A stretch of 61,483 bases of DNA, counting the filler, from Globobulimina sp. (taxonomy: Eukaryota): the NCBI GenBank assembly GCA_003354225.1. It is 19 parts of 19 records of this genome, joined end to end, with 100 filler letters (N's around TTAATTAATTAA, not from the genome) between each part and the next. Parts side by side here need not be neighbours in the genome. Positions count along the whole stretch, not along the records: positions 6,487 to 9,628 come from PIVH01003597.1; 18 more parts are not named here. The stretch is one strand, 5' to 3'. A program made the translations under genes and the position numbers. Numbering within the stretch: the stretch's first letter is position 1; the number at the start of each line of letters is the position of its first letter. Below, piece by piece: positions 1 to 61,483 of the stretch. The notes beneath the pieces are model-generated. The model made no database searches. It was not told where the DNA came from and saw only the letters and a list, made by a program, of their open reading frames with translations.

Positions 1-621
1 CTACCCATTCATTTTGAAGGTAACCATAATGATTACGGTGGTTTCAGCCAATTTGAACTTTTCATTGAAAAAAGTAAATTTTTAAGTTGGAAAGAAGAAA
101 TATTGACAAATGATGTTGGTGTGGAACAATTCAATGAAACTCAAGTCAAAGCACAGCAATGTATGAAAACAAAAAGAATGAAAAAAATAAAATGTGCGAC
201 AAATAGATATGGATGGGATGACAGTATAAACTTTGAAATCGAAGACGGTGAACCCATATTACTGTGCCATATTATGTCAATATTATTTTATACGAATTTC
301 ACAGATTTATCAACTTCTTTCAGCAAAACCTTTCGCAGATTGGAGTGTGGAGAGACTTTACAATCTGTCAAAGAAAGAAATAGTTATTGGTGGCTCAGTA
401 AATATATTATTGAAACGGTTATCGGTTTGGTACATGTTATGCCTCAATATATTGACGAATATGAGGTGCGATTTAAATGTAGTTTTGAAGCAGCTCAATT
501 AGAGAATTTATCAGACATTGTGGATATATTAGCATTAGGAAATACGGTGATTCTTCGCTCAAAGAATTGTGATTTACCTGAATCTGATTTTTGGGTACCT
601 TGCAATCATGAATATCACTGA
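1..621 (+). CDS. 5'-partial hypothetical protein of a lineage-expanded family, possibly truncated or chimeric
   Basis: Frame is open from base 1 (LPIHFEGNHNDYGG...KEEIL...HIMSILFYTNFTDLSTSFSKTFRR...SYWWLSKYIIETV). It resembles foraminiferan expanded proteins as I recall them; not searched. Confidence 0.5.
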   Translation, partial: LPIHFEGNHNDYGGFSQFELFIEKSKFLSWKEEILTNDVGVEQFNETQVKAQQCMKTKRMKKIKCATNRYGWDDSINFEIEDGEPILLCHIMSILFYTNFTDLSTSFSKTFRRLECGETLQSVKERNSYWWLSKYIIETVIGLVHVMPQYIDEYEVRFKCSFEAAQLENLSDIVDILALGNTVILRSKNCDLPESDFWVPCNHEYH

Positions 622-733
622 AAACATAACCTGCATACTTTTAATAAAATAGTATATCTGCTAACTAGATCAAGAATACTTAGTATTCTTGCGCTATTAA
701 ATGTTTTTCAGTTGAAATCACTCACTTGAAATC

Positions 734-2674
734 ATGGCAGAAGTGGATAATCGTAGTGTTTTGATGATGCAGTTACGTTCAATGGAAACAGATTATGTGA
801 CTGAATTAAAATATTTGTTGGTAGCATATTGGTATCCATTACAAAGCATAATTTCTGAACAAGAACACCAAATATTATTTGCAAGTATTGAATCTATCAC
901 CAAACTCACTACAAATTATTTACAAAAAATGTGCATTGGCGAGATTATACTAACTCATTGTCATCAAATGCAATCATTATATTCCAATTATTTTAACAAT
1001 TATCAAAACTCAAATAAATTATTACAGCATTTATTTAAAAACAACGCTCAATTTTTTAATTTTTGTCAAAATGTGCATAAAAGCAATAAAAGTAATAATA
1101 GTTTATCATTGTTATTGCAATTGCCGTTACTCCATATCTTCAAAATTTGCAATCAGATTTCTGATATTATAAATGATAAAAATTCATTATCAGATTTTGA
1201 TGAAAACGCATTCAAAAAATGCTTTGATATTTTAAACAATTTATGTTTAAAATGCACACAAATTAAGCACACAAATGATGAAAATAATGAATATTCCTAT
1301 TTTATAAATGAATTATTATCCAATGAACAATATTATATTCAACAAATGAAACAATTTCTTGTTTCAATCAACCCACAAAATAATAATATAATGTTCAATT
1401 TACAAATGAAAACAAAACAAGATTTTATTGCAAATATTGATTTAATTTATAAATTCCATATACATTTTGTGGAATTAATCAAATATAAAATAAGTAATTA
1501 TAACAATGGAACCTCATTTGCCGATATTTGGGCAGATTTACTCCAAATTCTATCAAATTATCATAAAATTATAAATGAATACAATGAAATCAAATTGTTT
1601 TTCGATGGAATCAATAGTAATATTTCATTGCTTGCAATACAAACAATATCATTAAGGATTAAATATTATTGCGTGATATTTGAAAGTATGACAAAATCAA
1701 TCAACAATAAGCAAAGCCAAGATTTTATTCAATTAACAAACACATTAAATTGTATTAAAAGCTTACAAATCGAAATAAAACCAAAATTGAATGATATTTA
1801 TAACTCATTTATGTTATTATTAATTCAACACAAAATCGATCATAATTCACGTGAAATATATAATAAATATTTACTAAAACATCCAATCAATAAAAGCAAT
1901 CATAAATATTTATTTGATGGATATTTAATGAAGTTATCTGTGATAAAGCAACGGGATAAAATTTATTTATTTTTATTATTTACTGATTGTTTGATTTATT
2001 GTTCATTGAATAACAACAATAATAATAATAATTTATTAAATATCAATGATTTGAATGACTATAAACACAGCAATATCACCATAAATATTCATAAAATATT
2101 AAATATAAATAATGGAGCACTCTCAGTGGTGAGTTATAGTGAAATACCGCCCAATAACAATAAATGTGCGTTTTCTATTTTAACTGAAAAGGAATCGTTT
2201 CTAGTTTGTGCACAAAATATAGACTCAAAAAATAAATGGATTGGGTTATTAAATGAGATTATTATTTATAATGCAAATATTTTTAATATTAATGACAAAA
2301 TGGTGAGGCCATCCACTTTATTTTTGCCTTATTCGTTTTCTGAGCAATGTATGATCCATAAATGTGGCAACAAATTTGGTGATAATAATGTTGCCAGATT
2401 TCATTGTCGATCCTGTGGCAGAATTATTTGTAACAAATGTTGTGATTTTAAAATTAATTCCTATGAAATGCCAAATAATTTAATTCGTGCTTGCAGAGAT
2501 TGTAAAACGTATTGTGATAATAATGAAGATGACGACGATGATTTAATGAGAAGTACCGGTTATAATGAAGATAATGATTTGTTTATTGGCAATAATAGAC
2601 AAAGGAATAAAATACCAAATCAAGCAAAACCTCCACCATACAAAAGATCAAAATGCAATTCGAATAAACAATAA
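734..2674 (+). CDS. RhoGEF-like protein: two DH-like repeats, PH and FYVE-type zinc finger (FGD-like)
   Basis: DH-like starts (METDYVTEL; ELLSNEQYYIQQM), PH (GYLMKLS...LFLLFTDCLIY...KNKWIGLL), FYVE-like RFHCRSCGRIICNKCC...RACRDC. Confidence 0.8.
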   Translation: MAEVDNRSVLMMQLRSMETDYVTELKYLLVAYWYPLQSIISEQEHQILFASIESITKLTTNYLQKMCIGEIILTHCHQMQSLYSNYFNNYQNSNKLLQHLFKNNAQFFNFCQNVHKSNKSNNSLSLLLQLPLLHIFKICNQISDIINDKNSLSDFDENAFKKCFDILNNLCLKCTQIKHTNDENNEYSYFINELLSNEQYYIQQMKQFLVSINPQNNNIMFNLQMKTKQDFIANIDLIYKFHIHFVELIKYKISNYNNGTSFADIWADLLQILSNYHKIINEYNEIKLFFDGINSNISLLAIQTISLRIKYYCVIFESMTKSINNKQSQDFIQLTNTLNCIKSLQIEIKPKLNDIYNSFMLLLIQHKIDHNSREIYNKYLLKHPINKSNHKYLFDGYLMKLSVIKQRDKIYLFLLFTDCLIYCSLNNNNNNNNLLNINDLNDYKHSNITINIHKILNINNGALSVVSYSEIPPNNNKCAFSILTEKESFLVCAQNIDSKNKWIGLLNEIIIYNANIFNINDKMVRPSTLFLPYSFSEQCMIHKCGNKFGDNNVARFHCRSCGRIICNKCCDFKINSYEMPNNLIRACRDCKTYCDNNEDDDDDLMRSTGYNEDNDLFIGNNRQRNKIPNQAKPPPYKRSKCNSNKQ

Positions 2675-2827
2675 TCTGACTGTATTGTAGATACTCTTGA
2701 GTTAAATTTTTAATTTCCAGAAATTGGTAACATACTGATAATAAAAACAAGAAAAATTCCGATGATAAAACAAATTTATGCTTAGTTGCTATCCTTGCAC
2801 AGCTAGGATAATATTATTATATTACAT

Positions 2828-3143
2828 TTATTTGTCGATTTCATTTCCAGTTCCTTTTTGAACCTCCTTTTTAGAAATGTCCTCTTTTGATTTTTCCTTT
2901 GTTTCTGGTGAAACATTATCGGTTTTTTCATCCAATTTGTTATCAATGTTACTGTCAGTTTGTTGCTGTTTATCTGTCTTTTCTTCTTTTGCTTGAATTG
3001 CTTCGTTCTCATTTACATTATTTTTTTGTTCATCTGTCTTTTCAGTCTTTTCTTCTTTTTGTTCATCATTATCCAAATTATTTGCTTTGTCATTTAATTT
3101 CTGTTTCTTTGTTGGTGGTGGCTCACATTCCGATTTGTCTTCT
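2828..3143 (-). CDS. 5'-partial charged low-complexity protein
   Basis: E/K/N/Q-rich frame running from the contig edge. Confidence 0.4.
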
Positions 3144-3243
3144 NNNNNNNNNNNNNNNNNNNNNNNNNNNNNNNNNNNNNNNNNNNNTTAATTAATTAAN
3201 NNNNNNNNNNNNNNNNNNNNNNNNNNNNNNNNNNNNNNNNNNN
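3144..3243. other. Artificial contig linker (44 N + TTAATTAATTAA + 44 N). First of 18; the others start at 6387, 9629, 12871, 16113, 19355, 22597, 25839, 29080, 32321, 35562, 38803, 42044, 45285, 48526, 51767, 55007 and 58246
   Basis: Identical 100-nt spacer with stops in all frames; the contigs between linkers are 3143-3138 bp in non-increasing order. Confidence 0.99.
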
Positions 3244-3659
3244 CAATTAATTAAAGGCAACAACCACCAACAAAATGACAATGATGATCGAGAATGGTTT
3301 TTATCGAGCTTTAAATTTTCTGGGATTGTGTGAGTTTGTTTATTTTTTTTTACCATGAAAACTCTCACAAATCGCATAAAAGTTATTTAAATTTTATTAT
3401 ATTTCTGGACAAGTTGTACTTTTTTATACTGTCATGATGAGTTAACAGTTTTTCTTGTAGGATTTTCAGTTGGTTTCAACAATGTTTCCCAGCGATTTGT
3501 TGAGGCGTGATACGAATCATAGTTATCATACAATGTATGTCTAACCATTGGATTTAAGTTATTTTATAATTTCAGACAACACGAAAAAAAAAAAGGAATC
3601 AAGACACAGATAAAAACATTGAATTTTCAAGTATCACACTATTAACCACGGAACACTAT

Positions 3660-6353
3660 ATGTCAGAGTCAGATTCATTTGATAACATTGAGGCAGCAAA
3701 CACAATATTTATCCATTCATCCACAACCAGTCGGATATGTAAATCAGACGTATCATGTGCTACATCGGCTTCTTTATCCTCTAAATCGTCGGGACATACA
3801 CATTCATTGTCACCCAGCACCAACAGTGATCGTCCTTTGTTTGCCACCATGTCAACGCAATTACAAAACTATGTCGATATCGAATCTACAAAACATCCGA
3901 TCTCTGACGATAATGATACGTTATATGCATACAATACATATGAAGAGAAGCAACACATACTGTCCAACCATAGCAATCCTTATAAACATTTAGAACAACA
4001 AATGATACACAATTATAATCATAACATGCAAAGCAGCGGCAACAGCCACAGTGACGGGGAACATTGCACCGCTCATAAACCCAAACGAAAACGTAAAAAA
4101 AAACGCAGAAACAAACGGAAACACAAAAAAAAATCCAAAGTAATATTACCTAACATCAAACCACATGCACCCAAACGCAAAAAAGTACCAATGCATCCTC
4201 CAAATATTGTCACTACAAAATATCCATCGGCGCCACCACCGCCGGTACCTCATCCAGCCACATTGCAATTACATTCACCATATTCATATTCAAATACATG
4301 TACACCAATCCACGCATATTACACACCACCGCCGTGTATGGAGAATACTACGTATTATCACACCACACCATCACCAATGAATAGACCACCATTAATATTG
4401 CAGCAATACGACTATGATATAGCAAATATAATGGCCAATATGGCTGCGCAGAGCAAGAGTAATTACTCTTTTTTTGCATATAATCATGATAATGGCTCCA
4501 TGCATCGACTGACACCGGTCAGCATTGATACGCATACTCCCATATCGTCATCGCCTGCATGTACCGGCACCACACCATTGTATTCCTGTGCTTATACACC
4601 TTCTAAATCTACACAACCACAAACATGTACGCCTACATTTGGCAGTACCATACAAAGTATGCATAGCAATGTGAATGTGCAGAAGTATGAAAGTGAGCGG
4701 GAGCCTGAACATGAACATTTGCATGGGACATATTGGGATTTGGCGCAGTATGACGGACAGAAATATTTATTGACTGATTTTGCTGCGGAAAAATTCCAAG
4801 TGCGCAAACATAAAAAGACATCCATTTTTAGCAAGAGTTATCGTGAAAATAAAGATGTAACGTTTTTAGAACAGTTATTTAGTTTTTCACCGTATAAGAA
4901 AATGAAGCATTCATTGTTAGCAATGGAGACGCGTGAAATGGATAAAATTGGTATGCAAATATGGAAAAATATCAATGGTTTTATGGAATTACGCAAATCG
5001 TCGAAATTTGAGCAACAACATATTGATACAATATTGCAAATTGCATTAGATTCAAATGATATGATCAAAGATGAAATATTTTGTCAAATTGTAAAGCAGA
5101 CGAATTATAATTATAATAGCAATAAAAAAATTGGTATTGAGGTTTATAAATTAATCAAAGGCTGGCAATTAATGTGTATTTGTTGCAGTATTTCTTGTCA
5201 GTCGCCACAATTTGTTAAGTATTTAGCTTGTTATTTATGCAAAGAATCAAAAGATATCACATTTGGTGATGGCAAAATGAGTGAAATGGCCACATTTGCA
5301 TTACATGCATTGGATAATACAATGATTGCTGGAAGTCGTCACATTGAGCCCTTACCATTGGAAATAAATTGTATTCAAAATTGTAAATCGATTCCAATCA
5401 AAATATATTTTTTAGATAATACGTTTTTAACTTTTAATATCAACTCACAAACCAGCACCAAACAGCTGTGTCACATTTTAGTTTCGAAATTAAAATTAAA
5501 CGCAAATAATTGCGGTTATTTTGCTGTCTATGAATGTGAGGAAATACCAATGAAAAAATATAATGACTATGTGTTGAAACTGTACAATTGCAGATTGGAT
5601 ATGAATTATAACCAAAAAGTGCAACATTTGAATAATTTGCTGATTGACAGGGAATTAAATGCAAATGAACGGATAATGGATGTTTACAGTTCGTGGCAGA
5701 GATATTCACATAAGAAAAATAAAAATATTCGATTGGTTTATAAATGTAGAATATTTAATAAATGCAAAATGAATATTAATCCGGATTTATTTACGAGTAA
5801 TGAATGGAAACTTATGTTTTTGAACGAATTTTATAATGTAATGTGTAATAAATATCCGATTAACTCCGGAAACGATTTATTGCATTTAGCTGCCATTCAA
5901 ATGCAAGCAGAATATGACCATATTACAACAGGTATCACTACAAAATATGGACGAAAACAATGTAAACCATTAATATTACAAAAACAATATCAATTTTATA
6001 GAGATTTAACACCGAAACAATGTTATGTGAGATATATAAACTATTTGTTGCAATTGAATGATGCAAATTTATTTGTTGGATGTGTATTTTTTTATTGTGT
6101 CTGTCAAATAAATCACAATGATTTCATCATTGGGATTAACGACGATTCATTGCTTATTATTCATCCACCCACAAAAAAAATAATTGATCGATATATGTTT
6201 GAGCAAATAATAAGTTATGGATTCAAAACTAATTCGTTTGTTTTTGTGGCCGGTTCAGTATTAACACCACAAAAATATCAATTTGCTACAAGTTATGGAA
6301 AAGAAATCAACCATTTATTACAACAATATATTGAGATCCGAACACGTCGATAA
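3660..6353 (+). CDS. MyTH4-FERM domain protein with a Pro-rich/basic disordered N-terminus and no motor domain
   Basis: MyTH4 (IKDEIFCQIVKQT...KGWQLMCIC...FVKYL) followed by FERM lobes (IYFLDNT...LAAIQMQAEY...FEQIISYG...YQFATSYGKEI). Confidence 0.85.
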   Translation: MSESDSFDNIEAANTIFIHSSTTSRICKSDVSCATSASLSSKSSGHTHSLSPSTNSDRPLFATMSTQLQNYVDIESTKHPISDDNDTLYAYNTYEEKQHILSNHSNPYKHLEQQMIHNYNHNMQSSGNSHSDGEHCTAHKPKRKRKKKRRNKRKHKKKSKVILPNIKPHAPKRKKVPMHPPNIVTTKYPSAPPPPVPHPATLQLHSPYSYSNTCTPIHAYYTPPPCMENTTYYHTTPSPMNRPPLILQQYDYDIANIMANMAAQSKSNYSFFAYNHDNGSMHRLTPVSIDTHTPISSSPACTGTTPLYSCAYTPSKSTQPQTCTPTFGSTIQSMHSNVNVQKYESEREPEHEHLHGTYWDLAQYDGQKYLLTDFAAEKFQVRKHKKTSIFSKSYRENKDVTFLEQLFSFSPYKKMKHSLLAMETREMDKIGMQIWKNINGFMELRKSSKFEQQHIDTILQIALDSNDMIKDEIFCQIVKQTNYNYNSNKKIGIEVYKLIKGWQLMCICCSISCQSPQFVKYLACYLCKESKDITFGDGKMSEMATFALHALDNTMIAGSRHIEPLPLEINCIQNCKSIPIKIYFLDNTFLTFNINSQTSTKQLCHILVSKLKLNANNCGYFAVYECEEIPMKKYNDYVLKLYNCRLDMNYNQKVQHLNNLLIDRELNANERIMDVYSSWQRYSHKKNKNIRLVYKCRIFNKCKMNINPDLFTSNEWKLMFLNEFYNVMCNKYPINSGNDLLHLAAIQMQAEYDHITTGITTKYGRKQCKPLILQKQYQFYRDLTPKQCYVRYINYLLQLNDANLFVGCVFFYCVCQINHNDFIIGINDDSLLIIHPPTKKIIDRYMFEQIISYGFKTNSFVFVAGSVLTPQKYQFATSYGKEINHLLQQYIEIRTRR

Positions 6354-6640
6354 ATATTAAATACCCAATTTACAGCTTATTGCGAGNNNNNNNNNNNNNN
6401 NNNNNNNNNNNNNNNNNNNNNNNNNNNNNNTTAATTAATTAANNNNNNNNNNNNNNNNNNNNNNNNNNNNNNNNNNNNNNNNNNNNTGGATGGATTGTTC
6501 TAAATAGAATTGATAGATGTAATGCTTGTATTTGTATTTTTTCCCATAAACTCAATCAAAAATCCGAAAACATATATTAGTTTCTATTATTATGACGATG
6601 ACAAATTTCCTGTATGGTCATTGTTTGCAATAAAACTACG

Positions 6641-6793
6641 TATTCAATTTGTTTAACTTTCTTGACAATAAACGTGTTTCCGAAAACACAGTTTTTGGCC
6701 TTGGGGGCTCCCCACCCCCCACCTCCGAGCCCCCTCGGCCAAAAACTGTGTTTTCGGAAACACGTTTCTTGTCTCGAAAAAACAAATTGAATA
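6641..6793. repeat. Long imperfect inverted repeat (foldback/MITE-like hairpin)
   Basis: Arms 6664-6710 and 6727-6773 are complementary at 44 of 47 positions around a 16-nt C-rich loop; outer TATTCAATTTGTTT (6641) pairs with AAACAAATTGAATA (6780-6793). Confidence 0.9.
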
Positions 6794-6842
6794 ATATACT
6801 AATAATAGTATTTTACCAGCACTCAGTAATATCGAGTCTGGT

Positions 6843-6915
6843 AACGTGTTTCTAAAAACAAAGTTTTTCGCACCAAGGGGGCGCGTCTTAGGCGCGTAGC
6901 GCCGCGCCCCCAAGT
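6843..6915. repeat. Diverged copy of the foldback arm followed by a GC-rich nested hairpin
   Basis: AACGTGTTTCTAAAAACAAAGTTTTT resembles 6671-6696; then GGGGGCGC...GGCGC-GTA-GCGCC...GCGCCCCC. Confidence 0.7.
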
Positions 6916-7379
6916 ACAATATTTTACCAAAAAATCTACGTGAGATATAAAAGAAAATATCTTATAAAGGTAATTTTATGTATTACAGTAAACCGTATTT
7001 ATGAATTCCGATTTTTGGATTTGGTTTATGGGATAAAGAAATGTTGTGATTTTGTGATTGTGTTTGTTTTATTATTGTGGTTTTGTGAGTTTGTGATGTA
7101 ACTAAAGAAAATTGATAAGTAAAAGTAACTGCTTATATATTCCAATTGGAAACGAAGCAACCACTTTTTAGAATAAATCTTGTTGTATACTATCCGCACA
7201 TTTTTTGTATGCATTTCGTAAACAAAGAAAAACGAAGAAACAGTGATTATGTACAACTCTGCTAGTTTTTTCTAAATTTACAAACAAACCAAAAACCTTT
7301 TTCGTCTTCCTTACATTGTCAACATAACACAGACACACATTAGCATTAGCGTTAGCATTAAATCGAATATATATTAACG

Positions 7380-9523
7380 ATGCCGAAAAATACAAATTTA
7401 AAAAAGAATATATCGAAGAAGAAGAAAAAAGAAACACGTAACCGCACCACAAAAAACAAAAAATTATTTGCTGTATTGCATGAACGTAATGGTCGACGTA
7501 AAAATGGTGGACAGAAACCAAAAGGTCCAGTATGGAAACAGTTTAAAATTACATTAATTAATCCAAATCTACCTGCATATAATAATAATATTTTAAGCTG
7601 TCAATGTAGACATTGCAGTCATATGGTATTAAAAACTGCATTGACAGCAATTCGTGTATCAACGTTACGAAACCATGGGTTAAAATGTAAGCATTTCCCG
7701 CATGAGTCCAAATGTATGTTTTTTATAATAATATTTTAAACAAAAACGTTTGCAAATATAATATACAAAAATAGTGGAAATTATCCACAAAAATGAACAG
7801 ATATTAGCGAAACGGATACCATACTCCGTATATCAAGATGTAATGCATGGCAACACAAAATTAAATCGACGTATTTATGGACATCCTTCGGATGTTATTG
7901 GTGGTGATTTATATGGTTTATTATGTGCTGCGCCGAGTGTGAGAGATAATATTATTTTAAATGTCACCAACAGTGGTGATTTAAATTTAGGTTCACTGTC
8001 AACACATTCTGGTGATGCTGCGTATGGTGGCATATTAACATTGCCTACATTGGCAAACAACCGATGATGATGACAACAAAAGCCAGTCTGTACCAGCACC
8101 AGCATCCGAAGCAGAAGCAGCCGATTTCCCTCAACAGCAAACTCCAGAAACTACATTGTTGCGACGTCGCTGTGCAGTTGCAGACATACCATCACTTTTA
8201 GCATTGCCGCCGTTATCAATCTCTCAATCATTGAAAGACATGCCTATGAAACCTGGTTTGCATTGTTTCAAATTTGTATCAGTTTGACGACTCTGAAAAT
8301 CATAATTTTAACAAACCGATTTTTTGGTTTCGATTTTGTACAGAGCCTGTTCCTGAATTTAAAGAATTTAAAATGAATAAATTTTGTCAATGGTTTGCAG
8401 AAAAAGTTGCAGATCAAAACAAAGTGGATGCTCATTGTTTCAATTATATTTTAGGAACATTGTCAAATTGGAATAATTTCAAGACCCCTGAATATGACTC
8501 GTTAATTAATGTATTATTTGATTATATTATCAAATATAAAGAAAAACCATTGCAGCCACCAGCAGTAAAATTAACTGGTGAAGTAATGAATAATCATTTG
8601 CATCAAATGAGAGACCAAATGAATGGTTTTATGATTAAATATAAACATTTTGGTTTGCATGTCGATGAATGCACAAAGCGACGATTAAGTTTAGTTTTTA
8701 ATTTTTTGGGTTAAATATTTTTTTGTTGTTGTTTGTAATCAAAAATCCTATGCAGGTCAAGCGTTACATATTGTACGTACTGGCAATTATGGTATTACGT
8801 TTATTTTAGATGTCTCCTGCTTATCGTTAGACAAATCTGCCAAGCAATTATTCGGTTTAACTAAATCGATTTTGGGTTTTTATATTTCTCAGGGATGTGT
8901 ATTGGATGTAACTATTAGTTAAGAACATGTTATAAAATATTTATTATCGCAGACAAGTTATTTTTTAACGCAAACTCGCATAGAAATAATAACTTATCTG
9001 CGATTATAATAATTTTTTGACGCATAATAATAACTTGTCTGCGGATATAATAACTTGTCAGCGATTTTTTTTATGCGAGAATGCATTACTAAATATTTTG
9101 AAACTTAAAAATAAATATTTTGACATGTAAACAGCTGATAACTGCAACAAAGCCATAAGTTATCGTAATATGGTTGCTAACAATTGGGATTCTGTAAGCA
9201 CGGGTGGATTTGTGCATGTTTTGGCCAATACAGCGGGTAAATTAGGTGGATGGATGGAAATGGCGGAAGAGATTAAATCTGCGAGATCTTTAGCACATAA
9301 ATTTTATAATACCGGTGCCAGCTGTATTTATAAGGAGATAACTGGTATGAATACTGATGATGTATTGCAGTGTTGTTATAGTGGTAACGTAATGGAATGG
9401 AATCAAACTGATGGTATTTTACATTGGATATTATTGAATAAAGATGTTATTATGGCATGTTTGAATGATAAAAGAATTAATAAATTTATTAAAAAAGAAG
9501 TGAGAGATAAATATTTACAGTAG
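7380..9523 (+). mobile_element. hAT-superfamily transposase gene (BED zinc finger + RNase H-like core), intron-containing, frameshifted and truncated
   Basis: BED finger (GPVWKQF...CRHC...STLRNHGLKC). Predicted introns 7713-7774, 8689-8755 and 8918-9134 join FGLHVDECT, VTITDNCNKA, GGFVHVLANT (CxxH-like position) and MEWNQTDGIL (TRWNS-like). Two +1 frame changes near 8057 and 8250-8287. Confidence 0.7.
8947..9064. repeat. Four copies of a 16-mer AATAACTTGTCTGCGA (one inverted, three direct) inside a predicted intron
   Basis: Reverse copy 8947-8962; direct copies 8988-9003, 9029-9044 and 9049-9064, each with one mismatch. Confidence 0.85.
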
Positions 9524-9555
9524 TGTTCCCGATAAGAGATACGCATATTAGTACT
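9518..9555. mobile_element. Putative Tc1/mariner/pogo-like terminus of an inserted element (copy 1)
   Basis: TA|CAGTAGTGTTCCCGATAAGAGATACGCATATTAGTACT, 37/38 identical to 42006-42043; supplies the stop codon that ends the hAT ORF. Confidence 0.65.
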
Positions 9556-9728
9556 AATATATATATTATACTGCTAATATATTGAATAAATGGTGGACCT
9601 GTCAAGGGATAATATATTTTTTTTTTTTNNNNNNNNNNNNNNNNNNNNNNNNNNNNNNNNNNNNNNNNNNNNTTAATTAATTAANNNNNNNNNNNNNNNN
9701 NNNNNNNNNNNNNNNNNNNNNNNNNNNN

Positions 9729-11657
9729 ATTGATATTGCCATCACGCAACAAGATTTATTGCAATATTTATCACAATGCGAGGCAGAGAATAAAGCATTA
9801 TGTAACGTAGATGTCATCACCATTGGCTTAAATAGCTCGCAATCCAACATAACATTTGATGGCTTTCAAGTGGGGAATGAATGTGACGATTTTGACGGTT
9901 CCGGGGTATTAGGCAAGAATGAATTGGATGTAAATATTGTGGGACAAAACGTGACCAATTTAGATAATAATGTGTCTATGACTTTTTATGATGCGGAATA
10001 TAACGCAGATGATGTACCAATTTGTGTTTGGTTAAAAGACGAAGCAAATAATATATGGAGTACGGATGGTTGTTTTACCTCATTTGATGAAGTCATGGGC
10101 AGTGTGACCTGTTATTGTAATCACTTAACAACATTTGCAACCATTCATGAATTACATCGACAAGACTCACAATGTATAAAATTCTCACAAGAATGGCATT
10201 TTACCTCGTTATTATTTATCATATTATTTTTAATTATTATCATTTATATTATTATACAAATACATCCGTTTTGTGTCCGTAAAAAGCGTAAACTTTTATG
10301 CAAAGAGAAATCCTTATTAGTATTTGTATTTATTCTCATATTGTCCATTGTGAATGTTGTAATCTGTATTTCATTTTATATTTTAGAGAATGCGACTGCC
10401 GACGCAAAGGATGGCATTGCATATTGGATCACCATCCTATTATCCATACCGTTATTCATTTATTTTGTAATATTTTCGTTAATTTTATATTCCTGGGCCA
10501 CAGTGGCGCATTCATTACAAGTGCAGGATGAGGAGACATTGCGATTTAGATTACGAATCGCGTTGTATTCATCATTGATCATTATATCATTAGGATTATT
10601 AACACAGTTAATATTGATACCACTCGGCTTTTGGGAGGATATGTATAAGTATGCATTATTAGTATGGTGTGGCTTATTAGCAGCCGCAGCATTGTTATAT
10701 TCCATTTATGGCTTTCTAATGACCCGATTATTAGTACGCACCGCGTTGAGTATGCGAAATGTGGTGAAAACCGGCGCCGGTTCAGATATGACATTAGCCA
10801 AAAAATTGTTAATTTCGGCTGTTTGTATCTGGCTATTTTTTGTGTTGGAATTAGTGATTAATTTTATTGTTGTTTTTGACATTACGTCGTTTTCTGAATC
10901 AATATGGATACGTTTGGCGGATTTATTACTTAATTTTGGCTGTTTGTTAATAATCTGTTATATGTATCATGCATCCATTAAACGATTAACACAAATGAAT
11001 AATTTGACCAATAAATGTTGTGGCAAAGCAAGAAAAACCGGTACTGGCACTGACGTAACAAAAACAAAGACAAAAAGGACCAATAATTCAACTATGCGAA
11101 AAGTACCGTCCACCTCTAGTTTGGTTCCAAAACATAAGAAACATAAAAAAAATGTATCCACAATGATATCGTTGCCAAGGCCCTCTTCCTCCATTCAGGA
11201 ACTTTCTAGTAATTCGCACTCAGGAACCAATAAATCGATTACTTCGTTTCGTAGTTCAAAGAAAATAAGAAAACAAAATAAAAGACAGATCTCGGCAGTT
11301 ACCATCACAGAAGTGACAGAATTGACAAATTTAAGAGGAGCTCAACGCGAAGAGAGACATATGATATTGGAATATAATCAAAATTCGTCGCAATTGCGAT
11401 TACCAGACGGTAATGATCCATCTGGGATTGGTTTATCTGCATTGGGTGTACCGAATACCTCATGGGATGCCAATGAAGATGACGATGACGATGATGAGTA
11501 TGAATATTATAAGGATGATACGCAAGTTACTATGAACAGTGGGTTGCCGCCGCCAAGCGAAGTAGTACAATCCGCATCTACTATATCATTGCCATCACCT
11601 CATGATTTTAGTGAAAATGGATTTGAAACACAACAAAACATTTTATACGCTGACTAA
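9729..11657 (+). CDS. 5'-partial GAIN/GPS-containing 7TM receptor-like protein (adhesion-GPCR-like)
   Basis: GPS motif CVWLKDE...WSTDGC...VTCYCNHLTTFA, about seven hydrophobic helices, long S/T/K-rich tail. Confidence 0.85.
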   Translation: MDIAITQQDLLQYLSQCEAENKALCNVDVITIGLNSSQSNITFDGFQVGNECDDFDGSGVLGKNELDVNIVGQNVTNLDNNVSMTFYDAEYNADDVPICVWLKDEANNIWSTDGCFTSFDEVMGSVTCYCNHLTTFATIHELHRQDSQCIKFSQEWHFTSLLFIILFLIIIIYIIIQIHPFCVRKKRKLLCKEKSLLVFVFILILSIVNVVICISFYILENATADAKDGIAYWITILLSIPLFIYFVIFSLILYSWATVAHSLQVQDEETLRFRLRIALYSSLIIISLGLLTQLILIPLGFWEDMYKYALLVWCGLLAAAALLYSIYGFLMTRLLVRTALSMRNVVKTGAGSDMTLAKKLLISAVCIWLFFVLELVINFIVVFDITSFSESIWIRLADLLLNFGCLLIICYMYHASIKRLTQMNNLTNKCCGKARKTGTGTDVTKTKTKRTNNSTMRKVPSTSSLVPKHKKHKKNVSTMISLPRPSSSIQELSSNSHSGTNKSITSFRSSKKIRKQNKRQISAVTITEVTELTNLRGAQREERHMILEYNQNSSQLRLPDGNDPSGIGLSALGVPNTSWDANEDDDDDDEYEYYKDDTQVTMNSGLPPPSEVVQSASTISLPSPHDFSENGFETQQNILYAD

Positions 11658-11905
11658 TATGGAATAATAACAATATTATAATATATTAACATGTTTTTTC
11701 TTTTCTTTTTTGTTGTTTGTAAATGTTAAGAAACACACGCATTTCTGTAATATATTGAGCTTATTTAGTATGATTTTTTATTTGTGTATTACAGTTTGTG
11801 TGTGTTATGTATAGAATATGATTGTTTAAGATTTAATAAATAGGTAGTTTACTAATTAACGTTTTTGGTTTTGATGTTCATTCGAAAACTCGCACCTCTC
11901 AAGCA

Positions 11906-12870
11906 ATGACAACCATCGACAAAGTCGCCATTTGTGGCATTCGCTCCTACGATCCAAACGGATTGGTTGTAATTAAATTCTTCAAACCATTGACCATAAT
12001 CCTTGGTAACAATGGTTGTGGTAAAACAACCATAATCGAAGCACTAAAATACGTCTGCACCGGAGATGTGCCACCATTATCGGAACGTGGTCGTACTTTT
12101 GTGCATGACCCAAACCATTGTGGAGTAAACGTGGTGAAGGCCCAAGTTAAGGTAGCATTTAAAACACGTGATGGTCGCCCCGTGATTGTCAATTCCAGCA
12201 TGCAATTAACGCAAAAACGGAGCAAAACAGAGTTTAAAACCATTGATGGTGTGATACGAATGTATGACGAGACCAGCAATGAACAAATTGCGTTGTCCCA
12301 TAAATGCGCCGATATGAAAAAAGTGGTCCCAGAACTAATGGGGGTATCCCGTGCCATCTTAGATAATGTGATTTTTTGTCACCAAGAAGACGCTGCGTGG
12401 CCTTTGTCCGAAGCTAAAAAATTAAAAGAAAAATTCGATCAAATATTTGCCACTTCCCGGTGGAGCAAAGCGTTGCTGAACATCACCCAATATCGAAAAA
12501 CACTGAGTTCCCGTTCCAAAGACTTAAAAACGGATTTAAAGCTCTTTGAAAACAACAAACAAGTGGCACATAAATTGCTTGCGGACTTACAGCAAACTAA
12601 GATCCGTATGGCTCAATACAAGGATCGCAGTAAGAAATATAGTCTAAAAATCCAGCAATATAAGGATCAGCTGACTCCATTACGTGAAGCACGCGGTAAA
12701 TTGGCGAGGTTTGATGGGGAGAGACGTGTGCTAGAAAATGATATCAATCATTTAAAAAAACAGCAACGCGATGCGCATCAACGTATGCATTGCGAGTACG
12801 AAGAGAGTGATGTTGAGTTGGAAGAGTTTTTGAAGAATCACGATGCGCAGATTTGTAGCAAAGAAAAGGA
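11906..12870 (+). CDS. RAD50: DNA repair protein RAD50, N-terminal part (3'-partial)
   Basis: GIRSY...PLTIILGNNGCGKTTIIEALKY, FVHDP, ILDNVIFCHQED..WPL, then coiled coil. Confidence 0.97.
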
Positions 12871-12970
12871 NNNNNNNNNNNNNNNNNNNNNNNNNNNNNN
12901 NNNNNNNNNNNNNNTTAATTAATTAANNNNNNNNNNNNNNNNNNNNNNNNNNNNNNNNNNNNNNNNNNNN

Positions 12971-13346
12971 AAAAAATGCAGCTAACGGCAAGCATCCGTA
13001 TTGACAAAATAAGCCTAATAATACTGTACATATTATATATTTGTATAAAAATGTGTTACCAGTCAAATGTTATCAGTCAAAACACGAACAAAGTAGAACG
13101 GTGTTCGATTTTTATTATTAATCTGGTGCTGTTTTGTTTTACGTTCGTCTTGCTCTGTTGTTCCATTTTTGTTTTGTTGTTCGTGTTTTGACAAATGATA
13201 CAGTGATAGTTTTGTGCCATAAAACACATACTTCCTTTAGGTCTTTTTATATAATAAAAGAATTTTTTTATATCAATAGTACAACTGAATCCAGCCATTA
13301 CTAGGAATATACCAATCACGACCACAAGGCCTAGCCAATTAGACAT
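12971..13346 (-). CDS. Bile acid:sodium symporter (BASS/SLC10) family, 3'-partial
   Basis: Splicing intron 13024-13231 gives MAGFSCTIDIKKF...KRPKGILLGLFCQYGCLPLAAFF, typical of the SLC10 N-terminus. Confidence 0.8.
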
Positions 13347-13412
13347 GATCCAAAACTAGATTTTGATGAAGAACAAAAAAACTCTTTGTGTGTAGTAAAG
13401 AAGCTGGTAATA

Positions 13413-13809
13413 ATGAATAGGATATTGCTTAGATCGTCCTTTAGATCATCACATGTTAATAATCCAATTGTGTTGTCACTGAACATACAAATTATAATAC
13501 TGCAATGATTAATAACAGAGATATTTTGCGTCTGCAGCATCTCCATCACGACCTCCACGAAGTACATTAAGAATACGGATAAATTCATTCATTACAGGAG
13601 TTGCAGTGAGTGGCGGCATTGGAGCATATTTGTTTTATTTTAATTTTAATGATACTGCAGACCAAATAAACGAAGGGATAAATGAATTGGGTGTCAAATT
13701 TAAACGAGATACAACAAAACTTTATAAAGAGGTAAATTCATTGCAAGATAGAATTGTAAGTTTAGAGAAGCAATTGAATGAAACAATTGATACAGTAACA
13801 GATGAGTAA
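13413..13809 (+). CDS. Small putative mitochondrial single-TM coiled-coil protein
   Basis: Intron 13455-13518 joins an R/S-rich presequence-like MNRILLRSSFRSSH-RYFASAA to a TM segment (FITGVAVSGGIGAYLFYF) and a coiled coil. Confidence 0.65.
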
Positions 13810-13962
13810 AATAAGTGTTATATGATTTATATCCTTGCACAGCACAGAGAGATCTCCTTGCACAATACATGAAAAAATAACTAGTCACAAACAAAAACAA
13901 CAGTAAAAGTGCAAGGATAACATCGATCATATATTAATATACACAATATGATTAATAGCGAA

Positions 13963-14732
13963 TCAATCACTTCCATCATCATCCAAATCATATTCGAGAT
14001 CCATTGATTGTGTATTTAGATCAAGATCTAGAACATTTTTAGGGTTTGGTCGCATTGATTTATTGTTGTACTTGTTATATTTATTAGTATCCGCAGAATG
14101 GCCAGATACATTTGGTACGGTTATATCCGCTGTATTTGGCGAAGCATGATATGATAAATCATCATCATCTGAATCTGTAGAGATCATTACATTTTGTTTA
14201 TTTGCATTTATATTAATTGTGTGTGTGCTATCATTATGCAATGAATTTGTCCCATCCGTTGAAGTAATAATTATTTTCTGTTTAATCTTCGATACATTTA
14301 CATTTTCATCGTCTGTTTCTATGTCCAATACATCGTTGCTGTGTTTCTTTTTATTTATTTTATTTTTCTCATCTTTATTGTTATTGTCATTGATATTATT
14401 TGTATCTGGTAATTCGGATTGAGGCACTTCGTCAATATCTAAGTTTGCAATATCTTTCTTCAATGATTGTCTTCGTTTGTTTTTGTACAACCTTACTCCG
14501 ATGAGGCATGCAAGCAATACAATAATTACAATTACTCCTGAAATTATACCAATTACAATCACTTTCGTAGTATCCGATTTTTTTTCGTCTGTTCATTCAA
14601 TTTCAGCCAAAACAAATATAAACAAATATTGTTATATTGTTGCTTACCTTTATTTGGTGATGATGTGCTTTGAGATAATACAGTCTCCAATATATAAGCT
14701 ATAAATACTGGCAACATACAGAGCGGGGACAT
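13963..14732 (-). CDS. Type I single-pass membrane protein with a tiny ectodomain and an acidic cytoplasmic tail
   Basis: Signal-like exon 14648-14732, intron 14589-14647, TM VIVIGIISGVIVIIVLLACLIGV followed by basic residues. Confidence 0.6.
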
Positions 14733-14787
14733 GGTTCAAATGCAGGACCTGAAGTCCTGGGCATGAACAAAAAGTCAAAAAAGAGTT

Positions 14788-15990
14788 ATGACCATCCTGT
14801 TCAAATCACGTAGATTTGTGCCGTTAACGTTGGTAATTATTTTATACTATCTGATTTGCATAGAATGTCACTTGGTACATGATCACAAAAATGATCACGA
14901 ACATGACCATAACCATATCGATATGAGTCATGATATGGCTGATCATTCCCATGATGGAGATCATGAACCACTTGGACCACCACAACAAACTGAGAATACT
15001 ATAAATGATAACGATCATTGTGATGAAACATCGTCGTCATCATCATCATGGACAGAATTATTTATTCCGCCCTCAAAACGTGAATCATTTTGGAATGCAA
15101 TTTTATCAACAATTTTTATTGGATGTGCTCCTATTTTATGCATTAAATTTGTGTCAACAAAGGATTATTATTTAAAAATGTTATTAGCATTTGCTTCTGG
15201 AGGACTAATGGGCGATGTTTTTTTACATTTATTGCCAACTGCATTAACAATATATGAGTCATACGATGCTCATCATCAACACTATGGGTACTGCTATCTT
15301 TTAACACTTTTACTTATATATTATATATATATTTATTTGTATTGTATTCACTGAAAAAGGGATCATTCACATTCACATTCACACAATGCTGGATACTCAT
15401 TATTAGGCATCCATATTTTGATTGGATTTGGTATATTTTTTATTTTAGAGAAAATATTTCATGAAACTGGTAGTGCTCATTGTGAGCATGAGCATGGCCA
15501 TGATCATGAAGCAAGGAAACATGCAATAACAGTTTTAAGTATTTGTGCCGATGCATCGCATAATTTCACTGACGGACTGACCATCGCAGCATCGTTTCTC
15601 TTGTCATTTAAAATGGGAATAATTCAAACAATATCCATTTTATTACACGAAATACCGCATGAAATTGGTGATTATGCCATATTGATAGAAAATGGAGTTT
15701 CAAAACAAATGGCAATGTCGATACAATTTTTAACTGCCATTGGATGTTTAATGGGAACAATTTGTGGATTTATATTAGAAAATACTGAAATTGGCACAAA
15801 ATGGATTATGCCATTTACTGCTGGAGGATTTTTATATATTTCATGTGTTCAAGTTTTGCCGACTTTGGTTGAAAAAAAATATGGTATTTTACAGAGTACT
15901 TTGCATATTTTATTCTTTATCATTGGTATTGCATTAATGATTTTTGTTGGTTATGTTGAGGAAAATGCGGAGCGTCTCTTTGATTTTTAA
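14788..15990 (+). CDS. ZIP zinc transporter, SLC39A7/KE4-like
   Basis: His-rich N-terminus, LAFASGGLMGDVFLHLLP, intron 15288-15359, HNFTDG and LHEIPHEIGD motifs. Confidence 0.92.
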
Positions 15991-16212
15991 TAGTTAATAA
16001 TAAAAAAAACATACAACACTTTTCACAGCAAATCCTTTCCATTAACGTTTAAGCAAACTATTTACTCACAATATTGCACCCAAGCAGAAATTTATAGAAA
16101 CTTTGCTTTGGGNNNNNNNNNNNNNNNNNNNNNNNNNNNNNNNNNNNNNNNNNNNNTTAATTAATTAANNNNNNNNNNNNNNNNNNNNNNNNNNNNNNNN
16201 NNNNNNNNNNNN

Positions 16213-16691
16213 GCGGCGACAACACCACCAATATATTGATCATTGATCGTAGCTCCTGTTTGTGGTAATAATTGTTGTTGTTTTTGTGTTGATAATATGG
16301 GATTCAATGCTAGGTTATCTTGTTTAATATCATCCATCTCTCCATCTGTACAAATATTCACATATCAAGATAATTTTAATAAAATAATTAAAAGTATAAT
16401 TTATGACCTTCTTGCTGAATATATATGTATTTAATTTCTGAAACATCAATAATAGTTTCTTGTTTTCTTGAAATTGGCATTGAATAATCTTGTAAAAACT
16501 TAAATCTATCATTACCTAATAATTCAAGTTGTTCTTCATCAAATTGCGAGTGTATACATTTTCTGATATTAGACAGTAATGTTCGTGACTCATCATTTCC
16601 TTTAATTAAAACGTAAACCAGTAATGGTATTTAATGAACTTTCCAAAAATATATTTACAAAAGTTGTTTTGTTTCCATCTTCTTGTGACAT
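16213..16691 (-). CDS. 3'-partial hypothetical protein with an apparent +1 frameshift near the N-terminus
   Basis: ATG frame stops after 29 codons; the +1 frame continues VLIKGNDESRTLLSNIRKCI...RKQE, then intron 16346-16407 leads into DGEMDDIKQ. Confidence 0.45.
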
Positions 16692-16809
16692 GATGAAATC
16701 AAGTGTTTCGGTAAAATTATTTTTCTTAATTTACATTGCTACAAATAAACCCACACTAAAACATAGAAAGCTGTCATAAGGAAACCGAAAAAGAAAGAAA
16801 TATAAATCA

Positions 16810-17793
16810 TTATTGCGTGCACGTGATTGTTCCATATTTGGTTTTGAAAATCAATTCGTTATATTCATTCATCATTTGATTAAGTAAATCAATCAATAAT
16901 TTGTCTTCTTGTTCGTCAATTAATTTTCTTAAACCATTGGTAAATCTAAAAAAAGTTTCATCATCGTATATTTCGTAAAGTAAATCAGCAATGGTTCGCT
17001 TTACTTTTTGCTTTTGATGAATTTGTTCCATCTCTCGGTATATCACTCGACTGTTACGATGCGTATGGGATTGATATTGTATTCGATTAAATAGAAAATG
17101 TTTGGAATAAAAAACAATCATATATCTAATACCTAATATACCCCCACCATTTGATATAATTTGTAATAGCATTGCTCTCAATTCTGAACTTCTTGCAATT
17201 CCGCCATAACGACACTTATACATAAAATGCAACAAAAACAATGAAGAAAACACCGATTTGTTTTTAATTTTGCTCTGAACATCAACGTTTTTGAACAATT
17301 GTTTACAATCATGATTGACCCACGCATCACAGCCAGATAATTCCCATTTATCCAAATAATTTACGTTATTATTACTTAGCATTAATGGTTCATTTGACCA
17401 ACATTCTGTACATTCGTTTTTAATTAGATCTCGCATGATATGTTTTGCCTTTTGTGGTGCAAAATTACTGCAAAAATGTTTGCAAGTTTGTAATATATTA
17501 AAACAATAATCTTCTATGCTTACAAATAAAATTACGTATTTCATAATATCTGATGGCAAACTCAGTAATAGTGGCGCTCTGTTGCTATGGTTTGATTTCA
17601 ATGTTCTAAGTACAGTTTGCAATACATTTATTTCCTTTGCATCGGATAGAAATGCTTTCATATAATTTTTTATTAATAATACATCTTTGCCATTGCTCCG
17701 TGATATTGCTTTACGTTTTGTTGTGCTTTGGTCGAGTATCCATTGAGGATTAATGGAATTACTATTAACAGATGTTTCATAATCAAATGTCAT
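16810..17793 (-). CDS. Hypothetical protein with an F-box-like motif
   Basis: LLSLPSDIMKYVILFVSIEDYCFNILQTCKHF within a 327-aa ORF. Confidence 0.55.
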   Translation of the reverse strand: MTFDYETSVNSNSINPQWILDQSTTKRKAISRSNGKDVLLIKNYMKAFLSDAKEINVLQTVLRTLKSNHSNRAPLLLSLPSDIMKYVILFVSIEDYCFNILQTCKHFCSNFAPQKAKHIMRDLIKNECTECWSNEPLMLSNNNVNYLDKWELSGCDAWVNHDCKQLFKNVDVQSKIKNKSVFSSLFLLHFMYKCRYGGIARSSELRAMLLQIISNGGGILGIRYMIVFYSKHFLFNRIQYQSHTHRNSRVIYREMEQIHQKQKVKRTIADLLYEIYDDETFFRFTNGLRKLIDEQEDKLLIDLLNQMMNEYNELIFKTKYGTITCTQ

Positions 17794-18213
17794 TTCAGAT
17801 ATCGATCTTATTGAATCAATTGTGCTGCAACTCGTGATGTTTCTGTATATTTGGAGTAGGTTTGTCGTTGTACCTAAATATCAATTATGTACAACAATGA
17901 AAGGAAAACAAACACTCGCCTAAGCCAATCAATTTTATCATTACTCATTAACCAGTAATGACAAACTGTTGTTCTGGTGACAGTAGCTGCAGTATAGTAG
18001 TTTTTTCGTTAAATAATGTCAATTTTGTCATTTTTGTGCAAGGACAACTTTGTATTATTTTGCTATGAAGGTTCGATCATTTAATTCTTTTTTATTTATT
18101 CCGAGACGAAAATTTGGTTAACATGATACAATGAAAAATATGCAGTTTAATATGCAATGATATTTCACAACACAGAAAATTGAATTATGTCACGCTTGGT
18201 AGAAGTTTGGACT

Positions 18214-18675
18214 TCATGCATTTTGTTCTTGCTGTTTTTTGATTTTTTTATAGTTTTGCATTAAATCTCTTCGAATCTTAACAATGGACTGCGTAAATCT
18301 TCGAATTTCAAAATTAAAATTGCCCAATTGTTGAGCATCTATGTCCTCCGATAAAGTTTGGGCTATTCCCATTCCAATTGCTCGATGTTCATCATCTTGC
18401 GGTAATCCATTTAATTTTACTTTAAAATCTTTTAATTGTTTGATTTTTTTCTTTTTCATGTTTTTTAATTTATTTGGTTTATTTCCTGCTTTCTCCAAAC
18501 GAATAATTTGGTCAACAATTGGCATTACTGCATCCAATGATTTTTTTATTTGGTCCCATTGTTCACGAATTGCTAATATTTCATCCGCCGTCAATGTTTT
18601 GCCATCATCAACCTTGTTTTCTTCATCATTGTTAGCATCGTTTGGCGCTTGCTCTACGTTTGGATCTTGTGCCAT
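18214..18675 (-). CDS. Hypothetical helical protein
   Basis: 153-aa ORF from ATG 18675 with coding-like composition; no family recognised. Confidence 0.6.
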   Translation of the reverse strand: MAQDPNVEQAPNDANNDEENKVDDGKTLTADEILAIREQWDQIKKSLDAVMPIVDQIIRLEKAGNKPNKLKNMKKKKIKQLKDFKVKLNGLPQDDEHRAIGMGIAQTLSEDIDAQQLGNFNFEIRRFTQSIVKIRRDLMQNYKKIKKQQEQNA

Positions 18676-18792
18676 ATTCGTCACACTTTCAACGAATTAT
18701 TTAAAGGGTTTGGTTATAGACTGAGCACAAAATGGAAAACGTATATACACTCATTCAAAACGAAAAGTAGATTTGTATCGATGTATGAACTT

Positions 18793-19354
18793 CTATAGCT
18801 TTGATTTGATAGATTTTGCCTTTCTCTTTTTTAATATATTATTGCCCATTATAGTGATCATTTGGTACAACAACCCAGTCGCAGCCAAACTTGTTATCTG
18901 CGAATTAGGTGTGTCATAAGCGGGCGATACTTCCACTACATCACATGACAAAATATTTAAATTCCTTATTCCATTCAATATTGCTAACAATTGATGCGTA
19001 AATAAGCCTGCAATTTCTTCAAACAAATAATGTTATATTGCAGCAAAAATTAGACAATTTCAAACATCGTAAACATACCAGGTGTGCCAGTCCCCGGTGC
19101 TTGACAAACATCAATGACATCGATATCAATGGAAACATAAACTTGTGTCTCATATCCAACTCTTTCCAATATTTTCCGCACAGTCCATTCAACGCCTCTT
19201 TCATGCACATCATTGCATAAAATACACTCAAATCCCATTGATTCTGATTCACTAAAATCAGATTTATCCCATATACTATTCCGAATGCCAATATGTATGG
19301 AGTGAGCAGTATCAATTAAGTTATCTTCAAAACATTTCCTAAATGGACTGCCAT
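18793..19354 (-). CDS. Agmatinase/ureohydrolase family, 5'-partial
   Basis: GSPFR, HIGIR, VYVSIDIDVID...APGTGTP-EIAGL (intron 19017-19078), DVVEVSPAYD. Confidence 0.93.
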
Positions 19355-19688
19355 NNNNNNNNNNNNNNNNNNNNNNNNNNNNNNNNNNNNNNNNNNNNTT
19401 AATTAATTAANNNNNNNNNNNNNNNNNNNNNNNNNNNNNNNNNNNNNNNNNNNNTCTCTTTGTTGATATAATTTTGTTGTAATTAAAAACAACGGAAATA
19501 GAATTATTGACAAATACCATACCATTTGAATCGGTCAATAAATCTACATCTGAGAAACAACAAACATCCAATTATGGCGCAGTATTAATAAAAACTTGAT
19601 TCTTTTTTTGTGTAAATTTGTGTTTAGAATAAGACTGTTTGAAACACATTGTTTTTAAAATCCGCAAATTCGCAAAGTCGTTTTGTTA

Positions 19689-19788
19689 GGAGATGGTGAT
19701 GACCTCTGCACATGGGTACATTTCATCTCAGGATAATGCAGAGTGAACGAAAACACATTTGATGAAATGAACCTTTGCCCGGCTCTCC
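19689..19788. ncRNA. Candidate structured RNA (pseudoknot inside a closing stem), family unknown
   Basis: Interleaved pairings 19704-19710/19737-19743 (7/7) and 19715-19727/19761-19773 (12/13), enclosed by GGAGA/TCTCC, in intergenic DNA. Confidence 0.3.
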
Positions 19789-19863
19789 ATAGGTTTTAAA
19801 ATTTTTCTTCTAAAACGCGGTGTTTCAAACAATTTCAATTCAGTTATGAAGTTTTGTTTTCCC

Positions 19864-19953
19864 CTAATTATAAAGTTTTTTCTCTAATTATAAAGTTTTT
19901 TCTCTATAAAGTTTTTTCTCTAATTATAAAGTTTTTTCTCTAATTATAAAGTT
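19864..19953. repeat. Tandem repeat of a 20-bp unit CTAATTATAAAGTTTTTTCT (about 4.5 copies)
   Basis: Three full units, one unit with a 4-nt deletion and one partial unit, ending 15 bp before the ATG at 19969. Confidence 0.92.
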
Positions 19954-19968
19954 AGTAACGCAGTGATC

Positions 19969-21618
19969 ATGTGGTCGTCAAGAAGTCACAGTAGTGTATT
20001 TACGACACTATGTTTGCTCATCTATGCTTATTTGCTAAACACAGTCACATCAGACAGAAATAAAAATCGCAAGGATACACATCATAATGCTAAAATATCG
20101 TTAGATAACTTCCCAAATCCATCATCATCATCGCCATCACTATGTGGTCGTGGACATAAATCATTTATCTGCGATCCAAACAATTTTTTAAAACCAGAAA
20201 TAGCGGACGAAATCGACGAAATAATAATCAATGCAACCAAATCAAATTTAGTATGGTGCGAAACCATTGCAGAACATGACACTGCAGAAGGAGCACAGCC
20301 ATCATTTATTGCAAACCCAGAAGAAAAAACACGCGAAAATTATAATGGATTGCAAATTGGAGTCGCCATCATTTCCTCCTTCCAGCACCATCCACATAGC
20401 CGTTTGCGCCGAGACGACGACATTGCAAAAAAATCGAGCATTTATGCCAAATCTATCCATGATCCATGGGGAGTTGGTGAGGCTGGCTGCAACAACGCAG
20501 CCTTGATATTCATAAACATCTATGATCGATACTTATATGTGTCCACTGGCTCGGGCATCAAACGAATCATTGACGATGCCTTCATCGACAAATTCATCAT
20601 TCCAAAGTACGTCAAACCGTTAATGCGAGCATCCAAATATGGCGCTGCAGTAAAAATTATCGTCGAGAGTATGGTTCAAGTCTTGCGGCACAGCGATAAT
20701 TTGCAGGAAAATGCATTGTATAAAGAATACGTTGACTTTACTAAACCCGCTGCTCTGTTTGGCATAGAATACGAGACCTGGTTTATAGTCATATTGGTAC
20801 TGTCTGGCGTGGCTTTTTTAGGCCATAAGTTCCATTCAGAACGCGATTATCGAGAATGTGAGCGGAAATTAGCACAGTTATATGCACAGAAACAGGCGAA
20901 AAAGTTTGCAGCCAGCTCCTGTCCTATTTGCTTGGAGGAGTTTGCAGCGGCACCGGCTGAGGATACTGGCGACAGTCCGCAGGAGAAGGAAACCGCAGTA
21001 TTGATCTGCGGGCATAAGTTCTGTAAAAGTTGTTTGGATTCGTGGTTTGATTCGCAGTCTGCAGCGAATCAGAAATGCCCGATTTGCAGACATGACCGCG
21101 ATGATTGGTCGGCCGCTCGCAATGACGGCAATGACCAGAAGCAAAACGATGAGGTGGATGAAAAAAAGCAGGCTGATGAGGATTACGATGAACAGAGCTC
21201 GAGGGATGATTTTGGTCGCTCTGCGGCTAAAACATCGACATCGGATTCGTTTTATGATAATGAGGAGCATCTAAATTCGAATGCAAATGTGCAGAGTGGG
21301 AATGGTTTTGGGTTTCGGAGAAGAAGGAATCGTGGAATGGGAATGCATGATTGGATGTTTCGGCAAGAATTGATGTTTCGAATGGGAAGGATGAGATATT
21401 TCTATCCGCGGTATATAAGTCAGGATATGACCAATCGATGGAACCGCGCCGATTATTCGGGGAGTTTTACGAGCGACCAATCGTTTGTTAGATCGAATCC
21501 AAATTATCGAGCACCGGCATCACGCTCTGGATCGAGTTGGTCCTCTGGGAGGAGTTCTGGCTTTTCTTTTGGAGGAGGATCATCGCGCGGTGGTGGCGGT
21601 GGAGGTGGTGGTTGGTGA
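19969..21618 (+). CDS. Signal peptide + TPM (MOLO-1-like) domain + TM + RING finger + Gly-rich tail
   Basis: ICDPNNFL, QIGVAII, WGVGEAGCNNAALIFI..DRYLYVSTGSG; RING CPICLEEF...CGHKFCKSCL..W...CPICR; ends FGGGSSRGGGGGGGGW. Confidence 0.85.
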   Translation: MWSSRSHSSVFTTLCLLIYAYLLNTVTSDRNKNRKDTHHNAKISLDNFPNPSSSSPSLCGRGHKSFICDPNNFLKPEIADEIDEIIINATKSNLVWCETIAEHDTAEGAQPSFIANPEEKTRENYNGLQIGVAIISSFQHHPHSRLRRDDDIAKKSSIYAKSIHDPWGVGEAGCNNAALIFINIYDRYLYVSTGSGIKRIIDDAFIDKFIIPKYVKPLMRASKYGAAVKIIVESMVQVLRHSDNLQENALYKEYVDFTKPAALFGIEYETWFIVILVLSGVAFLGHKFHSERDYRECERKLAQLYAQKQAKKFAASSCPICLEEFAAAPAEDTGDSPQEKETAVLICGHKFCKSCLDSWFDSQSAANQKCPICRHDRDDWSAARNDGNDQKQNDEVDEKKQADEDYDEQSSRDDFGRSAAKTSTSDSFYDNEEHLNSNANVQSGNGFGFRRRRNRGMGMHDWMFRQELMFRMGRMRYFYPRYISQDMTNRWNRADYSGSFTSDQSFVRSNPNYRAPASRSGSSWSSGRSSGFSFGGGSSRGGGGGGGGW

Positions 21619-21815
21619 TATTTTGAAAGTTTATTTGTTTTTTTGTTGTTTTGATTAGGATGTATTTTGTAATCACGATTTTCAGACATTTAGCCTGGAG
21701 TTAGCTCGCTAAAACCTCTATTCGCTTCGACATTTAATATTTTTCTGATCGACAGTAAAAAAAGTATTCCTCTCCTTGCACTTAATAGCATTAAATAAGC
21801 TGACAAATTAACATA

Positions 21816-22596
21816 ATGTGTTTCGGTGGAGCTTTTATGTGGGTGATGCTAGGCGCTGTTTCAGTGTTTACTATTATCCGCATGTATGTTACAAAATGGA
21901 TAGAAAGATTATTTACTGCATTTGGAATGCAAGTATGGGACAATCCGCTAATACCCCTTGCCATTGGATGTATATTAACAATCATTGGTTCGTGTGGATG
22001 GTTATATCGTGACATGGAATTTGGAGAAATGGAACTGTGGCTTCCTACCGCCGATGGTTGTTATCAGCGTAAATCTTATGATTTCTTAACAGAATATTAC
22101 AGCGACGATTATATTTTAATCCCTTCTCAATCAAACTTTTTTTCATTTATTGTTGAAGCCACAGAAGAAGATGCAGAAAATGCAAATATTTTGCATTCCA
22201 GTCTATTATCGCAAGTATTTGAAATTGAACAACTTTTATCCAATTTTAGCTGGGACAACACGAGGTATTCGGATTACTGTTACTTAGGAACCGCAAAGCA
22301 ATGTTCCTCAGACGCGATGAATATTTTTCATGTATTCAATTATAATCAATCACTTGTTGAGGACCAACGCAGCGTAGAATATATATTGAAAGATCATAAT
22401 TATATCATCGATGAAGAATATCTCGTGTCGTTGGAGTATGGCGATTTTATGGAACTGTGGCTTGGTTCTGGAATATGGCAGTTGACAGATCATAACAATA
22501 TCGCTTTGAATCACAAAGAAACATATTCATTATCATATGGTACAAGTCTACACTTTGAATATTACCTTAGTGCGCAGTATGAAGGTGATGAAATGA
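21816..22596 (+). CDS. Patched/NPC1-related (RND) protein, N-terminal part (3'-partial)
   Basis: TM followed by ELWLPT, NIL..S.L...FEIEQ, YSDYCY...C luminal-loop pattern. Confidence 0.6.
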
Positions 22597-22853
22597 NNNN
22601 NNNNNNNNNNNNNNNNNNNNNNNNNNNNNNNNNNNNNNNNTTAATTAATTAANNNNNNNNNNNNNNNNNNNNNNNNNNNNNNNNNNNNNNNNNNNNTATG
22701 GTTTGAAATGGTTTAGAATTTAGTACTCTTAAATGTTGATGAAAGTTTTTAAAAAACATTTTCACTGTGCATTGTGCAAGGATACATATATAGAACGAAA
22801 GCACCATAAAAATACACGAAAGCATTGATATATATATAATTATAAACAAACAT

Positions 22854-23555
22854 TTATCCAACTTTGAATGCATGGCAATTAACAAGAACAATGATACCGC
22901 GGCCATTTCTCACCTTTAAATTCCATGAATAATCAGTGTTTGATTTTAATGTGTCACATTGTCTCGCGATTGCAGTCGATTTTAATATATTGACATCTAT
23001 ACAATATTTATAAACACCATCAGTCAAATATTTCTCCAATAAATCACCAGTGGCTTTTAATATGTTTTCCATCCAAACTTGAATTTTATTTCTATCCCAT
23101 TCAAATGTACCAATAATTTGCTTAATGTCGGCATTTAATAATGATTCAATTTGTTCCTCTTTTTTCATTTTAAGAAATTGCTCCTCTTTTAAGTTCTGTT
23201 GATGTGCAATTGCTTCTTTTTCATAGCCAGAGATATCTTTTATTTTATTCACTTTGTTTTGCTCTTTTTCAAATTTTTTGTATGCTGTCGCTTTATGCAT
23301 TTGCTCGTCGGTTATATTTGACACTTCGTTTAATTGTGATTCATATTTTTTGCCTTTAAATTTTTGATCCAATTGCTCTCTTTCAAATTTGCCAACATTT
23401 TGTTGTTGATATCCTCGGTTTTGTACATGAACTTGTTGTCGTTGCTCTGCGTCTTTCTTCCATTGATCCAATCTATTGGCCAACTTATCGCCTCTTCTCC
23501 CTCGTGCACGATTACGTTTTTGTTTACGTGTATTGCCTTGATTTGATTGCGCCAT
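22854..23555 (-). CDS. Tctex-1 (dynein light chain)-like domain with a charged N-terminal extension
   Basis: C-terminal IKQIIGTFEWDRNKIQVW...YKYCIDVNI...TDYSWNLKVRN...VLVNCHAF. Confidence 0.6.
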   Translation of the reverse strand: MAQSNQGNTRKQKRNRARGRRGDKLANRLDQWKKDAEQRQQVHVQNRGYQQQNVGKFEREQLDQKFKGKKYESQLNEVSNITDEQMHKATAYKKFEKEQNKVNKIKDISGYEKEAIAHQQNLKEEQFLKMKKEEQIESLLNADIKQIIGTFEWDRNKIQVWMENILKATGDLLEKYLTDGVYKYCIDVNILKSTAIARQCDTLKSNTDYSWNLKVRNGRGIIVLVNCHAFKVG

Positions 23556-23678
23556 CTCCAAATTCAAAAAAAGTTTTCAAAGTGAACTTTTTTTGCAAAT
23601 CCATAATTACGAAATTGCCAGTTTCGATCTCAGGATCGACGAAAGAACTTAAACTTAAACTTAAACTTATGTTTACAT

Positions 23679-25316
23679 TCAAATTTTTTGATATTTTAAT
23701 TGCTTAAATAATTGATTTGATATTTTAATACCTTTAATAATTGATTCTAATTTATCATCCATGACAATCATATCACTCATTTCTTTAACAATATCCTTTG
23801 ATTCCTTTCCTAATGATATGCCAAAATCGGATGCTTTCATTGCTGCGACGCAATCATTTGAACCATCGGCAGTCATACAAATAAATTTATTGTTACAAAC
23901 ATGCTTCATTTTCTTAATAATTTTCACTTTCTGTTTTCCAGATATTGATGAAAATATAATCCGTTTTTTTCTAAATATACTATTCCAATCCAACTCATTC
24001 ATAATATCATTGCCATGAATAATTATAAAATCATCCTCATTCTCCTGCAAATATCCACATTGTTTAGCAATTGATTGCATATTTTCTGTATTCTCACAAG
24101 AAATAATTATTATTTTAATGTCCATATTATCAAATTCTTGAATGCATTGACTCAAATCATTTACATTATTATTTGGGCCAAGAAGATTTTTATCAATGCA
24201 AATAATATCAATATCGCCCAATTTATAAATACACTCTCTTGTCTTTGCAAACATATTCACATTTCTTAGTGTTTGGATTATTGTTTTAGCTCTCAATCGC
24301 TTTAAAATACAAATTAAAGTCAATGATATTAATACAATAAGCAAACCAAACAAAAAACATAATATACCAACCATCGAGACTCCATTTTTTGAATTTAAAA
24401 GTAACATTAATATAAAACATATAATACTTAATAAACAAATGCTTACTGATATTATAAGTTTACACAAATCGGATAATATCGGATTTATTGGTGCTATATT
24501 TGACTTTGTCGCTAATTTTGCATTTTTTCCGATCAATGTATTATTACCAATTGCAACCACAATACCTTTACATTCACCATTTATACAAATACAGCCATTC
24601 CATAACATATTCATTACATTGTTATCATGAGATATTTTTTCATTTTTGTGTTTTATTTGATTTGCAATATCATTAATATTCAAACTCGATTCATCAATTT
24701 CTAAATGTTCACTGCATTCAATAACGCGAATATCCGCTTCAATGCACATTCCACTTTGAATAAATATGATATCGCCGGGAACCAAATTTATTGCATCAAT
24801 TATTTGTTTTGTATTATCCCTTAAAACTAACACATCTCTAATTTTTAATGAATTCATTGATTTTTGCATTTTTTGATTGGAAAATGTGATATAAAATGAT
24901 ATGATAATTAACAGTAATAATATTATACCAAATATTAATATAAATATATCACTACATCGTATGCCTGCAGTTATAGATAATATCATCGATATGATGATTA
25001 GCCATAATTTATAGTTTAAAAAATATAGTAATAACCAATTTTTGTATGTTGCTGGCATCAATTCATTCTTTCCATATGTTGCTTGTAAATTGGCTATTTT
25101 TGTTTCGTTTAAACCATTATCAATGTTTGAATTAAAGTGTTGTATAATATCCTTTATGTCCTTTGTATGCCAATCTGTTTTTGATGTTGTATTTGTAGTT
25201 TGGATGACCAGTGTTGGTGAAGTAAATCGCAACTCTGCAGCAGCAGCTATCACGTCCGATGATGAAAACCTTTGTTTAGGCTCCACGTAACTTCCTTCGC
25301 TTTCTTCTTCTGTCAT
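23679..25316 (-). CDS. Degenerate, shortened P-type ATPase-like protein (type II-like)
   Basis: Cation_ATPase_N (GL...YGKNEL), A-domain (VLRD...LVPGDII...ADIRVI...DESSL), ICIDKNLLG in place of ICSDKTGT, MTADGSND..AMKASDFGISLG, DMIVMDD; ORF ends before TM5. Confidence 0.8.
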   Translation of the reverse strand: MTEEESEGSYVEPKQRFSSSDVIAAAAELRFTSPTLVIQTTNTTSKTDWHTKDIKDIIQHFNSNIDNGLNETKIANLQATYGKNELMPATYKNWLLLYFLNYKLWLIIISMILSITAGIRCSDIFILIFGIILLLLIIISFYITFSNQKMQKSMNSLKIRDVLVLRDNTKQIIDAINLVPGDIIFIQSGMCIEADIRVIECSEHLEIDESSLNINDIANQIKHKNEKISHDNNVMNMLWNGCICINGECKGIVVAIGNNTLIGKNAKLATKSNIAPINPILSDLCKLIISVSICLLSIICFILMLLLNSKNGVSMVGILCFLFGLLIVLISLTLICILKRLRAKTIIQTLRNVNMFAKTRECIYKLGDIDIICIDKNLLGPNNNVNDLSQCIQEFDNMDIKIIIISCENTENMQSIAKQCGYLQENEDDFIIIHGNDIMNELDWNSIFRKKRIIFSSISGKQKVKIIKKMKHVCNNKFICMTADGSNDCVAAMKASDFGISLGKESKDIVKEMSDMIVMDDKLESIIKGIKISNQLFKQLKYQKI

Positions 25317-25393
25317 GTTTGTGCTTAGGCTCAGTTACTTTAAATGAGAAAAAAAAGTGTGAGTACTAACTGAGCATTGCATGTCTTCGTTTG

Positions 25394-25838
25394 ATGAACA
25401 AACTATGCAAATACAGTTCTCCTTTCATCTCCATCATACTCCACAAAGTATGTAATAAACACTTTAATATTTCCTGAAATTTCTGATGTATATAACAATT
25501 AACATCACCACCGGAAACACAGAATGGATGTTCAATTTCGAAATGCAAACAGTATTATACCACATGCCTATCAATAAAAGAAACACCGAAAGTAAAGCTA
25601 ACAAACTTCCGCGGCATAAAATTGATCAAAAATCTATATTCAAATCAACAAAACACAAATTTATCGGATTCCGACAAACAAAAAATTGTTGAAAACGCTA
25701 TTAATATTTATAACGACATCAATGAACCAAAAAACGGATTTTTGATAAATACATTTTTAAAACTTTGCTTGCATTGCAAGCACCACTTAACAGCTCTATT
25801 AATATGGACTGACGTGTTGATATTATTGAAACAAAACG
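25394..25838 (+). CDS. PPR-like protein, 3'-partial
   Basis: Intron 25448-25522; AINIYNDINEPKNGFLINTFLKLCLHCKHHLTALLIW is a PPR-like repeat. Confidence 0.55.
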
Positions 25839-25938
25839 NNNNNNNNNNNNNNNNNNNNNNNNNNNNNNNNNNNNNNNNNNNNTTAATTAATTAANNNNNN
25901 NNNNNNNNNNNNNNNNNNNNNNNNNNNNNNNNNNNNNN

Positions 25939-27047
25939 CCTAAATTATAATTGACAATAAATTCATTGCGATATCTGACTACAATATTTCTCTCATTTTG
26001 AGTGCCATCTAATGAGGATTTACTTTCATAAAATGGTATTGAACACGGAGGCACTTCGCCACATTTTTTATGTTCCTCCACACCATTAATTACAACATCG
26101 TTATCGTCGTCGACCACATCGAATACCGGCACTTCTTTTTCTTCCTCTTCTTCATCGACAGATTCTTCCTCGTCATCCTCATCTTCATTTGGATCAAAAT
26201 CTGGATCATTTTCGGAATCTGCATCGATATCATTTTCTGCTTCAATTTGTGCGTTATTATTACCGCCCAAAATCATCATTTCTTCATCAATCATACTTTG
26301 TGATTCTTCCATATTGCTATTTTCGTGCTCGTTTTCAATTTCTTCTTCCGATTCGGTGGTAGTATTATGATCCAATTTCGCTGATTTCATTAAATGTTCT
26401 ACAAAATTAATTCGTCCGCCAACAATGGTTTGCGCACAAAATGGACAATCGACTGGTTGATAAATACATAAATGTTTTTCATGCAAACTTCGATTGTCGT
26501 CCCATGGGAAAAATCGATGCGTACAACCATACTTTTTATGGATACATTCTTTTGACAATTCTAATAATTGACGCTCCAATGCGCGATTCCGCACAAAATT
26601 GCCTTTGATTTTACATATTGGACATTGCATTTCTTTTGTATGGCCATTACCAGATTTCATTCTTTTCATTTGCCATTGGCATTGACTGCATATGTTGTGG
26701 CATACTAATTTCTTATTTGTGTCAGATGTGGGAGTGGTGTGCCCGCGACATCTGTATATTTTGCATGTCATTGACGACAAACACACACAACATTCAACTT
26801 GATCTTTATCCAATGTTACTGATAATGTTACTGAACCATCACTTTGTCGCTGATATCCACTCGATCGCAATTTAATTACATTCAGATCTTCGTCCATTTC
26901 TGCTTCAATGTTATTAAGATGACTATGGGATGGATGCTGGTGTACGTTTCGGTTATTCATTGGTGCGTTGCTGTTGTTATTTGTATTTTGATTATCTCTC
27001 GAATTTCTGCGGAATATGCGGTTTATTCGTCGCAAGACGGCAGGCAT
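25939..27047 (-). CDS. SINA/SIAH-like RING E3 ligase, 3'-partial
   Basis: RING CCVC...IYRC...HNICSQC...CPIC, RNRALE, SIAH-type zinc finger C.HKKYGC...HEKHLC.YQPVDCPFC. Confidence 0.8.
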
Positions 27048-27610
27048 CACCGTTGGAATACTCTCTTGTGAATGTTCTCTAATTTTGAATAAAATTGGTT
27101 TTCAATAAAGTAATATGCTTTTTATTATGGTTTACGTATTGAATTATGACGTCATGCAATCATCATTAATTTGCGAATTATGATAATATTCATAATATCG
27201 ACCTGGAGCAATTATAAAATATAGTATGCTTAAATTGATGATAGATTTTACTTTAGTTGGGAAGGAACATAGGTTGGATCGACATATAATGTTAAAAACG
27301 ATCATTTTCCAACAATATAATTTCTCCCACGCATGCTTTCCATCGCCATGTTTAACATATTTCCCACAATTCATGCTTTGGAAACACTTTATCAAAATAT
27401 CTCCCTAAACGTATCGGATGCACTAAGTCGGGATCCATATAATGATAATTCTTTTACAAACTATACCATTTATATAATTCATTACGTTTTTGCTCACTAT
27501 TCATTGGCATTGTGGATGAAATATTCTTTTTGATTGAAGCAGTTCAGCGATTTTGCGTTTTAAAAAATCCAAAATTTAAAAAACTTCATTGGTTGCCAAT
27601 CCAAAATATC

Positions 27611-28652
27611 ATGCAAGACTCAAACAGTGATTCCGGACAGGAAGCAACGATGAAAGATCACACAGGAAATCCTGCGCCTGATGCTTCCGCAGAAGATGTG
27701 CTAATGATAATACAAAAATACATTGAACGTTTACCGGCCGAATCATACATTATTTATGGTACAATGGTCGGAATTATATTATTGCTTGGGATATTATTAA
27801 CATTTAAAGGAAAAAAATATTTCAAATATTTAATCGCAATTGTTTCATTTGTTGTTGCTGTATGTATAACTTTGTATTTTTTTATAATTTATCAAAAGTT
27901 ACGTGTTACATTACATTTATTTGCACGCACCGTTTTTGTGAATTAATAATGAAAAATTCTGACAATTAATAATAATAATTATAATTATAAACAGTACAAG
28001 CAGTGATCCAACAGACAGTGATCCAGCAAACCAGTATTTGTGGCTATTAGGTCCATTTTGTTTTGTGTGTGGTTTAGTAGTTGCAATGTTAGTCTTTTGT
28101 CTTCACAAAGTGGCTTTATTTGCAACTGGTGTTATTGGTGGAGGAGTATTTGGGAGATTATTATTTAATGTCTTTAAATCTCAGGTTGAGTCAGGTCAAA
28201 TACAATTTGAGAAGGATTGGTGGATAGAATATAATGAAATAGTTAACATTGCAGTAATTGCAGTCTTTGCTGTAATATTTGGTGTATTGACAATAAAAAT
28301 GTATAATGCAGCACTTAGAATATTGACCCCATTTATTGGTTCCTTTATGATTGTAAGTTCTGTTGCGTATTATATCGAAAAGGCAACAACACAGCAAATC
28401 TTTATGTCATTAGCAACATTTTTCCAACAAGTAAGAGATATTAATGATGGCTCTGATGTCGATGATATTTTAAGTCGTCCATATACATTGGGTTCAGTAA
28501 TTGCATGGCTTGCAATATTTCTTATTGGAGTATTTGTTCAATGTGGATGTGGAAAAGGAGAGGAAGGAGAAGAAGATGCTGTTATAAAGCAAATATTTTA
28601 TGATGGTCACCGAAAAGAAACTGCAATGTATCGAAATGGAGATATAAATTAA
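27611..28652 (+). CDS. TMEM198/DUF4203-like multi-pass membrane protein
   Basis: GILLTFKGKKYFK; predicted intron 27874-27994; ILTPFIGSFMIV; IGVFVQ. Confidence 0.7.
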
Positions 28653-28863
28653 ATTAATTGTATGTTTAAATATAATATGAATGCACGATGTGTGTTGATT
28701 TCATTCTAATTTTATAATTTTATATTAATTTGTCAAACAATAAAAAATGTTGCGCTGTGCTGACCGATTTGTTCTTGTTACTAAATTTTCCAACTTCAAA
28801 TAAATATTTTTTTGTCACCAATCAAATTAAAATTCCATTGCAATTAAATTTAATAATAATAAT

Positions 28864-29079
28864 ATGGAAAGCAAAAAAAAGAGAAAGTGTACAGTATCAT
28901 GGTTGGCAGACATTAAAACATAAAAACGAAGAAATATTTGCGTTGGAAGCAACTTTAAGAAATTATGAGAATCTAATAAATAAATTAAAATCAAAAAATA
29001 AATTGCGGTTAAATAATACAGAGAGTGTATTTAACAACCAATCAACTGGAAAAAGTGGGAAATTACATGCAAAGCGTAC
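28864..29079 (+). CDS. Possible 3'-partial coiled-coil protein; needs a +1 shift near the A8 run
   Basis: ATG GAA AGC A8, then a coding-like +1 frame RESVQYHGWQTLKHKNEEIFALEATL. Confidence 0.3.
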
Positions 29080-29297
29080 NNNNNNNNNNNNNNNNNNNNN
29101 NNNNNNNNNNNNNNNNNNNNNNNTTAATTAATTAANNNNNNNNNNNNNNNNNNNNNNNNNNNNNNNNNNNNNNNNNNNNTCCAACACCTCTTCATCCAGA
29201 TTTACCAACATAGTTACAACATTAATAATATATATACATGCATTTTCCAAAAATTTCTGACGTACGTAACAATACATGTAAATAGCCTGAACTCGGC

Positions 29298-30971
29298 ATG
29301 TCGCGAGGATCAAAAGATGATGATATAAATAGGGAAACAGCCATAGAAAGAGAATTATTAAATTTAGAACGCGATGACAAAATAGAAATCGACAAAGATC
29401 CGCGGACCGAAGCAGACTTCCCAGAGATACGTGTTATGGGTCCAAGGTCAAAAAACACAAAATATAAATCAAAAACACAAAACACAACATCCAATAAACC
29501 GGTTTACAATCGGGCAGGTATTGAGAAGCCGCATGCGTACTGGGGTTGGAGTCCACAAAATGATCGAACTGCGCAACAATACAATTGGAAGGATAATAAT
29601 CGAGCCAATAAAGATATCCCTGATTCAGAAAAACAAACATGGCCAAATGCATTAACATTGTTAAACGACGCATCCTCGAGCTCTCGCAATAAATATTACA
29701 ATCCGAATGATCTAACTACATTCGAATCGTACAGTGAATCGTCGCGCAGTGCCACCTATAAATGCGCACTTAATGTGGGCGTCCATTGGGGCAAAGAAAA
29801 GTCACTGTGGCATCCCTCAATGGGCCCATATTTGAAAGGTGTGGTAGATGGACGGCACATATTTGATTTAACATTGACCATCAGCAATTTACGAAAAATT
29901 ATACGTTTATTACAATCAATGATTATGGATGAATGTAACATATTATTTGTGTGCAATGCGAAAGACATTGAGATGAGGACATTGGCGCGCATTATGTGCA
30001 CGCGATGTAATATGCCATTGTTGGACGATAAATGGTCCGCGGGGGCTCTCACGAATTGGAACCATATGGCTCAACATTACCGCGGTCCCGGCAGGGAATT
30101 ATTAGATGGCAAGAAACCTAAGTTTAGTATATGGAGAAAAAGCAAGTTGCATCGTTTGATTCGGGAGCCACCAGATTTTATATTTTTATTTAATCGAAGT
30201 GATGACAGTAATGATATATTGGTCCATGAAGCAAATCGAATGCAAATCCCAGTGGCGAGTCTATGCGATTCAGATGACTCAACGCGAGATTTACAATATG
30301 TGATACCATGCAACACACAGTCCATACAATCTGTGCATTTCATATTGGATATGATCAGTAGAGGCATTTTGGAGGCACAAGCAAAAATGGATAGTATTTG
30401 GTGGAGCAAACAAAAAGATTTGGAAATTGATAGGAATGCTTTGTATGACGCTGAAATTGAGTGGCAATATAAATATGATCCATATCAACAACAAAGACAT
30501 TCGCACAGAATGATGGCTGGCGACCAGGAGGATGAGTTAGATATCGCTACAAGTTATATCAAGGAGGATGAGGATGTTTTGGAGACATTTGAGTCTGGGA
30601 CGGTGCAACAGCCGCTTATACTTGCAAAGTATGGTAATGTTCATGCCGACAATAATTATAATTTAAAAAAAGAGCATGGTGCCGGCGCCAATGTGTCTGA
30701 CTTTGGGGCCACTGATGCGGCCGAACAATCCAGACAAGACAAATTAAAAACTGTATTGGATAATAGATCAAGTGAATATGAGCGGAGATTCAAAGAAAAC
30801 CAAGAGAAAGAAAACCCAAATGAAGCATACGTAAAAAAATTTGAATTACACAAAACCTTTCAAACTACGAGTGATTTTGCTATGTCAATGTTACAGGATC
30901 ATGTGACAAATCAAGTTAAATATAGACAGAGACTGACATCAATGACATCTAGTAAAAAAAGGGATGATTGA
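29298..30971 (+). CDS. MRPS2: Nucleus-encoded mitochondrial ribosomal protein uS2 with long N- and C-terminal extensions (start may lie upstream)
   Basis: GVHWG...WHPSMGPYL...HIFDL, ILFV, WSAGALTNW, PD, HEANRMQIPVASLCDSD, YVIPCN..S. Confidence 0.85.
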   Translation: MSRGSKDDDINRETAIERELLNLERDDKIEIDKDPRTEADFPEIRVMGPRSKNTKYKSKTQNTTSNKPVYNRAGIEKPHAYWGWSPQNDRTAQQYNWKDNNRANKDIPDSEKQTWPNALTLLNDASSSSRNKYYNPNDLTTFESYSESSRSATYKCALNVGVHWGKEKSLWHPSMGPYLKGVVDGRHIFDLTLTISNLRKIIRLLQSMIMDECNILFVCNAKDIEMRTLARIMCTRCNMPLLDDKWSAGALTNWNHMAQHYRGPGRELLDGKKPKFSIWRKSKLHRLIREPPDFIFLFNRSDDSNDILVHEANRMQIPVASLCDSDDSTRDLQYVIPCNTQSIQSVHFILDMISRGILEAQAKMDSIWWSKQKDLEIDRNALYDAEIEWQYKYDPYQQQRHSHRMMAGDQEDELDIATSYIKEDEDVLETFESGTVQQPLILAKYGNVHADNNYNLKKEHGAGANVSDFGATDAAEQSRQDKLKTVLDNRSSEYERRFKENQEKENPNEAYVKKFELHKTFQTTSDFAMSMLQDHVTNQVKYRQRLTSMTSSKKRDD

Positions 30972-31047
30972 ATTGCTAATTATCATTTGTGTTTGTAGTC
31001 AAGTACTTTAGATTTGAAAGTTTGACGACTTCTCTCCAAAAACCAAT

Positions 31048-31991
31048 ATGCTAAACATGGTGAATATGATCCCTTTGAACAATCAATTTCAATTCGTGGT
31101 TGTTACATTGCCGATAAATCCAACGACGTTAACAACAAATCACATTAATCCAATTCAGTTCTTTCCAAATTGCACTCAAATGCAACCACTGCAATTAATA
31201 TCATCAATTCAACAAATTCAGAGTATCAATACCAATCGAAGTAGTTTAGAGTTTATCTGTATTTGTAAACATGATCACTTTATTTATCTGTTTTACTGTT
31301 TTTCTCTTTCTGTCAGAACAATTTACTTTCAATAATAAAAATATACAAACTATACCAAGTATGAGAGATATCTTAAATTGCAGAAATAGCAATCAATTGC
31401 GAGTTGATCATACTATTAATGCACATGAACCAAATCAACAATCAATGTCAAATATTCATTGTCATCACAGTAATCATATTAAAAAATTCGTTTGTAATTC
31501 ATCTCAAAGAGAAATATGTTCACAAAGGATTGGAACAAAACAATCAAAGCAATCGAAAAAATCGGCATTTGAATGTCCAATTTGTCATAAACATTTTACA
31601 AGGAAATCAAATTTGAAACAACATTTAAAAATTCATTCAAATACTTGTGATTTTATATGTCCAGTTTGTTGTCGCGGATTTAAACAAAAACATTCCATGA
31701 TTGATCATATACGGACACATACTGGCGAGCGACCATTTGCTTGTCAATATTGCCCAAAAGCGTTTAAAGTGAAACATAATTTAAGTACTCATACAAGGCT
31801 TCATAGTTAATTATAAGCAGATTACTCGATATATAATATAATATTTAATTTAATTTAATTTAATTTAATTATGTTGTTGATTTAATACAGCTGGAGAACG
31901 ACCATATGTTTGCACAATGTGTACAAAGCGATTTGTCTCGAAAAGCAGTTTAAATGCTCATTCAAAGAGTAAACATTCCAAAGCAAAATGA
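31048..31991 (+). CDS. C2H2 zinc-finger transcription factor (4 fingers)
   Basis: Introns about 31241-31316 and 31806-31890; fingers linked by HTGERP. Confidence 0.88.
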
Positions 31992-32420
31992 CAAATTTAT
32001 ATTTAGCTAAATTATATTTACTATCTCGTTTCCCCTCCAAATCGCTTTTGTTGTGTTTTAATTTATACGATTTTGTGTTTATCGTTATAATATGTTTTAG
32101 GCTTTTTTCGTGTGTTTCTTCTACGTAATATTAATATTAATTGAGAGTGTGTTTTAATTTAATTTTTTGTATTAGTTTTGTTTGTGTTGATGTCTTGATG
32201 ACTATGACTATGTGTTAGTGAACTAGTCATGATCTGTGTTGTGTGTTTGCGTTTGTGTTTGTTTTTGTTTTTGTATTGGCATTTTTGCTTTATCGTAAAT
32301 CTATTTTCTAAGGGAAAAAANNNNNNNNNNNNNNNNNNNNNNNNNNNNNNNNNNNNNNNNNNNNTTAATTAATTAANNNNNNNNNNNNNNNNNNNNNNNN
32401 NNNNNNNNNNNNNNNNNNNN

Positions 32421-32982
32421 GATTGTGGCTGAAAATGAACGCTTGGGATTGCACAAAGAGAAGAAAAGCGGGAATATGAAATTTATGCAAAAATATTACC
32501 ATTCGGGCGTGTTTTATAGGGATGGCAGCATCGTAGAGTCGGGAGTGTTGGATCGGAATTTTAATGCGCCGACAGGTCAGGATAAGTACATTGATTTTGA
32601 CCGCGTGCCCGATGCGATGAAGACCAAGAATTTTGGGAAAATGTCTCAATCGAAATGGACGCATTTGGCCAATGAGGATACGACTTTTGATAAAGAGGAT
32701 AGGGAATGGTTTAAAAAAAAGAAGAGCGGCTTTACTGGTTTGAATGTGGCGGAGAGGGAGAAAATGAATAAGGATCGATATAGATTTCGACATAAAGCAA
32801 ATGAGAATGGCTTTTGGTTTAATAGGGCGGGAACGGGGTCGTTTGATAGGCCGTCGTATAAAAATAGGAATGTCAATAATTCAGATAATACACGATTCGA
32901 AAAGAAAACATTTCAGAATAAAAACAATAATGAATGGGATAGGGATAAAATGAGAAAGAGGAAAGGTAGAAAAACGCGTTAG
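32421..32982 (+). CDS. MFAP1: Splicing factor MFAP1/Spp381, C-terminal part (5'-partial)
   Basis: FMQKYYHSGVFY...APTGQD...KNFGKMSQSKWTHLANEDTT. Confidence 0.92.
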
Positions 32983-33287
32983 GGCTAATATAAGCCCGTT
33001 ATTGTACGATTTATGAAGACTTCACATTGTATCATGTTTTGCTCAAGAAATACTTCTTCGTTCTTTTCTAAAAGTGTTCGAGCCAAATGTTCTTATTTTT
33101 TAAAAGAAAAGTTGCATTTTAAAATCTGACATTACATTTTTCACAAATTCATGATCGTTATCACCAGATTTAATGCAACATTTTCATATATCGACAATAT
33201 GTGTTAATTGAAGGAATTTTGTTGAAATAATTTACAAAATTTCCAACAATTTAAGATACAGTACGACAGTTACAATGTTGGAGTGTT

Positions 33288-33848
33288 TTATTTGCCTTTT
33301 ACCATTTGAATGGATAACCAATTCAATCCATTTTGTAATCCATCTCCAGTCAAACCATTTGTTGACACCATATGGAATGGATTATTATCCAACAAACATT
33401 TCTTTAATGCTAACGCGACTTGAATAGATTTTGTAGTTTGAGCATCTGGTAAATCTTTTTTATTGCAACAAAATAGTATTGGCAATATTTTGTTTTTTTG
33501 TTTTTTATTTTGTAAAAATTTTTGATTCGATAATAAATGGTCCAGCTCATCTTTGACGACACATAAACGAACAGAATCTGTACAATCCACAACAAAGATG
33601 ATTCCATCAATTTCATCGTAATAATATTCCCATAAATTTCTATATTTGGCTTGTCCGCTCATGTCAAACACTTCGAATATAATGTTATTGTATGTAAATT
33701 CTTCTGATTGAAAGCCAATTGTTGGATTTAGTTCTAACTTTTTGCGTTTTTGTGGTTTTAACGTATTCACTATTGTTGATTTACCGCTGTTATCTAATCC
33801 TATGCATATTATTTTCGTTCTGTGTTTCCGAGTTAAAACATTTCCCAC
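33288..33848 (-). CDS. ARL6: Arf-like GTPase, ARL6/BBS3-like (start codon uncertain)
   Basis: GLDNSGKST, PTIGF, FDMSGQAKYRNLWEYYY, CNKKDL. Confidence 0.8.
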   Translation of the reverse strand: MGNVLTRKHRTKIICIGLDNSGKSTIVNTLKPQKRKKLELNPTIGFQSEEFTYNNIIFEVFDMSGQAKYRNLWEYYYDEIDGIIFVVDCTDSVRLCVVKDELDHLLSNQKFLQNKKQKNKILPILFCCNKKDLPDAQTTKSIQVALALKKCLLDNNPFHMVSTNGLTGDGLQNGLNWLSIQMVKGK

Positions 33849-33988
33849 ATTCCAGGGCAAAGTGTGTTAGAAATGTCCAACAAACATATAATCATTATAT
33901 TAGCTCACATGACGTCAACATTCAGCCATATTGATTATTCTTGGATTTATTATAGTTTTTCTTTTTTGAGTGAGTCCACTAAGAAAGA

Positions 33989-34723
33989 ATGACACATGAA
34001 CAAGCTTACTGCAATAGCTTATCTCCAGAGAAGTATTTACGAAGAAAGGACAATAATTTATTGTCACCCTGCAATTCGTATGATAGCCGTGAAATTGGTG
34101 ATGAGGCGTTGAGCTGGGAATTAAGCTCAGCCAAATCAGGTCACGGTGTTCAACAATTACGTGATAATAATTTAACAACATTCTGGCAAAGTGATGGAAT
34201 GGTACCACATAAAGTAACCATACTATTTCATAAAAAACAAATCATGCAAAATATTGCAATATACACTGATTATAAATTGGATGAGTCCTATACGCCACAA
34301 GACATTATGATAAAAGCCTCGTCTTCGTCCTTACATAACTATGAAAACCATATTGTTACAAAAAAAACACTCCATGAGCCCACCGGGTGGATTATATTAC
34401 CACTTCGACCGCATAAACGACAAAATAAATTCGATAAATATCTCAAAACAAATAAAATTATTTTTCAAATTAAATCAAGTCACCAATCTGGCAGAGATAC
34501 TCATATTCGACAAATCAAAATATATGCTCCAAATTCGTACAATGTAAATAATAATAATAATAAATCGATATTTAATAATTATTATTTTAAGGAAAGCAAT
34601 CATTTATCGGACAGTGATGATGATGATGAGGAGGAAGAGGATAAAAAACAAAATAAAAAACTTATATTTAAATCAAAAGCTATTAATTCAGAAGCATTAT
34701 TGCAAGACGATTCCATTCGATAA
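33989..34723 (+). CDS. ANAPC10: Anaphase-promoting complex subunit 10 (DOC1)
   Basis: REIG...WELSSAKSGHGVQQLRD...TFWQSDG, DYKLDESYTP, HQSGRDTHIRQIK. Confidence 0.95.
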   Translation: MTHEQAYCNSLSPEKYLRRKDNNLLSPCNSYDSREIGDEALSWELSSAKSGHGVQQLRDNNLTTFWQSDGMVPHKVTILFHKKQIMQNIAIYTDYKLDESYTPQDIMIKASSSSLHNYENHIVTKKTLHEPTGWIILPLRPHKRQNKFDKYLKTNKIIFQIKSSHQSGRDTHIRQIKIYAPNSYNVNNNNNKSIFNNYYFKESNHLSDSDDDDEEEEDKKQNKKLIFKSKAINSEALLQDDSIR

Positions 34724-34834
34724 TTCGATAAATTCCTGTCTTGATACTAGTACTTCTCACCTTAGACACCTTTTATTTAATGCATAAAAAACCACAGTTT
34801 TTCATTCGTAAAAAAAAACCCATGCAAATCAAAA

Positions 34835-35302
34835 ATGGATGGCAACCAAACTCGCAATTTCTGTTCCGCTGTGTTCTGTGCAGCAAACACATTTTGGGTA
34901 GCATCAGCTTTGCACAAATATGGAAAGGAATGGAAAGATGAAAAACTAATTCCACTTCAATTTAATGTCTATGGTAATGTGGGTGCATACGGTCATAAAT
35001 ATATGTTATGGATGTACCCAGCAATCACTTTTGCATGTTTTGTCAGTGCAATGTGGATGGAGAAAAAACACAAAATGAATGAAGAGAACAAATCAAATGA
35101 ATTATTGAAATGGGAGAAAGATTATATTTCATGGACAACAGTTTTAACGTCCACATTGATGCTATATTTAACTGGCAAATCCATTCAAATTGCTACAAAA
35201 AAGCAAAAACCTACTATTGGTGGAAAAGCAATTTCTATAATTCTTGTGATCACTGCAATATACATTTATTATGGTCTTCAAACAAAACCAAGCAAACATT
35301 GA
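34835..35302 (+). CDS. DUF1648/SdpI-like small membrane protein
   Basis: IPLQFNVYGNVGAYGHK motif after TM1; about four hydrophobic segments. Confidence 0.6.
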   Translation: MDGNQTRNFCSAVFCAANTFWVASALHKYGKEWKDEKLIPLQFNVYGNVGAYGHKYMLWMYPAITFACFVSAMWMEKKHKMNEENKSNELLKWEKDYISWTTVLTSTLMLYLTGKSIQIATKKQKPTIGGKAISIILVITAIYIYYGLQTKPSKH

Positions 35303-35423
35303 ACCAGAGATATTAATTGAACTGTTTCGCGCAATATTTGTGAGCTATTGCACTCTCGAATAGCCTCAACTTGTTCAATAATACTTTCATTTTATAATAC
35401 AGTTTTCGTTCAACTTCAAAACA

Positions 35424-35561
35424 ATGTCGTCCACTCGACGTTACCCCACAAAACATGTAAACAACGGACAATCATCAACACCACGGACAAGTACTCACTT
35501 AAATGTCAAAGACTGGTTAAAAATGGCAAAATTATCGGATTATTATCCAATCTTCACTCGG
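35424..35561 (+). CDS. 3'-partial protein starting a SAM-like domain
   Basis: VKDWLKMAKLSDYYPIF. Confidence 0.45.
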
Positions 35562-35661
35562 NNNNNNNNNNNNNNNNNNNNNNNNNNNNNNNNNNNNNNN
35601 NNNNNTTAATTAATTAANNNNNNNNNNNNNNNNNNNNNNNNNNNNNNNNNNNNNNNNNNNN

Positions 35662-36975
35662 ATAACAACAAAACTCATTTTTTTCTTCATTATCAGACAA
35701 ATAATAATGTGCCGAATTCTTATAATCCACATTTAACGCCGACATTGCCGGCATTGCAGGCGCCGACATTGCAGCCTCTCGACCTTGGCATAATAATTTG
35801 ATTTCATTTCTATTTTTATTCTGTAACTGCTCATATTCGCCATCGATAAACGCTCTTTTCATGAGTTCTAAGTCCCGGTCGTCCTCATTATTTACCAACG
35901 ATTGATAGATTTTATTCCTTTTCTCGTCATACAAATTGCGATATTTTGATAACTTTTTTATTTCGGATTTGTCGCATAATAAATCTTTGACAATCCCAAA
36001 TTTCTCCTCATGCTCATCATTGTATTTGGTGGCTACAATCACTCCGTTCTCGTCCTCTTCGTCTGCGGCAATGTCGATTAACTCTCGCAACTCTGAGGAT
36101 ATCTTGGTTTTGTCGCTCTCGCCGCCACCGGCCAATGCAGTGCGGGCTAACTCTTCTTCTTCGTCTTCGTAGTCATCGTCGTCGTCATTGGAAGAAACTA
36201 TTTCAAATTCTTCCTGTGATTCTTGTTCCAGTTCTTTTTTTTCTTCCTTTTCTTGCTCACTTTCTTCCATTTCCGTTTCCATTTTCTGACAAACAAATTG
36301 CTTGCGGTGTTTTTTGATTTCTTTTTTTCTTTTTTTTGATAATTGGTTTTTCAATTTTTTCTTCATTTTTGTTCTGTTATTTACCAAATGCATTGGATGG
36401 GAATGTTTTTTATCATCACTTTTATTCTTACTATTATTATTTTTGTTGTTTGTGTTTGCTGCGAATGTAATTGACTCGAATACAAACGGCTTTATTTTTG
36501 GATAGTTTTTGTTTGGTGACTTGTGGTGTTTGGTTGTTTGTGTTTTTCCGTGTTTATTTCGTATCTTTTCCAATAAATTACTCATATTTTCATTTTTATC
36601 TTTTTCTTGCTTCTTCCAACTTTCCTCCATTTCTCTTCGCAAATCCTCATCTTCATCTTCTTCATCATCTTCATCTTCATCATCATTTGGTTCATCATTA
36701 TTATTATTAGTTATTTCTTCATCTTCTACATTTTCATTTGGTTCATCATTTGGTTCATCATTTGGTTCATCATTTGGTTCATCATTGTTATTAATAGTTA
36801 TTTCTTCATCTTCTACATTCTCATTTAGTTTATCATTAGGTATTTCTCCAAATTTCTTATTGTTATCGGCAATCGCAAATGGATCAAAATACGCATCTGC
36901 CTCATCGTTTGTTTGCGGTGTTATATTTATTTCGTGTTCACTTTCTAAAGTGTCATGTAACGTGGGAACAGCCAT
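35662..36975 (-). CDS. Acidic low-complexity protein, weakly Claspin/Mrc1-like (3'-partial)
   Basis: NDEP repeats and D/E tracts; LRELID...EDDRDLELMKRAFIDGEY recalls the Claspin/Mrc1 C-terminal block. Confidence 0.4.
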
Positions 36976-37038
36976 AATTAAAGTTTTTTAGTTTGAATTG
37001 TTGTTGAAAATTAATGTAAAAAAAGAAAAAAAACTGCA

Positions 37039-38802
37039 TTATTTTTTATTCTCAATAGTAAATTCTGCATAAAATGGGTGCTTTTTGAACCCCTCTTTAA
37101 TGTTTATTGCTTCATTTTTCTTTTCTTGTACAATTTTATGCAATTTACTGGCAAATATTCTATTGGCGATAACAACTCTTCGTGCTGCAGTAATAAAATC
37201 TGTTTCATACGCTGCCATCTTAAATTTCTCCGTATTCTGCAACAAACCAAAATATTTAAGACTTAAATTAAACTGAATCTCCAATTGCTGGAACTTTGCT
37301 GTCAATGACTTATAATTCTTATCATATTCATATATTATGGTTCTATATTGTCGATATGTTATCGGTATCGGTTCATCCACATTGCCAAATATATTAAATC
37401 TGTGCGCAAACCGCAACGACTCATCGCCTAACCGACGTGCTGTATTATTCACATTTTCCTTTTCATCCACATCCAATCTGTCACTCAAACCATCCCAGCA
37501 CAAAATATTGCCATTCTCGCGATTTATTTGATAAAAACATTGAATTAATTCAAAAATACCCAAACAAAGACATCGCTGCGCCTCACTGATCAAATAAATA
37601 TATCTGTCATTGGCCTCAATGGGCCCCAATAACTTACTCGTTTTCTCCTGCTGCTGTTGTACATTTATGCCCTTTTTCTTCAGTTTACGCGCTTTCATCT
37701 TCGCATATTGCGGATTTATTAATTCATCCAACAATTCCAAGTTCACTTTTTGATATCTCTTAAACGCTACATTTTGACAAATTTGCTTCTTTGCTCTGAA
37801 TAGATTCTCTAAATAAAAATAAACATATTCGAGTTCATAATTTGCATACAAAGACATGCTTTGATTTAAATGCAGAAAAATAAAATTTATCTGCGAGTCG
37901 CAACATTTGTCCATGATCCACGCACTGTACGCTGCCGTACAACATTTATATTCTTCCATATCGTTCATTTTGTTATGATATTTCTCGTCAAAACCAGCCA
38001 AATAGGACAGGATGGTCAACCTATCAATTTCCGGTGCCTCAGTCTCCAAAATCTGGAAATTTTTAATGATTCGCTTGGTCCAATCCATCTGTCGCGTGGT
38101 ATGCAATAGTTTCTGTCGAATAATATCACGAACGGCAGTCTCCACTCGACTGAAAAACGTATAATAATCGCCTAAATACTGTTTGTTGGTGGTGCTAAAT
38201 ATGCGGCTCCATTCACATAGCGAATTAAACGACTTTTGTATGAAATGAATCAGCGGTTTGCCACTCCACAAAAACGTGTGATAGCGTTGGAATTGTTCGA
38301 TTATAATCGCTAAAAACGAACGTATCACCACATTCGGCGCAGTATCAAAATTGCCATATCCAAAACCATTGTTAAATGCATCTAAAAACGTCAGAAAAGC
38401 ATCAAACGAGTCCAATTTACACACATTACACAGAAAACGAAGCGATTTGCACCAAGACTTGAACAGTTTAAATGTCTCCAGTTTCTGCGGTATGCGTTGT
38501 TTTCGCGGCGCATGGACGGCTTTATTATTTCCAATGCGATCATCGATGGCAAAGCGCAATTGCTCGGGGTCCAAACCATAACTTTCAGTCTCTATCAAAT
38601 GGTTTACAATCCGCACCAATGTGCTCGCCAACTGCTTTAAACTCTGTATGTTGCCCTTATGCCTCTGCAGTATCTCGCTGCTCACTGTTGCCCTTAAGCC
38701 GCTCACTGAGATTTTCCCGTATGTGCATCGGCAGCTGGGAAAGAAACCGGTTATTCCGATTCCAATCCCTAAAATTAGAATTGATAATGCTGAAAGAACG
38801 TG
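37039..38802 (-). CDS. NAA35: NatC auxiliary subunit NAA35/MAK10, C-terminal part (5'-partial)
   Basis: LYANYELEYVYFYLENL and RFAHRFNIF...P..ITY blocks. Confidence 0.7.
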   Translation of the reverse strand, partial: HVLSALSILILGIGIGITGFFPSCRCTYGKISVSGLRATVSSEILQRHKGNIQSLKQLASTLVRIVNHLIETESYGLDPEQLRFAIDDRIGNNKAVHAPRKQRIPQKLETFKLFKSWCKSLRFLCNVCKLDSFDAFLTFLDAFNNGFGYGNFDTAPNVVIRSFLAIIIEQFQRYHTFLWSGKPLIHFIQKSFNSLCEWSRIFSTTNKQYLGDYYTFFSRVETAVRDIIRQKLLHTTRQMDWTKRIIKNFQILETEAPEIDRLTILSYLAGFDEKYHNKMNDMEEYKCCTAAYSAWIMDKCCDSQINFIFLHLNQSMSLYANYELEYVYFYLENLFRAKKQICQNVAFKRYQKVNLELLDELINPQYAKMKARKLKKKGINVQQQQEKTSKLLGPIEANDRYIYLISEAQRCLCLGIFELIQCFYQINRENGNILCWDGLSDRLDVDEKENVNNTARRLGDESLRFAHRFNIFGNVDEPIPITYRQYRTIIYEYDKNYKSLTAKFQQLEIQFNLSLKYFGLLQNTEKFKMAAYETDFITAARRVVIANRIFASKLHKIVQEKKNEAINIKEGFKKHPFYAEFTIENKK

Positions 38803-38977
38803 NNNNNNNNNNNNNNNNNNNNNNNNNNNNNNNNNNNNNNNNNNNNTTAATTAATTAANNNNNNNNNNNNNNNNNNNNNNNNNNNNNNNNNNNNNNNNNN
38901 NNAGTTTTTTCCAATACTTATTTTTTCTTTAATTTTAATGCAAACTTCACATTAAAAACTTCAAATTAATTGAAACA

Positions 38978-40642
38978 ATGGCAGCTTCAGATGGTTTTGA
39001 GTACTCTTGCGATTATTGCCGTGTGTCATTTGCTAGAGATATCCACATTCAATGCGCCGAATGCCGCGACATTCGCCTATGTTTGACATGTTTTAGCTAC
39101 GGCAAAGAGTTACCGCCCCATCATAACAACCATCATTATTATATTGTTGAATATATTACAAAATCAATATTCAACATCGATAAAACTAAAAAAAAGAAAA
39201 ACAAAAACAATAAAAACGGAGTTAAACACAAATGGCCCGGACACGAAGATATTTTATTATTAGATGGCATTGAAAAATATGGCTTAGGGAATTGGAGCAA
39301 AATTGCACAGCACATCGGCAATAACAAAACATCGAAACAAACCGAATTGCATTATTTACAGACTTATTGTCATCAAAATACAGAGAGTTACATTTCTATA
39401 TTCAATCATAAATATCCTTACACTCAAAAACCACACAAAAACGTATTAGCCGAAGACGAAGATATTATAAACAGCGACAACGACGCCGACGGCGAAGATG
39501 ACAGTGATATTGTAATTATATCCAACGATAAGCCCAAAAAGAAAAAAGCTATGAAAACCAGCAAAAAAGACAAGAAGAAGGACAAAGAGAAGGATATCCC
39601 AATTCATTTAAAAGCATATCCCGACGCTCGTTCATACATTGTGGGTACTCGCGACGTGCACCAATTTGTCAATTATTATCCGTATCGGCACGAATTCGAC
39701 AGCGAATACCAAGAATTGGCTGAGTTATTAATCTCTGATCTGACCGGCACGGATTTAATAAACAATAAAAATATAAACTTACTCAACAACATCGTGCAAT
39801 ATGACGGCATCATCAAAATCCGGAACATTATCAAAAATTTTATATTGGACCGGAAATTGATGCTATTTCATGACAAGCCCTCAACGAAAAAAGTCAAGGA
39901 TGTGAACGGGCCAATGACTGCACAGCAATGTCGGCGATTATTTATCGAGAAATACCAGCCAATTTGCAAATATTTTGCATCCACAAAGGAATATTTGCAG
40001 TTTCTGGAAACCAATGTTTTGATTCGATCGCAGAGATACGACATTGACCAATATGTGGAATGCAGGAAGGCGGGCTGTCGAACCATGGAAGATATCAATG
40101 CGCGAAGACGTGTGTTTGAAGAAGGAAATAATTATTCCCATTCGCGGAGCAATTATAACCATCGGAGGAATAAACGGAGCAAAAAGAAAAGAACGCGCTG
40201 CAATTTGCAGATTATTGACGACTCCGACTCAGAGAATGAGTTTACAGACAACCCACTGTTGTTTGAGGAGCCTCAATTAAAAAAACACAAGAAAACGAAT
40301 AAAAATGCCGGGAAACAGAATAAATTGAATTTGAACAAGCGCTTTTTATCCAAAATGAAGAAAACAAATATTAATGACAACTATGATGACAATATGACGG
40401 AATATGATATATTTAACCAGCCGTCGTATTTGTTGCTGTCGATGGCGGAGAGAGATTTTGTAAGTCATTTGAATATATTGCCGACGCAATATATGCAGTA
40501 CAAATCGGTTATTTTAATGGAGAATACGCGATATGGACTTGTCAAAAAAAAGGAATTAAGGAAATATTTCCCTCATTTGAGTGACCATATAATTCATGAT
40601 TTTTGTGAGTTTTTTCAACGCTTAAAATGGATTCAATTGTAA
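38978..40642 (+). CDS. ADA2: Transcriptional adaptor ADA2 (ZZ, SANT, SWIRM)
   Basis: CDYC...CAEC...LCLTCFSYG..H...H.Y; W..HEDILLLDGIEKYGLGNW..IA.HIG; PYRHEFDSEY...AELLI; C-terminal LLS..E...LP..Y...K. Confidence 0.93.
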   Translation: MAASDGFEYSCDYCRVSFARDIHIQCAECRDIRLCLTCFSYGKELPPHHNNHHYYIVEYITKSIFNIDKTKKKKNKNNKNGVKHKWPGHEDILLLDGIEKYGLGNWSKIAQHIGNNKTSKQTELHYLQTYCHQNTESYISIFNHKYPYTQKPHKNVLAEDEDIINSDNDADGEDDSDIVIISNDKPKKKKAMKTSKKDKKKDKEKDIPIHLKAYPDARSYIVGTRDVHQFVNYYPYRHEFDSEYQELAELLISDLTGTDLINNKNINLLNNIVQYDGIIKIRNIIKNFILDRKLMLFHDKPSTKKVKDVNGPMTAQQCRRLFIEKYQPICKYFASTKEYLQFLETNVLIRSQRYDIDQYVECRKAGCRTMEDINARRRVFEEGNNYSHSRSNYNHRRNKRSKKKRTRCNLQIIDDSDSENEFTDNPLLFEEPQLKKHKKTNKNAGKQNKLNLNKRFLSKMKKTNINDNYDDNMTEYDIFNQPSYLLLSMAERDFVSHLNILPTQYMQYKSVILMENTRYGLVKKKELRKYFPHLSDHIIHDFCEFFQRLKWIQL

Positions 40643-40744
40643 GTCATCAATGTCATTGTTTTATTGTTTCAGTTTGACGCATTGTTGCAAAAAAAATCAA
40701 AGTGCCACATTTTTTTTAGCAAACTTGAAAAACACTTTTGGAAA

Positions 40745-41350
40745 ATGGCAGATATCGATGACTTTGAAGACAAAGATGATTTTGAATTTGAGGATGGTTT
40801 TGAGCTCGAAGGTGATGATGACGATGGAAATGATGGATGGGATGGATGTGATGTTTGTGAACTAAAAGAATCAAATGAAACCGATAAAATATTAAAAGAA
40901 TCACAAAATTCATTAAAACAATATACTCTAAAAAATCAATGTTGGAAATGCAGTGAATGTGAATGTATTAATAATGTGCAAGAAACAAAAACAAAATACA
41001 ACATGAAATGTTTACGTTGCAGTAATATCCAATATATAGCAAATGAGACAAATATATTTGTTTCAAAAATATGGAATACACCAAAGGATTATGAAAAATG
41101 GACATGTAATTATTGCACATATATCAATCCAACCACATTATCAAAGCGATGTGAAATTTGTGGAACAAAAGAAAATGAAAATCCATTAACTGCACCGATA
41201 TTAAATTATGATATGATAAATGTTAATGGTTTGATTCATAACAATATGGATCCTTCTGTCTTTGAAAGAAGATATGAGATTGTAATATGGGCCGCTGCTG
41301 CATTGTTTGTTGCTCTTTTTGTTGGTTACGCATACTTCTTAATTCCATAA
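40745..41350 (+). CDS. Tail-anchored protein with two RanBP2-type zinc fingers
   Basis: WKCSECECIN...CLRC and WTCNYCTYIN...CEICG; C-terminal TM. Confidence 0.7.
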   Translation: MADIDDFEDKDDFEFEDGFELEGDDDDGNDGWDGCDVCELKESNETDKILKESQNSLKQYTLKNQCWKCSECECINNVQETKTKYNMKCLRCSNIQYIANETNIFVSKIWNTPKDYEKWTCNYCTYINPTTLSKRCEICGTKENENPLTAPILNYDMINVNGLIHNNMDPSVFERRYEIVIWAAAALFVALFVGYAYFLIP

Positions 41351-41529
41351 AATTAACATCATTTAATAGTAGTGGAGCACATTCAAGACATTTATTATTA
41401 ACAAAAAAAAATGCTCACATCATCTTCAGATTGTATTTAGTGCGACAACAAAAATAAAAAGTTTATATTTTTATATAAACCAACAAAAACGAAACAAAGA
41501 AAAACAAAAAGCTAAAACATGTCGTGTTA

Positions 41530-42005
41530 TCAAGCTTGTGCTTGTGCTGCAACAATATCACTTCTATAACTCTCTAATGCTTCTGGCGAATGTGTGTTTG
41601 TAGCACGGTTAACTGCAATTGCTCTGTCAATGAGAGTTATTGCTTCATTGTGATCTTTAAAATCTTGGGATAATACCACAGCTAACTCAGCCAATGCATC
41701 AGTATAATCAGGTTTAAGTTGAATTGCTTTTCTTAATTCTTGAACCGCAAACTTTGATAATCCTTTAGTTGCACTGTATGCCATGCCTAAATTACAAAGA
41801 TACAACGGATCGTTTGGGCTGAATCCAACTGCTTTTCTCCTGTGTGAGATGTGTTGCATTAGGGGTCTCCGATATGTACTGAATTTTAAAAAACTCTGTC
41901 AAACACCTCTTTACTTTTTAATCAGTTCGACAGCTTTACGCTTTTTGCCAAAGATGGTAAACCCCTTTGCAAGCATGTCCCCAAGAGAGCAGCAAAAGTT
42001 ATTTA
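41530..42005 (-). CDS. TPR-repeat protein, 5' part cut at an inserted element
   Basis: NFCCSLGDMLA...AVELIK, a short intron, then AVGFSPNDPLYLCNLGMAY...AIQLKPDYTDALAELA. Confidence 0.75.
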
Positions 42006-42043
42006 CAGTAGTGTTCCCGATAAGAGGTACGCATATTAGTACT
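42006..42043. mobile_element. Putative Tc1/mariner/pogo-like terminus (copy 2)
   Basis: 37/38 identical to 9518-9555, preceded by TA, at the contig end. Confidence 0.65.
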
Positions 42044-42143
42044 NNNNNNNNNNNNNNNNNNNNNNNNNNNNNNNNNNNNNNNNNNNNTTAATTAATTAAN
42101 NNNNNNNNNNNNNNNNNNNNNNNNNNNNNNNNNNNNNNNNNNN

Positions 42144-42656
42144 GGTGCCAAAACAGGCGCCGTCGATATTTTCGTGCCGCGCAGACCGCGGCCGATACAA
42201 TTCCTCGCAACGCGGACAGTACAATTTTACGGGAGCTTTGCCTTTTTGATCAGTAATACCCGCTGGTAATACGGCTTGAGAGTTGCAATGATAACGGGGA
42301 CAAGTTCCAAATTCGTGATGGCGGTATTTCTCTAACATGGCATGTAAGCCCCGGTTGGTTAAGATATAGCGAGCATGGATCAAACCGTATAGCACTTCGG
42401 CGTCGTTCTCCACCATTTCTTGATGTTCGTCGGATAGTTCGTGGCGTTCTTCATTCTCGACGTCACAGATTAAGTCTAAGGCGTACTCGTAATACGGCAC
42501 TTGGTTGACCAAGCCGGTCAAGTTGAATTTGTCCTGAATGTACTCGTCGTCCACCTGGCAAAATAACTCGTTGCCTTTTAGTGTCAAGAAATAAGAGACC
42601 CAACCGAAGTCTTCGTCGGTGTCGAAGGAGGAGGACAATTCGTCTTGGGGTTGCAT
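42144..42656 (-). CDS. CSNK2B: Casein kinase II regulatory subunit beta, 3'-partial
   Basis: GNELFCQVDDEYIQDKFNLTGL, LYGLIHARYILT, FGTCPRYHC, VKLYCPRC, IDGACFGT. Confidence 0.97.
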
Positions 42657-42918
42657 GCTGGGATGGGATGGATTTTTGTAAAAAAAGGTTTTTTTATGTT
42701 ATGTTTTAATTTGAGTTTTTGATGATGCAGCGAAGTATAGTGAGATTGTGTGGATTGAGGAGGTTGGATATGTTGTTATGGAAATAAAGTAGAAGATTTA
42801 GTGCGGTTTCTAGTGTTCGAGATGTGTTAGCAGTTAAGACTTCTAATTATGATCGGAGATTATATTAAATAATAACACTAAAAAACAGAAAGCTCATGGA
42901 AGCAGAAGGATAATTAAC

Positions 42919-44124
42919 GTGGATACAATATCACAAAAAGAATTTAAATTTTTACCGGAAGAATTGAAGAATTTGATATGTTTATTTTACGGAGTTGGTA
43001 TAAATCAAAGACAACTGCTTGAAAATTCGGGCAATAAATATTTTATTGAAATTAACGGAGATGGGAATGCATTGAATGAATCGGAAATATTTATTAAACA
43101 TTGCATGTCGAATGGTTTTATTTATAGACCACAGCCACGATATAATTTATCTCAATCTGTGGTGGATATAATATCATTTAGGACTGGTTGCTTATTGCAT
43201 AAAATAGCAAATCATAAATATTTATGTTTACCGAATATGGATTTGGATAATCATAAACATAAAGATATTAATATTGTTATTGCTAATATGGAATGTAAAT
43301 CTATTTTAAATCTCCAGTATGCTGCAAAAGATATTGATATTATATTTCATACGTTTTGTAACAAAATAGAACGATTAAAATGGGAATATTCCTTTTGTAT
43401 TTGGGTTGACAATATTTCACAAAATAAGCAAAAAACGGATTGTGTTGATGTAAGTATCGGATATTATGATATTAAGCATGAGATAGAGAGTAAAGAGAGA
43501 CAGCAATCTCTATTACAATTGCATGAGGAGATACTATCATTTTTCAAACAGAACCAATTTGAAGTAGTTGCATTGTCGAGCCATTGTTTGGAGATTTTCC
43601 AAGTGAAACTTCAGTGGTTTGAGTTTTGGAAAAACATTCGTTTTGACTCGGAGTTGGTTACATTGTCAATATCTGAAAATAATGCGATATTTCAAACTAA
43701 TAAAGAATTTGGGACATTATCCATACAAAAATGTAAGGAATGGCTGCTAAATTTAATAGCAGATAATGAAGAAATCAGTGATGAATTTATAATGAATAAA
43801 TTTGAAGAAAGAGATAGGAAAATTGTGGATGAAATGGAAACAGATGGAAAAGCAAAAGAGATTAAGTATGAATATGATGAGCAGTTATTTAAGGAATGTA
43901 CATCACCAATTTTAAGCAAGTCAGAGTTTGAGAATTATGCTTCAAATATTGGTGAAATTAATATTCGGAGAATTCGGAGTGTTGGCAAAATAATGGAAAG
44001 GACATTAAATGGATATGGTGTCAGCACTGTGATGGATTTATATCAAAATAAACAACATTTAGGAATTACACATATTAAAGGAATCAATAAAGTTATTCAA
44101 TATGTTGCGAAATTGATTGAGTGA
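42919..44124 (+). CDS. Hypothetical protein with a C-terminal helix-hairpin-helix-like motif (start uncertain)
   Basis: 401-aa ORF; IRRIRSVGKIMERTLNGYGVSTVMDL. Confidence 0.5.
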   Translation: MDTISQKEFKFLPEELKNLICLFYGVGINQRQLLENSGNKYFIEINGDGNALNESEIFIKHCMSNGFIYRPQPRYNLSQSVVDIISFRTGCLLHKIANHKYLCLPNMDLDNHKHKDINIVIANMECKSILNLQYAAKDIDIIFHTFCNKIERLKWEYSFCIWVDNISQNKQKTDCVDVSIGYYDIKHEIESKERQQSLLQLHEEILSFFKQNQFEVVALSSHCLEIFQVKLQWFEFWKNIRFDSELVTLSISENNAIFQTNKEFGTLSIQKCKEWLLNLIADNEEISDEFIMNKFEERDRKIVDEMETDGKAKEIKYEYDEQLFKECTSPILSKSEFENYASNIGEINIRRIRSVGKIMERTLNGYGVSTVMDLYQNKQHLGITHIKGINKVIQYVAKLIE

Positions 44125-44359
44125 CAACTATTTTTTTCAGCAGCGCGCAGATGATATATTCATCGTTTTTGGTGGTGTGGTTTCTGTTATATACTAGCTC
44201 CATAACTAGTTGCTATTAATGTTACAAAATCTTAATTTTGCTGTCAAAAACGTTGTGCTGGGTGCAAGGATAAATTTGCTTTGTATACAATTATTGTGTG
44301 TGACACACAACATATGCTCAAATTACAAGTACAAAATTTGAACAGCCCCTCAAAGTATG

Positions 44360-44938
44360 TCATATATTTCGATGGCGTCCAATATATGCATCGACATTGA
44401 TAAAATAGCTCATTTTCCTGATATTACTTTTCATTATTTTGGCCTCCTCATTTCCATCATCATCATCAGCATAATTAAAATATGTTTTTTTTTCATGGAT
44501 ATAGCTGTTGACAATTACTACAAATTCATGAATGGAATGTTTATAATTTGTATCCATCGAACGAACAAATGCATCGGTAATCTTATTTTCGTTGTTTTGA
44601 AACCAGCCGTCAATAAATGTAAATACTCGATTTAATTTTTTAGTACACGTCTCGGCGATTATTCTTTCCATCTCTAAATTGCCACAATGGCGTAATGCTA
44701 ACAAAAAGCGACAATTGCGTGATATTCTTGCCTGTAATACTCGAATTGTAACAATATCAAAGGGGCTCAATGGAGTTACAATTTGTTTATATATTTCCTT
44801 TATTGCCCACAACAAATACATGTCGTCATCATCTATTTTGGGCTTCTTTTGCATTACTAAATGATAGTGGTTTAATCTATGGATGATTCTGATAACATAC
44901 TGATTGTAAAAATCATCACAAAATGCAGAGGGCTCCAT
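44360..44938 (-). CDS. Hypothetical protein
   Basis: 192-aa ATG-initiated ORF; no family recognised. Confidence 0.5.
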   Translation of the reverse strand: MEPSAFCDDFYNQYVIRIIHRLNHYHLVMQKKPKIDDDDMYLLWAIKEIYKQIVTPLSPFDIVTIRVLQARISRNCRFLLALRHCGNLEMERIIAETCTKKLNRVFTFIDGWFQNNENKITDAFVRSMDTNYKHSIHEFVVIVNSYIHEKKTYFNYADDDDGNEEAKIMKSNIRKMSYFINVDAYIGRHRNI

Positions 44939-44994
44939 TTACAAACAATAAAAAGATTTTTGCTTGGTACGGTCTTATTAATTGCAGCACAAGA

Positions 44995-45284
44995 ATGACA
45001 TGGTCTGCGTTTCTGGTGAGTGACAAAGGTAAAACCTCAATACTATTTCCATTGGTTATCATTATCATAACATTGGTGTATTTCGGATATATAAAAAAAG
45101 CGAAAAAGAAGAAAATAATATGGATTACAGGAAGGTCTGCTGCCGGTAAAACAACGTTGGGTGAAAATTTTAAGACCTTGCCTGATTTTATCCATTTCGA
45201 CGCAGATCAATTTTCAGCCGGTAATGATCCAATAAATGATTCTGGCAAAACTATTGAAAAGAGACATTTAGCAAAAAGATCAAA
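44995..45284 (+). CDS. Membrane-anchored P-loop kinase (gluconate/shikimate kinase-like), 3'-partial
   Basis: TM followed by IIWITGRSAAGKTTLG...FIHFDADQF. Confidence 0.7.
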
Positions 45285-45597
45285 NNNNNNNNNNNNNNNN
45301 NNNNNNNNNNNNNNNNNNNNNNNNNNNNTTAATTAATTAANNNNNNNNNNNNNNNNNNNNNNNNNNNNNNNNNNNNNNNNNNNNAAACATATTCATTATA
45401 TTTTTGGAAAGTAAGGATTTTGGCAAAAAGTTATGTTTCTGCATTTATTTCAATGTCATTCACTGTGGGTATTTAAATTGTTGCATATTGTTCGATGCAG
45501 ATTAAAAATTACTAGGAAAAAGCAGATTAAGTACTTGTCTAATAATTACAGTTTACGATACACAAAAAGCCCAACCCGTGCTATAAAATACTGCTAT

Positions 45598-47136
45598 TTA
45601 ATTTGGCAGTTTTGGCACTGATTTATCCTTTTGATTGTTAGTTGAAGTGATGTTTTGTTTTGATTTATTCCTTGTATCCTTTGACATGGTACGTGTTGAT
45701 TTATCATTTAATACTGATTTGCTCACAAATCCACCGATATTAAACAAACTATTCGATTGTGTTCCTTTTCCTTTGAGTGTTGCCTGTGCTTCTTTTGTTT
45801 TCTTCTCATTACGTTTCGTATTTTGTTTTTTTTTATGTTTATGTTTTTTCTCTTTCATATGTTTATGTGCTTTATTATCCTGCTTCTCATCATTATCATT
45901 ATCTATCTCTATATTCGATGTTTGTAATTCTTCCCTTTCCTCTTTTATATCCTCAATCATATTAACATTGCTATATTGTTGCGGTTGATATTGCATAGTT
46001 TGTAAAGGTTTTGTTGGTCGAACATAATTCCTTTTCAGTTGCTGTGGATTTGGTACTTGGCCCATCGTAACACTCACTGTTCGAGGTAACTCTGTTGGCG
46101 CTCCAAGACCTAAACTCATATTTAGTCCTTTTGATTCATGTCTTCTTCGAATTGATGTCTATATAAAATTATATATTACAGTATATTATGTATATAATAT
46201 GTAATACACATTGTAATACTTAACATGGAGAGATTTAAATAAATCAAGTGAAGGATCATTCATTGTTGTGTTAGTTGCATTATCTAAAGAGACTGCATCG
46301 CGATCCTCAGCCACAGCCACAGCCACATCATCAGCATCAAATGATGATGGCTGCTTTAATGATATTATGGTTGGTCTTCTATTTGGAGATGCCGACACCG
46401 GCACCGGTACCGGTGGGTCTTTATTATTATAATTATTATTATCATTTAGCAGGTAATCATGATGTATGGTAATAACAATCTTATAATATGCCCTGCCATA
46501 CGACCGGCCGGCCAGCACTGGGATATCGCATTGAATATCAAAGGTGACACAATTAGTGAACCACAACTCATTGATATTTAATGAATTTATTTTCTTGGCC
46601 ATTGCTTTTATGCATAAATACCAACAATGATTCCATAATTGCGTCGCTAATAATACACCACCAATGCCACCACCTACAAAGATAAATAATCCATTATATG
46701 CCGAGGATAGATGCTTATCAAGTTCATGCTGCGAAGGTGGTGGCATATCAAATTTATGTTCATACGAATATCCGTCTTCTACGGCATATATTACGACACC
46801 AATTGGTAAGCAGATCCATGGGATTATCCACAGTAATTTCGGCAAAAGCATATACCATAAGACGCATCGATTTAATTTTAATATTTCTGCATTTAATAAA
46901 TCAGATGATATATTATGCGCTTCTGCTATTCTTTGCCAATAAAATTTATTTGATGATGATATAGAAAATGTTCCTGGAGAAAATAGATTCGTTGAAAACA
47001 TATATAATTGAAATACATGCGGATACGATGTTTTACGACACGTTCTTGGATCTGATATCACAGTGTTATTATCATCAACATCATCTGCTTCGATGTCAAC
47101 GCTTGTTGATAAATCACTGTCTTCCCCTGCGTTCAT
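45598..47136 (-). CDS. Hypothetical two-TM membrane protein with a long cytoplasmic tail
   Basis: Intron 46159-46219 joins the 316-aa and 173-aa ORFs in frame (HVK-HQFEEDMNQKGLNMSLG). Confidence 0.65.
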
Positions 47137-47345
47137 TCCCGTTGGGGTAAAAAAAAAGTGGCTTGGTTATATTGATAGTGACGTTTACTTTTACAAACCA
47201 ACAAAAAAAAAGAAAAATAAAATTGAAATCCAATGGATTATTACCATCGATCAAGAAGAAGAAGAAGTTATTACACACAGAATTATACATTAATAAAATA
47301 AATATTAAATAAGTACACCCGCACCGGCCATAGGCAATGCATTAT

Positions 47346-48525
47346 TTACTTGCCTTCATCGGCTTTTTTAACTTGAGTCGACATGTCCCATATTTTATCT
47401 TCCGTATAATCTTTCATTTTATGAAATTCGCGATACAATATTTTTTGTAAAAATGGTTGCGATTTGAGATGTTTCCCTCCTTGATATGGATTTGTTTGAT
47501 AAAGCCGAATATTTTTGATTCTATCCATAGTCCGGATGCATTTACTAAAATTAATCATAAAACCATGTTGCTTAAAATTCGCAATTTGTTTAAATGAATC
47601 ATTGCCATCATCAATAAACACCAAATCTTGTAAAAATAAACCAAAGTAAGGGATTGCCGGCGGCGATGTGGTGCGAAACAATTGTCGAAAATTGCGAAAA
47701 TTACGCGTATTTACAAAGATTTGCTTAAATCCTTCAAATTGATTCAATTGTTTCTCCGGCACTCTCTGCCACGCCGCCTTTAACCGATGGATCGGCGAAG
47801 AATTAAGTGCCCCCAATATCGCACATAAACTATTATAATTCTTCAATTCTTTGAATCTTTCGCCAATCTTAATCACTCTCTTGATAGTTTTCGATCTGTC
47901 TCGAAGCGACTTCTCCGACAATATTTGCAACTGCACAAACACGGTCAGATTATTAAACTGTTGAATCATGGCCAATACGTTGGGCGACTCTGCTTTCTTC
48001 TTCTTCCAAGCCTGTCCAATGCATTCCCGCTGTCCAATGTTACTAAATATTTTATAATCCATCAAAGTAACCGCATCCGCCAAATCCTCCGCGGTCGTAT
48101 TCCTCAATTTATATCCTTTTTTGATAGACACCGCTTCCAAATTCAAAGGTACGCCCGTCTCCGGGTTCAATTTATAAATCTCCGAATTCTCTTTACGTTT
48201 CTGCTCATTTGGCGATTTTAATTTAAATCTCTCATATTCTTTACTCACCATTGAGGCCAACGGCTCTATCCACGGACATTCACTCTGTTTAATCCTGGCC
48301 AACTCGTTCAAGTCCCGAATCCACGAAGTTAGCTCTTTTTGGAGCTCCAAATCGTTCAAATAATCGTCATCCCAATAGGTTTTCATCCAATCTCGTAAAG
48401 ATTTAATCACTTTCAATTGGATACGCTTCTCCACATTCAAGCGGAACTCAGATATCTTACTCTCGTTATTCTTGATATCCAAAGGGATGGGCACATTAAA
48501 TCTGCGCCGCAGGTTCTTGAGCAGA
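47346..48525 (-). CDS. RasGEF (REM + CDC25 domain), 5'-partial
   Basis: IQLKVIKSLRDW, LKNYNSLCAILGALNSSPIHRLKAAW, PAIPYFGLFLQDLVFIDDGN, INFSK. Confidence 0.95.
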
Positions 48526-48625
48526 NNNNNNNNNNNNNNNNNNNNNNNNNNNNNNNNNNNNNNNNNNNNTTAATTAATTAANNNNNNNNNNNNNNNNNNN
48601 NNNNNNNNNNNNNNNNNNNNNNNNN

Positions 48626-51456
48626 TTTAGTAGAAAAGTTCCAATTTATGTGATAGAGGAGCCATCCACATGGGATACCTATGATGTCATCTATAAATCT
48701 TTCAGCACCACAAACGTTTGGACCACATTCAGGTTTGCTATTTAATAACACTTTTTGAACCATTATAGAAATTTTGTATTTTTTTCAGATGTCCACCTGC
48801 TGAATTAATTGGAGACGAAGTAGGCAAATTCATATGGGATGGCAGCGAAGATTGGCCGTTTATTGTATTTGATCCGCAGCATCCAACCCATGGTCCATTT
48901 GTAGAATTGCGGGGATTCCATACGTATATCGACCATGCCTCAAAAACAATATACTGTGAAGGTTGCGGGTTATTCAAATATAACAACAACGGCAGCATAT
49001 TAAATCCAGATGGCATGACAATATCCGATGGCACAGATTTCGACGGTCAAGGCACTGGATGCGGGTTGTCGTGGCCTGGTGTGATCAGAAGAGATGATGT
49101 GATATCGGGTGTGATTTCTCATGCGATAAGAATAGCGTTTTCAAGCTGCGATTTCTTGGATACTACGTATGTCCCTCCGGCAGTTAAAACAGATCAACCG
49201 AAGGGAGTTAGTGCTGGTGACATGATACCCGATATAGAAAAGGTAGAAATGGGTTATCGATTGCGATTGGCTCCAGATACTGATTGTGATGCCAGATTAG
49301 CGCCAATGTATGAAAATGATGGAACATGGTATGCGCCAACGCAGCAACACACAGATTTTGTGCGAATGTTTTGCATCGCGATGCGGGAATATGGTGGTAT
49401 TTTAAGTGACGGTTCTGGCGGTTGTAAGAGCACAATATTTCAGGGCGAAAATGACATCACAGCGAATTGGACACAAGTATTTGGTTCAGATATTGACGAA
49501 GGTACAACCAGTTGGTCTTATTTAATACGTGATTATACTACGCCCGCTGATAATCGATATAGGGACGAGAGATATGGTATTCCTTGGCATAAATTGCAAG
49601 TATTAAACAATAGCATGGCTGGAGAAGTGAATAATTGTTGTTTGAATAGCTCGCAATGCGCCAGCACTCCCTCTCCGACCTATGTTGCTTATATCGATAC
49701 TGAGCCAGGTCCACAGTGTTTGAATGAAAATTGTTGTTTTAAAAATAGAATTATTAACACTTCGTATCCCATAAGGATTTCAGATGATGACTGTGTGGTA
49801 TATAACTGCACGTTTTATGGTGAGTTTATGAAGCATTCTGATATGATATCGATATATAGCAAAAAAGATGGAAGTGCTGCTTTTAATACATTGATTGATT
49901 CAAATTTGTTCTATGTTGGAACTGATATGGATGCGGTTGGTATTAAACATGGAGAGAATACTTATATTTATAATAATTGGTTCAGTGATACAGTATCAAG
50001 TGATTATGCTGCCGTTCGAATGCAACGCTCTTTGAATGCCTATGTGGTGAATAATACGTTTACGGGCAGTGTAGATACGAAAGCTATAAAGTTTGAAGGC
50101 ACATCGATATTAAAGTTAACATCCAATGTGAATACGTACATTCACGGGAATATATTTCATAATGTCGATTATGGTGTTTCCATTGATTATGCCACCAATA
50201 CACAAATAATAAACAATGAGTTTCGCAACATTTCTTCAGATGGAGTTGGATGGAAATATTATGCGGCACCAATCAACCAATCAAATGGCGTTATCATTCA
50301 AGACAATACATTCATAAATCAAGAGCGAGGGATATATGTTGGCTATGATGTTGGTGCGGTAATAATAGACAATAATATTATTACTACCACCACGAGAGCA
50401 GATAATGCAAATGGGATAGAATTCAGTGGTTTCACTAAGAATGCACAAATCTCAAATAATATTATATCGGACATCAAACATAATTGCATCACTATAAATG
50501 TTGGAAATGATGATATGGACATAATTAATAATCAACTATTTGACTGTAAGGATAATTATGGAATTAATATTAACTCTGATAATTATCTAATAAAAGGGAA
50601 TATTATTTATAATGTAGCACAATCATTACCCTCTTCAGGAAGGGCTATTTATGTTAAATCATATGGTACGATCGATGGTAACTTAATATACAATGTGTCG
50701 AGACGTGCTATATCGACCTCTGGTGACTATACATCGATATTAAGCAACGAGATCATCATTGAAAATAATATTATTTACGCAACAGCAGAAGATTCCATTT
50801 ATCTTTATCGCAATTTGTATGCACCACAAAATGTTATTGTTAGATTTAATACGGTGATTAATTCCGCTCTTAATGAGTATGCATTATTTATTGATTCTAA
50901 TTTTATTAAAGCTGATATTTATTGCAATATATTTGTTGCGGCTGCAACTTCGAAACATTTCAGCGACCGATCATTTAATAACGAATATAATAATTTGCTT
51001 TCCTTACTCACAGATATAAGTTCTATTTATTTTATTAATGAGATAAATTATGTTAATCTACATTTACAAACCATATCACCTGCAATAGCATATTGTAATA
51101 ATCTCAATTTTACTCGATTCCCATTACCTGCGCGAGATTATGACACTCAAATAAGACGGCAAGAGGAAGATATTGATGCTGGAGCGGACCAACGATCACC
51201 AATTGTTCCAACATTAAGTCCAACCAATTATCCATCAAAATCGCCAACTGATCCAACATTACAGCCAACTCTTTATCCAATTGCAAGTAGTACAGAAACA
51301 CCAACCTCAGCTCCAACGGATCATACTGGTTCAACAACTGCACCAACTTTTGGTTCAACAACAAATGATACTGCTTATACTGATTATGCGCAGCGGAATT
51401 CTAATGTTTTGACATTTTCACTTTGTTTATTTTTTTCTGTACAATTCATTGGATAA
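48626..51456 (+). CDS. 5'-partial extracellular protein: bacterial-like N-terminal domain + right-handed beta-helix + P/T-rich stalk + hydrophobic (GPI-like) C-terminus
   Basis: Intron 48733-48788; GVIRRDDVISGVISHAIR...PPA.KTD...MGYRLRL...AMREYGGILSD; many I.NN.F/I repeats; HL..ISPAI...D.GA; PTxxPT repeats. Confidence 0.75.
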
Positions 51457-51866
51457 TTTTTTGCTGACATTTTTTACCTCGTAATTCATTAGATAAATTT
51501 TTTTATGTTCTCTTTAATACGTGGTATCACTGATCCTTAGTCATCGTTAAAATAAAATTATTCTCCCATGAGCTTGTTTCAATGGTAATATTACATAACT
51601 GTTTGTCACAATACTACGCAACTAATTGTGTTTATCTGCAAGTTACAATACGCTCCATTCACCGCCAGGTTTTGAAACACTTTTGTATAACGACACTGCA
51701 GACACACAAAGTTGAAGTCCGATCACCAATGAAAATTAGCTCAATAGTTGTGACTGCAGTGATTGANNNNNNNNNNNNNNNNNNNNNNNNNNNNNNNNNN
51801 NNNNNNNNNNTTAATTAATTAANNNNNNNNNNNNNNNNNNNNNNNNNNNNNNNNNNNNNNNNNNNN

Positions 51867-53768
51867 AGTAATCCTAGGAAATGGAGGACTGTTTCAAATT
51901 ATTTAAGAAAACAATTAGATGAAATTAAGACAGATAACCAAAAATTAATAATTGTTTTGGACTGTATCTTGGAAAAAGCGGCGAGAGATTATGATTATGT
52001 GAGTGAATATAATTATTTTTTATTATTCTTGGTATCTCAAAGTGTTTCAAATGTTCCCGATGCTTTAATTGATTTATGTTATAAGAAAATAGTAGCTTGC
52101 AAAGAAGACAATATTTCCGAAATATACTTTGGTTTAATGCTAATGATTGGACATATTTTGAACTCGATGGAATTTATAATTAGGTCACGGATTAATTATA
52201 ATGCATTATTGAATCAAGTATTATTACAGATTGACAATATGAGTGAGATACAGATTGAAGCACAATGTAAATTGTTAAGAATTGCTGGGTTTTCATTGGA
52301 AACACGCTTAGAAGCAAATGATTTAATCTCCAAATGTATTGATTCAATGAAATTAAGTGCAGAAAAATACGACATATCAATACAAATTACAGTTAAAGAA
52401 ATTGAAACGTTTAGAATTCGGAAGTGGTCGTTGTCTATAAAAGAAGCAAACGTTTTACAATCCATATATTATGAATGTAAAGTAAATTTTGATAATATTG
52501 AATTGTTTGATATTTTAAATGTTGATGAGGAAAAATCAACAATATCTGTATCAGAGTTTGCTTTGAATGCTGCATCAAAGGTTGAATCATATATTGTATC
52601 CAAGGATAATATGAAATTATTAATATTGCTCAAATTAAATAATTTGACACAACTTGACTTTATTAGTTTTGCAGCCAAACATGGTTTAAAGTATAGAAAA
52701 AAAGGTGCATCGCCACCTAAACGAATTCATATTTATATGATTGACACAGTGAACGAAGATATTGATTTTAGTAAAATAATACCACTTAAATCGATTACTT
52801 GTACTCCACAGCAATTATCCCGAAGAAGTAGGAAAAAAATTATGTTACATTATAGTGTTTGTAAAAATACAGTTGCAGCAATTTATATTGAATCAAATTA
52901 TGATTCATTACCCCATACATATCTTCATTCGGTGTGCTTTACCGGTTCGAGTGAGCGAGATGGGGAAATATTGAATACAGTGCATGGTCGTTTATCTGTA
53001 AAAGAATTAAAAAAAATTAGGATTCGTTCTAAATACATTTGCAATGTGACAGGATTGCCAGTCAGTATCACTTGGAATTCATTGCGAAATAATGAATGGT
53101 TTGGGAAATACGGGAATATTTTAGGTGTTATGCTGCGAACGCCTGGCAAAGCACAAATTGTTTTTGAGAATGAATCGTCCGCAATTACAGCAATCAATGA
53201 TTGCAATCAAAATCGAAATATTGCAGCCAAACATGGGCAACATGGCTATTGTTATTATTTTCTATACAAAACGAAATGTATAAGAAAGATATGTTCACAG
53301 AAACATTGTTGGAGCTCTCCAGATGAAGTAATCCAAGAAATCGAAGAAAAAACGCATGTAATGGAAAGGGATCAATGTATCATAAAATTTAATAAATGGT
53401 TGAAATATGTTGTTGGTTTAGAAAAGTTACAATGTTTATTTGAAGAAAATGGGTGGAATGATTACACAATGATTGAGTATTTAAATGAAGATACCATTCA
53501 AAAGGAATTAAAAATAAAAGATACAATGCATTGTGAATTATTGCTTGAAAGAATACAACAATTTAAAACATTGTGTAATACATTCAAGGAGATTTTAACA
53601 AAACAACCACTATTAAATCAATATAACAAATTACTCAGAAAACAAGGAATCGTAACTTTAATGGATCTTAAGAATGATATTAAAACAGTACAGAATGGAC
53701 AACAAATATTAAACATTCAAAATGAAACAGAAATCGTTAAGATATTACAACTAATTGAGAGTCTATAA
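51867..53768 (+). CDS. 5'-partial multidomain protein: MIF4G-like + NOT4-like RRM/C3H + SAM-like
   Basis: IEAQCKLLRIAG...ETFRIRKW; WFGKYGNI...AQIVFENESSAITAI...YCYYFL...C...C..KH; KWLKYVVGLEKL...F.ENG. Confidence 0.55.
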   Translation, partial: SNPRKWRTVSNYLRKQLDEIKTDNQKLIIVLDCILEKAARDYDYVSEYNYFLLFLVSQSVSNVPDALIDLCYKKIVACKEDNISEIYFGLMLMIGHILNSMEFIIRSRINYNALLNQVLLQIDNMSEIQIEAQCKLLRIAGFSLETRLEANDLISKCIDSMKLSAEKYDISIQITVKEIETFRIRKWSLSIKEANVLQSIYYECKVNFDNIELFDILNVDEEKSTISVSEFALNAASKVESYIVSKDNMKLLILLKLNNLTQLDFISFAAKHGLKYRKKGASPPKRIHIYMIDTVNEDIDFSKIIPLKSITCTPQQLSRRSRKKIMLHYSVCKNTVAAIYIESNYDSLPHTYLHSVCFTGSSERDGEILNTVHGRLSVKELKKIRIRSKYICNVTGLPVSITWNSLRNNEWFGKYGNILGVMLRTPGKAQIVFENESSAITAINDCNQNRNIAAKHGQHGYCYYFLYKTKCIRKICSQKHCWSSPDEVIQEIEEKTHVMERDQCIIKFNKWLKYVVGLEKLQCLFEENGWNDYTMIEYLNEDTIQKELKIKDTMHCELLLERIQQFKTLCNTFKEILTKQPLLNQYNKLLRKQGIVTLMDLKNDIKTVQNGQQILNIQNETEIVKILQLIESL

Positions 53769-53884
53769 CTGTAAGCGATTTATTGTGTATATGACTTTTT
53801 AGGTTCACACTTCTTTTAATTGTGATTTGTGATTGACCACGTTTTTAACCCACTAAACATACGGTGCAACTTTGAGAAGTAAGC

Positions 53885-54720
53885 ATGGCAGGCATGTTAA
53901 GTTTTGATGAAGATACACCTATAATGGTGTTAAAGTCTGTGTTTAATTGTTTTGACGAGGATGGAAACGGCGTACTTGATAAAGGTATACAAAAAATAAC
54001 TAAAAACGAGATTAATTGTATGTACTCTTTAATATTACAGATGAATTCAACATATTATTATCAGCAATTGGTGTGACAGACATTGTAGCTCGGCAAGCTT
54101 GCCGATTATTAGCAGACAAGGATGGAGATGGTGAAATATCAAAAGCCGAATTTTATGAATGGATAAAAAAAGATAAGATACAAGAAATGATGGCTGATAG
54201 TAATAAATTTCATTTATTATGTGGTGTTTCTGAAATTTTTAAGTCGTTTGATATTGATGGCGATAATACAATTTCATGGCAAGAATTTAAATTTTTTATG
54301 GTTGATAATGAACAGCATTCTATGGACACAGCACAAGCATTATGGGATGAAATTGATGCAAATGGTGACGGAGAGATTACATTCAACGAATATTGGGATT
54401 TTACAAAAAAATGGCAAGGATTTGATCAAAAAAAGGAGAATAAACAAAATGGACTCAATATAGATGAGGTAAAAGAACCTGAACAAGTTGAAGAATATGA
54501 AGAATATCAACCGGAACCATCACCATCAGAACAACAAGAAATGGAGGCAAAAATTGAATATTTATCAATTGAGGAAGCAAAGTTTTTAAAAGGACCAAAC
54601 AGAGAAAAACTATTAAATGATCAAGATTTTGTCACTGTATTTGCGATGACAAAGGACAAATTTGATAACTTAAAAGGATGGAAACAAATCAAACTAAAAA
54701 AAGAGAAAGGGTTGTTTTGA
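53885..54720 (+). CDS. Four-EF-hand protein with a C-terminal villin headpiece
   Basis: DEDGNG, DKDGDG, DIDGDN and DANGDG loops; intron 53985-54040; [35 protein letters not shown]. Confidence 0.9.
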
Positions 54721-55106
54721 AAATATTTCACAACACCTCACAAATGTAATATTTGAATCGACAAACTGTTTGTTGATATATATGTTGCTTTTGGTTTTGC
54801 GTTTTTTTATTTTTTGTTTGTTTGTTTTTGTTTGATAGATAGAAACATTATTTTATGTATAAACTGTAATTAAGGTTGTGAACGGATAATTAAACTATGC
54901 CTATAATATATATATTAAAAATGGTTCTAAAATAGATTGACATTTACGGATAAAAAGTTTTTTCACTTTTAATTTTTGCTCAACTTTGAATTGGTGATCT
55001 ACGCATNNNNNNNNNNNNNNNNNNNNNNNNNNNNNNNNNNNNNNNNNNNNTTAATTAATTAANNNNNNNNNNNNNNNNNNNNNNNNNNNNNNNNNNNNNN
55101 NNNNNN

Positions 55107-55327
55107 ATTATCCTTCCATTTTACACTTTGATGGCCATTGTCCAAAATATTGGATTCAGTCTTTTGCGGAGGGGATTTTAAATAAATTATTCAATCATCT
55201 TCAAAATACTACTAATGGCAAAATTGATGGTGAATATGAACTTGAATTTATAAACTATAATGATACTACATCAACGACATTAAAATACTCTGAATTGTGT
55301 TCTGAATTTACAAATTTGTACTACTGA
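55107..55327 (+). CDS. 5'-partial C-terminus, possibly of a glycosyltransferase
   Basis: Open frame YPSILHFDGHCPK...ELCSEFTNLYY*; P.ILHF.G motif. Confidence 0.35.
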
Positions 55328-55360
55328 AGATCGTAAACTGAGAAAAAAAAAGGTTAACAT

Positions 55361-57601
55361 TCAACAGATCCCATCTTTCTGCAAAGTGTTGACAAGAGAT
55401 TGAAAATTATCTAGACATTTTCCAATTTGAGCCACTGCTTTGATTGCTGGATCATTTGTATTATTGTTCACATCATCAATATCAATATTATGCCATAAAT
55501 ATCCGCTCCAAAAAGCTGAATTTATCCCAAATTCCCAAATCCGACACAATTCAAACATTTTAAAATATGCTTTCATCTCATTTTTATTTCTTAAATCAAC
55601 TTTCAAAGCACCAAATCTTTTCAAATAGTCTAAATAACATAAAAATAATTTTTCTTCAGTTTGCGAACCAGGTTCAATTGGAAATGAATCCATCAAAGCC
55701 AATAAATCAACAAAAGGACAGCCAATCATCCATGTTTGCCAATCTATGCCAATTGATCGTGGAATACAATTATTTACATCCACTTTATCAAAATTCCATT
55801 GAATAACACCCATTCTTTCATTCCCAGCATAATCATCCAGACTTTCTTTATTTTCTTTATTGTCAGACTTATTTGGCAATAATATATTAATTAAAAAATA
55901 ATCCCCATGAACAATTGAGACAAAATTGCTTCTTTCACACAATTTCAATCACGATTGGCTTAATATTTTAGTAATATTTGTCTTTATATACGTAACTGCC
56001 ACACATTGTTCATCTGTGATTGATTTTAAATTTCTGTGTTTTTGTTCAAAACTTGAGAGTCCCCGATTCGTTATTTTCTGTATGAAATCTAAATATGTTT
56101 TTGATGTAAATTGCAATGGAAATAAATCATCATCGTCTTTTAAATCATCATTTTTCAAATTAATTGTACCTAAAGAATATGAATGAAACTCCGCCAAACT
56201 CCGAACCATCATAATTTGTTTCGATGTGGATAAACTATCAAAAAAATAGGGCAACGAACATTTATTTGATAAAAGCATATCTTGTGAACAAATTATATTC
56301 ATTTCTTGAGATTGATCAGAAGCATAATCACAAAATATAAGAACAGGATTTGTTGTGTATGAATGGTCCATTTGTTTTATATATTTGTTATAATATAAAT
56401 ACTCATTTTTTACCAACCAGCATTCACTGTTTTTTCTGTTTTTTGATTGCACAAAGATTTTAACAAATAATTTCCAATCTCTTCCTTTACCTTTTTCCAT
56501 CTCAATTTCTTTATTTTCATCATTTATTATTATAAATTCATCCAATGATAAAGTACTTGCTCTGAATCCATGACCAAAAGCACTGTGTATTTCAAACGAT
56601 TTTATTACTTGATTCGTGCTCAAATAATATGGATTTTTAGCATCAATTTTATGCAAATATTCATTTAAAACTGCAGCATTTAACAGTGTTATTTTGGCTT
56701 TCTGCCCGGACAAAATATCATTTTTAAATTGTTTAATAATATCACTATTAATATCAGGTGAATATGAAAACGGTTTCCGTTGCATATCAAACTTTCTTTC
56801 ATTCGAGTAACATTTATAATTTATCATATATTTGGCCACATTTCCCATTTTATATTGTTTATATAATTCATATAATTTATCATATTCATTGTTTATGCAT
56901 AAATTCCTTATTTCGGTGGATGATAAATTTAATTTATTACATTTACATAACATATACGTGTTTGTCTCACTATTTTCAACATATTGTTCAATATTTGCTG
57001 CATTCAAATCGAAAGTTGAGCCGCCACGGTTATGCACATACAATTTCTTCACGTAATCATAATTTGATGGAATGGGAGAGATTCCATAATCTGTTCCTTC
57101 AATCCAAATAATATCAAATTCATTTTCTTTTAATTTTCTTGTATTTAAAATTCTATCATAAAGTTGTTTGATGACTGCAAAATTCGAATAAAATCTCGGT
57201 GCAAACATCTCATTTCTATCTACCATACAAAACGACAACTCATTAATTGCTATTTCTATTAAATTTAAACGATCAAAATGGGATAGATATGCTTCATTTT
57301 TCCGATTCATTTTATTGCGACAATAGCCATTCCATGAAGGTGATAAATATGCACATAATACATAAAACCCATTTGATTCTAAATATCTTTTGGCGGCTTG
57401 CACTACATTAATATGGCCGTAATGAATGGGACAAAAAGTACCATTGTAAAACATTACACAACAACGCAATCCATTTTTTCGTGTAATATCTGGGAATTTA
57501 TCCATTGGTAAAGGTTGCAAAGTGTCAGATATCCCATACTTATCACAATACACGTTTTCAACATCCAAAACATTGCGAGACGCACTCTTATTGCCATGCA
57601 T
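55361..57601 (-). CDS. HxGH nucleotidyltransferase (NMNAT-like) fused to an EcKL/APH/choline-kinase-like domain; one in-frame TGA at 55949-55951
   Basis: NGTFCPIHYGH, YLSPS, DRLNLI, LSSTEIR; then FVKI, E.LYY, LAEFH, and after the TGA VHGDYFLINIL, IDWQ...GCPFVDL. Confidence 0.8.
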
Positions 57602-57746
57602 TTAACAAGTTTTTTTTTTGACACAATATGGAATTAAAAAATATAAAACGGATTCAGTATCTCTACAAATGTAAGCTTTTCAAAACAAAAAAACAGTGAC
57701 AAAAAAGAAAGCAAATAACACATATAAAAAAAAAGTCAATTGCACA

Positions 57747-58245
57747 TCAATCCAATTCGAGCAACTTACTCAAATCCACGTGAATCAATCGAGCGGACGC
57801 CAACATCTGTTCCGGTAGTTCAATCTCATTAATCTGGCCCTCCATCGTCCAATGCATCTCAACTTGCAAGCCCTTCGCCAACGGGCACGCCAATCGGATG
57901 GTATTCCGAGCCACGGCGTTCACTTCGCACGTGATGTCCACCTCAATGTACTCCGGATACTCTCCTCTCGTGTTCACCCAGACGCACTTGCCGCAGTCGC
58001 ACGGTATGTCCACGCTCGTGTCGCCAGCCTCCTTCTTCTCCGCATCATGGTACAACGTCTTGAACTCGTACGGCTCGTAGGCATCCGACCGCGTACTATG
58101 CGTTTTCACCGAATTCAAGAAATCCGCGTTGTAGCCGCGCATATATTCAATGGGCACTTGCCGCCCAATGATGGCGGGCCGCGACGGCATATGCAAATAC
58201 CACGGCCCCTCTTCTTTGCGCGCCAATAGCTTCAGTCTGTCGTCG
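57747..58245 (-). CDS. EDR2 C-terminal (DUF1336) domain protein, 5'-partial
   Basis: RLKLL...EGPW...PAIIG...YIEVDI...AVAR...ELPEQMLASARLIHVD. Confidence 0.8.
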
Positions 58246-58345
58246 NNNNNNNNNNNNNNNNNNNNNNNNNNNNNNNNNNNNNNNNNNNNTTAATTAATTA
58301 ANNNNNNNNNNNNNNNNNNNNNNNNNNNNNNNNNNNNNNNNNNNN

Positions 58346-58854
58346 ACGATATTAATGACTCATTGACGCTCATTTTAAATAAATTTGTTTATAAAGCAAA
58401 CGATTTGCCAAATTTTATCTTCCTATCTCTAATATTCCATCATGTATCGATATTAACTCTGTTAATCCCAACAAATATGTATTCGCATCATATTGGAGTT
58501 CAATATATGATCATTTCCGTATCAATTTGGACGCCGATTATGGTGGCTTTGGCACTTTATTGTCACACTTTGGATGTTTATGATTTAAAACAACGGGGAC
58601 TATTTACTGTGTTGTATTTCACTCAATTCTTAATTTTTCTTTATTTTCGATTTTATCACGCACCGTATTATTTTGTCCGAATGATGGAGGATCATTATGA
58701 TGAATGGGATAAATATTCACAAATTATGATACCTTCCGGTATGATATTAAACACTGTATTTAATGCATTCTGGCTCAAAGTAATGGGAAGACGACTTTAC
58801 GATTTTCTTTTTAGTGAGAAATACATCAAAAATGAAGCAAAAAAATCGAGGTAA
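58346..58854 (+). CDS. TLC (TRAM/LAG1/CLN8)-like membrane protein, 5'-partial
   Basis: LIFHH, FLYFR, LN..N.FW.. Confidence 0.6.
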
Positions 58855-59164
58855 TCTGACCGTATTAAATCAGTATAGAGCGAATTCAGAATTCAGATTG
58901 CAAACTATACAAAACTATGATGAAAAAACATTTTGTTTGTTTGAAATTGTGTTTTCTTTCTTTTTTTTTTACTTATTATTAAAATATGTATTTATATTAA
59001 CGGTATAACGTTATATTATCATTTATGATTTACTCTCTTGTAATTTCCTAGATTTATTCTTGTGATGTATATCGCTGAAATATGCATTATTTTCATCATC
59101 AATTTGGATATCTTGCAGAAATCAAACCGTTTCTGGTGATTGACAAAGGCAAAAATAACCCTTT

Positions 59165-60163
59165 CTAGAAACTAGTATTATGGAAACTGAAATTAGCAGA
59201 AACAGGCCAATGATCACTATCACCGACACCATACAATACGTTCGAGCTGTTTAATGTTAAATTTTTATAATATATGTGATCAAAACATTTCTCTGAAAAA
59301 CAACACATTTGACACCAAATTCCTCTCCACGACGCAGGTTCATGTTTACAGCAACAACAATACTTAGTTTTAACTTGAAATGTTTTCTTAAACAATAACT
59401 GATTCAACATATATTGATGACATTTACCTGTTTTACAGTTAAAATCACCACAAACAATGGTTGGGATATGATTTATAACATTATTCGAATTAATATTCGC
59501 ATCTTTGCATTTTTCCGAATAATACTTGAAATTATGTATCATTTCATTTAATCTTATTTCATTTTTATTATTTTTATTACAACTAAATATTGAACAACAA
59601 TCACCGCAGCAACCTTCGCCTTGTAATGGCCACGGTGCTACCAAATGGATGCTATGAATTAATAAATCGTTTGAAGTCATCAAATCATAGAATTCTGTTT
59701 CTTTTTGTCCTTTTTCTTTCCAACTATCCGATTTATTGTTGTCAATAATATTTTCGTTTTCGAATTTTATCAAATCGTTTTTGATATTTTCATTTTCATT
59801 CAAATCTAAATTGGCTAAATTAATGAGATATGAATGCATTCTGTACCAGCCTTTGTCAATTGTTTTGATATGATATCGACATTTAATTTTGTGGCTTTTA
59901 TCCAGACATAAAATGATTGATCCACCTTCATATGAATTATAACTAAATGTAAAATCAATATTTTTGTATTTTGATGTGATTGCTTCTTCGCATAGTATTG
60001 ATTGCATCCAATGTTTATTTGCTTCTTGCAAAATTACAATATCTGAGTCTAAACTAGCTATAGCATCTAATATGAGTCTATTATTATATCCTTCAACGTA
60101 TACATTATAAGTAACAACAGTTATTGAAGAGGGATCTTTCTTCTCTTCAGTAGACTTGTTCAT
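59165..60163 (-). CDS. Endonuclease/exonuclease/phosphatase (EEP) family protein
   Basis: TYNV, ILQE, HL, CGDFN, FDHIY, SDHWPV. Confidence 0.88.
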   Translation of the reverse strand: MNKSTEEKKDPSSITVVTYNVYVEGYNNRLILDAIASLDSDIVILQEANKHWMQSILCEEAITSKYKNIDFTFSYNSYEGGSIILCLDKSHKIKCRYHIKTIDKGWYRMHSYLINLANLDLNENENIKNDLIKFENENIIDNNKSDSWKEKGQKETEFYDLMTSNDLLIHSIHLVAPWPLQGEGCCGDCCSIFSCNKNNKNEIRLNEMIHNFKYYSEKCKDANINSNNVINHIPTIVCGDFNCKTGKCHQYMLNQLLFKKTFQVKTKYCCCCKHEPASWRGIWCQMCCFSEKCFDHIYYKNLTLNSSNVLYGVGDSDHWPVSANFSFHNTSF

Positions 60164-60404
60164 TTATTATCTATCGACCCTTAGTATTCTTTCTGTCGTC
60201 CAAAAAAAACAACGAAAATAGTACCCAATAACAAAAAAATAAGTTGTAAAACAAACACAAGAGTCACATATTATATATAAATTAAGAGATAGGAGGGTAA
60301 TAATTGATCATTAGTATATAAATTAATATAAAGGACAATCTAACTATATTTTGTATAAATTAATTAATGTAATTTGTATATTTTGTATATAAAACCATCT
60401 AAAG

Positions 60405-61483
60405 TCATATAACCCCATCGTCGCTATATATAATCTCCAGACTATTCTCACTTTCTTTATTCTCTGCAGTTGCAATATTTGAAAATTTAAAAGTATCCTC
60501 AAGAGATAACATAGCCGGAATTGCTTCCGACGTCGCCAAACCAGCCAATGGCGTCGAATGACTCCTGGTAAACAACAATGTGGCTCTTTTAAACAATGAT
60601 TTTGACGCATTTGACGAAATAAAACTATTTGATTTATTCACATTTCTGTCACACATCGCCAGTACCTCAGCTCTCAATGATTTTGATGCGGTTTCTTTCA
60701 TCTCCATCTCTACAATTTTGACAAACAACACAAATACAAACATGTACGGTCAGATATGCTTAAATCTGAAAATAAATCCGACTGAATCAGCAGATCGAGC
60801 CGACTCAAAATCGATCGATCAGTAAAATTCAGTCAGATTATCATCACACTCATCGTACGGTTTTAAATACAAAATCTGGTTTTTCCTTCAAATTCCGTAC
60901 CTGTCAATGTACGTTTTATGTCAATAGCAGAGGCCGACAAAGACTGTACATGTCGATTCCCGGTATTTTTCTTGTAACTCATCGGCGCAGATCGCGATAT
61001 ATACTCATCCATATTCCTATCGCTCATGCCATTTATTTTCCTGTTTATCGGAGCTAAGGAGGTCCGAAACGTTTCAATTGAACTCGGAGAGAGCCAGGAA
61101 TTTGGTAATAACGGATTTATTGAAATGGAATTATTACGCGACCATATCGGTGGTGAGACTGGCGATATCGATGCGTTTGTGGCGGTTGCTATTGGTTTAG
61201 CAATGTGGGGTAGTTCTAACTGTGGTAAATCCGCCAATATATCTTCTTTCTTAGTGGGCATTGTCTGGTTAATGCAGCCGACTCTGCTCACTGTTGGGAG
61301 TAATACGGGACGTCTCTGGTTAGGGTCTGTTATCACACTCGTCGAGTTTACATATTTTAGCAGTTGTTTTTCGTTATATGACCGGCAACAAAATGCACAA
61401 ATGCACTGCTTTTTAAATCTTCTAATTCTGCCACGAAATAAAGTCAATACGCATATGTTTGATATTAATAATTCAGCGGCAAA
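60405..61483 (-). CDS. 5'-partial protein: end of a TM helix plus an S/P-rich tail (possibly receptor-like)
   Basis: Predicted intron 60710-60900 joins the 194-aa and 112-aa ORFs; begins FAAELLISNICVLTLF-RGRIRR...CICAFCC. Confidence 0.45.

Follow-up and report, generated by a model that had tools for sequence, protein, structure and literature searches.

The window, that is, the whole stretch of 61,483 nucleotides analyzed from the Globobulimina sp. assembly GCA_003354225.1, was composed of 19 separate contigs of about 3.14 kb each (3138 to 3143 bp, G+C 0.27 to 0.39), with spacers N44-TTAATTAATTAA-N44 between the contigs. Typical eukaryotic genes were found on its long open reading frames (ORFs) by Pfam searches, namely, RhoGEF, MyTH4, Arf, APC10, CK2-beta, RasGEF, and an Ada2-like adaptor. 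A 38-mer was present at positions 9518 to 9555 and 42006 to 42043 with one A/G difference, two matches against none expected from 100 shuffles. It begins 111 bases from the right end of contig W3 (6487 to 9628) and 38 bases from that of contig W13 (38903 to 42043). The initial annotation had described the same 38-mer at or near the right ends of two unrelated contigs, and this description holds, a 44-bp stretch of 97.7% identity being the single similarity between W3 and W13 in an all-against-all BLAST of the 19 contigs. In W3, the TA dinucleotide at 9516 to 9517 adjoins the end of an element that occupies 9518 to 9628 on the plus strand, breaks off after 111 bases in a run of T at the contig end, and is 99% identical over 105 bp to positions 1092 to 1196 of a contig found elsewhere (L001). 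In W13, the TA at 42004 to 42005 precedes a second member on the plus strand (42006 to 42043), which meets the contig end after 38 bases and is 100% identical over 40 bp to two further contigs (L004 and L005).

The element in W3 interrupts a putative hAT/BED-like transposase ORF on the plus strand (9131 to 9523), the stop codon of which, TAG at 9521 to 9523, is the TAG of the element's own CAG-TAG; the element was thus rightly said to supply the premature stop. No match to this ORF was obtained with Pfam, PDB sequences, or a word-based homology search, and a full HMMER search returned two relatives. Residues 2 to 129 align without gaps to residues 483 to 610 of one of them (P0002, 921 residues; 28% identity, pairwise E value 2e-13), which extends 311 residues beyond the aligned part. 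With tblastn, W3 was collinear with P0002 residues 37 to 114, 324 to 429, and 479 to 610, and the last match stopped at the final base of the flank. No Pfam family was assigned to either relative; the nearest Atlas clusters were of the BED-finger, hAT-dimerization, and ZBED types. The insertion at 9517/9518 therefore truncates the ORF as had been claimed, and the cut gene is itself a transposon gene, while its assignment to hAT is a supported lead from the HMMER relatives and Atlas clusters rather than a proven membership. Near the left end of the same contig, a 153-bp imperfect palindrome (6641 to 6793, 79%) with a G/C-rich center was noted, unrelated to the element.

In W13, the element lies in a different repeat. 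Four sequencing runs, all in the form of Logan contigs of mixed DNA, were mapped onto this contig, and in run X1 the depth was 540 in the bin 41843 to 41947 and 93.6 at 41979, compared to 5 to 7.5 in the unique flank. Contigs of X1, X2, and X6 join the region at 41857 and 41866 with flanking sequence other than that of W13, one copy, at a depth of 54.7, carries a 2-bp deletion that disrupts the frame, and a second copy with 80% identity was found at 403 to 473 of another contig (L018). Positions 41859 to 42005 thus form repeat R2, which is the terminus of another multi-copy element, and the insertion at 42006 is nested within R2. The ORF containing tetratricopeptide repeat (TPR) matches lies beside R2 on the minus strand (41530 to 41898; TPR_11, E value 2.5e-09, best stretch residues 51 to 77), and these matches are internal to the ORF and away from the element. 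The 43-codon stretch adjoining 42006 had no TPR or other Pfam match at an E value of ≤1. The earlier view that the element abuts a TPR frame in mid-repeat, and with it a TPR exon at 42006, was rejected on the Pfam blank and the repeat evidence; R2 and the nested element are located upstream of the TPR ORF or within one of its introns. R2 starts with TTAGGGGTCTCCGATATGTACTG and resembles the terminus of another element family, flanked by TA or TTA, the tip of which shares a CCGATA core with the element studied here. Elsewhere in W13, an in-frame 63-nt GT..AG intron (39387 to 39449) was observed within the apparently continuous 567-codon Ada2-like ORF; it was exactly skipped by one X2 contig, and relatives in X6 and X8 carried 15 other letters in place of 84.

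The initial annotation had proposed a search for further copies with the 38-mer, and 13 further contigs carry the family. The search covered two small collections and one run set. Contigs L001 to L005 (1002 to 1517 bp) were found among metagenome contigs with the first 21 bases of the element, L006 to L008 came from a scan of prokaryote genome contigs and all three belong to one MAG labelled gammaproteobacterial (G001, 3.1 Mb), and the diverged members L012 to L016 were recovered from G001 by a mismatch-tolerant pattern search and by a DNA search in which a complete copy served as query. A reversed control pattern gave no matches in G001, and the family had no matches in viral contigs. Together with W3 and W13, the set comprises 15 insertion sites in 15 contigs. 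A 15-base core with up to 2 mismatches, applied to all contigs, yielded 17 element ends, and these were aligned together with one tip-deleted copy (alignment A1, 18 end sequences). The family occurs in two record sets (PJEL01... and PIVX01...), both of which may derive from one sample. Although it carries a gammaproteobacterial label, G001 contains AT-rich, eukaryote-like contigs (L006 to L008 and L012 to L018), one of them with tRNA genes. Those carrying the family are probably mis-binned DNA of the host, which is an AT-rich, gene-dense eukaryote.

A TA dinucleotide directly precedes all 17 ends, against a background TA frequency of 0.089 and in unrelated flanks, and the element boundary is TA|CAG. 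The TATTTA prefix reported earlier therefore holds for its TA; its TATT part is due to chance, positions -3 to -6 varying among the 17 ends, and the prefix was ruled out as element sequence by the lack of any pattern in the ten bases beyond the TA. Two copies were complete, at 777 to 944 of L012 (168 bp) and at 862 to 1041 of L014 (180 bp), both with TA on either side, and no duplication longer than TA fits either of them. A check for TA target duplication and a search for an inverted partner end had both been suggested; the TA...TA flanks were present at 2/2 complete copies, and so were inverted ends, with 42 of 46 bases matching in L012 and 33 of 35 in L014. The L012 copy folds into one long hairpin (-37.9 kcal/mol, z -9.7), as good as which none of 200 shuffles scored. 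The minimal members are accordingly 168 to 180 bp long and non-coding, with inverted ends of 35 to 46 bp.

The conserved tip, to which the 38-mer at 9518 to 9555 (plus strand) belongs as part of the terminal inverted repeat (TIR), comprises about 31 to 32 terminal bases shared across subfamilies and is followed in the alignment by an AT-rich variable stretch. An inner motif, ATGGTGGACCTGTCAAGGGAT, lies at about position 75 to 95 in most ends that extend far enough, among them that of W3 (9590 to 9610, plus strand), and recurs in the center of the complete copy in L012; at 9590 to 9610 it might serve as a second transposase-binding site. Longer members have only about 31 to 50 terminal bases in common, mostly together with the inner motif. 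After about 50 bases, the canonical copies diverge into an A-type (W3, L001, and L003, and with variations L006, L007, and L016) and a G-type (W13, L002, L004, L005, and L008). Among the contigs carrying the family, none had both types together, and they may be separate subfamilies or may mark opposite ends of a single element. The complete copies of L012 and L014 represent diverged subfamilies, and no complete canonical copy of the W3 or W13 type was present among the contigs found. In L006 (2.7 kb), an A-type interior is linked to a subterminal region of the L007 type.

Several individual arrangements were observed in addition. At about 211 to 300 of L016, an A-type copy without element bases 6 to about 30, with TA|CAGTA joined straight to TTAGTACT, is an internal tip deletion. 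Positions 537 to about 1100 of L013 contain a possible longer copy, the match of its right end being limited to CACTACTG|TA; the ends of the same contig (1 to 138 and 1429 to 1566) are 99% identical inverted copies, a foldback or an assembly artefact. A 673-bp unit in L002 (535 to 1207) has 47-bp inverted repeats (98%) built from the inner motif of the family, with a G-type insertion 17 bp past the unit. The ends of L012 (1 to 119 and 1221 to 1339) are 100% identical over 119 bp, and the cluster of six tRNA genes on this contig may therefore form, together with the element, a tandem or circular unit of 1220 bp.

Very high abundance was evident from run X1, in which the summed contig depth reached 13,598 over 41948 to 42043, against 5 to 7.5 in the unique flank; this crude measure is not a copy number and means very many copies, with no more exact reading. 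Six X1 contigs with differing flanks lead into the tip (agreement 0.52, the loose ends lying before 42004), and seven exit from it after base 31 to 36 into other interiors, from which it follows that many families have only the tip in common. Besides the W3 and L001 pair, near-identical copies were found in L002 and L005 (100% over 98 bp), and the family was apparently active recently. All ten ends found with the exact 21-mer lie within 38 to 406 bases of a contig end on the element side, and the assembler crosses no canonical copy. The combination of high copy number and near-identical tips would cause assembly to terminate within every canonical copy. The picture of a young, multi-copy, TA-bounded element that breaks the assembly was thus upheld by the TA ends, the inverted ends, the X1 depth, and the position of 10/10 ends near contig ends.

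Insertions were mostly outside long ORFs. A count of exonic versus non-coding insertions, as had been proposed, gave two of the 15 sites at which a long ORF is clearly broken (W3 and L004) and an ambiguous third (L008). In L004, the element adjoins a 261-codon Thr/Pro-rich, membrane-anchored frame that has no Met in its first ~240 codons, and in L008 it adjoins an RCC1-like ORF whose start Met may lie 7 codons from the junction. At least four of the 15 sites (W3, W13, L002b, and L006) are inside other repeats or transposons, and the copy in L012 sits between tRNA genes. An open run of at least 100 codons adjoined 3 of the 17 ends, compared to 61% of 5000 random TA positions in the window contigs, a rough null in that these exceed the short, repeat-rich contigs in length and gene density. 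The statement that two of two insertions were exonic was not sustained, given that the W3 insertion cuts the ORF of another transposon and the W13 insertion lies in a repeat.

The 38-mer is most probably, at about 85%, the outer part of the TIR of a large non-autonomous MITE family of the Tc1/mariner type that is moved in trans into TA sites. A CAG start is typical of the ends of Tc1/mariner/pogo-type (ITm) elements. The earlier assignment of the TA|CAGT end to the Tc1/mariner kind is in line with TA at all 17 ends and with the TA flanks and inverted ends of the two complete copies. Features of Stowaway-like MITEs were present, namely, TA on both sides, terminal inverted repeats, and small, non-coding, multi-copy members; TA duplication and conserved TIRs are given as characteristic of Stowaway MITEs in PMC3626606. 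An ITm transposase encoded elsewhere would bind the tips, and perhaps the inner motif, excise the element, and paste it into a TA, which would be duplicated. Mobility and TA duplication are inferred from the structure of the copies.

An autonomous partner was sought in G001 with the Pfam families DDE_3, Transposase_1, and DDE_1, and no ITm family exceeded the cut-off. One DDE_3 match on a long contig scored 26.1 bits against a cut-off of 28.6, and the blank for Transposase_1 is weak in that control genomes gave no match either. A Pfam scan of 40 of the 67 window ORFs of at least 110 codons found no transposase (the other 27 were short, overlapping, antisense, or covered in an earlier Pfam scan), and L006 had no ORF longer than 146 aa. 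These blanks in G001 and in the 40 window ORFs are what would be expected if the TIR element were moved by a transposase outside the Tc1/mariner/pogo group or by an unknown one. This is unlikely, given the CAG start and the strict 2-bp TA flanking each complete copy at either end, which excludes a 4-bp TTAA and by which a 3-bp TWA duplication was ruled out. A technical origin of the 38-mer as an adapter, a vector, or a chimeric contig end, suggested by the position of both window copies at contig ends, has a negligible probability; it is refuted by the complete copies located in mid-contig with TA on both sides, and the family is moreover carried by the two record sets, perhaps of one sample, and continues from its tip into conserved interiors.

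The removal of the element at the DNA or RNA level, raised speculatively in the initial annotation, found no support. That the family is tolerated in genes through precise removal at TA by the host, from DNA or from RNA, is very improbable; if true, it would amount to programmed genome editing of transposon origin in an organism other than a ciliate. At the DNA level, the copies would be germline-limited, IES-like DNA cut precisely at TA in the forming somatic nucleus or genome, so that exon insertions are tolerated. The ends are indeed TA-bounded, and TA|CAGTAG fits the Paramecium consensus TAYAGYNR; the fit noted earlier is correct in itself and loses its diagnostic value, since any Tc1/mariner-type end gives the same fit. 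According to PMC9942856, IESs of ciliates have TA boundaries similar to the terminal repeats of Tc1/mariner elements. MITE-type IESs are known in ciliates (PMC9942856 and PMC8354472), and in some foraminifera the germline and somatic nuclei are separate and a chromatin 'Zerfall' occurs (PMC11606643). One ORF is broken by an insertion, perhaps two or three (W3, L004, and possibly L008), but that in W3 belongs to another transposon, the sites within other repeats or transposons are at least 4/15, and the deficit of long open runs beside the ends (3/17 against 61%, on the rough null) also speaks against this origin. Free colonization of coding exons, as expected of IESs, was not found. The only element-free sequence in the mapped runs was an X1 contig that matches the flank as far as 42005 and continues with 17 non-element letters, but it lies in the multi-copy R2, where a paralogous copy is the simplest reading. 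IES-like elimination is accordingly judged a very slight prospect. Hardly any probability is likewise given to an introner that is spliced from transcripts and harmless in exons. AG|GTACGC is found at element positions 20 to 27 of the G-type copies, and weak donors do occur in this genome, such as GTTACA in the 63-nt intron of W13. The tips, however, are CAGTAG...CTACTG|TA, with a 3' tip that lacks AG and no GT...AG pair, so that neither the ends of the element nor its target duplication supplies splice sites; the ORF-cutting A-type copy in W3 reads GAGATACGC, without the inner GT, and splicing at the inner donor would retain 21 bases of the element and a TA in the message. Positions 41423 to 41842 of W13 were uncovered by contigs of X2, X6, and X8, of which X6 and X8 are presumed to be RNA, and no contig of these presumed RNA runs spanned the junctions.

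The Tc1/mariner-type MITE family was compared with known systems. Like the Stowaway-like MITEs BRAMI-1 of Brassica (PMC3626606) and those of Aedes (PMC3814204), it is flanked by TA at either end and has conserved, AT-rich terminal inverted repeats (about 33 to 46 bp), minimal copies below 200 bp, no coding capacity, a hairpin-forming structure, and a high copy number. Unlike these, its host is a probable foraminifer, and its many subfamilies have unrelated interiors with about 31 common terminal bases and the inner motif; the family is classed by structure, and its Tc1/mariner descent is putative. Ciliate MITE or mobile IESs, that is, the pogo-derived MITE of Blepharisma (PMC9942856) and the mobile IESs of Paramecium (PMC8354472), are likewise TA-bounded, non-autonomous, and present in thousands of copies with ITm-like ends, some of them in coding sequence. 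In ciliates, a domesticated transposase eliminates such copies from the somatic DNA; for the family described here, excision found no support, and insertions are mostly outside long ORFs. Transposon-derived introners are similar as small TIR elements able to sit within genes and differ from the present tips, which have no GT...AG pair.

The MITE family is an ordinary kind of mobile DNA. In the collection of papers searched, none combined foraminifera with miniature inverted-repeat, and the family provides a well-defined example from a lineage in which mobile DNA has scarcely been described. It accounts for the breaks of the assembly at these points and flags eukaryote-like contigs in a public MAG labelled gammaproteobacterial. 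Its conserved 31-base tip provides a handle for finding the active transposase and for asking whether copies are excised.
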